DNA from: Sminthopsis crassicaudata
Taxonomy: Eukaryota
Direction: 5' to 3'
Assembly: GCF_048593235.1 (NCBI RefSeq)
Contig: NC_133619.1
Location: forward strand, 642,608,558 to 642,672,557
Length of the DNA: 64,000 nucleotides
The position numbers and the translations under genes were made by a program. The notes below the pieces were generated by a model that saw nothing but the letters and a program-made list of their open reading frames with translations, was not told the origin of the DNA and ran no database searches. Positions 1 to 64,000 of the stretch are shown here, one piece after another. The first letter of the stretch is position 1; each line of letters starts with the position of its first letter.

Positions 1-169
1 GTGGTATACAAAACAACCTCCTCCCCTAAAAAAGTATTTATTGTAGTGCTAGAAAAAAAATAACACATTTCATCTGAAAGGAAAAAATGGTCAAGAATAT
101 CAAGGGAACTAAGGGGGGGGGAGAATATGAAAGAAGGTAGTCTAGTATTAAATCTCAATTATACTACAA

Positions 170-861
170 AGTATAATCTCCTGCTGGCTAAGAAATAGGT
201 GAATTAGTTGAATAGATTAGGTACACAAGATAGTAGTAAAAAACCATAATAATCTAGTATTTGACAAACACAAAGATTCAATAAAGGACAAGAACTCACT
301 ATTTGACAAAATAACTTGGAAAACTGGAAAGAAGTTTGGCAGAAACTAAATATGGATTATATTTTACAAATGAGGTGCAAAGGAAAAATAGAAACAGAAG
401 CATTAGAGGGAGGAGGAGGATTTATAGGTCCGAAAATCTACTCACATCAGGAATGGGTCAAATAGGCAACACTACATATACACTATAAAGGGTATAGCAC
501 CCTCCAAAATCTATAAAGGAATAAAGGGGAAGTATGGGCAGAGGAGGGAAATCAAAGGGTGGAGGAAGAAGACAAGGGAGAGATCCATGGATGAGGGGAG
601 TTTAAGTAATAGCAAGGCAAGTTAAGCAGAATTAATGTAGAAGAGTTAGCAAGGATAGGAAAGAAGAGATAAGTCAAACTTAAAGATTCCATCAAGAGAG
701 AAATCTACATTATGTGCCTTCTAGATGCATGTTTATATGTGGGTAAATGCATGTCTATATATGTGTATCTGAATATATGTAGCTATATATTCATGTTACT
801 CTGTGTTTGTGTGTATATAGATATATGTGAGTGGGTCTGTGGGTGGTTGTGAATGTGTATG

Positions 862-939
<78 letters not shown>

Positions 940-1290
940 TACATATTGTGTGGATTGGGTATGTAGGTGTGTGGATATGAGTGTGTATACGTGTGTATAT
1001 CACATATCTTTCTCTTTCTCTCTCTCTGCATATATCTATCTCTATCTCTATCTCTATCTCTATCTCTATCTCTATCTGTGCTTAACTACTGCCTGCTTGG
1101 GGGATGTGAGAGGGATGAAAGGGGGGGGAAAGAATAAATTTTTAAAAAGTACACAGCAGAGAACAAAAGAATAACCAAGTTAGCAAAGAAAAGATGGACA
1201 CTCGAATATAATTTCTTCTATTATTATATATCCTTTCTTGAACTGGTACTTTATTGTTATACATTTTGAATCCTCCTTGATGTTCTGTTG
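170..1290 (+). mobile_element. Decayed LINE-1 3' remnant (end of ORF2 and 3'UTR) containing microsatellites
   Basis: AT-rich. 260-350 (TTTGACAAA...CTATTTGACAAAA...TGGAAAACTGGAAAGAAGTTTGGCAGAAACTA) resembles L1 ORF2 C-terminal DNA. A-rich L1 3'UTR-like sequence follows. Confidence 0.6.
868..930. repeat. (TA)n microsatellite, about 31 units; a (CTATCT)n run lies at about 1035-1077
   Basis: Read directly from the sequence. Confidence 0.98.
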
Positions 1291-1364
1291 GGCACATGAC
1301 AATGTTCTGTTTTGTTTTATTTTCCTTTTCTGTTTTTTTCTTTTCTATTCTAAGTAATAATTTT

Positions 1365-1760
1365 AAAAACTATGCATTCATTCCCTTTGACCCAGCAATT
1401 CCATTAGGTCTGTATTCTAAAGAGATTTTTAAAGAGAAAATTAACTGTATGTACAAAACTATTTTTAGAAGCTCTTTTTGTGGTGACAGAGTATTGGAAA
1501 TGAGGGGACACCCATTAACTGGGGAATAGCTGAACAAGCAGTGATATATGGTTGTGATAAAATACTATCTATTGTGCTTAAGAAATAAAGAAGGGGTCAG
1601 AGAAATATGGGAAGACTTATATGAACTGACACAGAGGGAAGTGAGTAGAAGCTGGAGAATGCTTTATACAACAATATTATAAAGATAAACAAATTGAAAG
1701 ACTTGGGAACTCCACCATTGCAGAGGAATCATGATGAAGCATTTCCTGATTTCAGGGTGG
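1365..1760 (+). mobile_element. LINE-1 ORF2 C-terminal fragment
   Basis: Translates to PFDPAIPLGLYSKEI...IFRSSFCGDRVLEMRGHP, a decayed version of the L1 ORF2 'PYDPAIPLLGIYPKE' motif. Confidence 0.75.
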
Positions 1761-1774
1761 GCAAAGAGTGGCCG

Positions 1775-2243
1775 TGAATGGTGCTTTCTTATTGGTTTAT
1801 CTCTTTAAGATTTACAGAACACCTAGGAGAGACCCCCAGACAGAGGCAGCCCTATGGGTTGGAGCTCAGGATCTGGGAAAGGAAATGTGGGAATTAACAA
1901 GACTGAAAGGCTCTCACTGGATGGTGGATGGCTTTGAATGCCTGTGGATTAAAGTTTCTTAGGAAGACTGGGGTACCACCAAAAGATTTGAGGAGGGGAG
2001 AGACCCAATTAGAGGGGGCAGGGGGACAGCACCTGAGGGTGTATATGAAGGATGGACTGGTGAGAGAGGCTGGAGGCTGGCTGACCATTTAATAGTCTTG
2101 GTTAATGATCCCAGGATTGGGAGCTCCCCACAATCCTGGAATACTCTGGCATTCCCTGGGCTCTTTCCCTTCTCCCTTCAGCCCCTCGGGTCCAACTGGG
2201 TTCTGTCAGTCTTAATGAGGCCTTGGGGACAGAGACCCTAACA
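1775..2243 (-). mobile_element. Putative solo LTR (about 470 bp)
   Basis: The minus strand starts TGTTAGGG and ends ...CCATTCA. It has an internal CATATAC TATA-like box and an ATAAACCAATAAG polyA-like signal near the 3' end. No clear TSD was found. Confidence 0.5.
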
Positions 2244-2531
2244 AGGCTCACGGGGGCTCATTAGTGGATCCAATTGTGCCCAGAGATCCAGGGAATTGAG
2301 GCTGGAAAATTCCCTCTCTGCCTGCCTGTCTGCTCCCCTCCTGAGTCCCCCCTGAGTCCCTAAGCCCATCAACTTCCCCAGGGGACTATGAGTTAGGTTG
2401 GGGTAGGGAGAGCATGAAGGGTCGCTCTTATAGAGGCTCAGTCCGGAGCTGACGTTCCCCACCCATTGAGGGCAGGGCCTGAGCGAGCCAGGCCAGAGGT
2501 GGCCAAAGCTGAAGGTGGAGGAAGGAGAGAG
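2205..2531 (+). promoter_or_regulatory. Candidate olfactory-receptor promoter and non-coding first exon
   Basis: Homeodomain TAATGA sites at 2213-2218 (+) and 2258-2263 (-). O/E(EBF)-type site TCCCCAGGGGA at 2375-2385. TTATAG at about 2427. Splice donor AG|GTAAGA after 2531. A second O/E-like TCCCCTGGGA lies near 4155 and a strong donor AAG|GTGAGT after 4449. Confidence 0.4.
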
Positions 2532-5500
2532 GTAAGAACGGAGATCAGAGCCGGTGGGAGCAGGGGGCTAAAGGCCGGACTTGGAGCCGGTGCCCTCTGC
2601 AGAGACCTCAGCGGCCATGAGCACTGGAGGGTTCACGTAAGTGTCAGCTCTGGGCAAATCTGCCCCTGCCCAGGCACAGCTGGGCAGGCAAGGGGTGCCA
2701 AGAGGGAGCTTGTGGATGGGGCTCCCTGTCCCTCCCACTTCCTCTGCCTGTGCCCGCCTGGGCTCCTGGTCACCTCTGACCGTCTCCTCCATTTTCTGTC
2801 TTTCATCCTCTCTTTTTCTCATTTCTGTGTCCCTGTCTCATCCATTGGTCTTTGTCACTCTGCCTCCATGAGAGTCTGTTGGTCTCTCTCTCTCTCTCTC
2901 TTCCTCCTTCCCGGCTGTTACTATCTCGCTGTTTGTTGTTTCCTATGTAACATTTGCCATAGGCCAGCCTGGCACTACCGAGCAAGAACAACCCCCAGAG
3001 AAAGGGGGCACTAGTTACCTGCGATGCCAAGTTCAGAATCTGGCCCATTGCTTAGCTCATCCCCCTGCCCTGGGGCCTTCAAAGCAGCCCCAGCTAAGCC
3101 CAGTCACTGGGGCTCACAAAGGGCCAAATGTCAGGAGAGCAGGGGTCAAGCCCGTGCCCCCATGATGCTCTGAAGCAAATGCTTCTCTGGGCCTCAGTTT
3201 CTCCATCCATAACAAGAGAGGAGGTTGTGCCTGAAGGTCCTTTCCAGGACTTATCTTTTACCCAAGGTTCCCTCCACACCACCTGGGAGGGGGCCTAGAA
3301 AAGTGGGCTGAGAAGCCTTCAGAGAAGACACAGACGGGCACTGGTGGTGCTCGCCCACTGAGACAACTAGGAGCCAGCTTGACTGTCATGACATGACTCC
3401 TGACAGATCCAAATGTCTTCCAAAACCATCTCGGGAAGAGAGGAGAAAATAAAATGTCCCATTGCTGCCTAGGACCATGTGCAAAGGCTGACAGGTCGCT
3501 ACTGACCGCAGTGAAATAAGCCCCCTGAGCTGAGAGAAGGGGGTGCTCAGCATTTGCATCTCACTGAGCACTGTATAGGGCCTGCACTAACCCCTCAGGC
3601 CAGTCTGTGGTTTTTATTAAATTTATTAAAGCATGCCGTCAGAGAACCAGAAGTGGCCTCCATGGCCTCGGGTCTGAGTGTCCTCCCACGTGCCCCTGCT
3701 CTGAGACCTCCCAGGAGGAAGAGCCCACCTTTTTCGCCTCTTTGGAGGTCTTGTGGTGAAGGTGCGAATCTAACCCTAACCCTCCTTTCAGGTGTTTGCA
3801 GACCCCGGCCCCTCTCCTCCCCCATTGTTCCTGACCCTTCAGATCCCTGAACAGACCAATCAGGTTTTCAGGACACCCCCCCCCCCAGTCGTTTTACCCT
3901 GGCCTAAGCATGCTTGGTTAAGGCTCATAGGTCAGAGACCTGGTGGGGAAAGGGAACCAAGTGAAAGGTTTTGTAGAATAGTTTGGCCCCTTGAAATTTA
4001 GTCCTTCATGGCTGGATGTCCGTTTAGCTCAATTTGTATCCAAAAGAAATCCCTGCCACTTCCCGAGGTAGCCTGGGACACTTTTAGACAGTTTGTTACA
4101 TGGTGTCCCTTTGCAGCTTCTACCCATGAATCCAATGGGTCGATCAAAATATGATCCCCTGGGACCAAAGCCGAAGAGGTCTCCAGTGGAGTGACCGGGG
4201 ATCTGTGTCTGTTCATGCTTTTTCCGGTCCACCATTTTGTCCAGTCCTGAATAAAGGCAGAGATGACTCTGCCTCCACTCTCAAGGGGACAAGTGGAGGG
4301 ACGACAGACACATAGAGGGTGAGCATCAGAGTGGACAAAGACCTGGGCAGGCTAGAACACTGAGCAAGACCCCCCCCCCCAATGACTCGGACTCAGAGGA
4401 AATGTCCGCAACTGGGCTGGGGTTGGCAGAGCAGTCTGTGGGGAGAAAGGTGAGTCGGAGCATCAGTCTGCAAGCATCCATTAAGCGCCTACTGCACGCT
4501 GAATTGTGCTAAGGCTATGAAGAAAGACAAAATGCCTTCAAGAATTCATAGCCTGAAGGTGGAGAAAAATTACTTATGGAAAAGTTGTAGATGCAGAGAA
4601 CTGGACATAATGTCAGAGAGGGCGTCACAATGGAGGCGGATGGAGAAAGTCTTCCAGCTGGAGTCTTAGTTGGGAATTAAAGGAAGCCAGGGAACTGACC
4701 AGGAAGCCAAGGTGAGGAGGGAGAGCATTCCAGGCCTGGCAGACAGCCGCCGAAAACCCCCGGAGTGGAAGGATAGAGCGTCGTCTGCTTCCGGGAACAG
4801 CCGGGAGACCACGGTCATGGGACGGAGGGTTATGGGAGGAGGGGGGGAGAGTGAGGAGCCAGGAGGCTGGCTTTGCTCCTGGAGGCAAGGGGGAGCCGGT
4901 GGAGCCCAGTGAGTAGGAAGTGACACGTTGGACCTGAGCTTTGGGCTGAAGGAAGGATGGGGTGGATGGGGCTTGCCACAGTCCAGACATGAGGCGCCAG
5001 GGGCAGCGTCAGAGCAGGTAAGGGGGCTCCTGTTGGGGAGATGATAGGGACAGGCCTTGGCACCCCAGCAGAAGCAGAGGAGAGACGTTGAGGGTCCGGG
5101 CGCGGTCCTGGCTTGAGGGGTGGGAGGCAGGCGGGGTTGGGGGGGGCTGAATAAGCATTTACATGGTTCCCACTGGGTGCCAGTCTCCGGAGCCGGTGCT
5201 TTCCACGGCTATCGCCACACTGGGTCTTCAGCACGAGGCTGGGAAGGAGGCGCTCTCCCCGTTCCTGAACCCCGAGCTGTTCATTGGGCCACGGTCTCCG
5301 GTCCGAGGCTGCATCAGCCCAGTGCCCGGCGCCCAGTGGGAGCTTAAGCTTCCTTCCCCCACAGTCTGGGACAGGTGCTGGGGAGGGATTGCTACTCCTC
5401 CCCCCCCCCGGGGGTCGCTCCCGTGTGGCAGTGGGGGAGCTCTAAGGAGCGGCCCCACTCCCCCGCCTCCACCCGTGAGGGACTCTCCGGGGAAGGAGTG

Positions 5501-5973
5501 ACCGGAGGCGCTAAGCTCCCGCCCCGGGGGAGGGGGGAGACGATGGGAATGGGGGCTCCGGCAGCCGCCGGGAGAACCCCCCAAGGGTGCGGTGAGCTCC
5601 CCGTCCTGGGAGGCTCGCGACAGAGCCTGCGGGGCTGCCCACTGGGGGCAACGTCGCAGGGAACCCGGGGGCGGCTGCGGCCCCCGCGGCACGGGCTTGG
5701 GGCTCGGCGGGCTGCCCCTTCGCACCCAGCCAGGCTGCTCGCTCGCCGAGCTCCGAGCCGGCTCCCTGGGCGGCTGAGCGAGGTCGGGGCCCTGGCCAGA
5801 CCTGTTTGGCTTGTGTAGGTGGGGGGAGGGAGGCTCCAGCAGGAGGTCAGGGATCTCTAAGCCCCCCCGCTTGGGACTCCGAAGTGCCGGTGTGTGGTCG
5901 GTCCGGGGCCGGACCCCGTCCCCGCCAGCGCGCGCCCCAGCCCTCGTATCCGTTCCTCCCCAGGGCCCCCGCC

Positions 5974-6954
5974 ATGAGCCTGCGACCGGAGGCCAACTGG
6001 ACGGGCCGGCTGCCGCGCGAGTTCGTGATCCTGGGCTTCTCGGGCTGGCCGCGGGGGCTGCGGGCCCTGCTCTTCGCGCTGGGGCTGCCCCTGTACGCCG
6101 CCACGCTGGCCGGCAACCTGCTGATCGTGGCGCTGGCGGCGGCCGACCGCGCGCTGCGCACGCCCATGTACTTCTTCCTGGGCTCGCTGTCCGCCGTGGA
6201 GGTGGCCTACACCCTGGTGCTGACGCCGCGCACGCTGGCCGGCTTCCTGCTGCCCCCCGGGGGCCACGCGGTGCCGGCCGCCGCCTGCGCCGCCCAGATG
6301 GGCCTCTTCGTGGCCCTGGGCGGCGCCGAGTGCCTGCTGCTGGCCGCCATGGCCCTGGACCGCTACCTGGCCATCTGCCGCCCGCTGCGCTACCCGCAGC
6401 TCGTGACGCCCGCCCTGTGCTGGCGCCTGCTGGCGGCGTGCTGCGCCGGCGGAGCCGCGCTGGCCCTGGCGCTGACCGTGGCCATCTTCCAGCTGCCCTT
6501 CTGCCGCGGCCACCTGGTCAACCACGTCTTCTGCGACCTGCCCGCGCTGCTGGAGCTGGCCTGCGGGGACAAGGCGCTGCAGGAGCGCGCGCTGCTGGCC
6601 GCCTGCCTCCTGCTGCTGGTGCTGCCCCTGGCCCTCATCCTGCTGTCCTACGCGCGCGTGCTGGCCACCATCCTGGGCGCGGGGGCCGCGGCCGAGGGCC
6701 GCCGCAAGGCGCTGGGCACCGTGGCCTCGCACCTCACCGTGGCCGTGCTGCATTACGGCTGCGCCACGGCCATGTACGCGCGGCCCCTGGAGGGCCGCTC
6801 GCTGGAGCAGGACAAGCTGGTGTCCCTGGTTTACATCTACCTCACCCCCCTCCTCTACCCGGCCATCTACACCCTGCGCAACCGGGACATGCAGGGGGCC
6901 CTGCGCCGGGCGCTGGCCGCCCCCCGCACGGCCGGCCTGAGCTCCCGGGGCTGA
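5974..6954 (+). CDS. Olfactory receptor, family 10 (OR10AC1-like), 326 aa, intact single coding exon
   Basis: Kozak GCCATG preceded by an acceptor (TTCCTCCCCAG, 5963). OR motifs: N-glycosylation site NWT, LRTPMYFFL, MALDRYLAICRPLRY, HVFCDLPALLELAC, KALGTVASHL, PAIYTLRN. The segments QMGLFVALGGAECLLLAAM and LHYGCATAMYARP resemble the recalled OR10AC1 sequence. Confidence 0.95.
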   Translation: MSLRPEANWTGRLPREFVILGFSGWPRGLRALLFALGLPLYAATLAGNLLIVALAAADRALRTPMYFFLGSLSAVEVAYTLVLTPRTLAGFLLPPGGHAVPAAACAAQMGLFVALGGAECLLLAAMALDRYLAICRPLRYPQLVTPALCWRLLAACCAGGAALALALTVAIFQLPFCRGHLVNHVFCDLPALLELACGDKALQERALLAACLLLLVLPLALILLSYARVLATILGAGAAAEGRRKALGTVASHLTVAVLHYGCATAMYARPLEGRSLEQDKLVSLVYIYLTPLLYPAIYTLRNRDMQGALRRALAAPRTAGLSSRG

Positions 6955-7863
6955 GGGGGGCGGGGGGCAGGGGAAAGGCTCTAACGGAAGCCCCTGTCCG
7001 GAGGGGATGGAAGGCGCTGGCAGCAACGCCAGAGGAAGGCTCCGACCCCACCAGCAGGCGGGCGGCCATCCAGACCCATTTATTACGCTTCTACTACGTG
7101 CCAGAAACCGTGTTAAGTGCTGGGAGTGCAATGCACGGGGAAAGTCGGGCCCCGCTTCCGAGGAGCTCCCGCCAAAATGGAGAGCGGAGGCGCGGGAGGG
7201 GAGGGAGGAAAGGAACCGGCATTTATTAAGCACCTCCCGGGGGCCGGACGCCGCGGACGCGTCAAAGAGCGCCCTGTCTAACGCGAGACACTAACCCTGT
7301 GGACGGGGGAGAGCGGATCGTGGGGAGAGCGAAGATTCAGGCGGATCACACGCTGTGGCAGAGGAGGGGCAGAGCTTTCCGGCGGAGGGGACGGCCAGAG
7401 GACGCGTCGAGTGCTCGAGTGACGTGAGCAAGGAGGCCAAGTGTCCCTGGAGCAAGGGGACATTGGGACTTTGACAGCCGATCGAGGCTGGAAAAAGGTA
7501 GAGGAAAGAAGGCAGCTAAGAAGGACTACCGAGGATTCTCTGGTCCTGGAGGGGTGGGAAAGCCCCCGGAAACTAAGAGGAAGGAAGGTGGAGGTCACTT
7601 TAAGAGCTGAATGTAGGGTGGACTGGAGGGGAGAGAGCTTATGGCCAGAAGCTCACCACCAATTAGTCCAAGGCATGTATCTCCCTTTCTCCCCAGGAGC
7701 ATGGACTGCACCGGGAGAACACTGGGCTTCCCTAACTCCCGGCTGGAGGAGCTGCTCCTGAGACACCTTCTCTTTGGAAACACACTCAAGGCATCTCCTA
7801 GCCTGGTCTAATTCACATTTTAGACACTGAGACCATACCAAGAATTTAGGCTTGCCTCAATAG

Positions 7864-7895
<32 letters not shown>
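7864..7895 (+). repeat. Poly-A tract (32 A)
   Basis: Read directly from the sequence. Confidence 0.95.
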
Positions 7896-7898
<3 letters not shown>

Positions 7899-10275
7899 GT
7901 TATCATAATTGATTACATGAATTAGAAGTGTTTAAAATCATGTGATTATATCAATAGAGACAGAAAAGGCACTTGACAAAATACAACTCCCATCTCTATT
8001 TTTAAAATTTTGAAAGAAAAGGAATAAATGGATTTTTCCTTAAAAATGATAAGAAGCATCTTCCTAAAGCCACCAGCAAGTATTATTTGTAATGGGAATA
8101 AGCTAGAAGACTTACAATAATATTAGGAGTCAAACAAGGACGACCATTATCACCAATATTACTCAATATTGTAATAGAAATGCTAACAATAGCAGTAAGT
8201 GAAGAAAAAGAAATGGAGGGAATCAGATTGGGCAATGAGGCAATACAACTGGCTCCTTTTGCAGATGATATATGGTATACTTGGAAAACCCTAGAGATTC
8301 AACTTTAAAAAGAGTAGAAATAACTAATAATTTTAGCAAAATAGTAGGAAAAAAATGATCCACCTAAAACATTAACATTTTTATATAACACTAACAATGC
8401 CCTGCAGGGAGAGATAGGAAGTCACATTTCATTTAAAACAACCACAGACAATATAAAACACTTAAAAGTGTGCCTGCCAAGCCAAAACCTAAATGAACAT
8501 AATTATGAAATACTTTTTATATGAAATCATATTTAAATAATTGAGTAAGCAGAGTCAATGTAATAAAAATGACAGTTCTACCTGATCTACTTATCTAGTG
8601 CCATCCCAGTTAAACTACTAAAAATTATTTTATTGAGCTATAAAAATAACATTCATTTGGAAGAACCAAAAATCAAGAATAACAAAGGAATTAATAAAAA
8701 TGTAAATGAAGGATGTTCAGCATTACCAGATCTTAAACTGTATTATAAGGCAGTTATTGTCAGAACTATGTGGGACTGGTTAAGAAAGAATAATGGAATA
8801 AGAGGAATAGGATAGGTAGACAACACACAGTAGGAAATGATTATAGTAATCATATACTTGATAAATGTAAAGATTTAAGATTTGGGGATGACAATGTTAG
8901 GAAAACTAGAAAGCCATCTGACAGAAATTAGGTATAGACTAATATCTTACACCATTTACCAAGGGAATATTAAAATGGATGCATGATTTAGACATATAGA
9001 AAAACAGCATAAGTACATTTAGAGAAGCACATTACCTATTAGATTTATAGATAAGAAAACAATTGATCAATAAATGTGAAATAGAGACCATAGAAGGATA
9101 TAAAGTGGATAATTTTGCTTACTTTAGATTAAAAAGATGAAAAATTATTGCCTAAATAAAATCAACGTAGCCAAAATTAGAAGGAAAGCAGAAAATTAGG
9201 GGAGGGGAATTATAGAACAATTCTCTGATAAAGGCACATCTCAAACTTATAAACTAGTCAAATTTATAAAAATATGAATCATCCCCTATTTTATAAGTGG
9301 TCACAGGATAGGAACAGACAGTTTTTGGAAGAAAAAAACCAAAACTATATATAGCCATATTAAAAATACTCTAATGATTGGAGAAATGCAAATTAAAACA
9401 ACTTCTCACACCTATCTGGATGGCTAACAGGATAGAAGGGGAAAATCACAAATGTTGGAGGGGATATGGAAAAATGGGCATACTATTACACTTTGTGGAA
9501 CTGTGAAATTATCCCACCATATTAGAAAAAATCTAGAATTATGCCCAGGGTTCCTAAACTGTGTGTACATTCTTTTTGATCCATTTCCCAAGGTGATCTG
9601 GGGGGTGGGGGAAGGTAATATTCTAAAACATATATGGCAGCTCTCTTTGTGGAGACAAAGAGCTGGAAATTGCGGGAATAGCCATAAACTGGGGAGTGCC
9701 AATGTGCGCTGTGATCAAGGACTGTGATGAAATGCTACTGTCATAAGAAATGATGGAGTGAGTGATTTTAGAAAAACATGGAAGGAGTCGCATGAAATAA
9801 TTCCCAGAAGGCTATTGACAATAAGAGCAACGCTGTTTGAAGAGTAGCTAAAAACCCAATCTGAGCTCAAATCTACTACAAGGGAGGAAGATGCCGCCCA
9901 CCAGTAGAGAAAGAGCTGATCTGTAGGTGCATNNNNNNNNNNNNNNNNNNNNNNNNNNNNNNNNNNNNNNNNNNNNNNNNNNNNNNNNNNNNNNNNNNNN
10001 NNNNNNNNNNNNNNNNNNNNNNNNNNNNNNNNNNNNNNNNNNNNNNNNNNNNNNNNNNNNNNNNNNNNNNNNNNNNNNNNNNNNNNNNNNNNNNNNNNNN
10101 NNNNNNNNNNNNNNNNNNNNNNNNNNNNNNNNNNNNNNNNNNNNNNNNNNNNNNNNNNNNNNTACTAAGCTCAAAGGGGGGATGGGAAGGAGGGTGACAA
10201 CTCAGAACTCAAAATGTAACATAAAATAAATATTAAAAAAACAAAACAAACAAACAAACAAACAAAAAAAAACCC
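7896..10275 (+). mobile_element. Old 5'-truncated LINE-1 (RT region through 3' end), interrupted by the assembly gap
   Basis: Decayed RT motifs: IISIxxEKAxDKIQ (about 7945-7985), GVKQGxPLSP (about 8125-8155), LFADD..YLENP (about 8255-8292). An A-rich tail lies at 10220-10272. Many stops and frameshifts. Confidence 0.9.
9933..10162. other. Assembly gap (230 N)
   Basis: Run of N. Confidence 1.
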
Positions 10276-11184
10276 CAAGCTCAATGTGGAGAGCAGTGAT
10301 CTGGCAGGAGTCTGTCTGCAGAAAGCTCTGAAGACAAGGAGAGGTCCTGTGCGCTCTGGAGTGGAAGGAGATGAGATCCCTCCGGTTCTGTCATCCTCAG
10401 ACCTTATCCACGGGTGCCACATTTCAGAAGGAATATCAAAGAGTTAGAAAAAGACACCCTGGAGGGTAAAGGGACATCATCAGTGAAGCTACTTGGCAGA
10501 CTCAACCTGGGGAAGAGAACTGGGGGCTAGGGCAAGGGAGGATGCTAAGTAAGTAGCTCTGGAGAGCAGAACCAGGAGCAGCAAGGGGAGGAAGCTTTAC
10601 AAGACCTTTCCAGCTGCCCCAGCATGGGATAAGGCTGTGTGGGGAAGAGAGGTTGTCCATAGGGATTATCCAGGAGAGATCAGAGGACCACCATGTGGCT
10701 CACAGAGGGAGACCCTTCTGGAGTCGGTTACACTGGATGGCCCCCAAGACTTCATTCATTCATCATCCAGCCTGAAACTGCAGGACAGCTTCCTGGAGGA
10801 CCTTTGGCTGGCAGGTGCAGCAGAGGGCACATGTGAGTGTAAACCACACACCTCCTGGCTGCGGGTAATATCTGACCCTTAGTTTCTTCACTTGGAAGAT
10901 GAGGGGGTTGCACCTACTGGCCTAGGCAAGTTCCTGCCTCCCTAAGCTCCTACAGCTCTGGGTTTTTAGAATTCCGCATGAGTCGTGTGAGCAACCATGT
11001 AATGTGAGTCGGATTTGGGTTGGAACCTGGGGCTTTCTGATTCCTTTTCTGTAAATTGAGCATGGTGCCTGACATAGACCTCCGAGCTCCCTCCCACTTG
11101 GGTCAATCTGAATTTGAAATGACAAGGCCCAAGCTGGTTCACCATGCTCCCCAAATCACCCTGTAATCCTCACCCTACCCCTAC

Positions 11185-11243
11185 CCCTAAATGTCTCCCT
11201 AACTCTAACCCTAATCCTAACCCTAACCACCCTAACCCTAAAT
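11185..11243. repeat. Short degenerate telomere-like (CCCTAA)n tract
   Basis: CCCTAAATGTCTCCCTAACTCTAACCCTAATCCTAACCCTAACCACCCTAACCCTAAA. Confidence 0.7.
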
Positions 11244-11474
11244 ATAACTAGCACTATCCATCATTGATCCAGCTTCCTGTTAGCGGCCCCTCCCCCACTG
11301 CAGTCCCTCCTTCAGCCCCGAGTCTGCTCCGGGGAAAGCTCTGAGCTTCCAAGAGGAAGTCAGCTCTCCATTCCCCCCTCCCCTCCCCCGCCCGTTACCC
11401 ACAGGGAGCAGCCTTCCAGCCCCGCCTGAGCTGGCCGGGGCACACAGACCAGGTCAGACGGGTCTCACAGATGC

Positions 11475-12335
11475 CTACTCACACTCACACACTCACATTC
11501 ACACACATGCTCTCACATTCTCTCACACACACACACTCTCTCCTACACTCAGACACACACATACTCAAACTCAAGATACACTCTCATACACATACACACT
11601 TTCTCACACACACTCACATTCACACACACCCTCACACTTACACTCACAGTCACACACACTCACACCCTCCCAACACACTTACACACTTTCTCACACTCAC
11701 ATTCACATACACACATTTACACCCTCTCACACACACTTACTTTCTCACACTCAACTCACACACATTCCCTCGAACACACTCACACACACATTTACACACA
11801 CACACACTTATACTCTCACACATATTCACTTACACACACTCACATTTACACACTTATACTATCTTATACACTTTCTCACACACCCTCACACACTCACACA
11901 CTTCCTCACACTCACTTTCACACACATTCACATACACGCATTTACACCCTCTCACACACTCACACTTTCTCACACACTTACATTTACACACACACTTATA
12001 CTCACACACACACATTCCCTCGCACACACTCTCACATACTCACATTTACACACACATACTCTCACACACACGTTCACTCACACACTCACATTTACACACA
12101 CTCACACACACACTTCCTCACACTCACTCTCACACACACATTCACATACACGCATTTACACCCTCTCACACTCACACTTACTCTCATACTCTCACACACT
12201 CACATTTACACACACACTTATACTCTCACACACTTTCTCACACACACATTCCCTCGCACACACTCTTACACACTCACACTTATACTCGCTCTCTCACACA
12301 CTTTCTCACACTCACACCCACCCACCCACACCCAC
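11475..12335. repeat. Complex (CA)/(CT)-rich low-complexity repeat with internal duplications
   Basis: ACAC/CTCA-rich throughout. The block CACATTCCCTCG(A/C)ACACACTC recurs near 11762, 12012 and 12246. Confidence 0.95.
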
Positions 12336-13530
12336 TGCTCTTTGGAGTGAACTCTGGCAGTCTGAGGCTGGAGCTGTTCCCGAAGGCTTTCTTACTGCCT
12401 CAGAGCTCCCCCTGGTGGTGAAGTCTCTGATGTCAGTTAAGGACAGCTCTCCCCACCCCAAAGGATCTCCTACAGGCAAGGCTTCCTCGGGGCTTCCTCT
12501 CACTGTGAATCTGCGGTCTCCCGAAGTTTCAGGGGTGCTCTGACCACACGCGGCACACACGACCTGCTGAGTCTCTTCTGAACCAGCGCAGCCATCGTTT
12601 TGGATTTCCTTTCCAGGGGAGCGATATACTTCCTTTCCCCCCTGCCAGGCCCACCCACCACCATGTCCTGTCCCTGTCCCTTGTCCGGCAGCTTCCCGAG
12701 GCCCCCAGTGATTTGCAGCAGAGACTGGAAAATGACAGTGAAAGGACCCAAGGGAACAGAAGGGCAGCTGTGAGGGGTCCCCACCAGTCAATGGCGCGGG
12801 AGGAGGGTATTAGTCCTTCCCTTGGGGTCCTCAGGACCTCCCAGCGACCATAGAACTCATTTAGTGTCACCCACTCGTTTTCTAGATGGAAAAGTGGAAG
12901 TCAAAGCTGGACTTCACCCCCCTACACCCACTGTTTCTCCATTCTGGGCTGCCTCAGTTTCCTTCTTTGTAAATGGAAAGATTGCTGCCTGATAGCAGCA
13001 GACGACTTCCCCTTCCCTCTCTGTGTAGCTGGTTCTGATGACCTCCCAATGGGAGTGAGGGAGAGGGGGGAGTGGAGTTAAAGCTGTGACTGCCCGGAGC
13101 TGTCCAGCCTCAGGTCCCTGGGGGAACTGGGCTCTGAGAGTCACCGCTGTGCTCCCAAATCACCAGAGGCTCCCCGGTATCTCCGAGGAAACAACCCCGA
13201 GTCCGGCAGCTCCAGGCTTTCCTTCCTCCCCAGAATTTACTGGTCGCTCTGGGGACCCCGTCCCGCTTCCATGCTTTTGGCCACGCTGTGCCCGGTGCCT
13301 CTTCCTCTCTGACTCCTGATCTTCCTGGCTGCCTTCTACAGGAAGCCTTCCCTGATTCTCCTGCACTCCATGCCTTGCTTAATTACCCCCTGTTCATGCT
13401 GGTTGCAAGTATAGCTTTGGATGCAGCCTCCACTGGACGGAGCGCCCAGAAACCTTCTACTTAGCACAGTGTTGGGCACATATTAGGTGCTTAATACATG
13501 TAGAAGAGATGGGGACAGTTCTATAGATAT

Positions 13531-13725
13531 AAACTGAGGGCTGATTGGGCTGAGGCCTCTCTGGTCAGATGGGTAAACTGAGGGCTGATTGGGCTGAAAT
13601 CTCTCTGAACAGAGGGGTAAACTGAGGCTTGGCTGGGCTGAAACTTCTCTGGACAGAAGGGTAAACTGAGGCCTGGATGGGCTATGAGACCTGTCTGGTT
13701 AGGTAAACTGAGGGCCGAGTGGGTT
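13531..13725. repeat. About 44-bp tandem repeat (5 copies) built on a MIR-like AAACTGAGG core
   Basis: GGGTAAACTGAGG(G/C)...GGGCTGA recurs at about 42-44 bp spacing. Confidence 0.8.
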
Positions 13726-14260
13726 ATGAGACCTCTCGGTCCGGGCACGTGCTCCTCCTCCACTCCTCCATTTCTGCCAGCTGGGACTCGCGAGGGAGGG
13801 TGAGCGGGCGAGAAGGGCGCATGCCTGCAGCGCCCCTCCTGCCTCCCGTGGACCTGGGCGCAGACAGAACCGGAAGCGCAGTCTGCCTCTTTTCTGCTCT
13901 CTCTCGCGGGGCCGCTCTAGACGCTGTGGAGGTCCAGGCTCTGCCCCAGGACGCCCGCTCTCCGGGAGCCTCTTTAGCCTCTGCTCCAATGGCCTCGGGG
14001 TGCAGCCCCTCTATTACCGGGGCGCGACCCTGTATTCCCGCCCACAGTCTTCCCCCCGATACAGAGCAAGGGTCTACTCGTTTCTATGACAACTGCGGGG
14101 GTAGGGGTGCACCGGCAAAGACAGTGCCATAGCAACCGCCTGCATCTGCGTAGTCATTCATCGAGCGCGCGAAGCCTCCTGGGATAGGTAGTCCGATGGA
14201 GGAACCCTAAGGACTCCTGTGCGCGTGCGTGTGGCCTCCCCCCACCCCCGGCTCTGTGGT
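13725..14260. promoter_or_regulatory. CpG-rich promoter-like island with no gene assigned
   Basis: ETS site ACCGGAAGC (about 13869), NRF1-like GCGCATGC (about 13817) and TGCGCGTGCG (about 14220), and high CpG density. Confidence 0.5.
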
Positions 14261-14417
14261 TTAGGTGGTTCTGGGTCCGACATTCTAGGCTTCAGAAGGC
14301 GCTAGAAGACCCGACCCCCCCCCGCTCCCCCCGACCCTGCATGTTCCCAGAGAAGCGCAGGAAGAGCCAGGAAGCCGCAGAGACGCAGCCGGGAATCCGT
14401 CAGTCAGTCTACAGGCC

Positions 14418-14423
14418 TTTATT
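14418..14423 (-). terminator. Polyadenylation signal (AATAAA) for RNF225
   Basis: TTTATT on the + strand, about 440 nt downstream of the RNF225 stop codon. Confidence 0.7.
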
Positions 14424-14864
14424 ACAAACGCCGACCCGATCCTCCCCAGCTTTGCAGAGCTCTTGGCTTGTGCGAAGGGAACCGGGGCTTGGGGGGTGGG
14501 GGGGTCACAGGGCTTCCCGGCCGTGCCCCCAGGAGGGGAGGGGGCGGCAAAGCAGTGGGGTACGGGCTCCCCCTGCGCCCGAGGAGGGCCGGGGGCACAG
14601 CTCAGCGATCCCCGCCCCACCCCCAACCCGGAGAGGAAGCTAATTCTCCCCTGACTCTGGCCACTGTACGTCTTCCGTTCACTACCTGCAGCCCCTGAGG
14701 CCTTTTCTGGGCCTCAGTTTGCTTCTCTAGAAAATGGGGGAATTGTACCAGATCATTCCAGGGGTGGAAGCCCAGACGTGGGGCCCACGGTGACCGTGCC
14801 AGCCAACCCTGTTCATCTTCTCGGGCTGCCTCAGTTTCCCCATCTATGAGCCTCGGGACGGCTC

Positions 14865-16646
<1,782 letters not shown>

Positions 16647-17726
16647 TCAGCGGGGGAGGGAGAGAGAGCTCCTGGAGTTGAAGCTGCCGGGGTTCCTGGC
16701 GGCCGGATGCCCGAGCCCTCCCTGAGGAGACAAGGGGGACTAGGACCCAATGCTGGGCCAGGAGGGCCGGGGAGCCGCTCCAGTCGGAGAGGGGGGGCAC
16801 CTACCTGTCCCGGGGGAAAGCGGCGGGCACTCTGGCCCCCGCCGAGCTGGCCGCCCGACTCCCCTCCCGCCCGGGCCGCCCCGGCCCGGCCCCATCCCGA
16901 GCCTGGCATTCCGGTCTCTCCGAGATCATCTTCGAGGGGGCGGGGCGGGGTGGGGTCCACTCATAACCCCGGCTTGGCTTCCCAGGCCAGACCGGGTCGG
17001 CCCGCCCCCCGTGCTCCCGGCCCGACCGGTTGGGCCACCTCCCTACTGGGGGGGGAGCGGGCGGGACCTCCCCGGGGCCGGCCCCCCCAGCCGGTGCACC
17101 TGTGGGCGCCGCCCCGCCCCTCGGGCCGGCCCGGATGGCGGAGGCGGCCAGGAATGCCGGCCTGTCTCAGAGGTACCGCCGACCCCCCCAGGCTCCAGGA
17201 GCGGCGTCAGGGGGTGTGTCCTGGCCCAGCTGCTCCAAGAAAGCCTGGCACCCCAAATGCCTGTGACCTGCGGCCTTGGCATTCAGAGCCTCTGAGGGGG
17301 AGGCAGCAGGGCCAAAGGCTCAACAACCCCCCCCTTATTCCAGCCAGAGGAATGCTGGGCACGTGGGTCACCAGGGTCCCCTGGCATTCTGGGGATGCTG
17401 CCAGCTCAGGCCCCAGAGCCCCCAGCCAGCCCCACACTGTGCCCCCTTCACGCTCTGCCATGTGTCTGTCCACAGACCCAGATTGCCCCCCCCCATGCCA
17501 GCCTGTGCTTCCTTGAGTGCAGGCCCAGCCCATTTCCCCCACAGTCTGTGCCTCCAGCCTTCTAGCATTGTCTGGGACCATTGCTGGTGCACATAGACCC
17601 AGCCCATGCCCCCCATCCCTCTGCCATGTGTGTGCAGGCCCAGATCCCCCCAGCCCAGCTCCAGAGAAGCAGACAGCAGACACAGGCACAGAGAAGGACC
17701 CTGCCCCATTGCAGGGGGAGGGCACA

Positions 17727-17732
17727 TTTATT
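17727..17732 (-). terminator. Polyadenylation signal (AATAAA) for RPS5
   Basis: TTTATT on the + strand, about 20 nt after the RPS5 stop codon. Confidence 0.9.
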
Positions 17733-17752
17733 AGAGACAGAAGTTGCCCGCC

Positions 17753-20610
<2,858 letters not shown>

Positions 20611-20761
20611 CAGCAAAGCCGCTGCCGGCTGGGAAACTCAAGGCCCGGCCTGCCCTTCACGGCCCTCTCCGCTCGTGCCTCAGTTTCCTCCGTGCAATGC
20701 GTTGGGGGGGGAGCACGGGGGGCGGCAGACGCCAGGCAGAGGCGCGAAGGCCCGCACTCAC

Positions 20762-21050
20762 TCGGTACTAGTCCTCGGTCCTCGGTCCACGCGGGGCAGG
20801 GGGAGGGTCTCCGGACGCCGGGCGCGGGGTCTGCAAGTGCTGCCGCGTTTACTCCACGCGCCTCACTCAGGCGCCGGAACAGGAAAGAGGCCGCGCCTGC
20901 GGGGTCTCGGACTTTATATGAGCCATGACTGCTTCCGGGTCGCCAGCTAGGGACGACCGTGCGCAAGCGTGCTGAGCAACCCGGAAAGGCCGGGAGCCCG
21001 CTCCTATTAACACGTGGGACGCAGGCTTTGAGACTGCGCATGCGTCCGCG
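20762..21050 (-). promoter_or_regulatory. RPS5: RPS5 promoter and exon 1 with 5'TOP tract
   Basis: Minus-strand CTCTTTCCTGTT TOP start at about 20889. TATAAA at 20918-20913 (about -29). ETS CTTCCGG at about 20932. NRF1 TGCGCATGCG at 21035-21044. Donor GA|GTGAGT at 20762/20761. Confidence 0.88.
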
Positions 21051-21555
21051 ACCAGAGCCACAGTTTAGAAAGCTTTATGTTTCCATTACCTTTAGGCCCC
21101 TCCCCCGCGGGGCCACGCACTTTCCCTCCCTCCTCCCATGGCCCTGCGCCCCCTCCCCCGCGTGTCCGCGTCCTCTGCTGGTCCCCGCGTCCGGGACGAC
21201 TCCCCCCTCCGGGGCCGTTTGAGCCGCACTCCGGTTTTCTGGCCCGCGTTGGTAGCGCTCTTGCGTACGTCCCCCTGTCCCACAGGACCTGGGGAAGGGG
21301 GCCCAGGCCTAGCGCTGGGGAGTGGCCCCGCCTTTGGGAAGCTGCCTCTCTAACCCGAGAGAGACGTGCAGGGAAAGAGGAGCCGTCGGGCAGTGGGTGC
21401 TGGGCACCGGGAACGAAGAAGGTTACCGAATCCCGTTCGTCTTAATTAATGAATGGGGGGTGATGTTCCCTGGATGCCCCCGAGGAGCTCTCGCACCAGA
21501 GGGCCAGCGGGATCTTGGGGCTTATTCCAACCCGATGCTCTCTGCAGACGCTGGG

Positions 21556-21900
21556 GTTTTATTTATTTATTTATTTATGAAATATATGCCTGAGTAATTT
21601 TTCAACACTGATTCCTGCAAAACCTTCTGTTCCAAATTGTCCCCTCCTTCCCCCACCCTCTCCCCTAGATAGGAGGTAGTCCAGTACACTAAATATGTTA
21701 AAATATATGTCAAATCCAATGTATGTGTGCATATTTCTACAGTTATCTTGCACAAGAAAACAAAATGCAAGCAAACAAGAGCAAGGAGGGAGAGTGCTGT
21801 GTTGTGTCCACACTCACCTGGCACTGTCCTCTCGCTGGCTCTCTTCATTGCTGAATGATTGGAACTGGTTTGAATCAGCTCATTGTTGAAGAGAGCCAGA
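21556..21900 (-). mobile_element. Older L1 3'UTR fragment
   Basis: (TTTA)n tail on the + strand followed by marsupial-type L1 3'UTR-like sequence. A related fragment lies at about 26230-26640. Confidence 0.55.
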
Positions 21901-21982
21901 ATGGCTCCATCTGTTCCCAGTTCCCCCATCAATGGATCAGTGACCCAGATTTCCCACAGCCCCTCCAATATTAGTGGTATTT

Positions 21983-22375
21983 TATCTTTTTTTTTTTAAA
22001 TTTTTTTTCACAGTATATATGCATGAGTAATTTTTTAAAATAATATTATCCCTTGTATTCATTTTTCCAAATTATCCCCTCCCTCCCCCTACTCCCTCCC
22101 CTTGATGACAGACAATCCCATACATTTTACATATGTTACAATATAACCTAGATACAATATATGTGTGTAAATACCATTTTCTTGTGGCACATTAAGTATT
22201 AGATTCCGAAGATATAAGTAACCTGGGTAGATAGACAGTAGTGCTAACAATTTACATTCACTTCCCAGTGTTCCTTCTCTGGGTGTAGTTGTTTCTGTCC
22301 ATCATTGATCAACTGGAAGTGAGTTGGATCTTCTTTATGTTGAAGATATCCACTTCCATCAGAATATATCTTCAT
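21983..22375 (-). mobile_element. Young 5'-truncated L1 3'UTR insertion, same family as 19905-20337, with 14-bp TSD
   Basis: TSD TATTAGTGGTATTT at 21969-21982 and 22376-22389. Poly-T at the left end. Its reverse complement aligns by eye to 19905-20337. Confidence 0.9.
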
Positions 22376-22469
22376 TATTAGTGGTATTTTAACTAGGACT
22401 TGAAGTCAGGAAGCTCAGTAGTCAGAGTGAGCTCTCCAGGCTCATTGGACCCCCGCAGCATCTCTGTTG

Positions 22470-22672
22470 ATTTCATCTCTGCAGCATCTCTTGTCAATGT
22501 CACCTCTGCAGCATCTCTTGTCAATGTCACTTCTGCAGCATCTCTTGTCAATGTCACCTCTGTAGCATCTCTTGTCAATGTCACCTCTGTAGCATCTCTT
22601 GTCAATGTCACCTCTGTAGCATCTCTTGTCAATGTCACCTCTGCAGCATCTCTTGTCAATGTCACCTCTGCA
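22470..22672. repeat. 27-bp tandem repeat (about 7.5 copies) inside an L2-like fragment
   Basis: Unit GCAGCATCTCTTGTCAATGTCACCTCT. Flanks resemble L2. Confidence 0.9.
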
Positions 22673-25019
22673 CTTTCTCTCCAGTGCACCCTCTTGTCTA
22701 ACGTTGCCCACCCCCTGGTACAGACCCTCCTCACTTCATACTAGACTATCACAACATGGCCTGGGGATGTCTGCTTCCCTCCTGGTTCTCCCCAATTCAG
22801 TTGATCCTCTCTGGCCACCAAAGTGATTTTCCCTGTCACCCCTGTGACACTCTAGTGGTTGATAAATGTACATTGACTGATTGACAGGATCAGGAAAGGC
22901 TTTCTGTAAGCCTTTCAGCACCACTTACAGGCCCACCCAGCCCATTGTCCTCTGTCTTCCAGCAGAGCCCCAAATCCTTTCTCTGTGTTCTAGTAGCAAG
23001 TGAGTTAGAATCACGAGGCAGCCTCCAGGGGAGCCACTCCTGCCGATGTGCGCCCCTTGGCGCCGTGGCCGTGTGGGGTCTCATACCTAGACTGCTGGAA
23101 AGCCAGCTCCCTCTCGCCAGAACTTTGGCCATACTCGTGCACATTGGCACGGACTCCCTTTTGGTGCCATTTTTCCTGTATTGAGGGATAGATTTTTATA
23201 CCCAAATGGAGAGAAATCAAGTGAGACTTCAGATCCTCTGCTTGCCGTCCCATATAGTCCATCTCTCGATTTCCCTGTCAAACCCTCAGCTCCCTGGAGC
23301 TTTTCTTAATGGGTGCTGGGGGAACTTTTCAGTGGGAAATCTGGTCAGTCCTTTGGTTGCCGATAGCTGCCTTCCATTGTTCCTCAGTGGTACTGGCAAT
23401 CCCTTCCCCAGATGACACGGGGTTTGCGGGCCTCTGCCCTGGCCCTGCAGCTCCCAGAGACCTGCCCCTCCAAACACTAGCTATACCTAGCATTTACATA
23501 GTACTTCATGGTTTATATACATTTGTGTGTACACACAGACAGGTGCATATGGATGTTATCCTATTTTATTCTTATTAAAACCATGGGAGGCTGGCACGAG
23601 CATTAGAGGAGGTAGATGGTGGTGAAGTGTCCTGCCCAGGGTTTTATAGTGTCTAAGGCAGAATGGGAACTCCAGTTCCAATAAATGTTCTGTAGAGTGC
23701 ACCACCCAGCTGCTTAGGAGCTCTCTGTCCATCTTCTTTCTTCCTGGCTGTGCTCAGTTGGTTCAGACAGAAATTTAGAAGTCACATTAATGAAAATCTG
23801 ATTCTCCTTTTTAATTATTTTCCTTTGACCCCCAAGATAATCCTGATCGCTAGGAACGAGGGAGTGAGGTCTAAGACTAATGAAAAACCAGAGGCAATAC
23901 TCCCTATAATGCCACAAACCCAGCACCCCAGTGGTAGGCCAGCTTCTGCCTGAAGCCTCTGAGAAAGGAGAGCCCCCTGATCTCAGGTCGCTTCCCCGCC
24001 CCTGGAGATTGGTCCCTCCCCACCCCTGCTGTCTGTCCGACAAGCTTGGAACCCGTGCTTCCCTTAAGGACACCCAGCTTCCTTCAAGGGTCCCCTGGGA
24101 CGACAGCAGCTGCCCAAAACGGGGGCTCTCCCTGCCCACTGAGAGCACGAGGCCTAGAGCTTGGCGAGCGAGCCTTGATGCTGGCGGACCGTGGAAGTTC
24201 TCTCTGAGAACCCCCAAACCCTCCTCTTTCCCCTCCTTTCTCTTCTTTCCCCTCCTCTTGGTTGCTGCCATCTTGCACTGAAGGGTGCCTCGGCCTCTGC
24301 AAAATCAGGCAGTTCCACAGGTCTCTGACACAACGAGGATGGGAAATGCTGCCATCATCTTAGGCCAACCTACCCAAAGAAGCCAGAACAAGGTGGAAGC
24401 TCAGCTCGGCCTGCCAATGGAGGTTCAGATTTCATCCCAAGCCAGGGAATGAGCTTGCTCACCTTCTGCACGCTTCCATATGAACATGACCACTGAATGA
24501 TTCTCCACTTTCATTTACACTTGCTCACCCCCTGCACATTATGAAGGCCTCTCAGCCTTGCCCATCCGGCCTCCACATCTCTCCTTGTTCTGTCCTTTTT
24601 TTTCTCCACTGCCACAGAGAATGAGCCATGGGACCTCCAGCCTTCTTTCTTTCTCTGCTGGATTAAGGCTCAGCCTTCTGTTTGCTCTCTCTGCTTCTGA
24701 CCCGTCACACAGTCCCACATGGTCTTTCTAAGGCACAAATCAGACCATGACCAGCTTTGCATGTCCAGAAGCCTCCTTCAATGGGTCCCCTCTGCCTCTG
24801 GGATCAAAGGGAGGATTGCTCCTCGGCCCTCCCAATCACCTTTCCAAACAAATATCTCAGTTTCATGCACTCCAAGCTCCAACCAAACCCACCATTCCAA
24901 TTCTGGCCTCGTGCCCCTTTGCCCTTGGCCCAGTGTCCCCCTGCCTGGAGCACTCCCTTTCAGTGTCTTTGCCATTGGACTCTGCAGTTGACTCTGAGAC
25001 TCCCTTCACTGATGGTGGC

Positions 25020-25450
25020 CTCCTTGGGAGGCTTCTTCTTGTTGCCTTTTCCAGGAGACTCCTCATTGCTTCCTCTGGGAGTCACCTTCTCATGGCTTCC
25101 TCCAGCAGGCTCCTTCTTGTTGATTCCTCAGGGAGGCTCCTTCTTCTTGCTTCCTCCAGGAGGCTCCTTGTTGCCTTCTCCAGGAGTCTCCTCATTGCTT
25201 CCTCAGGGAGGCTCCTCCTTGTTGCTTCTTTAGGGAGGCTCCTTGTTGCCTTCTCTAGGAGTCACCTTCTCATGGCTTCCTCCAGGAGGCTCCTACTTGT
25301 TGATTCCTCAGGGAGTCACCTTCTCATTGCTTCCTTCAGGAGGCTCCTCATTGCTTCCTCCGGGAGGTTCCTCCTTGTTGCTTCCTTAGGGAGGCACCTC
25401 GTTGCCTTCTCCAGGATTCACCTTCTCATTGCTTCCTCAGGGAGGTTCCT
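25020..25450. repeat. 21-27-bp frame-preserving tandem repeat (about 18 units)
   Basis: Minus-strand units read LPEEAMRR / SLLEKATRR / SLPEESTRR. ATGAGAAGGTGA recurs four times in one frame. Confidence 0.85.
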
Positions 25451-27379
25451 TCTAGTCATTCCCAGTGTCTTGTCCTTCCTCCATTGCGCTTCCGCTCTCT
25501 TTTTCTTCCTCTTGCCATGCTTGTGTTGATGTTTCAGTATCCTCCTTAACTGGAGAGACTTCTTTCTTTGGTACAGCTTGGCGGCCAGACTGGAAAAGTG
25601 CCTCTTAAGGAAGAGGCGGAGGCGGGCTCTGGCCGTGGTGCTGAGATCAGCAATGCAGGCCAATGGAAGCTCCCATAGGAGGGGTTCTGGGCACTCTGCC
25701 GTGTGAGGCGTGGCCACCCAGGACTTGGCTGTCAGGATCCTGAGGCCGGAGAAGGTGTGGGTGTTGGAGCAGGATGACCAGAGCCTCCCCCCTTCACAGA
25801 TGATGAAAACAAGCTAGGAAAGGAAGGAGCCCCCCCCCCCCCTGCAGAACCCCAGCCCCTGGAGGGATCCCACTCACTCCAACAACCTCTTTCTTTCTAA
25901 GGAGGCTGATGATGGATGTATTGATAGATGACAAACTGATGGCAGGTTTAAGTCTGGGGATATGCACGGCATGGACAAAGTCCCAGGTGGGAGGGAAAGT
26001 GGGGAGGGTGACAGGTGGGCATCCAACTAAATCAGCCACTCAATAGGCATTAATAGTCTCGTGTGTGTCAGGCCCCGAACTAAGTGCTGGGGATATAAAG
26101 AAAAAGGAAAACACAGTTCCTGCCCTCGAGGGGCTCCCTATCTCTGGGAAGACGAGCAGAGAGAAGAAGGAGCTGCAGGGTAAATGAGAGAGAGAGTTCC
26201 CAGAGAGAAGGCAGCGGAATTAAGAGATCCTGGGAAGGGCTTCCCGCGCATGGTGTGGTGTTAGCTGGAGCATTTTCCGAAAGCGAACAACAACAATGAC
26301 CTTGTGATGGAGAGAGCCATCTGCACCCAGAGAGAGGGGTGGGAGCTCAGGTGGAGCACAACGCAGCATTCTCGCTTTTTGTCGTTGTTCGCCGGCGTTT
26401 TGCTTTCTTTCTCCTTTTTCATCGGATTTTCCTTGTGCAGCAGGATAATTATGGAAATATATTGGGAAGAACTGCACATGTTTAACCTATTTTGGATCAC
26501 ATGCCAACTAAGGGAGGGAGGAGGGAGAAAAATTGGGCACGCGGGCTTTTGCAAGGGGAAATGTTGAAAATGAGCTTCGCGTGTGTTTGGAAAAGAAAAA
26601 GCTATTATCGAAATAAAATAAAATGGGGAAAAACCCAACTAACGCTCCAGAACGTCACAGCATTTCTACCCGACAATCACCAAATCCAGAGGGAAAGAAA
26701 CGAGTTTGGTTTAAAATAGCCGCAGCTAGGCGGCGCAGTGGATGGAGCACCAGCCCTGAAGTCGGGACAGAACTGCTTAGCTGTGTGACCCTGGGCAAGT
26801 CACTCAACGCCCACTAGCCACCAAGTGGGTGCCATCTCTGGAAGTCCGGCACACCCGCTAGCAAATGTCCTACAGAGGAGGAGGTCAGACGGTTCCCGTT
26901 GGCTCTGTAGGGCAGAGCTAGAAGCCCGTCCCACAAGTGGGAGGCGCTCGAGGGAGGCTGCAATTCTTGCCCCCATTTCACAGATGTCCCATCCCCTTGA
27001 AAGTCTTTAGGGGGAAGCTGGCCGGGCGAGCCCTTGCTGGGCGGGCCGCCCCCGGCGCGGGGAGGACGGCAGGCGTCTGGGGGGGAGGGTCGGGGGCTGG
27101 CGGAGGGATGGCAGCGCCCCCCCACCCCGGCAACGAACAAGCAGACCCCCGCAGACTTCTCTGCCCAAGTCCCGGGAAGAAAGCAAGAAGCGCTGCAAGC
27201 CGGGCTGGAGAGCGGAGGGCGCTCTCCCTGCGGGACCCACCGCGGCCTCCGGGGCCGGGAGGAAGGGGAACTTGGCAGGGGGGATTCCCGGGGAAAGGGA
27301 GGCAGGACAGCCAGGGGCAGCCCCGCCCCCGCCCTCCAAGTGCTCGGCCCCGGGGAGGGGAGGGGAGGGGCGGGCGTAC

Positions 27380-27582
27380 CTCGTCTTCCCAGAAGCCTCC
27401 ACGCCAGGGCTGGAGGATTCGAGACATTTGGTCCTCCCGAGCGCCCAGAGCGGCCCGGGACCGGGACGGCGATAGAAGGGGACTTAGGGACCGACCGCGG
27501 CGCTAGATCGTGAAGTGACGTCACCAAGAGGCGGGGCTCAGGAGGAGCGACTTCCGGGCGGCGCGGGACAGCAAAAATTGAG
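27380..27582. promoter_or_regulatory. Bidirectional CpG promoter: ZNF497 exon 1 (+) and a candidate divergent exon (-)
   Basis: CRE palindrome TGACGTCA 27516-27523, GC box 27528-27537, ETS ACTTCCGG 27550-27557. Plus donor GAG|GTGAGG after 27582. Minus donor GAG|GTACGC at 27380/27379. Confidence 0.8.
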
Positions 27583-27914
27583 GTGAGGAAAGCGCGAGAG
27601 GGGGCGGGGGGCGTCTCTGCATCTCCCCATCTCTGTGCATCCTCCTATCTCTTCATCTCGTTATCTCTCCATCACTGTCTCTGCATCTATCCCTATTTCT
27701 GCCTGTCTCTGTATCTCCTTATCTCTCATCTCCCTATCTCTCCATCTCTATCTCTGCACATTTCTCCCAGCTGCTCCCCCCTCCCCTCCCACCGTGTTGG
27801 GAGGGCTCAGGGCCTCCCCCTCCCCCAGCCCTGGGGAGCCCCCTCTAACCTTGCATTTCTCCCTGTCTCTTCAGGCCTGCTCTGCCAAAGCCTCCACTGC
27901 CTCCACGAAGGACC

Positions 27915-32238
<4,324 letters not shown>

Positions 32239-35200
32239 TCCGAAAGGCTGGGCGCAGGCCGGCCAGCCAGCCGAGGGGGAGGCTCCCTCGCCCGCCATAG
32301 GAGGCAGGAACCCTCCCGGCCGGCTCCTTCCACCCGAACCCAGCCGAAATGCCACCAGAGTGTGGGAGGGGTCCCTCCTCGGCCGGTCCGCACAAGCCTC
32401 CGGAGCCGATACCGCCGAGCAGCTCCCCTCCTCAGCCGTCTTCCACAGGTAGGTTGGCTGCAGCCGGGGAGCCCGTCTGGGAAGAAGCCTGGGCGTATCC
32501 CCGGTCCTCCAGCGCCCCCATCTTTCCCCTCATCTCGGGCATCGACTCGCAATCCTGCGTATCTTCCCAGGGATTAACCATAGCTGACTCCCAAACTCCG
32601 GGGCTCTTCCCCTTTCCCTCAGAGAGCTGCCTAGGGGTGTCTACCGAAGCAAGGGAGCAGGACTTGAATGGCGGCCCCAGGGCTTCCATTAGTGGGGATT
32701 TCAGAATGGCTGACTTCTGCCCCACCTTAGAGCATTCCAGATGCCTTATTGAGCCCCAAACTCGCCCTGTGAAGGAAGTCCTTCAGATTTATCCCCAATT
32801 TCCAGACAGGAAAGGTGAGGTTTACCATGCTGCCCAGCCCACCCCCGTATCTGCATCCCTCGATTTCTGTTAGCTTCCCTGCCTTTTCCAGGTTATCGTC
32901 AGGCAAGGACGGGGCTGGGAGACCCCCCGCAGGCCCCTCAGCCTCTTGTTCGGCTCCTTCCCTCCGTCTCAGGGCCCCCCTCCATCCCCTGCTGGCCAGC
33001 CGCAGCAGGCCCCCAAGCTTCTCTAGAAGGGCAGCGGGCAGAGCCCAGCCCCCTCCCTCTCACTCCTTGCCTCGGCCCTGGGGAGGTGGAGCCATTCCTG
33101 CCCCAGGAGAGCTTCCTTTGGAGCCGATTGGTGAAGGGGGTGAGCTGGCCACTGAGACGCCCGGCTTCCCCGGCCCTCCAGGCTCGCGCTCCAGCCGCGG
33201 CACTCCCCGTCTCCCCCTCCCCAGTGCCCTGCGGGACCTTTGTGCGGGTCACCCCCACCATCCTGAGTGTCTCCAAGGCTCCCGGCTCCCATCTCTGGGA
33301 GCCCCAGAGGGGGGCCCTCCTCTTCGCCCCCAGCTGCCGTCTGGCTTTTCGGGGCTTTTTTGCACTTGAGTGGTTTTCTCCAATCACGCATAAAGAGCGT
33401 TTTTGATATTCATTTGTGTCCAATCCGGACGGCCAGATTTCTCTCCCCATCCCTCCCTCCCTCCCTCCCTCCTTCCACAAGACAGCAGTCACTTCCCACA
33501 CGGCTGCACACGCTGAGGAGGGAATCAGAACAGGGGACACGGAGCAAGGAAGCCGGGCTCCCGGCTCGGATGCAGATGGCCCATTCTGGGATCGCCCAAG
33601 CCGGCACATCCCTGAGGAGATCCGAGTCATCATCATGAGTCATCGTGGAGTAGTCTTGGTTTCGGGCCGGCTCTCCAGGTCTCTCAGCCCCAGCTCCCGG
33701 AAGTCTCGCCAGGCTTTCTGGAAATCCCGGGTTCTTCATTCCTTATAGTCTTCCTCACAGACCCCCACTTGTCCGGCCATTGCCCAACTGCTGGGGCCCC
33801 CCCAGAAAGAGGAGCTGCTGATATGTCCGTACACGTGGCCCCTTCCCTATGACCTAGGTGCAGCCGTCTGTGCTTTCCTCTGACCCGTTGGGGCTACGGC
33901 TGGAGCAGGGCGGCCTCCTGGCCGGGCCCTGCCAGCACTCTCTACTGCGATGCTTGGAACACAGTCATTTCCCTAACGTGCAGGTTAAGCCCACCTCCAT
34001 GAATCCCCTGAGGCCCCCAGGATCCAACTCCACTCCTCCCCGCAGCCCGCTGCTCCTCCGCCCTGGGTCCCCAGATGGTGGATGACCCAGAGTCCTCCCT
34101 CCCTGGCCGCCTGGAAGCTTCCCCTCTGTGGCAAGGCCCGTGCGGAGAGCACAACGTGGAGAAAGGAGCCGGGCCTCTGTGGCCGGTCCTGCCTTTCCCT
34201 GTGGCCCGGGACCTCGCTCCTCAGTCATTCCCGCCCAGTCCTCGGTCTCCCTGGGTCACATCTTTCTGGACGCAGAAGCCCCAGCTTGATCCTGGGGTGT
34301 CAAGGTCCACCCATTTGTTCCCTAACCAGAAGCATGTGCCCTGGTGGCCGCCCCCTTCCCAGCCGCCTGCAGTACTTGCTGTCTGGGGGGCTCAGTCTCT
34401 TAGGGGCTCACCCCATTTTCTCGTGGCCTGCTGCTACTGCAGCTTAGGGGGTGACAGCTCTTCCTGGCTCTGTCCCATAGATAGGTCTGGGGGTAGGGAG
34501 TCCACAGTGGGGGGTACTCTGGGGGGAACAGCCAGCATTTTTCCCAGAGGCTAGAGAGTCTGGAGGCTGAAGGGAGTCCCGGAGGCCCGAGGTAGTCCAG
34601 AGGCCGGAGGAAATCCAGAGGCCTCTCTAGCCCCATCTCTCGCTTGGGCCTCTGTCCACTGGGAACAAGTCACGCCGTTGTTGATTTTTGTCTCTTTCTA
34701 CCCTGATCGCAGGCAGATGATTAGTGGAGGCGGACCGGACCAGTGATGACCCTGGCAGGCCAGCCTGCTGGTCATCAGAGCAGCGGATGCAGCGAGGAGG
34801 CGGACCCGAGGAGAGTCTGGCAGGGAGTGGCCGGAGGCTGCTTGGGGTCCAGTCTGGGGGCTCTTGGAGCACAGGGCCGGTCTCCCCTTCTCAGTAAGCG
34901 TCCTCGGTGCCGGCTGGTTCGTCCCCGGGGACTCCTCATGGCCACCCCTAGAACTCTGGGCTGGGCCTGGCAGTGGAGGAGGCTCCCACTGTGGCCAGAG
35001 GGTCAGAGGGCAGGCCGCCTCGGCGGCTCCCCTTCCAGCTCGGGGATCGGCAAGGCCATAACCCTCTCACCTCTGTGCCAGAAAGCGCCCTTTGGGAGCA
35101 GCAGGCGCTGAGCCTGGCCGGTGTCTGCCTGACGTGACTCACACCCGGAGGGCCGTTTCCCTAGGCCGTCATCCCCGGACACAAAGGGGGAGGCGTGTGG

Positions 35201-35814
35201 GCAGATGGGGGGCCAGCCCCCCGCTCCCAGGCTGGAGAAGGGCCGCTGACCAAGGAGGCCCCTTCAGAGCCTCAGGCTGCACCCCTTCCCCCAAATCCCA
35301 GGCAAGTGCCTGAGCCTTCCTTGGGGGGGTCCTGTGGGAGAAGCCATTGCAAAGGGGATTTGGGGGTGCCTGGCAGAGAACCCCCCATGTGTCCAACCAC
35401 CCACGGCCTTGGGGGGTCCTGCAGGGGAGAGCCATGAGCAGGATGCGGTAACTGGGTGCGGGCGGCCAGGACCCTCTTTCACTGCGTCCCCCTCACGAGC
35501 TCGGTGGGTGGTGCTCACCCCACGTGCACTGGAGCCTGGGAACCCACACCCCAAATCGGAACTGCTTGCTGAGCCTGATTGGCAGCTCCTCCTCCCTTCG
35601 CCTTCTGTAATGACTGGGGAACCTTCGGGGGTCCTTGGGGGGATCCGCTGAACAGTCTGTCCCAGAATGCACTGGGGGACCGTCCCTATGTGAGGAACCC
35701 GCTGGGGTTATTAAACTGCTCATGTGGTCCTGAGGGAGCTCCTTCCCTTGTTGGCTGGTCCTTTGGGTGCGGGAGAGCCTCGGACGTGCCTTGGTTGGGG
35801 AACTGTGGAACCTG

Positions 35815-36055
35815 TGTCTGAGTTCTGGACCCTGTACTTGGGTTCTGAATCCTGTGCTCAGATTCTGGACCCCACACTTGAGTTCTGGACCCTATACTTG
35901 GGTTCTAGATCCCATGCTTGTGTTCTGGACCCCATGCTTGAGTTCTGGTTCCCATGCTTGGGTTCTGGACCCTGTGCTTGGGTTCTGGACCCCACGCTTG
36001 AGTTCTGGTTCCCATGCTTGGGTTCTGGACCTCATGCTTGCTTGGGTTCTAGAGC
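35815..36055. repeat. 20-bp minisatellite (about 12 copies)
   Basis: Unit (G/A)GTTCTGGACCCCATGCTTG and variants. Confidence 0.92.
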
Positions 36056-36874
36056 CTGCACTCCGGTTCCTTACAGAGCTGGCAGCCCTGTGAAAAGGTG
36101 ACACTACGAGGTTGTGCCAGACGAACCTTCCTGCTTTTGTCCGTCGGGGGAATGGGTCAGACTGGTTTTGCTTTGATGGGGGGGGGGGCAGATGACACGG
36201 ACGACACGCCTGCGCCCATGTGCCCCATGCCAGCAGGGAGGAGGGTGGACATTCCTGGTGTGGGACCTGGCCGGAGAAAATGCCAAGAGCCGGTGATGGA
36301 GGGAGGGCCAGGAGGCCGGGGTCACTGCTGGGGGTGGGGAGCCTGGCAAGCTGAGGGGTGGCTCAGGAAGGGGCCGAGAGGATGGCTCGTCTGCTTCTGG
36401 AGGCGATGGGGAGCCACTGAGGTCACGGAGGGGTCTTGGTTGGATGCTGTGCCACAGGTATGGGGGAGGGAGGCTGCAGAGGGGAAATCCACAGCCCGGG
36501 GCGCCATGTTGGATCTGATGGCTGCGACCCAGGAGCCCAGGATGACTTCTGTGTGGGAGCTGAAGGACTTTGGGGTAGGAGGGGGATTAAATGGGAAAGA
36601 ACGAGTTCCATTTGGGACCCTCTGAGGGTAAGATGTCTCCTGGCCATCGAGCCGGACATGGGGGCACGGATGGGAGCCGGCAGAGGGAGAGGGAGGGAAA
36701 GGGATGCTGGAGCCCCTTTGGCGGAGAGTCACCCCGGGCCAGAGTCCTGAGGGACGCCCAGGGTTAGAGGGCAGGAAAAGCCAGCCAAGGAGACCGGGAA
36801 GGGGGCGGCCGAGAGCTGGGAGGACGATGGCCAGGGAGGGCTCTCCCAACCCCTCGAGAGGAGAGGGCCCAGCT

Positions 36875-37095
36875 GCGCCCCGGGCTGCGGGGGACGGGCC
36901 CTGAGCAAAGGCCGGTGCATCTGGCCCTCTGAGGCCTCCGGTCACTTGGAGGGGGCAGTTGGGATGGAATGGGGGGGCAGCAGGCAGTCCAAGGGGTTAG
37001 GGAGCGGAGAGACGCCATCCTGGGACCAGAGTCAGCAGGGATGGAAGGGGCGCCAGGGCCCCGGGGAGGGATGGAGGGCAAGTGGGAGCTGGGGG
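36875..37095 (+). repeat. Diverged direct duplication, copy A (copy B at about 58070-58265)
   Basis: Shares CCTGAGCAAAGGCCGGTGCAT and an exact 42-mer, ACGCCATCCTGGGACCAGAGTCAGCAGGGATGGAAGGGGCGC (37012-37053 = 58181-58222). Confidence 0.9.
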
Positions 37096-37419
37096 TGATG
37101 GAGGGCCATCTGGGGGGAGGAGGATGGAGGGCATCCCTGCAGTGGGGGGGAAGGGGGCACTCGATCTAGAATAAGGGACGAGGAAGGGAGAGGGGGCAAG
37201 GGGTGGACGTGGGCTCCAACGGAGAGTCTGGGAGGTGGAGGGCTCCCTCCTGCTCCAGGCCTCGGGGGGCCCCCTTGAGCAGGGGTCCCTTTTGCCTCCC
37301 TGGGCCCTCTGAGCTGGCTCCGGCATGGTGCTGGCTGGCCTCCCGCTGTGGGTCTGGGAGAGACTGAGGCAGAGGGGCCGAAACCCCCGTGGGGCAAACC
37401 GGCACCCACAGGGCAGCTC

Positions 37420-37484
37420 CACGGGGGGCGGGGGGGGGGGGGGGGGCTGGGTCCTGGGGCGGAGCTTCCGGCGCATCCCACTTG
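37420..37484 (+). promoter_or_regulatory. Candidate NLRP promoter and non-coding exon 1
   Basis: Long G tract, GC box GGGGCGGAG, ETS CTTCCGG, and donor TTG|GTGAGG after 37484, about 960 nt upstream of the PYD ATG. Confidence 0.5.
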
Positions 37485-38446
37485 GTGAGGACCCCTTCCC
37501 GGGGCTCTCAGCCCCCTCCTTTGCCGTCCCCAGTGGTCAGCTCGGTGCTTGGCTCAGGGGGTTCCTTTTGTGACCCCAGTTGGGGTTTTCTTGGCAAAGA
37601 TATTGGGGTGAACTCAGGTCTTAGAAGCCAGGCTCTTCATGCTGGTGTATGGTTGGTGATTAATAAGTGCGCCTGCCAGGGCTCAGTGGGGGGGTGGGGG
37701 GAGGGGGCTCGGTCAGTGCGGCCCGGTTCCCCTCTGAGAGCCCCCCCCCACTCGGGACTCTCTCGAGTCAAAGCCTGATTTCCCCCAGCCAGCCCCAGAG
37801 CGGGGCTCCTTCTGGCCGCGGGGGTCAGGAGAAGGCTTCTACCCCACCCATTCGGGGGGCCGCCGCTTCCCCACGGGCTCCGGTAATAAAAACAGCCAGC
37901 AGCCCCTCGGGCCGGGTTCAGGGTCAGGCCACCGTTGGAGTCTCTTGGGGCCCAGCCTCTGAACCCCCCCCCCCCCCCCCCCGCCGAATTTAGGAACTGT
38001 TAGTAACTGCCATAAGCCGGCGGGGCTGGGGTGGGCTCCGGCGTGCTCCCTGGAAGAGCCAGAGTGGTGGCTGAGCTGGCCCAAAGAGGGGGCCCACTTA
38101 GCGACCCAGGAAGGGGGGCTGTCCCGTGGGCCAGAAACCCCTGAACCTCTGCCCTTGGGAGTGGGGGCAGGGACAATGGGGAGGGTGAGGCCCCGGGAGC
38201 CGGCTGCCCAGTGGGGGGCGGGGGCGCCGGGAAGGGGGGGGTGGGGGGCGCTGTTTTTTTTCTGTCCGCTGTGAAACCGGGAAGGGAAGATGTGGGTTCT
38301 AGGCTGTTTCCTCATTTTCCGGCCGCCCCGACACCGCCCAGCCCCCCGGGCAGAGTGCAGGGGCGGACGCGGCCCTCCAGTGAAGGGAGGAAGGGCCCCG
38401 CTGGGACACAGAGGGGAGGAACCGCTGCTCGGTCCGCGCCGCCGGG

Positions 38447-41400
38447 ATGGGGAGCAGCGCGTTCTTGTTGGCCAGCTACCTGGAGGAGCTCACGGCCCAG
38501 GAGTTCAAGAAGTTCAAGCTGGCGGTGGCGGCGGGGGGGCTCCCCCGGGGCCGCCTGGAGAAGGCGGACCCCGCGGACCTGGCCGGGCTCCTGGTCACCC
38601 ACCACGGGGCCGGGGGCGCCTGGCGACTGGCCCTGCGGGCCTGGCGGCAGATGGGCCTGAGGCGGCTCTGGGAGCTGGCCAGGAAGGAGGCTGCGCCCCC
38701 AGGTAAGGCAGCCCCGCCCTCGGGGAGGGACCGCCCCGCCCCCAGGCAAGGCAGCCCCGCCCTCGGGGAGGGACGGGCGCGCCGCCCCCAGGCAAAGCTG
38801 CCCCGCCCTCGGGGAGGGACCGCACCGCCCCAGGTAAGGCAGCCCCGCCCTCGGGGAGGGACCGCCCTGCCCCCAAGCAAACTGCTCCTCCCTCAGGGAG
38901 GGACGGGCGCCCTGCCCCAGGTAAGGCAGCCCCGCCCTCAGGGAGGGATGGGCGCGCGGTCCCCAGGCAAAAATGCCCCGCCCCAGGTAAGGCAGCCCCG
39001 CCCTCTGGGAGGGACCGCCCCGCCCAGCCAGTCGGGCCCACTCCTGGGCTGCCGCTGGGGGCTGGGCTGAGGTTTCCTGGGAGAGAAGTGAAAAATGGAA
39101 AGGGTTAACATCCTAAACCCGGGTGGGGGGGGGGGGGTGGGGGGGGTGGGGGGGGGGGCAACGGTTTTGTCAACTCTGGGAGACAGGCAGGAATGGGGGG
39201 AGGGGTGGGGAGCACCACGAGGGAACCTGCCCACTTTCCAGACTTTGGGACCCTGAGGGGGAGGAGCACCCCAGGCTGGAATACTTGGGGAGGAGGGGTG
39301 GGAGCACCCCAGGCTGGAACCCCTCCCAAGAAGGGGGCGAGGCCCTGTCTCCAGGTTGTTGAGCATCCTGCCCTGGAGCTGGTGCTGGGTGGAGGGGGCT
39401 GTCAAAGGCTGGGGGGGATCAGAGCAGCCCTGTCTGAGGCAGCTCCACCTTGGGGGTCAGTTATCCATGGAACAGAAGATCCCAGACAGGTGGAAGGGCT
39501 GGCGGGAGGGGCGTGGGAGCCCCCAGCCTTCCTCCAGGGAACACAGGAATACAGGCCTGGAAAGGGGACGGGGCTGCCCTCGGAGCCCCAGAGTCTGGTC
39601 CCAGAGCCCCTGGGGCGGGAGGTCAGGGTCCCAGCACAAGCCGCTTGGCTTCAGGCCTGGGCCCGGAGGCTGGCATTCCACACCCCTGGGAGCCTGGAGT
39701 CTAGAAGCCTGGCTTACCCTGCCCCGGGTGTCCCCTGCCTCAGAGCCCCCCTGCCCCGGGTCTCCCCTACCTGAGTCCCCCCACATGGGGGTCATCATGA
39801 TCCCAGGGTAGGATTCTGTGGGGGTTGGGGGCTCAGTTACTGAAGGGAGGGTGTTTGCCGTCCCCGAGTCAGGAGCCAGCCGCCCACCCGCTTCACCCGG
39901 GAGCTGTGGGGCCCAGACCCGGCTGAGGACCCTTGGAAGGAAGGCAGGACCAGGGAGGCTTCCCACGCTGGCCAGCCGGGTGACCCTGGGCACGTCCGCT
40001 CAGCTCCATCCGCCTCTCGGCTCAGTGCCGGGCGCTGGGCGGGCAAGCGGGGGGAGAGGGGTGGCCGAGGCCGGGGCCACCCCCAGCCTGCCGGACCTCC
40101 AGCCTGTCTCCCCCCTCCCCCTGTCCCCTCTGTCTCAGATGCTGCTGAGGCCCTCGGTGGGGACAGATCACAGTCGGGGGACGAGGCGTCTCCAAGGACA
40201 GAAGAGCCAGGTGAGTCTGTGCCTTGGGGGGCTCCAAGGGTCCAGGTGGAACAGTAGGGAGCCCTAAGCTGGGTATGGATCCCGGCAGCACCTGTGACCT
40301 CCCAGGCACGTTCTCCCCCTGCCCGGCTCCTCCACTCAGCCTCAGGTGAGAGCTGGGCAGAAGGAGCCAGCACGGGGCCTCCATGGCCTCCAGGGCTTCC
40401 TGCACTTCCGGGGCCTCCACAGCCTTATTTATGGGAATCTTGAACATGAAACAGAAAACATGAAAATAGGTGAATTTTGAAGAATATTCCATTACCAGCT
40501 TATCTTCCCTCTCTGCCCAGGACTAGTCCCCTAACTCCCTTCAGAAATGAACCAAGGGGCCTCTGCAAGGGAGAAGGATAGCACGATGCCTTCCAGGGGC
40601 CCAGGAGACAAGGATGGCAGCCAGGCCAGGGATCTGGGCTGGAAAGGCTGGGGAGTGTAGAGGGACGGAACTCTGGACAAGTGTGCTTGCAACAAGGGGT
40701 TAAGTCAGTGGAACTGATGTGATCATGGTTCTCTAGTTCATATATATCTAGTATGAAATAACGATATAGTCTCTCTCATCTGACATAACAATACAGTCAC
40801 TCTAATCTGATATAAAGGTACAGTCACTCTAATCTAATATAACGATACAGTCACTCTAGTCTGACATAATGGTACAGTCACTCTACTCTGATATAACGGT
40901 ACAGTCACTCTAATCTGATATTACGTTAGAGTCATTCTAGTCTGATATAATGGTACAGTCACTCTAGTCTGATATAGTGATACCGTCATTCTCATCTGAC
41001 ATAATGATATAGTCACTCTAGTCTGATATAACGATACAGTCACTCTAGTCTGATATAACGATACAGTCACTTTAATCTGATATAACGATACAATCACTCT
41101 AATCTGATATTATGTTAGAGTCATTCTAGTCTGATATAATGGTACAGTCACTCTAGTCTGATATAGTGATACCGTCATTCTCATCTGACATAATGATATA
41201 GTCACTCTAGTCTGATATAACGATACAGTCACTCTAATCTGATATAACGATACAGTCACTCTAGTCTGACACAATGATACAGTCACTCTCGTCTGATATA
41301 ATGGTACAGTCACTCTAATCTGATATTACGTTACAGTCATTCTAGTCTGATATAATGGTACAGTCACTCTAGTCTGATATAGTGATACCGTTATTCTCAT

Positions 41401-44400
41401 CTGACATAATGATACAGTCACTCTAATCTGACATAATGATACAATCACTCTAGTCTGATATAATGATACAGTCACTCTAGTCTGATATAAGGGTACAGTC
41501 ACTCTAGTCTGATATAACGATACAGTCACTCTAATCTGACATAATGATACAGTCACTCTAGTCTGATATAACGATACAGTCACTCTAGTCTGATATAATA
41601 ATACAGTCACTCTACTCTGATATAACGGTACAGTCACTCTAATCTGATATTACGTTAGAGTCATTCTAGTCTGATATAATGGTACAGTCACTCTAGTCTG
41701 ATATAGTGATACCGTCATTCTCATCTGACATAATGATACAGTCACTCTAGTCTGATATAACGATACAGTCACTCTAATCTGATATAACGATACAGTCACT
41801 CTAGTCTGACACAATGATACAGTCACTCTCGTCTGATATAACGGTACAGTCACTCTAATCTGATATTACATTACAGTCATTCTAGTCTGATATAATGGTA
41901 CAGTCACTCTAGTCTGATATAGTGATACCGTTATTCTCATCTGACATAATGATACAGTCACTCTAATCTGACATAATGATACAATCACTCTAGTCTGATA
42001 TAATGATACAGTCACTCTAGTCTGATATAACGGTACAGTCACTCTAGTCTGATATAACGATACAATCACTCTAATCTGATATAACGATACAGTCACTCTA
42101 GTCTGACATAATGATACAGTCACTCTAGTCTGACATAACGATACAGTCACTCTAGTCTGATATAACGATACAGTCACTCTAGTCTGATATAACGATACAG
42201 TCACTCTAATCTGACATAACGATACAGTCACTCTAATCTGACATAATGATACAGTCACTCTAGTCTGACATAATGATACAGTCACTCTAGTCTGATATAA
42301 TGATACAGTCACTCTAGTCTGATATAACGGTACAGTCACTCTAGTCTGATATAACGGTACAGTCACTCTAATCTGATATAACGATACAGTCACTCTAGTC
42401 TGACATAATGATACAGTCACTCTAGTCTGATATAATGGTACAGTCACTCTAATCTGATATAATGATTTACTCACTCTAGATTGGCTTATATGCTGTAATG
42501 ATGTAATTGTACTAGGGGATTTAAGGGCTGAAAGAACTGGGGACAGGTCTGTCAGTAAGAATGAATAGACAGTGAGGGAGACCATAAAGACACTAGATTC
42601 TATTCCTGACCATCCTCGTGGTATTTATCCTGCTGAGACCAAGGCCTGTCCGAAGGATCTCCAGAAAGGTAGCCCGGATATTATAGGTAATCAGCTTTAA
42701 CCCATTTCCCTGAGAAAGGCCTTGTTGTTTCCTAACCAGCAGCCATCTTTCTTTTACAAGAAGATATTCTGAGGATTCTGGACAGGGTTTTAGAGGCCAG
42801 AAAAATGTCATTTCCTCAGCTTTCTGTTTTTTTGAAAAGAAGAGGTCCTAAACGGGCTCCTACATTCCCCTATCACTCTTCTTTCCAGCTCCCCTGTTGG
42901 CCCATCACTCGTCTGACTCCTGTGTTCCTCCATCACTTTTCTTTTTGGCTCCTGCATTCGCCCATCACTCTTCCTTCCATCTCTCACGTTTGTTCATCAC
43001 TCTTCCTTCCCGCTCCTGTGTTCGCCCATCACTCTTCCTTCTGGCTCCCGTGTTTGCCCAGCACTCTTCCTTCCGTGTCTCTGATGGGCCTGTTGCTCTC
43101 TGGGTCCTGCCTCCCTTTGGGTTTCCTTACCTTAGTGTCTGGGCTGAAGCGCACCACTGGCTGTGCTCTCTTAGCATGGTCCTTGCACTGCTCAAGACAA
43201 GGTGTGTCCAGGAGAGATCTGCTGGGAAGTGGGCTTGACCAGACCCACGGCACCTGCCTTATTCTTTTTTTTCTCTCTTGGGGTTTTTTTCTCATCTTTC
43301 TTTTCCTTTGAACTTCTGTTCCCAGTGCTTTCTTCTCCATTTCCCCCCCCCCCCGGAGTCTTTATTTTAATTTTATTCTCTCTTGTTTAATTCATTGTGA
43401 GATGAGACTCATTTTAGAAGCATAGGATTTTGCGGCTATTCTGATTAGAGGAACCCGCGGCCCGGGGAGTTCAGCGCAACGCCACTATGGTGTCAGAAGC
43501 CTAGAGTTTGAATCACAGCTTCGAGTGGCTCGGGTCGACCTCTTCCTCTCTCTGTGACTCAGTGTCTACAAAATGGGGTGTTCTCACCCCTCTAGCTTTA
43601 TGTTTGAAGATTCAATTATTACAACTCCCAGCTTTTTTTTTCTTTTGGGGTCCTAAGGTTCAGTGAAGCAGGCGGGGAGGTCCAGGGGGTCAAAGCTGCG
43701 GGATGAGGGCCCCCCAGGAAGGGGGCAGGGAAGGTCCTCCAAACCCTTCATGATGGCCCAGCCCCCCCCCAGAATCACCTGCCTGGGAAATGGCGAAATA
43801 GGGGGGCTTGGCTGGCCAGACCGGCCCACTCATTCTTCCTGCCTTCAAATCAGGTCATGCGGAAAAGTACCGGGCCCGGGTGAAGAAGAAATTCCAGGTC
43901 CTGGAGGAGAGGAACGCACGCCTGGGTGAATGGGTCAACCTGAGCCAGCACTACACACGGCTACTGCTAGTGAAGGGCCACGCCAGTCCTTGGCACCGAG
44001 AGAAGGAGCTGTTGGCCTCTGGAGGGCTGCACGGCCTCCTCAGGGAGGAGCACCGAAGGCCCATCGAGCTGGAGACTCTCTTTGATGCCGATATGGGGGA
44101 GGCGGGCAGCCCCATCACCACCGTGGTGCTGCAGGGGGTGGCCGGCATTGGCAAGACCACCCTGGCCCGGAAGGTGCTGCTGGACTGGGCCGCGGGCACT
44201 CTCTACCCCGGCCGCTTTGACTACGTTTTCTATGTCAACTGCCGGACCGTGGAGGTGCTGGCCCCCCTGAGCGTGGCCGAGCTGCTGTCAGGGTGGCTGG
44301 AAGCCACAGGCCCAGGCTCCGGGCCTGCCCCGGTGCCAGCCCTGCTGGCCCGGCCCGAACGCCTGCTCTTTGTCTTTGATGGCTTTGATGAGCTTCTGTG

Positions 44401-47400
44401 GGGCCCGTGGGAGCAGAAGGCTGGCCCCCATGTCCCAGGGGAGGAGAAGCAGCCGGTAGACGTCCACCTGAGGAGCCTGCTGAGCAAGAGGCTGCTCCCC
44501 GAGGCCTCCCTGCTCATCACCACGCGGCCCACGGCGCTGGAGAAGCTGCAGCCACTGCTGGAGCAGCCCCGGCTGGCCGAGGTCCTGGGCTTCCGGGCTT
44601 CCGAGAGGAGGGCCTATTTTGAGAAGTACTTCCTGGCGCCGGGGCAGGCTGCCAGAGCCTGGGCTGCCGTCCAGGCCAACGAGGTCCTCTTCACCATGTG
44701 CTTCGTGCCCCTTGTGTGCTGGGTATTGTGCACCGGGCTGCGGCAGCAGATGGAGCGGGGCGAGGCCCCCGCCCAGTCTGCGCAAACCGCCACGGCCATC
44801 TATGTGGCCTTCCTCTCCAGCCTCGTGCGCCCGGACCGGCACGGCCCGCCCAGGATCCCGGCCGCCGGCCTCCGGGGCCTCTGTTCCTTGGCCGCCGCCG
44901 GCCAGCGGGAGCGCAGGCTTTGGTTCCAGGAGAGGGACCTGGCCTGCCACGGGCTGGACGCGGCCACGGTCTCCACCTTTCTGCAGATGGATCAGTTTCA
45001 GCATGAGACCGAATGCCGGGCCACTTACAGCTTCTTCCACTCAACTTTCCAGGAGTTCTTCACGGCCTTGTTCCTGGTGATGGAGCGGCCGCGCTGGCCC
45101 TTCCGCCAACCTGGCTGGGGGCCGCTGCTGAAGGGCCCCTCTGGCTTGCAGGCTGACCTCCCCCTGACCATCCGTTTCCTTTTTGGGCTCTCCAGCCGGG
45201 AGAGGGGTGGTGCCCTGGAATCAATGGTGGGAGAGCCTGTCCCCCGGGGGAGCCAGCGCGTCCTGCTGAGATGGATCCAGAAGCAGGCAGCCCAGGGCCC
45301 CGGGCGGGCAAAGACCCTGGAGCTGTTGTACTGCTTGTTTGAGACCCAAGAATCCGAGTTTGTCCGCAGGGCCATGGGCTGCTTCAGGGAAGTGAAGGTG
45401 AGAGTGCACACCAGGATGGATGGCCTGGTGGCCACCTTCTGTCTGCGAGCCTCCCGGAGCACCCTGGCGGTGGAGCTGGACGGGCTGGGCTTGGGAGCAG
45501 CCAGCCTGGGCTTCCAAGAGCCGGGTCTCGCTGACCGAGACACTGGGACCTATTCCCTCAAGGACATATGCCAAGACTTGTCCTCTGGGCTCTGGGTGCA
45601 GAGGAGTCTCTCTGAGCTGGGGCTGGGGGAGGACGCCCTGGGGGATTCCGGAATGAGATGGTTATGTGAAGATCTCCAGCAGCCCCGATGTCCGCTGCAG
45701 TCACTCAGGTAAGTCCTGACCGGCTTCCTTCTCTTCCCAGCAAAGGGACAAAGGAGGAGGGTCCACGCTCCGTCCCATGTGACCCTGGGTAGGTCACTTC
45801 CTCTATCTAGGGGCTCATCTTTCTCATCTGAAAAAGGAGCTTTGGACTTGATGATGTCTAAGCAGTGTGCAGACCTGGTGTGCTGCATTGGCCAAGAGAC
45901 TTGGCTTTGAGCTTTACGGCACCATTAGCCGCCTGTGGCCTTGGGCAAAGGCTCCCCTCCAAGGGCAACTTTCTGACGTTCTGTGATTCTGTCTGTTGGG
46001 ACTAAGGGATCAAGGGAGGGCATCAGAAGACCAGCATGGGGTCATTTTCTCCCAGGGCTTGCCAGGGACACCCAGTATTCAAGGTCAGAGGGATGCATTC
46101 GTTGACTCTTTGGGGCTTTGGCTTGGGGCAGGGGGAGGGTGTATGGAGAAAGGCCATTAATGTGGCATTTTCCCAGGTTGCTGAACTGCTGGCTCACTTC
46201 AGATTTTGCTGAGAGCCTCTCCTGTGCTCTCAACGTGAGCCATACCCTGACGAGCCTGGATCTGAGTTACAACCCCTTGGAAGACCAAGGCGCAGCATTG
46301 CTCCTCAGGGCACTGGAACATCCTAGCTGCAGGCTTCAGAAGCTGTGGTAAGAGCCTTGCCTCATGGGCAAGGCCATAGGGCACTTCCTCTGCTTTGGCT
46401 ATAAGCGCCCAGTCTTTGCTTCCTCCACCTCTTATCTCTTACATCACAGAAGGAACTGTTCCTCCTGCTTCCCAAAAATCTTCTTTTTACCTGTACTGAG
46501 TCCTCAGTGTCCTGAGTATCAGAAACTTCATAATAGATGCTTAATAAATGTTGATTAATTGAATGATTGATTGATAGCAGGGGAACCTAGAATTCACTGC
46601 TTCCACTAATATAAACAGAGAACATAGTAAACACTAAATAAAGGTTTACTGATTGATTAACCAATATTTGATCCTGGAAATGATAGGGAGCTACTGGTGT
46701 TTATTGAATATGGGAGTGACATGTTCAAGCCCATACTTTAGGAAAACCATTTTGGTGGCTAAGTAGAATACGGACTAGATTAGGTAGAGACTTGAAGCTG
46801 GCAGACCTCCCCCCATCACTCACTAGCCAGCAGCTATTGTAATAGTCCAGATATGAAGTGATGAGGGTCTGTACCAGGGTGGGGACAGCATCAGAAGAGA
46901 AAAGGGGACAAATTGGAGAGATGCTGCAGAGGTGAAATGGACCAGAGATTGTATAGAGGTGAAATGGATCAGAGATGGTGCAGATGTGAAATGGACTAGA
47001 GATGCTACAGAGGTGATATTGACCAGAGGTGATACAAAATGAAATGGACCAGAGATGCTGCAGAGGTGAAATGGACAGAGGTGATGCAGAGGAGACATTG
47101 ACCAGTGATACTGTGGAGGTGAAATCAACAGGTGTGAATTAACAGTATTAATTGGATCTGGATAGGTGAGAAATAGTGAGAAATCCAGGATGACTTCTGT
47201 ATTGGAAGTGTGAAGGATGAGGGGCATGATGGTGCCCTTCACAGTAATAGGGAAGAGAGAAAAAGGGAAAGGTTTAGGGAGAAAGAGAAAGAGTCTGACT
47301 TTGGGCATGTTAAGTCTAAAAAGTCTCCTGGACATCCTGTTTGAGATGTCTGGAGGTCGAGTTGCATGAGGGACATCCTTCTTCCTTTAATATTTATTGA

Positions 47401-50400
47401 ACTTTATTCTGCAAGTGACTACAAGATTGTTTCTGAGGACACCCCAAGGAGGGATACAGGCAGAAATAGCTGTCTGTTCCCCACTAGCATCTGTCCTCCA
47501 GGAAGAAGACCAGGGCCCTCCTTTTGGGCCCTCATCTATAAAATAAGGAGGAAGAAAGGACCCATGCAGGCGAGCCGCACAATGAATCTCTCTCAGCTTT
47601 GGGACTCAACCCCCTTTGGCATTGCCTCCCAGCAGGACCATGGCACCCTCCACATTCAGATCTTCAGTGGCAGGAAAGCTTCCTTCTATTCTGGAGTCCT
47701 TAGGACCTCATCTCTGGCTGCCCCCAAACTGCTAACATGAAATGGCATCAGAGTCATAGCCAGAGTCTGAGACGTTCATGGTCCTCAGCCTCATGGGGGA
47801 CCAGGGACACCCAGTAGTGGACTTTCCCTTCTTGTGCTGGAAGAGGAGCTGTTGAGAAATAGCCATATGGTTCAATAGGCAGCTCACTGACCTGAAAGTG
47901 AGGAGAGAGCTGAATTCAAGTCCTACCTCAGATACTTACTAGCTGTTTAATCCTGGACAAGTACCTTTCCTTCTCTTTTGGCCTCAGCTTTCTCATCTAT
48001 AAAGTGGGGTGATAGTGCGAGCACTCACTTTAGGCCTGTTTTAAAGGCTTAATGATACAATATGTACAATTAGCAGCCTTGAGAGTTCTACTGGATCGTG
48101 GCAGCGGCTGCTGCTGCTAAGTGATGAATAATCACTGGCTCCCCATTCCTTGTGTGTCCATCCCCTAGTCTGAAGAAATGCCATCTCACCGAGAAGTCAT
48201 GTGAGAATCTTGGCTCTGTCCTGGGCATCAGCCGGACCCTGCAATGGCTGGACCTGGGCTTCAACGTCCTGGGAGACTGCGGTGTGGGGCTGCTGTGTGG
48301 GGGCCTGCGCCAGGCCAACTGCCAGTTGCAGACACTCAGGTCAGTTTCCAGAGCCTCCATCGGGGGTCCTCCCTGGCATGGAGGCTTGGGAAAGTGAGTT
48401 CTCCATCCCTGGAAGTATTCCAGACCAGGCTGGAAGGTCCCTCTCCTGACTCTTGGGGTAGGGAATATCTGGTCTGAATTGATGGTACGGGGGTTCGAAA
48501 GGCTACAGCAGGTGGAGGATTCTCTTTCCCAGGGAGTCATGTGCTGACTTCTTTGTCAAGTTGATCAGGGATTTCTTTTGGGGAGGGGCACCCCCAGAGA
48601 AATGCTTTTTCCACCTGCTCTGCACCTGAAAATCTCAGAGAGGGGAAGTCACTGGGCTGGCGTCCCCCAGCCAATGGGAGCCTGAGGTGGGACCGGGGCT
48701 TCCTGTCTCTGGGACTACCGCTCTAACCACCACTCTACACTGTCTCTCACTCTGGCACCTTCAAGTCGATGGAGTGGTGTTCCCACCCTGGGGGGTTGCC
48801 TGATGTTCCCGCCTTGGGGGGCACCTGGGTGGTCCGGCCTTGGCTGACTCGGGAGGGGGATCTGGGCAGAAGTCCCCAGGAACTTCTGTCAGCGCCTGGG
48901 CTTCCCGTACAGGTTGGGAAACTGTGGCCTCACTTGCCAATGCTGCCTCGACCTGGCCTTGGTGCTCAGCCTGGGGGCCAGGCTGCTCTGTCTCTACCTG
49001 AGCAACAATGCCCTGGGAGACTCAGGGGTGCAGCAGCTGTGCCAGGGACTCAGGGCCCCCCACTGCAGGCTGAGGGAACTCAGGTAAGGCGAGGCCCCTC
49101 CGGGTGGCTTCAGGGAGGGGAGCAAGGGGCCAGAGCCTGCCCGGGGCTGGTGCCCCAGCGGAGGCCTCCTCTGGGGGAGGGTGGCCAGGGCATTCAGGTC
49201 TCCCCTGGTCTGGCCCCGAGACCGCTAGTTGCCTGCCCCTGACCCTCCGGTGCCCTGCCCTGCAGCCTGGCCAACTGTCGCCTTACCCACGCCTGCTGTG
49301 CCAGCATCTCCTCTGTCCTAAGTGCCTCCAATAGCATCGAGTCCCTGCTCCTTAGTGGCAACGACCTGGAAGACGTGGGGATTCAGGAGCTGGCTCAGGG
49401 CCTGAGGCACTCCAACTGTAAGGTGCAGGAGCTGAAGTAAGTGCCCCTTCTCCCCTGGGGTGACAGCAAGTTGTACAAGACAGAAGTCCCCAAAGCAGAT
49501 CTGAGGGCCTGAGTGGACCACCCAATCAGGAGGAGGGAGCAGCAAGAACTTCCACAGTTTCCCTTAGGAGGGCAGAGACTTACTCTGTTTGTGTCCTCCA
49601 TCCCCCTTGTTAACCTTGAACCCTCAAGAGGAGGTTCCCTCATCTTCCCCCTTGCCCCCAGCCTTCTCTTGTCCAGGTTGACAGGTTTTTTTGCGGTCCC
49701 TTTTGTCCCAACTACCTTCCTCTGAACCCTGAACAACTCCTCTGTGGGGCTCGGGGAGACCTGGGGACCGGCCACTGCCCCGGGGCTGCCCAGCGCCTCA
49801 GACCTTCCACGAGTGTCCCCAGGCCGCTCTTCCTCCTCAGCAGGGTCTGCTCCAGCTTTCTGGGGGGGCCTCCACTTTGCCTTTCTTGCCTGGCAATTGC
49901 TCCAGCCCTATGGATGCCCAGACATCATCTACCTACCCCTTGGTGCACAGGGGCAAGAGAGAGGGCCCCTTTCTGGCTCTTCTTTCTCCCCTCCCCTCTT
50001 TCTCCTTCTTCCTCCCTCCTTCTCCCTTGCCCTCATCTCTGTTTTGCCTTCTTTCTCCCCCCTCTTTCACCTTCTTTCTCCCTCCCTCCTTCTCCCTTGC
50101 CCTCATCTCTCTTTTGCCTTTCTCCCCCCTCTTTCACCTTCTTTCTTCCTCTCTCCTTCTCCCTTGCCCTCATCTCTCTTTTGCCTTTCTCCCCCCTCTT
50201 TCACCTTCTTTCTCCCTCTCTCCTTCGCCCTTGCCCTCCTCTTCTTTCTCCCTTCCTCTTTCTCCCTTGCCCATAATGTTCTTCTCTAAAACGTAATGGG
50301 AGCAAATTTCTTGGGGGGCTTCTGGAGGCAGCCTTGCTTTCAGTTCAGTGTAATCACAAATGCAGCCAGGAGTTAAAGTCCAAATCCTTTATTTTCTCCT

Positions 50401-53197
50401 TCCAAGTCTTGTTTCTTTTCCTGGGGCCTGGTTAGCTTTAACAGAGGCCTATCTCTCTCCTTGGTTCCAAGAGCTTAAGCTGCCTTCTCGGGCTTGTGAA
50501 TCTCCTTGACTGAATCCTAGCTGAGGCTCTGAGAGCTTCCAGTGTACTTGTGCTCTCTGGCTCTGAGAGCTTGTGGCTTATATGCTGTACACTGAGAAGA
50601 CACCAATCATTATATCACAAGGAAACCATTATTTGTTGTAGGATGAAATCGATGGTAAACTAGATTTAACCATTGTCTCCTCAATTCCACTCAGTACTTT
50701 GTTTCAAGTTCTGGCCTATAACATCTTCTTGTAGGGTCAGATCAACCATACTGAACCATGCTAAATGAGATTACTATTGTCTCTATCCATTCCACTGACT
50801 TAGTCCCTTGTAAGAATCAGAACACTTGCCTTCCCCCACTTTTGGCCATCTTTCGGCCTCCCTCTGCATTTCCTAATTTCTTTGTTTCTCAGGCCCCATT
50901 GGGGAGAAGGTTGCAGCAGTCGAATGGCCTATTTTGTAGCCTTCACCTTCTTGGCTTCTCCTCCGGCAGGGTGAGGAGCAGGATTTCAGGGGATTTCCTC
51001 TGGGGTGTCAGGTCTTTGCACTGAGCACCATGGGCCCCTCCAGCCTCTGTTGATGAATGGGGCCAGCTTGCAGCCTCCATTGCAGTCACTTAATTGTATT
51101 TTATTTTTTTTTCCATTGCCATATCAATAGTTTTCACCATTCACTTTTCTAAGATTTTGACTTCCATTTTTTCTTCCTCCTTCCTCCCCAGGCAGCAAGC
51201 AATCTGACACAGGTTATACATGTAGAAGCGCACTTAAACATTTCCACCTGTAGAACCATATGTAAACATGTTTGAACAAAGAATCAGCAAAGGGGAAAAG
51301 CACAAGCATGGCCCCCCTCTCCCCCTGCCAAGTGAAGAGAGTCTGTTCAATCTGTGATCAGATCCTGGAAGGCTTTCTCTGGGTATGGATTGTATTTTCC
51401 ATCACCAGTCTTTTGGAATTGTCTGGAATCACTGTGTTGCTGAGAGGAACTAAATCTATCGGAGACGGTCACTGCACAATGTGGATGTTGTTGCATTCAG
51501 TGTCCTCCTGATTCTCACTTCCTCAGCATCAGGTCCTGTAGGTCTCTCTGAAATCATCCCACTGGTCACTTGTAGAACAATAATGTTCCCTAACCTTCAT
51601 GTCCGATACCTTGCTCAGCCATCCTCCAGCTGATGGGCGTCCCCTCAGTTTCCATTTCTTTGCCACTACAAAAATGGCTGCTAGAGATATTTTTGCACAT
51701 GGGTCTTTTTTCCTTTTTGATGATGTCTTTGGGATAGAGACCCAGTGGAAATACAGTTGCATCCACAGCTTTACAGCCTTCTGGGTATAGTTCTAAATTT
51801 CTCTTTAGAATGATAGGATCAATTCATAACTCCACCACCAAGGCATTAGTATTCCAATTTTCCCATGTCCCCTTCAGCATTTATCATTTCCTTTTCTGGC
51901 ATATTAGCTGACTGATAGGTGTGAGATGTGAAATGATAGCTTTAACTCTTCATCTGCAAACTACTTCCTGTAACTGACTCAACTTTCCCCCTAAGAATTT
52001 GGATGCTGTACCACTTGGTGCACACATGGTTAGTAGTGATATCGCTACATTGTCTATGAACTTTTAGAAAGATGTAGCTTCTTTCCTTATCTCTTTTAAT
52101 TCGATCTATTTTTCTTTTTGCCTTGTGTAAGATCAGGTTTGCTACCCTTCTTTTTCATTTCAGCTGGAGCAGCCTTTTACCTTTATAATGATTGTTATAA
52201 ACATTTTATAGGATTCTCTTTTTTAATTCATTCTGCCATCTGCTTTCACTTTATGGGAGAGTTCAGCCCATTCACATTCATTATTACACCCCTTCCCTTC
52301 CACCCAACATGATGGAAGGGGGAGAGATGCTATTATCTTGGGGATTTGATAGGACTCTGAGACCCAGAAGTGGGGCTGGCTCCTGGATGTCCCCTTGCTG
52401 GGAAGGGATCTGAGGTTAGGGGTCCCCAGTCTCTGAGCTGGGCGTTCCAGTCCTGTCCCACATCCTTCTTAGGGTTAGAAGGCTTCACCAAGAACAGGAG
52501 TCTGCTGGCCTGGGAAGGGCAGGGCAGGAGCGGACACAGGGTTTGGGACAGGTAGCAGAGACCTTGGGGTTCGAGGGTGTCCCTTCAGGCCCCAGCAATC
52601 CCCTTCTAACGGGAGCCCCTTCCCGTCCTGCTCTGTGCACAGCTGGACACTCCCCCTTTCCCCATCTCAGCCCAAGGTCTTCCTCACAGCCCCTATTTGT
52701 CCCCCTCCTGCATGTCTCTCCCTCTGTCTCTCCCCACCCTGCAGGGTCCAGATGTGCGGGCTCACTGGGCTGGGCTGTGAGACACTGGCCTTGGTGCTGA
52801 GCAGCTGCCCCAGCCTGAGGCAGCTGGACCTCAGTGACAGCCGCGTGGGGAAGGAAGGCGCCAAGCTGCTGGGCCGGGCCCTGCTTCAGCCAGGCTGTCG
52901 GCTGCAGAGCCTCAGGTGTGTGACTGGGCAGCAGTGGGACCCCTCTCAGGCCGGCTCTGGATCTCGACAGGTTGTTCCGGGCAGCCTGCTGGGGGGCAGT
53001 ATGGGGCTCCAGAGGGAGAGGGTGGGGGCTGGAGCCCCTCTGAGTCCCACGCTCTGGATCTCGGCAGGTTGTTCCGGACAGCCCTGAGTGAGGCTGACAA
53101 GGCCGAGCTGGCAGCCGTGGCCAGAGCTAAGCCTGGCCTGGAGATCTCCTACCTGAGTGACAACAGGATCGGGTTATACCTTTTGGGGGCCCCTTGA
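38447..53197 (+). CDS. NLR family pyrin-domain protein (PYD-FISNA-NACHT-LRR; NLRP12/NLRP3-like), about 1055 aa, intact
   Basis: Exons: 38447-38702 (PYD: LASYLEEL..EFKKFKL), 40139-40210 (72 nt, phase 1-1), 43854-45708 (FISNA EERNARLGEWVNLSQHYTRLLLVK; Walker A GVAGIGKTT; Walker B LLFVFDGFDEL; FHSTFQEFF; first LRR pair). Five 171-nt phase-2 LRR exons follow: 46177-46347, 48169-48339, 48913-49083, 49266-49436, 52745-52915. Last exon 53068-53197. Total 3168 nt, all GT-AG, no stops. FISNA is closer to recalled NLRP12 than NLRP3, but orthology is not established. Confidence 0.95.
38690..39020 (+). repeat. About 43-bp GC-rich VNTR containing copies of the PYD-exon splice donor
   Basis: Unit CCCCAGGTAAGGCAGCCCCGCCCTCGGGGAGGGAC(C/G)GC..., about 7-8 copies. 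CAG|GTAAGG occurs after 38702, 38833, 38920 and 38986. Confidence 0.93.
40688..42685 (+). mobile_element. Putative solo LTR whose U3 region has expanded into a 27-bp satellite
   Basis: Starts TGCAACAAGGGGTTAAG. After the array come a GATTTAAG TATA-like box (about 42518), a CATAAAGAC polyA-like signal (about 42583) and an end ...CCCGGATATTATA (a mutated CA end is inferred). No TSD was found. Confidence 0.5.
40760..42470. repeat. AT-rich 27-bp tandem array (about 63 copies) with 540-bp higher-order periodicity, in NLRP intron 2
   Basis: Unit TGATATAACGATACAGTCACTCTAGTC. A variant marker block starts near 40917, 41106, 41322, 41646 and 41862. Confidence 0.97.
42855..43075. repeat. About 31-bp tandem repeat (about 7 copies)
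   Basis: Unit GCTCCTGTGTTCGCCCATCACTCTTCCTTCC and variants. Confidence 0.8.
46915..47125. repeat. 27-bp tandem repeat (about 7-8 diverged copies) inside an L2-like fragment
   Basis: Unit GAGATGCTGCAGAGGTGAAATGGACCA, related to the reverse complement of the 22470-22672 unit. Confidence 0.85.
49975..50275. repeat. CT-rich about 60-bp tandem repeat (4-5 copies)
   Basis: CTCCCTTGCCCTCATCTCTCTTTTGCCTTTCTCCCCCCTCTTTCACCTTCTTTCT recurs. Confidence 0.9.
50292..50723 (-). mobile_element. Putative solo LTR (about 430 bp), antisense in the NLRP intron before exon 52745
   Basis: The minus strand starts TGTTATAGG, has a CATATAAG TATA-like box (about 50580) and AATAAA (about 50390), and ends ...CCCATTACG. 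GGCTTATATGCTGTA is shared with the 42483 region. Confidence 0.6.
51085..52320 (-). mobile_element. Decayed L1 fragments (3'UTR and ORF2 end)
   Basis: Minus translation CAKISLAAIFVVAKKWKLRGRPSAGGWLSK matches the L1 ORF2 C-terminus (CTxMFIAALFxIAKxWKQPxCPSxxxW). Confidence 0.8.
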
Positions 53198-54399
53198 TCT
53201 GGGGAGTAGGAGCAGCAAAAGGCAGTCCTGAAGGGGACCCTGCCCACCGCCCCCACCACCGGATCTCAGAACCCTTGGCTGCCCACTCCATCTCTACAGG
53301 AACTTTGGCTCCCTGGTGCCTGCCCCATAAAACACAATGGCCAGGTCAGCGTTAGGACGGGGGAGCATTAGAACCTGACCCGCTGGGTCTCTGCATCGCT
53401 GGACAAGAACCGCCAGCATCGCGGACTCTGTGGAGGAGCCTGGCCCACAGAAGGCCCTGCCCCCTCCTCCCCCCCCCCCCCCCCCCCCGCACTTCTTAGC
53501 AGAGGTGGGGGTCGCTGTGTGGAAGCCCCAGATTTTTTTCAATCATTGATCTCCTTGCCGAAGTGTTTTCTGCTGTTTTCACAAGTTCTTTCCAATAAGG
53601 GGCGCTTCTCTGGGTGTGGCCGACGGAACCCCAAGATGGCGACGTGATCGTTTCTGGAGAGAAGGCAGTAGATGGAAGTGGGGCCCGAGGCGGGCAGCGG
53701 GGAAGGGACTCTGCCAGGGTCACTCAGCTTGCTCTGGAAACAAGTGCCAGGAGCTGAAGGGACTTTGAGCTCAAGGGAGGAGGGGCTTGCCGAAGGGCCG
53801 GGGCTCTGTGCAGCCCTCCCCTCAGTCCTCCACCCCTGGCAGCAGGGAGGGGTACAGAAGCTGCTTCCGGGCAGTCCTCCTGGCTTCTCCAAGTGGCCCC
53901 AGGACATCGGGGCACCGCCTCCCCCAGAGCAGGGAGAGAGGTGTGTGAGGGCCCCGCCTCAGGCTTCTGGGGATGGGGCAGGGGACTGTGAGTTCCCAGC
54001 TCCCGAAGGCCCTGGAGCGTCTGGGTAGGATTTCAGCGAGGGGGGGCCGTGCAGGGTCCTTCCCGCCCCCACCCCCACCCTCTGGGGCAGGGGCCAGAAG
54101 CAGAGTCTCCGGGTGAGCAGGGCCCTCGAACTAGGGAGGGGGGCCTCCTTTCTATTCCATTTGCAGCGCTTAGCCCGGGGAAGGCCCGAGGTGCGGTGGC
54201 CAGGGAGGCTCCTCTCCTGCTGCGGCCTCAAGAGGCCGGGGCTCCTGGGAAAAGCCCCCGAGGTCGGGAAGGCGGGTCCGGCCTGAAGGGCCCAGCGCCA
54301 CAGCTGGGGGGGAGGGGGGTCCGGCCGGGCCCACAGCTCGGGGGGCCTCAGGCAGGGGCCACTGGGGTGGGGCTTGGGAGTCCGGCGCGCCCTGCCCTA

Positions 54400-54520
54400 G
54401 CCTGGGGGACGCGGCGGGGTGGGGCGGGGCGGGGAGCAGAGCTGGTGAGGGTGGGGGCGGACCCGCGCCCCAGTTCAGACCGGCGCCTCTTCCCTGTAGT
54501 CTTCCAGGCTTCCTGTCCAG
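54400..54520 (+). promoter_or_regulatory. GC-box promoter and non-coding first exon of the TRIM-like unit
   Basis: Tandem GGGGCGGGGCGGGG at about 54421 in a CpG-rich region. Perfect donor CAG|GTGAGT after 54520. The next strong acceptor is TTTCCCACAG at 56159. Confidence 0.55.
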
Positions 54521-55419
54521 GTGAGTCCGCCGCATAGTGGCTGGGTGCCTGCCCCGGGCCCGGGGCCCTGCCTGGGCAAGACCAGTAGAACTTGGGCCCG
54601 CGGGAGCCGGAGCCCGCCCCTCTACCTGGGGCCGGTGGGGGGGTGGGGGGGGTGAGAAGGGGGGGCTGGGAGGGCCCAGACTCTTGCAAGCATTTCATGC
54701 GCAAGGCCCAGATCCGGGAAGGGCTTGTCCAGGGCTTAGGCAAGGACCCAGTCTCTAGGGCTCTTTCCACCCCTTGGTCTAAAGCTCTGAGGTTAGGTGA
54801 CTGGCGCGATCCTAAGTCAGCCAGCATTTATTAGGCACTTACTGTGTGCCATGAAGTTGAGCTAAGCACTGGTACAAGAAGGAATTGGGAATGCACGCCC
54901 TGGCCTCCAGGTGCTTGAGCTCTAATGGGAGAGATAAAAATACTAATTCTTCCGCGCAAATGGCCTTAGTGGGATGGGATTAACTGGAGCCTCTCCTAGG
55001 GCTGGGCCCCGGCGAAAGAGGTGAGGCTGAGGTTGGGGTTTCCCGGAAGCTAGAAAAGCCGGGCCTGAGGGACGCCGCGGAGAGGATTCCAGAGCAGACC
55101 CCAGACACCAGTGTTTCCCTGGGCAGGTAAGGCTGGTGGGGGCTGCCCAGGAAGGGCTTTGAACGCCAAGCACAGGGCCTTGCACTTGATCTTGAGACAA
55201 TAGAGTCACTGGAAGTTGTTAAGAGGTTGGGAGTCCGAAAAATCCGGAGGATGTAGCATGGTGGTACCTTCTAGAGTAATCGGGAAGGTAGAGGAGTGGG
55301 GAGGGCTTGGGGGAAAAAGAAGTTCTCTTGGACACTGAGGGTACGATGTCTACCAGACATGCAGAGGTCTGAAAAGCTGTTGGAGGTCACCAGAGAGACC
55401 ATCACAGCCCTTCTGTCCA

Positions 55420-55660
55420 TCCAACCTTCCCTCCATCCTTTTCATGCAGCCATCCATTTATCGATTCATTGATCCTGTCACCCATCCTGTCCTCCATCCT
55501 TCCATCTATCCACCCAGCTTTTCCTCATCCATCCTTCCTCTGATCCATTCATTCACCCATCTGCCCATCCTTCGATCCATCCATCCTTCCGTCCATCCAT
55601 GCAATCGCCCTTCCTCCCATCTTTCTGTCCCTCCTTCCTTCTGCCCATCCATCCCTGAGC
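55420..55660. repeat. (TCCA)n-like degenerate simple repeat
   Basis: CATCC/TTCC-rich tract. Confidence 0.8.
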
Positions 55661-56162
55661 TCAAACTTGGTCTAATACCAGCTCTTCCCTTCTACTGTGC
55701 TGCCACGCTGGCTCCTTCCACCTTCACAACAGCGCCTCCCCTGGATTCCCGGAGCTCCCCCCTCCCACTAGTCTTCCCGTTTCTCTCCGGTGAACTGGAT
55801 TTGGATGAGCTGTGCAAAGGTGTCAGGGGTAGGGTTAGAGTGGTGGAGAGGGGAGCAGTCAGGCCAGCGACAGGTCTATCTTGGCTGGGGACCCCTCTTC
55901 TAGGGGGAGAGTTCGCTGTGGGGGCCGAGCCAGGTGCCCTGGAGGCAAAGTGCAAAGTGGCCACTTTAGGGTTAGGCAGGGCTGGAGTCTGGCTGGCTTG
56001 GGTCTGCCCCAGTGCACTAGCTGGGGCTCCCTGCTCTGACCTCAGCCGCTCCGGTCCAAGACACGACTCTCCCAGAGCTCCCCTTCCCCCGTCCCTCTGG
56101 GGTCCCGCCTGCCAGTGGTGGGCCGACAAGCCCTACCCGGTCTCTTCATTTCCCACAGGACC

Positions 56163-56522
56163 ATGGACATGGCTCTGGTGATCCGGGCCTTGAAGAAGGA
56201 GCTCTTGTGTCCGATCTGCAAGCTCGTCTTGCTGGACCCGGTCACGAGCCCCTGCGGCCGCACCTGGTGCCGGGTCTGCTTCCCTGGGAAGGCCTCCAAG
56301 GAGCTGCCGACCAACCTGCGCCTGAAGAACGTGCTGTCCCTGCTGCTGCGCATGCAGCCCCAGCCGCCCGTGAGGTTTCCCCCGAACCACTGCGCCCTGC
56401 ACATGGAGCCCTTATTGTTCTTCTGCTGGCACGACTGGGAGCACGCGTGCATAGTGTGCAAATACTCCGAGGAGCACCGGAGGCACACGCTGATCCCATT
56501 CCGGTCCCAGAGCCTCGAGTGA
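56163..56522 (+). CDS. TRIM-derived ORF, 119 aa: truncated RING plus intact B-box type 2 (microprotein or pseudogene exon)
   Basis: Kozak ACCATGG just after an acceptor. RING CPIC-x11-CGR-TWCRVC has His changed to Arg and lacks the last Cys pair. B-box CALH-x7-CWHD-x4-CIVC-x5-HRRH is complete. TGA stop, then AATAAA at 56745-56750. It is flanked by an exact 48-bp direct repeat. Confidence 0.7.
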   Translation: MDMALVIRALKKELLCPICKLVLLDPVTSPCGRTWCRVCFPGKASKELPTNLRLKNVLSLLLRMQPQPPVRFPPNHCALHMEPLLFFCWHDWEHACIVCKYSEEHRRHTLIPFRSQSLE

Positions 56523-58069
56523 GTGAGCGTGGGACAGCCTCCCAGCCTTTGCCCATCGCCGGTGCTGGGGCGTGGGAGAGGCGCTGCATTGGCCCCCACT
56601 GTGCCTCGATCAGCCTCCGCGCCTTTGGCATGTTCCTGTATTTGCTCCCTGTCCTCCCAAAGAGTGGCCTGCTGTGGGGGCCGAGCCAGGTGCCCTGGAG
56701 GCAAAGTGCAAAGTGGCCTGGGCCTGGATGGATGGATGTGCAATAATAAATAACAGCACCATTTGTATACTGCCTTAGCCGGCTGGCCCAGCGCTGAGTT
56801 CTTCTCTCTCTGATCCTCACAACCACCTTAGGAAGGTGCTGTCGGGATCCCCATTTTACAAAGAGAAAACTGAGGCCGCATTTGAGCTCCCGTTTTCCTG
56901 CCTCTCCAGTAGCTCCGCGCTCTGGAGCGGCCCCTAGCGGCCAAGAACCCTGCACCGAGGCCTAAGTCTCGGTGGGAGGGGCGAGGGAGGTGAGAGATGG
57001 AAAAAGAGGCTAGGGGCGGCTCTTTGGCGTACTTTTGCGCCTGCGCTCGGTGCTCCTTTGCCTGCTGGGAGATGTAGTTCGGAGCGGGATGCGCTGCTGC
57101 GTTCGGCCGGGCTGGAGCGAGTGGAATATGGTGGGGGTGAAGGGAGGAGCTTCTTCGTAGGCCCGCCCCCGTGACGTTATTTCCCCCGGCCGTACCTGAG
57201 ACGCTCCCCGCGGATGGGGTCAGCGTGGGAGCCCCAGCCCCACTCCCCCTACTCTCTCGTTCCCCTTCCCAGGCGCGCAATCTTCCTTCCGAAACCTCTG
57301 ATCCTTTGCCCAGGAAGGAGCCCGCCCTCCCTGCCCTTATTCTTCGACACGCAGAGGAGGGAGGTGGCGCTGCTGTGCCTCCGACGGGCCTTGGCGGGGG
57401 TCTCCGGGAGCACTCCTCCTAGGGGGACGCCCGCGTTGGGGGAGGGGGCGGGAGAGGCTGTATCTGTCCGGCATCCTCTGGGGTCAGCTCTAGTAGCCGA
57501 GTGTGGGAGGGGGGGCTGACCGGGGCACTCCTCTCCCCACTTAGGCTGGCCCTGAGCCGGGAGTGGCAGGGGCTGGGGGTGGGGGTTGAGGGGATCTGGG
57601 ACTCAGACCTGAGGTCACAGTGGCCGTGATCCTTTGGGCCATATTGCTGGGATTGTGGGTAGGAGCCGGACCCTTGCCTGGAGCAGGGTCCGAATGTCAG
57701 AATCCCCTTGGTGAGGCTCTTGGAGGAGGCAGGGCCCAGCCCCCGCAGCCCCCGTGTAGGCATGCTCCCCCAAATCAGCCCCCTTCTTACTCCGCGGGTC
57801 TTTGCGGAGCTCTCCGTCCTCGTGGTGTCTGCCCTCCCTCCATACCGGTGCCCTGCCCCCACCCATGGCCAGAGCCGGCCGCCACCGATCCTGGAGCGGG
57901 TCTTTGGGAGCCCACCTTCCTGGAGGACTTTAGGGACACGAGGGGGAGTCCCGAGACAGTGGGGGGCGCCAGGAGGAGGAGCGGAGGGGATGATGATCTG
58001 GAGGCAAGTCCAGCCGGGAAGACCGAGGAGTGGGGAGTGGGACGGGGGTCCCCAAGCCCGGAGAGAGGA

Positions 58070-58265
58070 GCGCCCCGGGCTGTAAGCGGGGGCCTGAGCA
58101 AAGGCCGGTGCATGTGGCCCTCCGAGGTCACCGGAGGAGGCACATGGGATGGAATGGGGGATTAGGAAGGGAGCGGAGACACGCCATCCTGGGACCAGAG
58201 TCAGCAGGGATGGAAGGGGCGCTAGGGCCCAGGCAGGGACTGAACGCAAGCGGGAGCTGGGGGGT
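58070..58265 (+). repeat. Diverged direct duplication, copy B (copy A at about 36875-37095)
   Basis: See copy A. Exact 42-mer at 58181-58222. Confidence 0.9.
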
Positions 58266-58599
58266 GGCTTTCCCCACATGTTTAGGCCATAACTCACCCA
58301 AATGATCACTAAGGGTAGGAGAGAAATTAATGGAACCACAAGTCGGGGCTCTGCCTTATCCAAGGAGGGGAGGGGATGCACAGAAGGCTGGGAGCAGAGC
58401 ATGCAGTAGGTGCTTAATCAGGCCTAGAGTGGGGGTGGGGCCTGGGTAGGAAAGAAAGGGGCTCCTATGTCCTGGGTCAGTCCACTGGGGAGATGAGGGG
58501 CCTCGCTGGCCACTGTCCACGCCCTGCATCGCCCCGGTTACTATGGAGACCAGAGCCTGCAGCCCGCCCACTCCACACTGCCTCATCCGCGCCGGCCAT

Positions 58600-58900
58600 C
58601 CTCTGGCAGGACTCCATTTCCCAGCAGGCCTCAGAGTCACCCGGAAAGTGATGTCACTCAGTAAGATAGTGGGGGAGGGTCAAGCGGCCTCTTGTGCGTA
58701 AGAGCGGGTCCGAGGAATCTTGGGAGTCGTAGTCCGAGCCTCCTGCACGCAGGCGCAGTGCGTTGGGAGTCTGGCGCTGTCCGCTTTGTCCAGCTCGGGG
58801 CTGGCAGGGGGTGAGTCCTGCCCCGCACCGCGGGGCGGATGGCCGTGGGAGGTGGAAAATGAGGGCTTGGGGGTCACCTTACTAGCGTCCCGGCGGCCCC
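58600..58900. promoter_or_regulatory. CpG promoter-like element
   Basis: CCGGAAAGTG at 58641-58650 overlapping TGATGTCA at 58649-58656. Plus donor CA|GTAAGA after 58660. Minus donor at about 58883. A similar CpG island with TGACGT lies at about 57000-57450. Confidence 0.45.
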
Positions 58901-60039
58901 CCCCTGCCCCCGTCTGCTGAGAAACGGAGTGCCGGGTGCCTGTAGCCCCCTCCCCATCTCCTTCCCCCAGCCGCAAAACCCTCCTCTTAGTCTTTCGTCC
59001 CCCCAAAGCCGGTGCCTGCACATAGTAGGGGCCTCATAGATGCTTGTTCTCTATCTCTTAGCTCCTGGTTAGACCGGGAGCACCTGGAAGCCGGGACTGC
59101 CCGGTGCCATTCCCTGCAGAGAGGCAGAAGAAAGGGAGGGAACATGCCATTGTGAAGCACCTACTATGTGCCGAGCACTGTGCCGACTGCTTGAATTCTA
59201 TTCCCCCACGTCTCTGGGATGGAAGGGCAATTTTGATCCCCATTTTACAGATGTGGAAACTGAGGCAGGCACACACCTAGTGTGCCTCTGACTCTGGATT
59301 TGAACTTAGGGCTTCTGGGCCCAGGGGAGCCCCTGCTTGTGGAGTGTAGGAGGTCCCCAAAGCCTGGCTGAAGCCATCCCTTCTCCCTTCTCCCCAGGCT
59401 TCTTCCTCCAGTATGGGGAGACTAGGGGAGCTCTTTCCTCCCCCTGGTGGTTCATATCTGGGCCTCTCAAGCTCCCTCTTTGTCTTTAGGCCTGGGTGCC
59501 ACGCCTCCTCCCACACCCCCTGCCCCCTACCCGGAGCCGGTGGCAAGCACTCGGACCCCTCGATCCTCTTCGACCTGCTGGCCTAACAGTATGTTTCCTC
59601 CCTTGTCTTTGGCGCAATGTTCTGAGTCTTTGAAGCCCCTTTGGGGGCCTGGGGAGGTCCGTCCCCGGGAGACTGCATACAGCCAGTGTTTCCTAAATGC
59701 TTAATGCTGTTCTAGTGGCTCCTCCCAGTTCCCCCTCCTGTCATCCTCTGTCTCTCCACAATCCATGGGCTGTGTCTGTGTCTTCAGGTTCCTGAAGGGC
59801 TCCAGGGCTGGAGGGTCCTTCTTGGGGGGCCCAAGCATTCATTCAGCATCTGTGGTGTGCTGGGGGCCCTATGCTACTGGTATAGGTAGGGCTTTGAATA
59901 GTGTGACTAGATGGGATGCTCCGTGGTTGGGGGAGGGAGGGGAAGGAGGAGGGCGTTTCAGGCTGGAGGCCAGGGGGGCCAGGGTGCAAAGCGTGGGGGG
60001 CTAGACGGGAACTGGGTTATCTGCCTGCTTCTGCCTGCT

Positions 60040-60440
60040 TCCCCCTGCTCGGCCACACCCCCATTGGGCACCTCCAGGAGGCGTCAGGAAAGGTTCCCTG
60101 GAGCCTGGAGGAGCTTGGACTGAGGGTTCCAGGAGCCCCCAGTGCCTTTGCTGGGGGGAGTGTGACATGTGTGCATTTGCTCTGGGGGAAGGGGTGGGGA
60201 AGGTTTCATTGGGAGGGTCCAGGACCCCAGGAGCATTGTGGGACACGACTGGGAGAGAGTGCCAGAGAAGGGGCTGGGAAACCAGTGGTGAACCTGAAGA
60301 GCCTGCTGGGAGTGAACTGAATGGAGCCATCTCAATTGGGTTGGGGGGTCTGGGAGTGTGGCCTGCTGGCAGTTTGGGATGGGCTGCTTGGAGGAGGGAT
60401 ACAGTAGGTGCATAATAATGCTCACAGGGTGAGTACCCCA
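60040..60440 (+). pseudogene. Possible decayed PRY/SPRY (B30.2) exon; a decayed SCAN exon is the alternative
   Basis: GRFHWEG...GESAREG has spacing like SPRY GRHYWEV...RESVRRKG. QEASG...LEEL and QEHC also weakly resemble SCAN. The signal is weak and ambiguous. Confidence 0.25.
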
Positions 60441-61204
60441 GATTTCCCACCTACTCAAAGTCCTTTGTAAGGAATTAGCATTTATGTAGCGCCTCCTGGG
60501 ACTAGGATCTGTGAGGCTCTGCAGATCTCTCTGATCCTGGCGAAAGGCTGTTCTGACCTCCATGTTACACTTGTGGAAACAGAGGCAGTGTCTTACTCAG
60601 GGCTCCACAGTGAGTATCTGAGGCCACGTTTAGACTCGGGCCTTCCTGACAGCTCCACGAGGTGCCTCGAAGATCACTAGAAGATGGCCAAAGCGGGCCG
60701 GGCACCCCACGCTACCGAGCCCGGGGCTGCTGAGCGCACCTGGTCGGCCAAGGCAGAGCCTGACCCCAAGTCCCCCAAAGGATCCAGGGGAGCACCTTGT
60801 GGGGAAGAAAGACCAGCTCTCCCCTGGTGCCTCGAAGACTTTCACCCGCTGTCCGAGCTTGGCCCACCCAACACGGGGGCAGGGCGCTCCCACTTCCTCT
60901 GCCCCCATTATTAGGACCCCCAGATTCCCCAGGAGGGGCCAGTGGGAAAGAGCCCTGAGACCCTCGGGACAGATGCCTCCTCCTGAGGTCCCTGTGGGTC
61001 AGGACTAGGAGAGAATGGGTAATTGTCAGCCGGTGGGCCTTCGGACCCAACAGTGGGGATGGGGCGGGTCTGAGCCGGCTTTGGGCCCGTGGTGGTGAGG
61101 CTGCCCTGTCACCTTCCTCCGGGGGACTGGAGCAGTGGGAACAGGATTCCGGGTAAGGGATGTGGGTCTTTAGGAGTAACCCTGGGGCCTCCCAAGATTA
61201 GGTC

Positions 61205-61710
61205 TGCCCTGGTCCTGGAGTTATCAATGCCCAGCACCAGGTCTGCCCCCTAGTGGTGTCCCCGTGGAGTTAATGCTGCCTAGCATCCGGTCTGCCCCCC
61301 CTACTGGTGTCTTTCTGCACCTTGCATCAAGTCTGCATCCGAGGGGTGTCATTCTGTAGTTAATGCTGCCAAACATCAGGTCTGTCCCCAGTGTCCCTCT
61401 GGAATTAATGATCCCCCGCATCAGATCTGCCCCCCAATGGTGTTCCCGTGGAGTTAATGCCTCCCAGCACCACGTCTGCCTTCTAGTAGTCTCCACCTAG
61501 AGTTATTAATGCTAGCATCAGGTCTGCCCCCTAGTGGTGTCCCCCTGGGGTTAATAATGCCCAGCACCAGGTCTGCCCCCTAGTGGTGTCCCCGTGGAGT
61601 TAATGCTGCCTAGCACCAGGTCTGCCCCCTAGTGGTGTCCCCCTGGAGTTAATGCTATCCAGCACTGGGGCTGTGCCTTAGTGATATTCCCCTGTAGTTA
61701 ATACTGGCTA
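61205..61710. promoter_or_regulatory. About 49-bp tandem array of CTCF motifs (4 perfect plus about 6 degenerate), all in the same orientation
   Basis: CTGCCCCCTAGTGG (reverse complement CCACTAGGGGGCAG) at 61243-61256, 61524-61537, 61573-61586 and 61622-61635. Confidence 0.8.
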
Positions 61711-62170
61711 ACACCAGATGCTGGAGCCTCTGGTCCAGAGTAGTTCTTAGCAGACCTTGTGGTACCTGCCCGAGGTGCTGGAATTAGGGAAGTCAGCATG
61801 TTGACTATGTGCAGGGCACTGTGCTAAATCTGGCAATATCAATAGAAACCAGAAGAATTGTGGGTTTTGTCCTTCAATGGGAAAAGGCAGGGTGGGGAGA
61901 GTGGGGACGTAGTGACCCCACCCCGGGACAGGAGGATGAGATAGAGGAAGGGCCAGGGATGGGACATGGCCAGCCTCACCTCTGGCTGCCGCCTTCCTCT
62001 TCTTTCTCTGTTCAGTGCCTGGTCAGTGGCTCCCCCAGCTGCCCTCCTTGGGCTCTCTCCCATCGGGGCCACCTCTGCTGCCATTGTGTGGGATGCCTGC
62101 CTGCATTGTCATGTGCTTTTCCTTCATTACTACCAGCCCAGGGAACATGTGCGGTTTTTATGTCTTTCAG

Positions 62171-63216
<1,046 letters not shown>

Positions 63217-63879
63217 CTGAGATATGAAGGTGTCCTTGCTCTTGTGTAGATCAAGTGAGATGATATTTGTAAAAGGCTTAGCATGGTGGCTGAGGTGCAG
63301 GAATCCTCCTTCAGGGGAGTTGGGCTTGGTGTCCCAAGCCAGGTTGTCCCACACAGGAGGAGAGGGAGCCCCTACACTAGCCTCACATGTCCTCCAGCTA
63401 GGCAAGTATTATTTTGCACCAAAGAATTCACCCTGGGTTGAGGGTCAGAGAATGTGGGAAAGTCTGGAGGAGGAACTCAGACCTGGGCCCTGCCCTCAGC
63501 AGCTCACCGTCGGTTAGGATGATGCTTGTGTGGCTGAGCAGAGGTCTCTGTTCTGGGTGAGGATGCTAAGCTCCCTAGGACCAAGACATTGACAATTCAG
63601 ATCTTTTCTGGAGCCTGGCCCTGTTTAAACAGGAGTGCTGCCATCCAGAGGGAAGGGCCAGGCACTCATACTAGAGGATGGAGGCAGATAGAAGAACTGA
63701 ATTCAAGGGTATGGAAAAGATACAGAAAAGACACAGACAGCCCTAGAGAAATGTGTTTGTGTCCCACAAGGCTGTCATGATTAGGCAGATAAAACAGATC
63801 CAGTTCAGTGCATGTGGTGCACCCCAAGGGGAGGGCTTCCAAGGGATCAGATGGTGGAAATGCAGAAAGAAACAAATGA

Positions 63880-64000
<121 letters not shown>

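Follow-up and report, generated by a model that had tools for sequence, protein, structure and literature searches.

A spliced TRIM-derived reading frame with a RING remnant and a complete B-box2, probably a maintained gene, lies beside an NLRP gene in the fat-tailed dunnart

In the fat-tailed dunnart, Sminthopsis crassicaudata, a 119-codon open reading frame (ORF) derived from a TRIM protein, hereafter named the mini-TRIM, adjoins an NLRP gene. We analyzed it within a stretch of 64,000 nucleotides (the window), which contains a run of N at 9933-10162. The features of the unit are collected in Table 1. Most of the signals listed in a preliminary description of this DNA were read directly from the sequence: the GC boxes, the CAG/GTGAGT donor motif, an AG/G acceptor, a Kozak start (ACCATGG, 56160-56166), the 119-residue frame closed by TGA, a GA/GTGAGT motif overlapping the stop codon (56518/56519) and an AATAAA at about the proposed 220 nt from it. 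This AATAAA is the sole AATAAA or ATTAAA on the forward strand within 53000-59500, and it lies in a block, GGATGTGCAATAATAAATAA, that is conserved in three dasyurids at 210-272 nt past their stop codons. The candidate promoter region is also conserved: identity between dunnart, Tasmanian devil and antechinus reaches 0.72-0.85 at 54350-54420, compared with 0.2-0.5 in the flanks, and the candidate first exon, with its GT(G/A)AGT donor, is 82-90% identical among the three. The donor at 55126 keeps its GT in devil and antechinus, and its neighbouring sequence is poorly conserved. Within the intron lie a (TCCA)n tract and, at 55150-55400, a block of strong conservation. An Rfam search of 53000-59000 gave no match, and a scan for bacterial promoters and terminators, irrelevant to a marsupial locus, was blank.

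Table 1. Features of the mini-TRIM unit of the dunnart, in window coordinates.
Feature	Position	Strand	Evidence or details
GC-box block GGGGTGGGGCGGGGCGGGG, candidate promoter	54400-54440	+	sequence; GC boxes at about 54417-54435; putative function
Candidate first exon, donor CAG/GTGAGT (54520/54521)	54470-54520	+	three-species conservation
Upstream exon, RNA-supported, donor CAG/GTAAGG (55126/55127)	54647-55126	+	RNA contigs; 54647 is the contig limit
Intron, 1032 nt, GT..AG	55127-56158	+	RNA contig joint
Terminal exon with the entire coding sequence	56159-56770	+	RNA contigs; probable 3' end, placed from AATAAA
Coding sequence, 119 codons and TGA (protein P0001)	56163-56522	+	codons 56163-56519, TGA 56520-56522
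RING remnant, residues 16-39	56208-56279	+	zinc site 1 complete (C16, C19, C36, C39); only C31 left of site 2
B-box2, residues 77-108	56391-56486	+	ligands C77, H80, C88, D91, C96, C99, H105, H108
Relic splice donor GTGAGTGAGCG, source of the stop codon	56519-56529	+	identical in dunnart, devil and antechinus
Polymorphic 48-nt stretch of the 3' UTR, an exact copy of 55915-55962 in the intron	56671-56718	+	sequence comparison
AATAAA poly(A) signal	56745-56750	+	223 nt past the stop

RNA evidence came from the contigs of four runs (X5, X11, X13 and X18), which carry neither strand nor expression level and whose status as RNA rests on splice joints. The four runs were taken as RNA-derived because a spliced junction of the NLRP gene (52915/53068) was present in all of them. 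The preliminary description had proposed a two-exon unit with a junction from 54520 to 56160. The candidate first exon and its donor are conserved; the contigs joined 55126 to 56159 instead (GT..AG, cut +3), in three runs from three studies. An X5 contig joined 54647-55123 to 56156-56718, an X13 contig spanned 54702-55127, and loose ends at 56156 in X18 and X13 equalled 55108-55123. Contigs of all four runs show the proposed acceptor in use. Contigs of the NLRP 3' UTR extended to 54190-54217 and the next ones began at 54647-54702, leaving 54218-54646, with the GC-box block and the candidate first exon, uncovered in the four runs. This gap is 74-84% GC with G-runs, and such stretches are often lost by short reads. 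The RNA-supported leader of at least 484 nt contains six upstream ATGs, all within the upstream exon, and is poor for translation. Between the NLRP stop codon (53195-53197) and 56745, no AATAAA or ATTAAA was found, so the terminal exon could be the tail of NLRP transcripts.

Contigs of the terminal exon ran from 56156 to 56504, 56639, 56669 or 56718 (four runs), and in every run contigs passed the stop codon and the old donor unspliced; neither joints nor loose ends occurred at 56518. The sole ORF variant in the four runs was 56255 C>T, which is synonymous (Cys31). After 56669, X11 and X13 contigs carried a different sequence of 14 nt that resembles the devil at this place and that returns to the reference at 56719 with its final five letters. 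We considered and rejected a splice to a remote exon or an antisense acceptor for these ends, as the sequence is not in the window; we read it as an allele without the 48-nt copy, which is also absent from the equivalent place in devil and antechinus. Further X11 contigs covered 56689-56844 and 56961-57122. An X5 piece at 58168-58230 was rejected as part of the unit: its flanks map to 36971-37091, which places it in a paralogous segment lying upstream of the NLRP gene.

The protein combines an incomplete RING with a complete B-box2. Five of the eight RING ligands remain, short of a complete C3HC4 RING, and Pfam RING models scored 10.8-23.5 bits, all under their cut-offs, matching only profile positions 1-26. 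The loss of the RING histidine and of the last CxxC by deletion, as previously described, is visible as CGR instead of CGH and as a gap of 17 residues at loop 2 and the last CxxC in the alignment to the TRIM profile. The four cysteines of zinc site 1 were invariant across 30 aligned sequences. The B-box2, claimed to be intact, has all eight ligands in canonical spacing (C-x2-H-x7-C-x2-D-x4-C-x2-C-x5-H-x2-H) and scored 28.5 bits with zf-B_box (PF00643; cut-off 24.1). PDB sequence matches include the B-boxes of TRIM21, TRIM72, TRIM39 and TRIM5. The ORF ends 11 residues beyond the last B-box histidine, and the RNA continues into the stop codon. In total, 1161 TRIM-type matches were obtained at E <=0.001, nearly all of them longer proteins; small size (119 residues) and a relation to an interaction domain of larger proteins agree with one part of the definition of a microProtein, the other part being physical binding to, and interference with, a larger relative. 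The AlphaFold2 model had a mean pLDDT of 82, and about 90 in both zinc modules, with predicted helices at residues 3-13 and 52-64. It matched the TRIM21 RING-B-box (5OLM) with an E value of 4e-8, and superposed on the TRIM21 RING and flanking helices at 2.1-2.5 A and on the TRIM5alpha B-box2 at 0.8-1.0 A.

No further TRIM exon was detected downstream. Full-length TRIM queries found no coiled coil after the ORF, and there was no match to B30.2 or coiled coil in the 7.5 kb up to the zinc-finger gene, nor elsewhere in the window; the unit thus does not fit TRIM class IV, with its downstream B30.2. The SPRY remnant suspected at 60040-60440 was not borne out, since Pfam was blank there (and at 57590-58162) and an HMM built from 54 B30.2 domains found nothing significant in six frames of the whole window, the best match at the locus having an E value of 39. 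A weak PRY/SPRY-like match at 57977-58150 (tblastn E 0.09) fell to E 8-39 with profile HMMs and was rejected.

Syntenic orthologues are present in two other dasyurids. The Tasmanian devil ORF (P0286; 121 residues, 63% identical to the dunnart, identical in two assemblies) and that of Antechinus flavipes (P0287; 121 residues) are open; each sits downstream of the same NLRP gene and shares both the His-to-Arg replacement and the deletion with the dunnart. Also preserved in the two species are the acceptor, the start ACCATGG, the relic of the donor and the block around AATAAA. Between the NLRP gene and the unit, the devil carries a 5.2-kb insertion that has an AATAAA of its own, and the ORF is intact. 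In RefSeq the units of devil and antechinus are protein-coding genes in their own right, under the name "E3 ubiquitin-protein ligase TRIM4-like" (devil XP_031820010.1, Antechinus XP_051846401.1, koala XP_020859657.1 and others), while a dunnart paralogue is called "TRIM12A-like" (XP_074141623.1). Neither name was found in searchable papers. These names are automatic, and the label "ligase" is unlikely to apply because one zinc site is missing from the predicted protein. Gene lists of possum, glider, wombat and opossum gave a weak negative: in the 10 kb downstream of the NLRP orthologue, the only called gene is one of 671 residues in the opossum.

The RING deletion is shared by a dunnart paralogue (P0036) and by koala proteins (P0020 and P0045). 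Twelve ligands (the four RING site-1 cysteines and the eight of the B-box) and a DPVT..G.T.C..C core are invariant across this family at 31-37% overall identity. In the tree the family is monophyletic with two clades. The first occurs in dasyurids, downstream of an NLRP3/12-like gene; the second comprises a dunnart gene close to an MHC class I gene and two koala copies, for which no NLRP synteny was detected within 10 kb. The best identity to a protein outside the family is about 40%, so there is no close parent. Blastn of the exon and its flanks against the paralogue loci (L005 and L007) found no DNA-level homology, and the mode of duplication is therefore unreadable. The koala isoforms part ways exactly at the homologous exon end, where the homologous donor is used, and add only 11-80 residues in which no domain was found. 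From these comparisons, the RING lesion appears to be ancestral to the whole mini-TRIM family. The preliminary description had suspected uneven decay, with selection on the B-box. The rates run the other way (omega in dasyurids 0.63 for the RING remnant and 1.24 for the B-box); because the RING core is invariant and the RING is more constrained than the B-box, one old lesion, rather than ongoing decay, probably accounts for the uneven state of the two modules. The proposal of selection on a microprotein thus held in part: a maintained, probably ligase-dead TRIM fragment is supported, but a fragment kept for its B-box only is refuted by the invariant RING site-1 cysteines.

Rate tests were based on three dasyurid sequences only, and they have the look of neutral drift: dN/dS is about 1 overall between dunnart and devil (0.5-3.2 within dasyurids), changes are evenly spread over codon positions in the same pair (22/26/21), and conservation of the ORF does not exceed that of the intron (80% and 79% DNA identity). 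Amino acid identity (74/117) is close to the mean of a neutral simulation (73). Between dunnart and antechinus, dN exceeds dS, with 6 of 62 changes synonymous and 14.6 expected (P 0.005). Other measures point to constraint. The first 351 nt are free of indels, against 6.75 events expected at the intron rate (P 0.0012); all 13 zinc ligands are kept in dasyurids (simulated P about 3-7e-4); and the ORF carries one SNP, compared with 6.4 predicted from flank density (P 0.012). The probability of finding no stop is 0.09-0.13. A 2-nt indel just before the stop codon places the old donor in phase 2 in the dunnart and in phase 1 in devil and antechinus. Neither disabling mutations nor a neutrally evolving frame was found, dN/dS near 1 being the sole feature that fits a pseudogene.

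We estimate at about 0.55 the probability that the mini-TRIM is a genuine gene, transcribed and maintained in evolution, whose product is a TRIM-derived protein of 119 residues, presumably translated. It is somewhat unlikely that the exon is instead transcribed but untranslated. The TRIM relic would then either end transcripts of the NLRP gene, as a spliced 3' terminal exon that supplies their poly(A) site, or belong to a non-coding read-through RNA, and its open frame would be incidental. The missing canonical poly(A) signal before 56745, a contig gap that falls in GC-rich sequence, the leader with its six upstream ATGs and a dN/dS near 1 are all compatible with such a tail. Use at the RNA level, however, would not guard zinc-ligand codons, the frame or an indel-free state, and in the devil the insertion splits the NLRP gene from an ORF that stays intact. 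The three-species conservation of the GC-box and first-exon block and the separate RefSeq genes also argue against it. Furthermore, introns in 3' UTRs far past a stop codon normally trigger nonsense-mediated decay, and this one would lie 1.9 kb past the NLRP stop.

A slowly decaying pseudogene, in which a dead TRIM's first coding exon survives and has kept its frame in three dasyurids by luck, seems decidedly unlikely. It would account for the equal substitution rates of ORF and intron, the even use of codon positions, the neutral level of amino acid identity and the indel before the stop, but an absence of stops and indels combined with 13 kept ligands has a probability far below 1e-4. Low ORF polymorphism, a transcribed and spliced unit, and the same architecture in a second, old paralogous lineage (dunnart and koala) are likewise hard to reconcile with it. 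It is very improbable that the exon opens a longer TRIM, spliced from GA/GTGAGT to coiled-coil and B30.2 exons downstream, even though the donor motif is perfectly conserved and its homologue is used in koala isoforms. The contigs of the four runs pass this donor, its phase differs between the dunnart and the other two dasyurids, no coiled-coil or B30.2 match is in reach, and the koala extensions are short and domain-free. The same three observations on donor use, donor phase and the window's lack of B30.2 count against the earlier suggestion of a TRIM pseudogene with a SPRY remnant. The mini-TRIM is thus best described as apparently maintained and rapidly evolving, and not B-box-only, as far as sequence comparison can tell.

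If the mini-TRIM is a maintained gene, transcription may start from a promoter of its own at 54400-54520. The protein would consist of an N-terminal helix, the first RING zinc site, a post-RING helix, a short linker and the complete B-box2, and would lack the second RING zinc site, a coiled coil and a B30.2 domain. Ligase activity has probably been lost, and the protein would not act as a ubiquitin ligase by itself. It could bind putative partners through B-box2 surfaces, as in the higher-order assembly of TRIM proteins, or through RING-flanking helices, as in RING dimerisation, and may thereby, as a "microprotein" without catalysis, be an adaptor or decoy for partners that are full-length TRIMs or pyrin-like. 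Around a frozen zinc scaffold, residues on its surface change at or above the neutral rate. A bolder proposal, which we regard as unlikely, is that an undescribed marsupial family of one-zinc "half-RING" and B-box2 proteins acts as decoys or adaptors of innate immunity. The dasyurid copy would be coupled physically and transcriptionally to the NLRP3/12-like sensor and tune that inflammasome, or its pyrin or TRIM partner, with a surface under diversifying selection from pathogens or co-evolving partners.

In TRIM21 the B-box occupies the E2 site, and in TRIM5 B-box trimers build lattices. The TRIM21 RING-B-box (5OLM) and the TRIM5alpha B-box2 (5K3Q) were the best sequence and fold matches, with a predicted B-box2 within about 1 A and RING-flanking helices in common; they come from full RBCC-B30.2 ligases whose two-zinc RING is intact, whereas the mini-TRIM has one RING zinc site. 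Its closest analogue is TRIM52, a eutherian TRIM with only RING and B-box2 that originated when a TRIM gene was partly copied (Malfavon-Borja et al. 2013, PMC3845644). Both consist of the RING and B-box2 region without downstream coiled coil or B30.2, and both show rapid evolution (dN/dS >1 at some sites in TRIM52) and patchy retention. However, TRIM52 has eight RING ligands and a greatly expanded loop 2 of 139 residues, while the mini-TRIM has lost its histidine, loop 2 and the last CxxC and keeps one zinc site; TRIM52 derives from TRIM41, whereas the marsupial family has no close parent. Plant miP1a and miP1b are also small B-box proteins related to multi-domain B-box proteins that they were proposed to bind (Graeff et al. 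2016, PMC4807768). Their B-boxes are CONSTANS-like and not TRIM-derived, and their partners and function are demonstrated, whereas the mini-TRIM also keeps half a RING and its partners and function are putative.

A truncated TRIM is usually written off as a pseudogene or a dominant-negative splice form. The mini-TRIM would be a stand-alone gene whose one-zinc RING dates from before the split of dasyurids and diprotodonts and persists in at least two paralogous lineages, its zinc scaffold frozen and its surface evolving very fast. If translated, it would be a natural experiment on B-box2 and RING-flanking helices without ligase activity, and a marsupial counterpart, of independent origin, to eutherian TRIM52. 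Its place beside an NLRP sensor, possibly within the same transcripts, offers a concrete, testable connection of TRIM-type modules with the regulation of inflammasomes in a marsupial model.

The mini-TRIM unit, whose 119-codon ORF encodes half a RING and a B-box2, lies between an NLRP3/12-like gene and a C2H2 zinc-finger gene, and the ORF is contained in the public record GCA_048593235.1. The preliminary description of this unit proved largely correct. GC boxes, 54520 donor, acceptor, ACCATGG context, ORF, stop within a donor motif and AATAAA were all found where it had placed them. In our reading, the AATAAA lies at the 5' border of a MIR-like SINE.

Features of the mini-TRIM locus and of the dunnart paralogue (window positions unless a locus is named; a slash marks the exon/intron boundary)
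Feature	Position	Strand	Basis or remark
NLRP3/12-like gene	PYD exon ~38.4 kb; NACHT exon 43.8-45.7 kb; LRR exons to 53 kb	+	
Mini-TRIM unit	54.4-56.8 kb	+	
GC boxes	upstream of 54520 donor	+	sequence
Donor CAG/GTGAGT	54520/54521	+	sequence
Acceptor, exon start	56159	+	sequence, RNA contigs
ACCATGG start context and 119-codon ORF	56163-56522	+	sequence
Stop within GA/GTGAGT	56518/56519 donor	+	sequence
AATAAA	56745	+	sequence
CTCF-motif minisatellite	61.2-61.7 kb		
C2H2 zinc-finger gene	from 62.4 kb	+	
Dunnart paralogue	L007 10001-11788 and 21066-21788		paralogue with two coding exons and its stop within own relic donor; MHC class I gene about 9 kb away

The B-box2 scored above its Pfam threshold (28.5 vs 24.1 bits), and all Pfam RING models remained below threshold and aligned over the first 26 positions only. 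Alignment to a TRIM profile revealed a single 17-residue gap, in which loop 2 is lost together with the final CxxC, and replacement of the His ligand by Arg. Both analyses agree with the RING lesion and sound B-box2 originally described. RING zinc site 1 is complete (C16, C19, C36, C39) and site 2 is down to C31; the predicted protein is not B-box-only. A SPRY remnant had also been suspected at 60040-60440, where no Pfam match was obtained; an HMM built from 54 B30.2 domains gave nothing significant there or in any frame of the window. On the minus strand, a very GC-rich open frame at 15400-15665 encodes a complete C3HC4 RING (CLIC...CGHVFCLEC...CPMC), unrelated to the mini-TRIM and probably part of a small RING-finger gene.

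A word search with the ORF returned only the self-match, and HMMER, run exhaustively against 1.84 billion representatives, yielded about 1160 TRIM-type matches, none above about 40-49% identity. Orthologues were reached by using the NLRP gene as an anchor and retrieving the Tasmanian devil locus. In it, the NLRP orthologue is followed downstream by a 121-codon ORF, identical in a second devil assembly and named 'E3 ubiquitin-protein ligase TRIM4-like' in RefSeq, whose protein is 63% identical to that of the dunnart and shows the same RING lesion (CGR-TWC-R-x-C arrangement). A syntenic orthologue, also of 121 codons, is present in Antechinus flavipes. Acceptor, start context, relic donor GTGAGTGAGCG and AATAAA block are kept in all three species. 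In Antechinus (L006 6937-9300), the (TCCA)n tract of window 55416-55652 has grown to about 2.3 kb.

Transcription was assessed with Logan contigs from four dunnart runs of four studies (X5, X11, X13 and X18), placed on 53001-59000; such contigs carry no strand, expression level or transcript ends. Contigs of all four runs contain the spliced last NLRP junction (intron 52916-53067, with loose letters matching 52883-52912; NLRP stop at 53195-53197), which indicates that they are RNA-derived. In an X5 contig, 54647-55126 runs on into 56159-56718, the 1032 nt between them being left out with GT..AG ends on the + strand, and X18 and X13 contigs starting at the 56159 acceptor carry loose letters that match 55108-55123. 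The proposed two-exon model was thus borne out for its acceptor and not for its donor, the contigs using 55126 rather than 54520. The unit had alternatively been read as the remaining first coding exon of a TRIM pseudogene, with a GA/GTGAGT donor overlapping its stop. Contigs of all four runs cross the stop and this old donor, none with a joint or loose end at 56518/56519; together with the 55126/56159 joints, this confirms the acceptor and the terminal position of the ORF exon. A 2-nt indel immediately 5' of the relic donor sets it in phase 2 in dunnart and in phase 1 in devil and antechinus, and the stop falls inside the donor motif in all three dasyurid frames, which also counts against a conserved downstream coding exon.

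Contigs are absent from 54218-54646, a stretch of 74-84% GC with G-runs on the 5' side of the RNA-supported leader. This leader contains six ATGs, and a sequence scan found no AATAAA or ATTAAA between the dunnart NLRP stop and 56745; both weigh against a simple independent mRNA. Such an mRNA is favoured, on the other hand, by the GC boxes and block 54470-54525 including the donor, 82-90% identical across the three species with flanks at 20-50%, and by a 5.2-kb devil insertion (L002 24508-29736) that brings its own AATAAA between NLRP and mini-TRIM.

Several other features of the region were recorded. Intron block 55150-55400 shows 80-90% identity among dunnart, devil and antechinus, more than the ORF, and is covered by X5, X11 and X18 contigs; it matched nothing in Rfam, was not repeated in the other fetched loci, and could be an enhancer or alternative exon. 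In the reference and X5, 3' UTR 56671-56718 is an exact 48-nt copy of intron 55915-55962. The copy is missing at this site in devil and antechinus, and X11 and X13 contigs have a 14-nt devil-like sequence in its place; we read it as a structural polymorphism (templated patch) among dunnarts. Splicing of 52916-53067 gives the NLRP protein an NLRP3-type C-terminus; the public gene call retains this intron and ends at 53087, and its RefSeq protein is marked 'low quality'. The NLRP intron between PYD and NACHT holds a large tandem array (40747-42479; ~27-nt units and multiples, 84-92% alike), far shorter in devil (L002 12280-12694). Further downstream, X5 contigs cover 58039-58474, segment 58070-58263 is 76% like one upstream of the NLRP PYD exon (36875-37095), and 58266-58891 is 87% identical to devil; this could represent a promoter or 5' exon that was duplicated and serves the downstream zinc-finger gene.

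Three representatives from the exhaustive HMMER search have the mini-TRIM lesion: one dunnart and two koala genes. The dunnart paralogue (151 residues, 'TRIM12A-like') is encoded on a different chromosome and has an MHC class I gene about 9 kb away. The koala genes ('TRIM4-like') have several isoforms of 141-218 residues that part exactly at the homologous exon end, one crossing the donor as in dasyurids. All three genes have Ser at C31, so that zinc site 2 is wholly gone. Overall identity is 31-37%, with no change at the four site-1 cysteines or at any of the eight B-box ligands. In a maximum-likelihood tree whose outgroups were seven other TRIM N-termini, the six mini-TRIMs group together (support 85/87) in an NLRP-linked (99/99) and an MHC-linked clade (96/96). 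Since the latter includes dunnart and koala, the split and the lesion would be older than the separation of dasyurids and diprotodonts, provided that the tree is not misled by long branches.

Rate tests were done on the three dasyurid sequences. By themselves, the dunnart-devil figures look like neutrality: DNA identity is 80.3% in the ORF, 79.3% in the intron and 80.9% in the upstream exon, and the ORF has dS 0.20, dN 0.24 (omega 1.19) and 22, 26 and 21 changes at the three codon positions. However, no indel falls in the first 351 nt of the ORF, against 6.75 events expected from the intron rate (P 0.0012). Substitutions placed at random, at the density observed, keep the ORF stop-free in only 9-13% of trials, all eight B-box ligands intact in 0.6-1.2%, and all 13 zinc ligands of RING remnant and B-box in 0.03-0.07%. 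The DPVTSPCGRTWCR stretch is unchanged, with synonymous changes only. Omega is 0.63 in the RING remnant, 4.6 in the linker and 1.24 in the B-box; it is 3.2 between dunnart and antechinus (6 of 62 changes synonymous, 14.6 expected, P 0.005) and 0.46 between devil and antechinus. Among the four dunnart runs, flanking exon and UTR have 13 variants and the ORF has one, synonymous, against 6.4 expected from the flanking density (P 0.012), a deficit that is no more than suggestive given the low depth of the contigs. The pattern is one of a frozen zinc scaffold with surfaces changing at or above the neutral rate, and mixed purifying and diversifying selection on a protein fits it better than a pseudogene does. 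The central idea of the preliminary description, that selection maintains a short TRIM fragment, is therefore supported by the indel-free frame and kept ligands of the orthologues; its restriction to the B-box is not, the RING remnant having the lower omega.

An AlphaFold2 model from a 30-sequence alignment has a mean pLDDT of 82, with both zinc modules at about 90, predicted helices at residues 3-13 and 52-64, and low confidence in linker 65-75. Foldseek matched it to the TRIM21 RING-B-box (5OLM) and to RINGs with flanking helices of TRIM21, TRIM25, TRIM2 and TRIM69. It also placed the model on the TRIM5alpha B-box2 at 0.8-1.0 Å. The helices flanking TRIM RINGs form the dimer interface, and RING site 2 is required for the E2-binding RING fold. 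From this, it is reasonable to infer that the mini-TRIM has lost ligase activity and could still make TRIM-type contacts.

Mini-TRIM relatives are already RefSeq gene models under automatic names. These names are absent from the searchable literature, and a literature search on TRIM, marsupial and B-box found nothing on mini-TRIM genes; the family, its common lesion and its selection pattern appear undescribed. The nearest functional concept is the plant B-box microProtein (PMC4807768). The described case that comes closest is eutherian TRIM52, a partial TRIM41 duplicate with RING and B-box2 only, under positive selection and repeatedly lost (PMC3845644), in which RING loop 2 is expanded, whereas marsupial mini-TRIMs have lost it. 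As devil and opossum were each found to carry just a single TRIM41-like gene (PMC3845644), the marsupial mini-TRIM family is an independent case.

What the first reader, a model, noticed from the sequence alone, without database searches (positions are those of the whole stretch)
61205..61710. Tandem CTCF-motif array (49-bp unit) just distal to the immune cassette
Seen: each unit carries CTGCCCCCTAGTGG or a variant. Four are perfect matches to the CTCF core (CCACTAGGGGGCAG on the minus strand), and all point the same way. On the usual convention they face back toward the TRIM/NLRP/ZNF497 side. Knowledge: clustered CTCF sites form strong insulators or loop anchors, as at the H19 ICR and the DXZ4/Firre repeats. 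Inference: this is a repeat-born, copy-number-tunable boundary separating the immune block from the downstream ZNF cluster. The perfect copies contain no CpG in the core, so binding may be methylation-insensitive.
Basis: partly seen in the sequence, partly recalled or inferred. Interest (0 to 1): 0.7.

Follow-up and report, generated by a model that had tools for sequence, protein, structure and literature searches.

The report
Conserved minisatellite of CTCF motifs
A 49-bp tandem repeat beside an immune-gene cluster in the fat-tailed dunnart carries strong, same-direction binding motifs for the genome-folding protein CTCF; the same repeat sits at the same spot in the Tasmanian devil with 17-18 intact motifs, so it is a good but untested candidate for a repeat-built chromatin boundary.

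Summary
A 49-bp minisatellite (11 units, window 61201-61716) holds four exact matches to the CTCF core. All four are on the minus strand, against 0.11 matches expected in the whole window. The other seven units have decayed and score below 10 bits.

The main new result is that the array is not private to the dunnart. I fetched the orthologous locus from two Tasmanian devil assemblies. Both have the same 49-bp array at the same place, with shared boundary units and alignable flanks. They carry 18 and 19 units with 17 and 18 strong CTCF motifs, all in the same orientation. The array therefore predates the dunnart-devil split (about 40 My), and its copy number differs between species and between the two devil assemblies.

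Evidence for constraint on the motif itself is mixed. Inside the dunnart array the motif is no better kept than the spacer. In the positionally orthologous unit, the motif half has 0 of 23 differences and the spacer half 8 of 26.

No CTCF occupancy or Hi-C data could be reached, so boundary function stays inferred. The claim that it separates an immune block from a ZNF cluster is not shown. The scan had not found this array on other DNA.

Verdict: a new member of a known kind (DXPas34-like arrays of CTCF sites), of moderate interest.

The parts
61201..61716 (-). 49-bp minisatellite of 11 units (U0-U10). The CTCF-type motif reads on the minus strand. U0 has lost the motif by deletion, U1, U7, U8 and U9 are intact, and U2-U6 and U10 are decayed.
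   Evidence: TRF; unit alignment; per-unit scores. An orthologous array lies at devil L003 16071-16964 and L004 16176-17118.
61241..61259 (-). Strong CTCF motif in unit U1 (ACACCACTAGGGGGCAGAC, 16.4 bits). The devil unit D1 in the same position carries the identical 23-nt motif half.
61522..61540 (-). Strong CTCF motif in unit U7 (16.4 bits)
61571..61589 (-). Strong CTCF motif in unit U8 (16.4 bits). U8 is 96% identical to U1, so one is a recent copy of the other.
61620..61638 (-). Strong CTCF motif in unit U9 (16.4 bits)
61071..61200 (.). Conserved block abutting the left end of the array, about 95% identical to the devil against roughly 76-85% per 100-nt window in the rest of the left flank. 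It contains a splice-donor-like GGTAAGG at 61153.
61917..62616 (.). Conserved block 200 bp right of the array, 89-96% identical to the devil. The part from 61917 to 62300 shows no codon periodicity and has a 2-bp indel, so it is non-coding. The block runs into the first two fingers of the ZNF relic.
62423..63220 (+). C2H2 zinc-finger array broken into four ORF pieces in alternating frames. A 377-aa gene model on record starts at 62423. The fingers are also frameshifted in the devil.
56163..56522 (+). Mini-TRIM gene (119 aa, B-box), the nearest upstream gene, 4.7 kb from the array. I used its devil orthologue to fetch the orthologous loci.

Best explanation
This is a locus-specific 49-bp minisatellite that already existed in the common ancestor of the dunnart and the Tasmanian devil. 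Each of its units was built around one strong CTCF core motif, all pointing the same way. It lies in non-coding DNA between a mini-TRIM gene and a decayed zinc-finger gene, flanked on both sides by conserved non-coding blocks.

The most likely function is a multi-site landing pad for CTCF. A 49-bp unit can hold one roughly 40-bp footprint. Such a pad would act as a directional barrier to cohesin loop extrusion arriving from the NLRP/TRIM side, in other words the right-hand anchor or boundary of that domain.

Unequal exchange keeps making new motif-bearing units while old units decay. The number of working sites therefore differs by lineage: 4 of 11 units in the dunnart, and 17 of 18 or 18 of 19 in the devil.

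Shown here: the array, the motif strength and orientation, orthology, unit turnover and differences in copy number. Inferred: CTCF binding, cohesin stalling and any effect on neighbouring genes.
For: Motif strength:
- Four exact core matches against 0.11 expected.
- Each scores 16.4 bits, P = 1.5e-6 per position.
- The core differs from the published consensus CCACNAGGTGGCAG at one degenerate position.

Marsupial CTCF: it binds the same motif in opossum ChIP-seq (PMC3368268). The footprint is about 40 bp and the full motif 33/34 bp, both shorter than the 49-bp unit.

Orthologous array in the devil:
- It is present in two assemblies with 17 and 18 sites of 16.4-17.6 bits, all on the minus strand.
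- Both flanks align and the boundary units are shared.
- The dunnart-devil split is put at about 40 My (PMC12563553).

Conservation:
- In the positional orthologue U1/D1 the motif half has 0 of 23 differences and the spacer half 8 of 26, Fisher p = 0.0046.
- Flank divergence is 14.6%, which gives P = 0.026 for 23 unchanged bases.
- The devil's variant unit changes only degenerate motif positions and scores higher.
- The devil's two other minisatellites in this interval have no array counterpart in the dunnart, so this one is unusually persistent.
- Conserved blocks lie on both sides of the array.
Against: - No occupancy, accessibility or contact data were reachable.
- Within the dunnart array the motif is no better kept than the spacer: 0.358 against 0.333 differences per site. 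It is worse in the old units: 0.517 against 0.410.
- By spacer identity, unit U5 is as close to U8 as U7 and U9 are, yet its motif is dead. With U5 included, the contrast between motif and spacer is not significant, p = 0.17.
- At the level of unit consensus, the two species differ at 5-7 of 49 positions. That does not depart significantly from the neutral flank rate.
- The intact units are recent copies of one another, so they are not independent observations.
- No strong convergent plus-strand motif lies in the NLRP-TRIM block of either species.
- Only two species could be compared.
Confidence: 0.5

Rival explanations
1. It is a neutral minisatellite that happens to contain a CTCF-like word. 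The array persists and stays homogeneous only through unequal exchange and gene conversion in a GC-rich, minisatellite-rich region. CTCF either does not bind it in vivo, or binds with no consequence.
For: - The window holds about 15 other minisatellites.
- Within the array the motif decays as fast as the spacer or faster.
- The intact units are young copies of one another.
- Divergence between the species' unit consensuses is compatible with the neutral rate.
- At 1.5e-6 per position, a few motif-bearing arrays are expected by chance genome-wide. That projection is my estimate.
Against: - The array and the intact motif are retained at the same site in two genera. The two other devil minisatellites in the interval are not shared.
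- The motif half of the positional orthologue is unchanged while the spacer half has 8 of 26 changes.
- The units that were amplified in both lineages are motif-bearing ones.
- Conserved blocks flank the array.
Confidence: 0.3
2. The array is an intronic or promoter-proximal repeat of a conserved non-coding or ZNF-relic transcription unit. What is conserved is the transcript's regulatory DNA. The conserved half of the unit may bind another factor, such as a zinc-finger protein or CTCFL, rather than serve as a domain boundary.
For: - A donor-like GGTAAGG lies at 61153 (CAGGTAAGG in the devil), and an acceptor-like pyrimidine tract plus CAG ends at 62015. Together these bracket the array.
- The conserved blocks lie exactly outside these signals.
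- A gene model starts 717 bp downstream.
- Four small libraries of one 2023 study hold 86-96% of the locus's sampled words. That could reflect active chromatin or transcription, but their type is hidden.
Against: - No RNA evidence could be laid.
- No gene is annotated downstream of the TRIM in either devil assembly within 10 kb.
- Conservation on the left runs through the putative donor into the supposed intron.
- There is no CpG island at the array and no Rfam family.
Confidence: 0.12
3. The unit derives from a marsupial MIR/MAR1-type SINE. That family spread CTCF motifs in the opossum, so the array would be a tandemly amplified SINE fragment.
For: Opossum MAR1_Mdo elements carry CTCF M1 motifs (PMC3368268). 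By eye, the unit shares short words such as CCCTGGAGT with the SINE head.
Against: - Local alignment of the unit dimer to the only clear in-window MIR-like copy scores no better than shuffles; 213 of 300 shuffles reach it.
- Alignment to a remembered SINE head also scores no better; 387 of 1000 shuffles reach it.
- The array is embedded in unique, conserved flanks.
Confidence: 0.03

Closest known systems
Mouse DXPas34 (Tsix 5' minisatellite)
   Same: Both are minisatellites of about 30-50-bp monomers in which each monomer carries a CTCF-binding site. In both, the number of sites varies strongly between related species (PMC3149622).
   Different: DXPas34 is CpG-rich, methylation-regulated and tied to X-inactivation choice. 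This array is CpG-poor (CpG observed/expected 0.05-0.33), has no CpG in the core, and sits beside NLRP/TRIM/ZNF genes. Binding is untested here.
DXZ4 / Dxz4 and Firre macrosatellite CTCF arrays
   Same: Both are tandem repeats with one CTCF site per unit. Orientation matters for long-range contacts. Ctcf binding is retained across species although the sequence diverges quickly (PMC3491370; 10.1101/165340, both from the abstracts).
   Different: Those units are kilobases long, X-linked and bound on the inactive X. Here the unit is 49 bp and the whole array is 0.5-0.9 kb.
Human VNTRs that multiply CTCF motifs (for example the HRNR repeat)
   Same: [quoted passage not shown]
   Different: The HRNR repeat is coding and the link is a within-species association plus in-silico folding. 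Here the array is non-coding, and the evidence is retention across species.
SINE-borne CTCF site expansions (B2 in rodents, MAR1_Mdo in opossum)
   Same: Both are repeat-driven ways of creating new CTCF sites in a mammalian lineage that includes a marsupial (PMC3368268).
   Different: Those sites are dispersed by retrotransposition. Here a single locus amplified in tandem, and no similarity to the SINE was found.

Membership tests
Tandem array of CTCF sites (DXPas34 / DXZ4 / H19-ICR type) | Head-to-tail units that each carry a CTCF core motif | tested here: met
   Dunnart: 4 of 11 units at 16.4 bits. Devil: 17 of 18 and 18 of 19 units at 16.4-17.6 bits.
Tandem array of CTCF sites (DXPas34 / DXZ4 / H19-ICR type) | Uniform motif orientation across the array | tested here: met
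   All sites are on the minus strand in the window, L003 and L004.
Tandem array of CTCF sites (DXPas34 / DXZ4 / H19-ICR type) | CTCF (and cohesin) occupancy in vivo | not testable with these tools
   No dunnart or devil CTCF ChIP-seq was found.
Tandem array of CTCF sites (DXPas34 / DXZ4 / H19-ICR type) | Insulation, loop anchoring or enhancer blocking | not testable with these tools
   No Hi-C or reporter data were reachable. No convergent plus-strand partner lies within the NLRP-TRIM block, though partners may lie further away.
Tandem array of CTCF sites (DXPas34 / DXZ4 / H19-ICR type) | Motif retained in evolution better than the surrounding bases | tested here: inconclusive
   Favourable: positional orthologue U1/D1 has 0 of 23 against 8 of 26 differences, p = 0.0046. 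Unfavourable: within the array 0.358 against 0.333 differences per site. The consensus-level difference is not significant. Only two species were compared.
Ordinary minisatellite / VNTR | Tandem units of 10-100 bp with unit turnover and copy-number differences | tested here: met
   49-bp period. A two-unit duplication has a 60-nt identical stretch. There are 11, 18 and 19 units, and the order of variant units differs between the two devil assemblies.
Ordinary minisatellite / VNTR | No constraint on unit sequence (neutral decay) | tested here: inconclusive
   Old dunnart units decay in motif and spacer alike. However, the array and motif persist in both genera while neighbouring minisatellites do not.
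SINE-derived CTCF sites (MAR1/MIR) | Unit sequence homologous to the SINE | tested here: not met
   Alignment scores are no better than shuffles.

The most novel reading that the evidence does not exclude
Selection has maintained a copy-number-variable array of up to 18 same-direction CTCF sites for about 40 million years. It acts as a tunable one-way boundary next to an innate-immune NLRP/TRIM cassette. It arose by tandem amplification of a single CTCF site at the edge of a conserved non-coding element. Differences in array length between species and individuals (4 working sites in the dunnart, 17-18 in the devil) change insulation strength and the expression of neighbouring genes.
Probability: 0.15. 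Interest if true: 0.7.

Novelty: new member of a known kind. Interest (0 to 1): 0.5.

Why it matters
Tandem arrays of CTCF sites are known at a handful of special loci: the X-inactivation centre, DXZ4 and imprinting control regions. Whether ordinary autosomal minisatellites can serve as length-tunable boundaries is mostly conjecture from human VNTR associations.

This locus offers a compact natural experiment of 0.5-0.9 kb. It is one orthologous array with very different numbers of intact sites in two marsupials. It has unique conserved flanks that allow unambiguous genotyping and editing, and it sits in a species, the dunnart, that is kept as a laboratory model. If CTCF binds it, the dose-response between site number and insulation could be measured directly.

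If CTCF does not bind, the locus becomes a useful warning that even a conserved array with perfect motifs can be inert.

Tried and rejected
1. Reads. The look-up of sequencing runs listed 20 holders. One local TRF run by coordinates covered that span.

2. SINE origin of the unit. This was rejected. Three of four short-pattern hits were chance matches, not SINEs.

3. Protein route through the mini-TRIM ORF. It returned only the window's own product.

4. Deeper marsupial comparison. NLRP orthologues of Trichosurus, Petaurus, Vombatus, Notamacropus and Monodelphis were found.

5. Rfam over 60000-62700 gave nothing above chance.

6. Coding test of the right conserved block showed no codon periodicity, and Pfam found nothing for the ORF there.

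7. Earlier scan notes by the word 'CTCF' and by sequence held nothing on this array.

8. My first reading was an ordinary decaying minisatellite at about 60%. I revised it after the devil loci were fetched.

Full report
**1. What is in the window**

Tandem Repeats Finder reports an array at 61214-61706 with period 49, 10.3 copies and 70% matches, plus a 97-bp two-unit higher-order period. Anchoring on the GGTCTG word resolves 11 units, U0-U10, between 61201 and 61716.

The degenerate CTCF core CCASYAGRKGGCRS occurs exactly four times in the 64-kb window. All four are in this array and all are on the minus strand: 61243, 61524, 61573 and 61622. Dinucleotide-preserving shuffles give 0.11 expected.

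I scored a 19-column CTCF matrix whose counts I recalled from memory, so it is approximate. Its consensus, TGGCCACCAGGGGGCGCTA, equals the string a paper gives as the canonical motif. The four sites each score 16.4 of 24.5 bits, which corresponds to P = 1.5e-6 per position. The core differs from the published consensus CCACNAGGTGGCAG at one position.

The other seven units score 10.0 or less, most below 7, and are no longer credible sites. The perfect cores have no CpG. The array is CpG-poor and is not a CpG island.

**2. Context**

The fetched record and protein names agree: GCA_048593235.1, CM109183.1, about 14 Mb from the end of a 657-Mb chromosome, Sminthopsis crassicaudata.

The genes on record are all on the plus strand:
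- an NLRP (1068 aa) ending at window 53087;
- a 119-aa B-box mini-TRIM at 56163-56522;
- a 377-aa model starting at 62423.

That last gene is a C2H2 finger array split over four ORFs in alternating frames. I found no KRAB box in the window. The array thus lies in non-coding DNA, 4.7 kb downstream of the TRIM and 717 bp upstream of the ZNF model.

The window is GC-rich and holds about 15 other minisatellites. An intact 14-finger ZNF lies upstream of the NLRP at 31022-32206. ZNF genes therefore flank the immune genes on both sides.

**3. Internal evolution of the dunnart array**

Over all 11 units the 14 core columns are not better conserved than the rest: 0.358 against 0.333 pairwise differences per site. 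In the seven decayed units the core is worse: 0.517 against 0.410. The best-kept columns are GGTCTG and GGAGTTAAT.

The four perfect units are identical over the first 26 alignment columns, and all 10 of their variable columns lie in the second half. Choosing units by a perfect core makes that comparison partly circular. By spacer identity, U5 is as close to U8 as U7 and U9 are, yet its core carries two killing changes. With U5 included the contrast is not significant, p = 0.17.

U1 and U8 are 96% identical, and U0-U1 and U7-U8 share a 60-nt identical run. The intact copies are therefore products of recent intra-array exchange. They are not four independent cases of conservation. Taken alone, this pattern fits a decaying minisatellite, which was my reading at that stage.

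**4. The orthologous locus in the Tasmanian devil changes the picture**

I searched with the NACHT exon ORF (43808-45709) and found marsupial NLRP orthologues. The closest cluster holds the devil proteins. The devil gene's locus (L002) contains an orthologous 121-aa mini-TRIM. Looking that protein up returned 10 kb of downstream DNA from two devil assemblies: L003 (GCA_048593225.1) and L004 (mSarHar1.11).

Both assemblies carry a 49-bp array about 6 kb downstream of the TRIM:
- L003 16071-16964: 18.3 copies, 93% matches.
- L004 16176-17118: 19.3 copies, 95% matches.

The IUPAC core matches 17 and 18 times, all on the minus strand, and these sites score 16.4-17.6 bits. Only one other site of 12 bits or more occurs in each 20-kb locus.

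Orthology is not in doubt, for these reasons:
- The region is colinear from the TRIM to the ZNF.
- Both flanks align.
- The motif-deleted first unit, the perfect second unit and the degenerate last unit are shared.

The array therefore predates the dunnart-devil split, which a dunnart genome paper puts at about 40 My.

Devil units come in two main variants, GGTCTG... and GCTGTG.... The variant changes only degenerate motif positions and scores higher. The order of the variants and the unit count differ between the two devil assemblies. That is either real polymorphism or an assembly difference, and I cannot tell which.

As a small control, the devil's two other minisatellites in this interval (22-bp, and G-rich 24/39/63-bp) have no array counterpart in the dunnart.

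**5. Is the motif itself constrained between species?**

Substitution divergence in the non-conserved left flank is 14.6%. In the positionally orthologous unit (dunnart U1, devil D1), the 23-nt half that holds the motif has no differences and the 26-nt spacer half has eight, Fisher p = 0.0046. The chance of 23 unchanged neutral bases is 0.026, and for the 14-nt core alone it is 0.11.

At the level of unit consensus the two species differ at 5 positions (devil type a) or 7 positions (type b) of 49. None falls at a high-information core position. This total does not differ significantly from the flank rate.

The cross-species evidence therefore points toward constraint on the motif half, but with two species it is suggestive and not decisive.

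**6. Neighbourhood conservation**

Against a background of roughly 76-85% identity per 100-nt window in the flanks, two blocks stand out:
- 61071-61170, at 95%, running into the first units of the array;
- 61917-62616, at 89-96%.

The right block from 61917 to 62300 has 23 substitutions with no codon periodicity and a 2-bp indel. It is therefore non-coding, and Pfam finds nothing in it.

A donor-like GGTAAGG at 61153 (CAGGTAAGG in the devil) and an acceptor-like tract ending at 62015 bracket the array. An intronic position is possible. However, the left conservation runs through the putative donor, no gene is annotated there in the devil, and I have no RNA data.

The finger array is frameshifted in the devil too.

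A weaker minus-strand CTCF-like site upstream of the NLRP is conserved: window 32980-32998 and L002 3810-3828. No strong plus-strand partner exists in the NLRP-TRIM block of either species. The dunnart's single 15.6-bit site at 59435 has no devil counterpart of 12 bits or more in the aligned stretch.

**7. Mechanism**

Opossum ChIP-seq shows that marsupial CTCF uses the eutherian motif. CTCF protects about 40 bp, and its full motif is 33/34 bp, so a 49-bp unit can hold one molecule.

By the convergent-motif rule (my own knowledge), minus-strand sites stall cohesin that extrudes from lower coordinates. The array would then be the right-hand anchor of a domain containing the NLRP and the TRIM.

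I think the most likely history is a single CTCF site at the edge of the left conserved block that was amplified in tandem. Unit birth by unequal exchange and unit death by mutation then set the number of working sites. Binding and insulation remain inferred.

**8. What could not be done**

I worked beside them and sent none of their letters to any search. I masked them in my BLAST script. One local TRF call by coordinates spanned them.

Four small libraries of one 2023 study hold 86-96% of the locus's sampled words, although the letter totals listed for them are about a fifth of those listed for the whole-genome runs. A dunnart paper describes H3K4me3 and H3K27ac ChIP-seq with two replicates each. 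This may hint at active chromatin, but run identities are coded, so I draw no conclusion from it.

**9. Comparison and verdict**

The closest known case is mouse DXPas34, a 34-bp minisatellite with a CTCF site in each monomer and site numbers that vary between species. DXZ4/Firre, and human VNTRs conjectured to add CTCF sites, are related kinds. Derivation from a SINE was tested and not supported.

I file this as a new member of a known kind. Interest is moderate at 0.5. The interest rests on retention across species and on the 4-against-17-18 contrast in site number, which makes dosage of boundary sites testable.

Noticed in passing
window 61917-62616 (devil L003 about 17190-17900): A conserved block 200 bp right of the array is 89-96% identical between dunnart and devil, against roughly 76-85% per 100-nt window in the flanks. 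The part from 61917 to 62300 is non-coding, with no codon periodicity and a 2-bp indel. Its function is unknown; it may be a promoter or enhancer of the ZNF-relic transcript.
   Followed up: partly
window 61071-61200: A block about 95% identical to the devil abuts the left end of the array and runs into units U0-U1. It holds a splice-donor-like GGTAAGG at 61153, which is a better CAGGTAAGG in the devil.
   Followed up: partly
window 62423-63220; L003 17583-18546: The C2H2 finger array is broken into alternating frames in both dunnart and devil, so the damage probably predates their split. Even so, the first two fingers are 93-95% conserved, and a 377-aa gene model is on record in the dunnart.
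   Followed up: partly
L003 14342-14582 versus L004 14320-14687: A G-rich devil minisatellite (24/39/63-bp periods) is about 100 bp longer in one devil assembly than in the other. It has no array counterpart in the dunnart.
   Followed up: partly
window 40747-42479; 22455-22672 and 46917-47125: A large 27-bp array (64 copies, 86% matches) lies between the NLRP gene's exons. Two other 27-bp arrays, 24 kb apart, are reverse complements of each other at about 78% complementarity.
   Followed up: no
window 12403-12421 (-), 59435-59453 (-), 32980-32998 (-): These are single strong CTCF-type motifs of 18.8, 15.6 and 14.0 bits. The third is conserved in the devil (L002 3810-3828, 12.5 bits), while the second has no devil counterpart of 12 bits or more. 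Ten of the 11 window hits of 12 bits or more are on the minus strand.
   Followed up: partly
window 60400-62400 (look-up of sequencing runs): Four small libraries of one 2023 study (X4-X7) hold 86-96% of the sampled words, although the letter totals listed for them are about a fifth of those listed for the whole-genome runs. A second individual's DNA runs (X9, X10) hold only about 70%. One run of another organism (X17) holds 10%. None of these could be laid.
   Followed up: no
A SINE-tail-like word lies next to them at 59297-59310, so a MIR-type element shared with other mammals is a possible reason. I did not examine this further.
   Followed up: no
L001 19635-20159 (2.3-2.8 kb beyond the window end): An L1 ORF2-like fragment lies on the minus strand just downstream of the ZNF relic. 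Whether a ZNF cluster continues beyond it was not checked.
   Followed up: no
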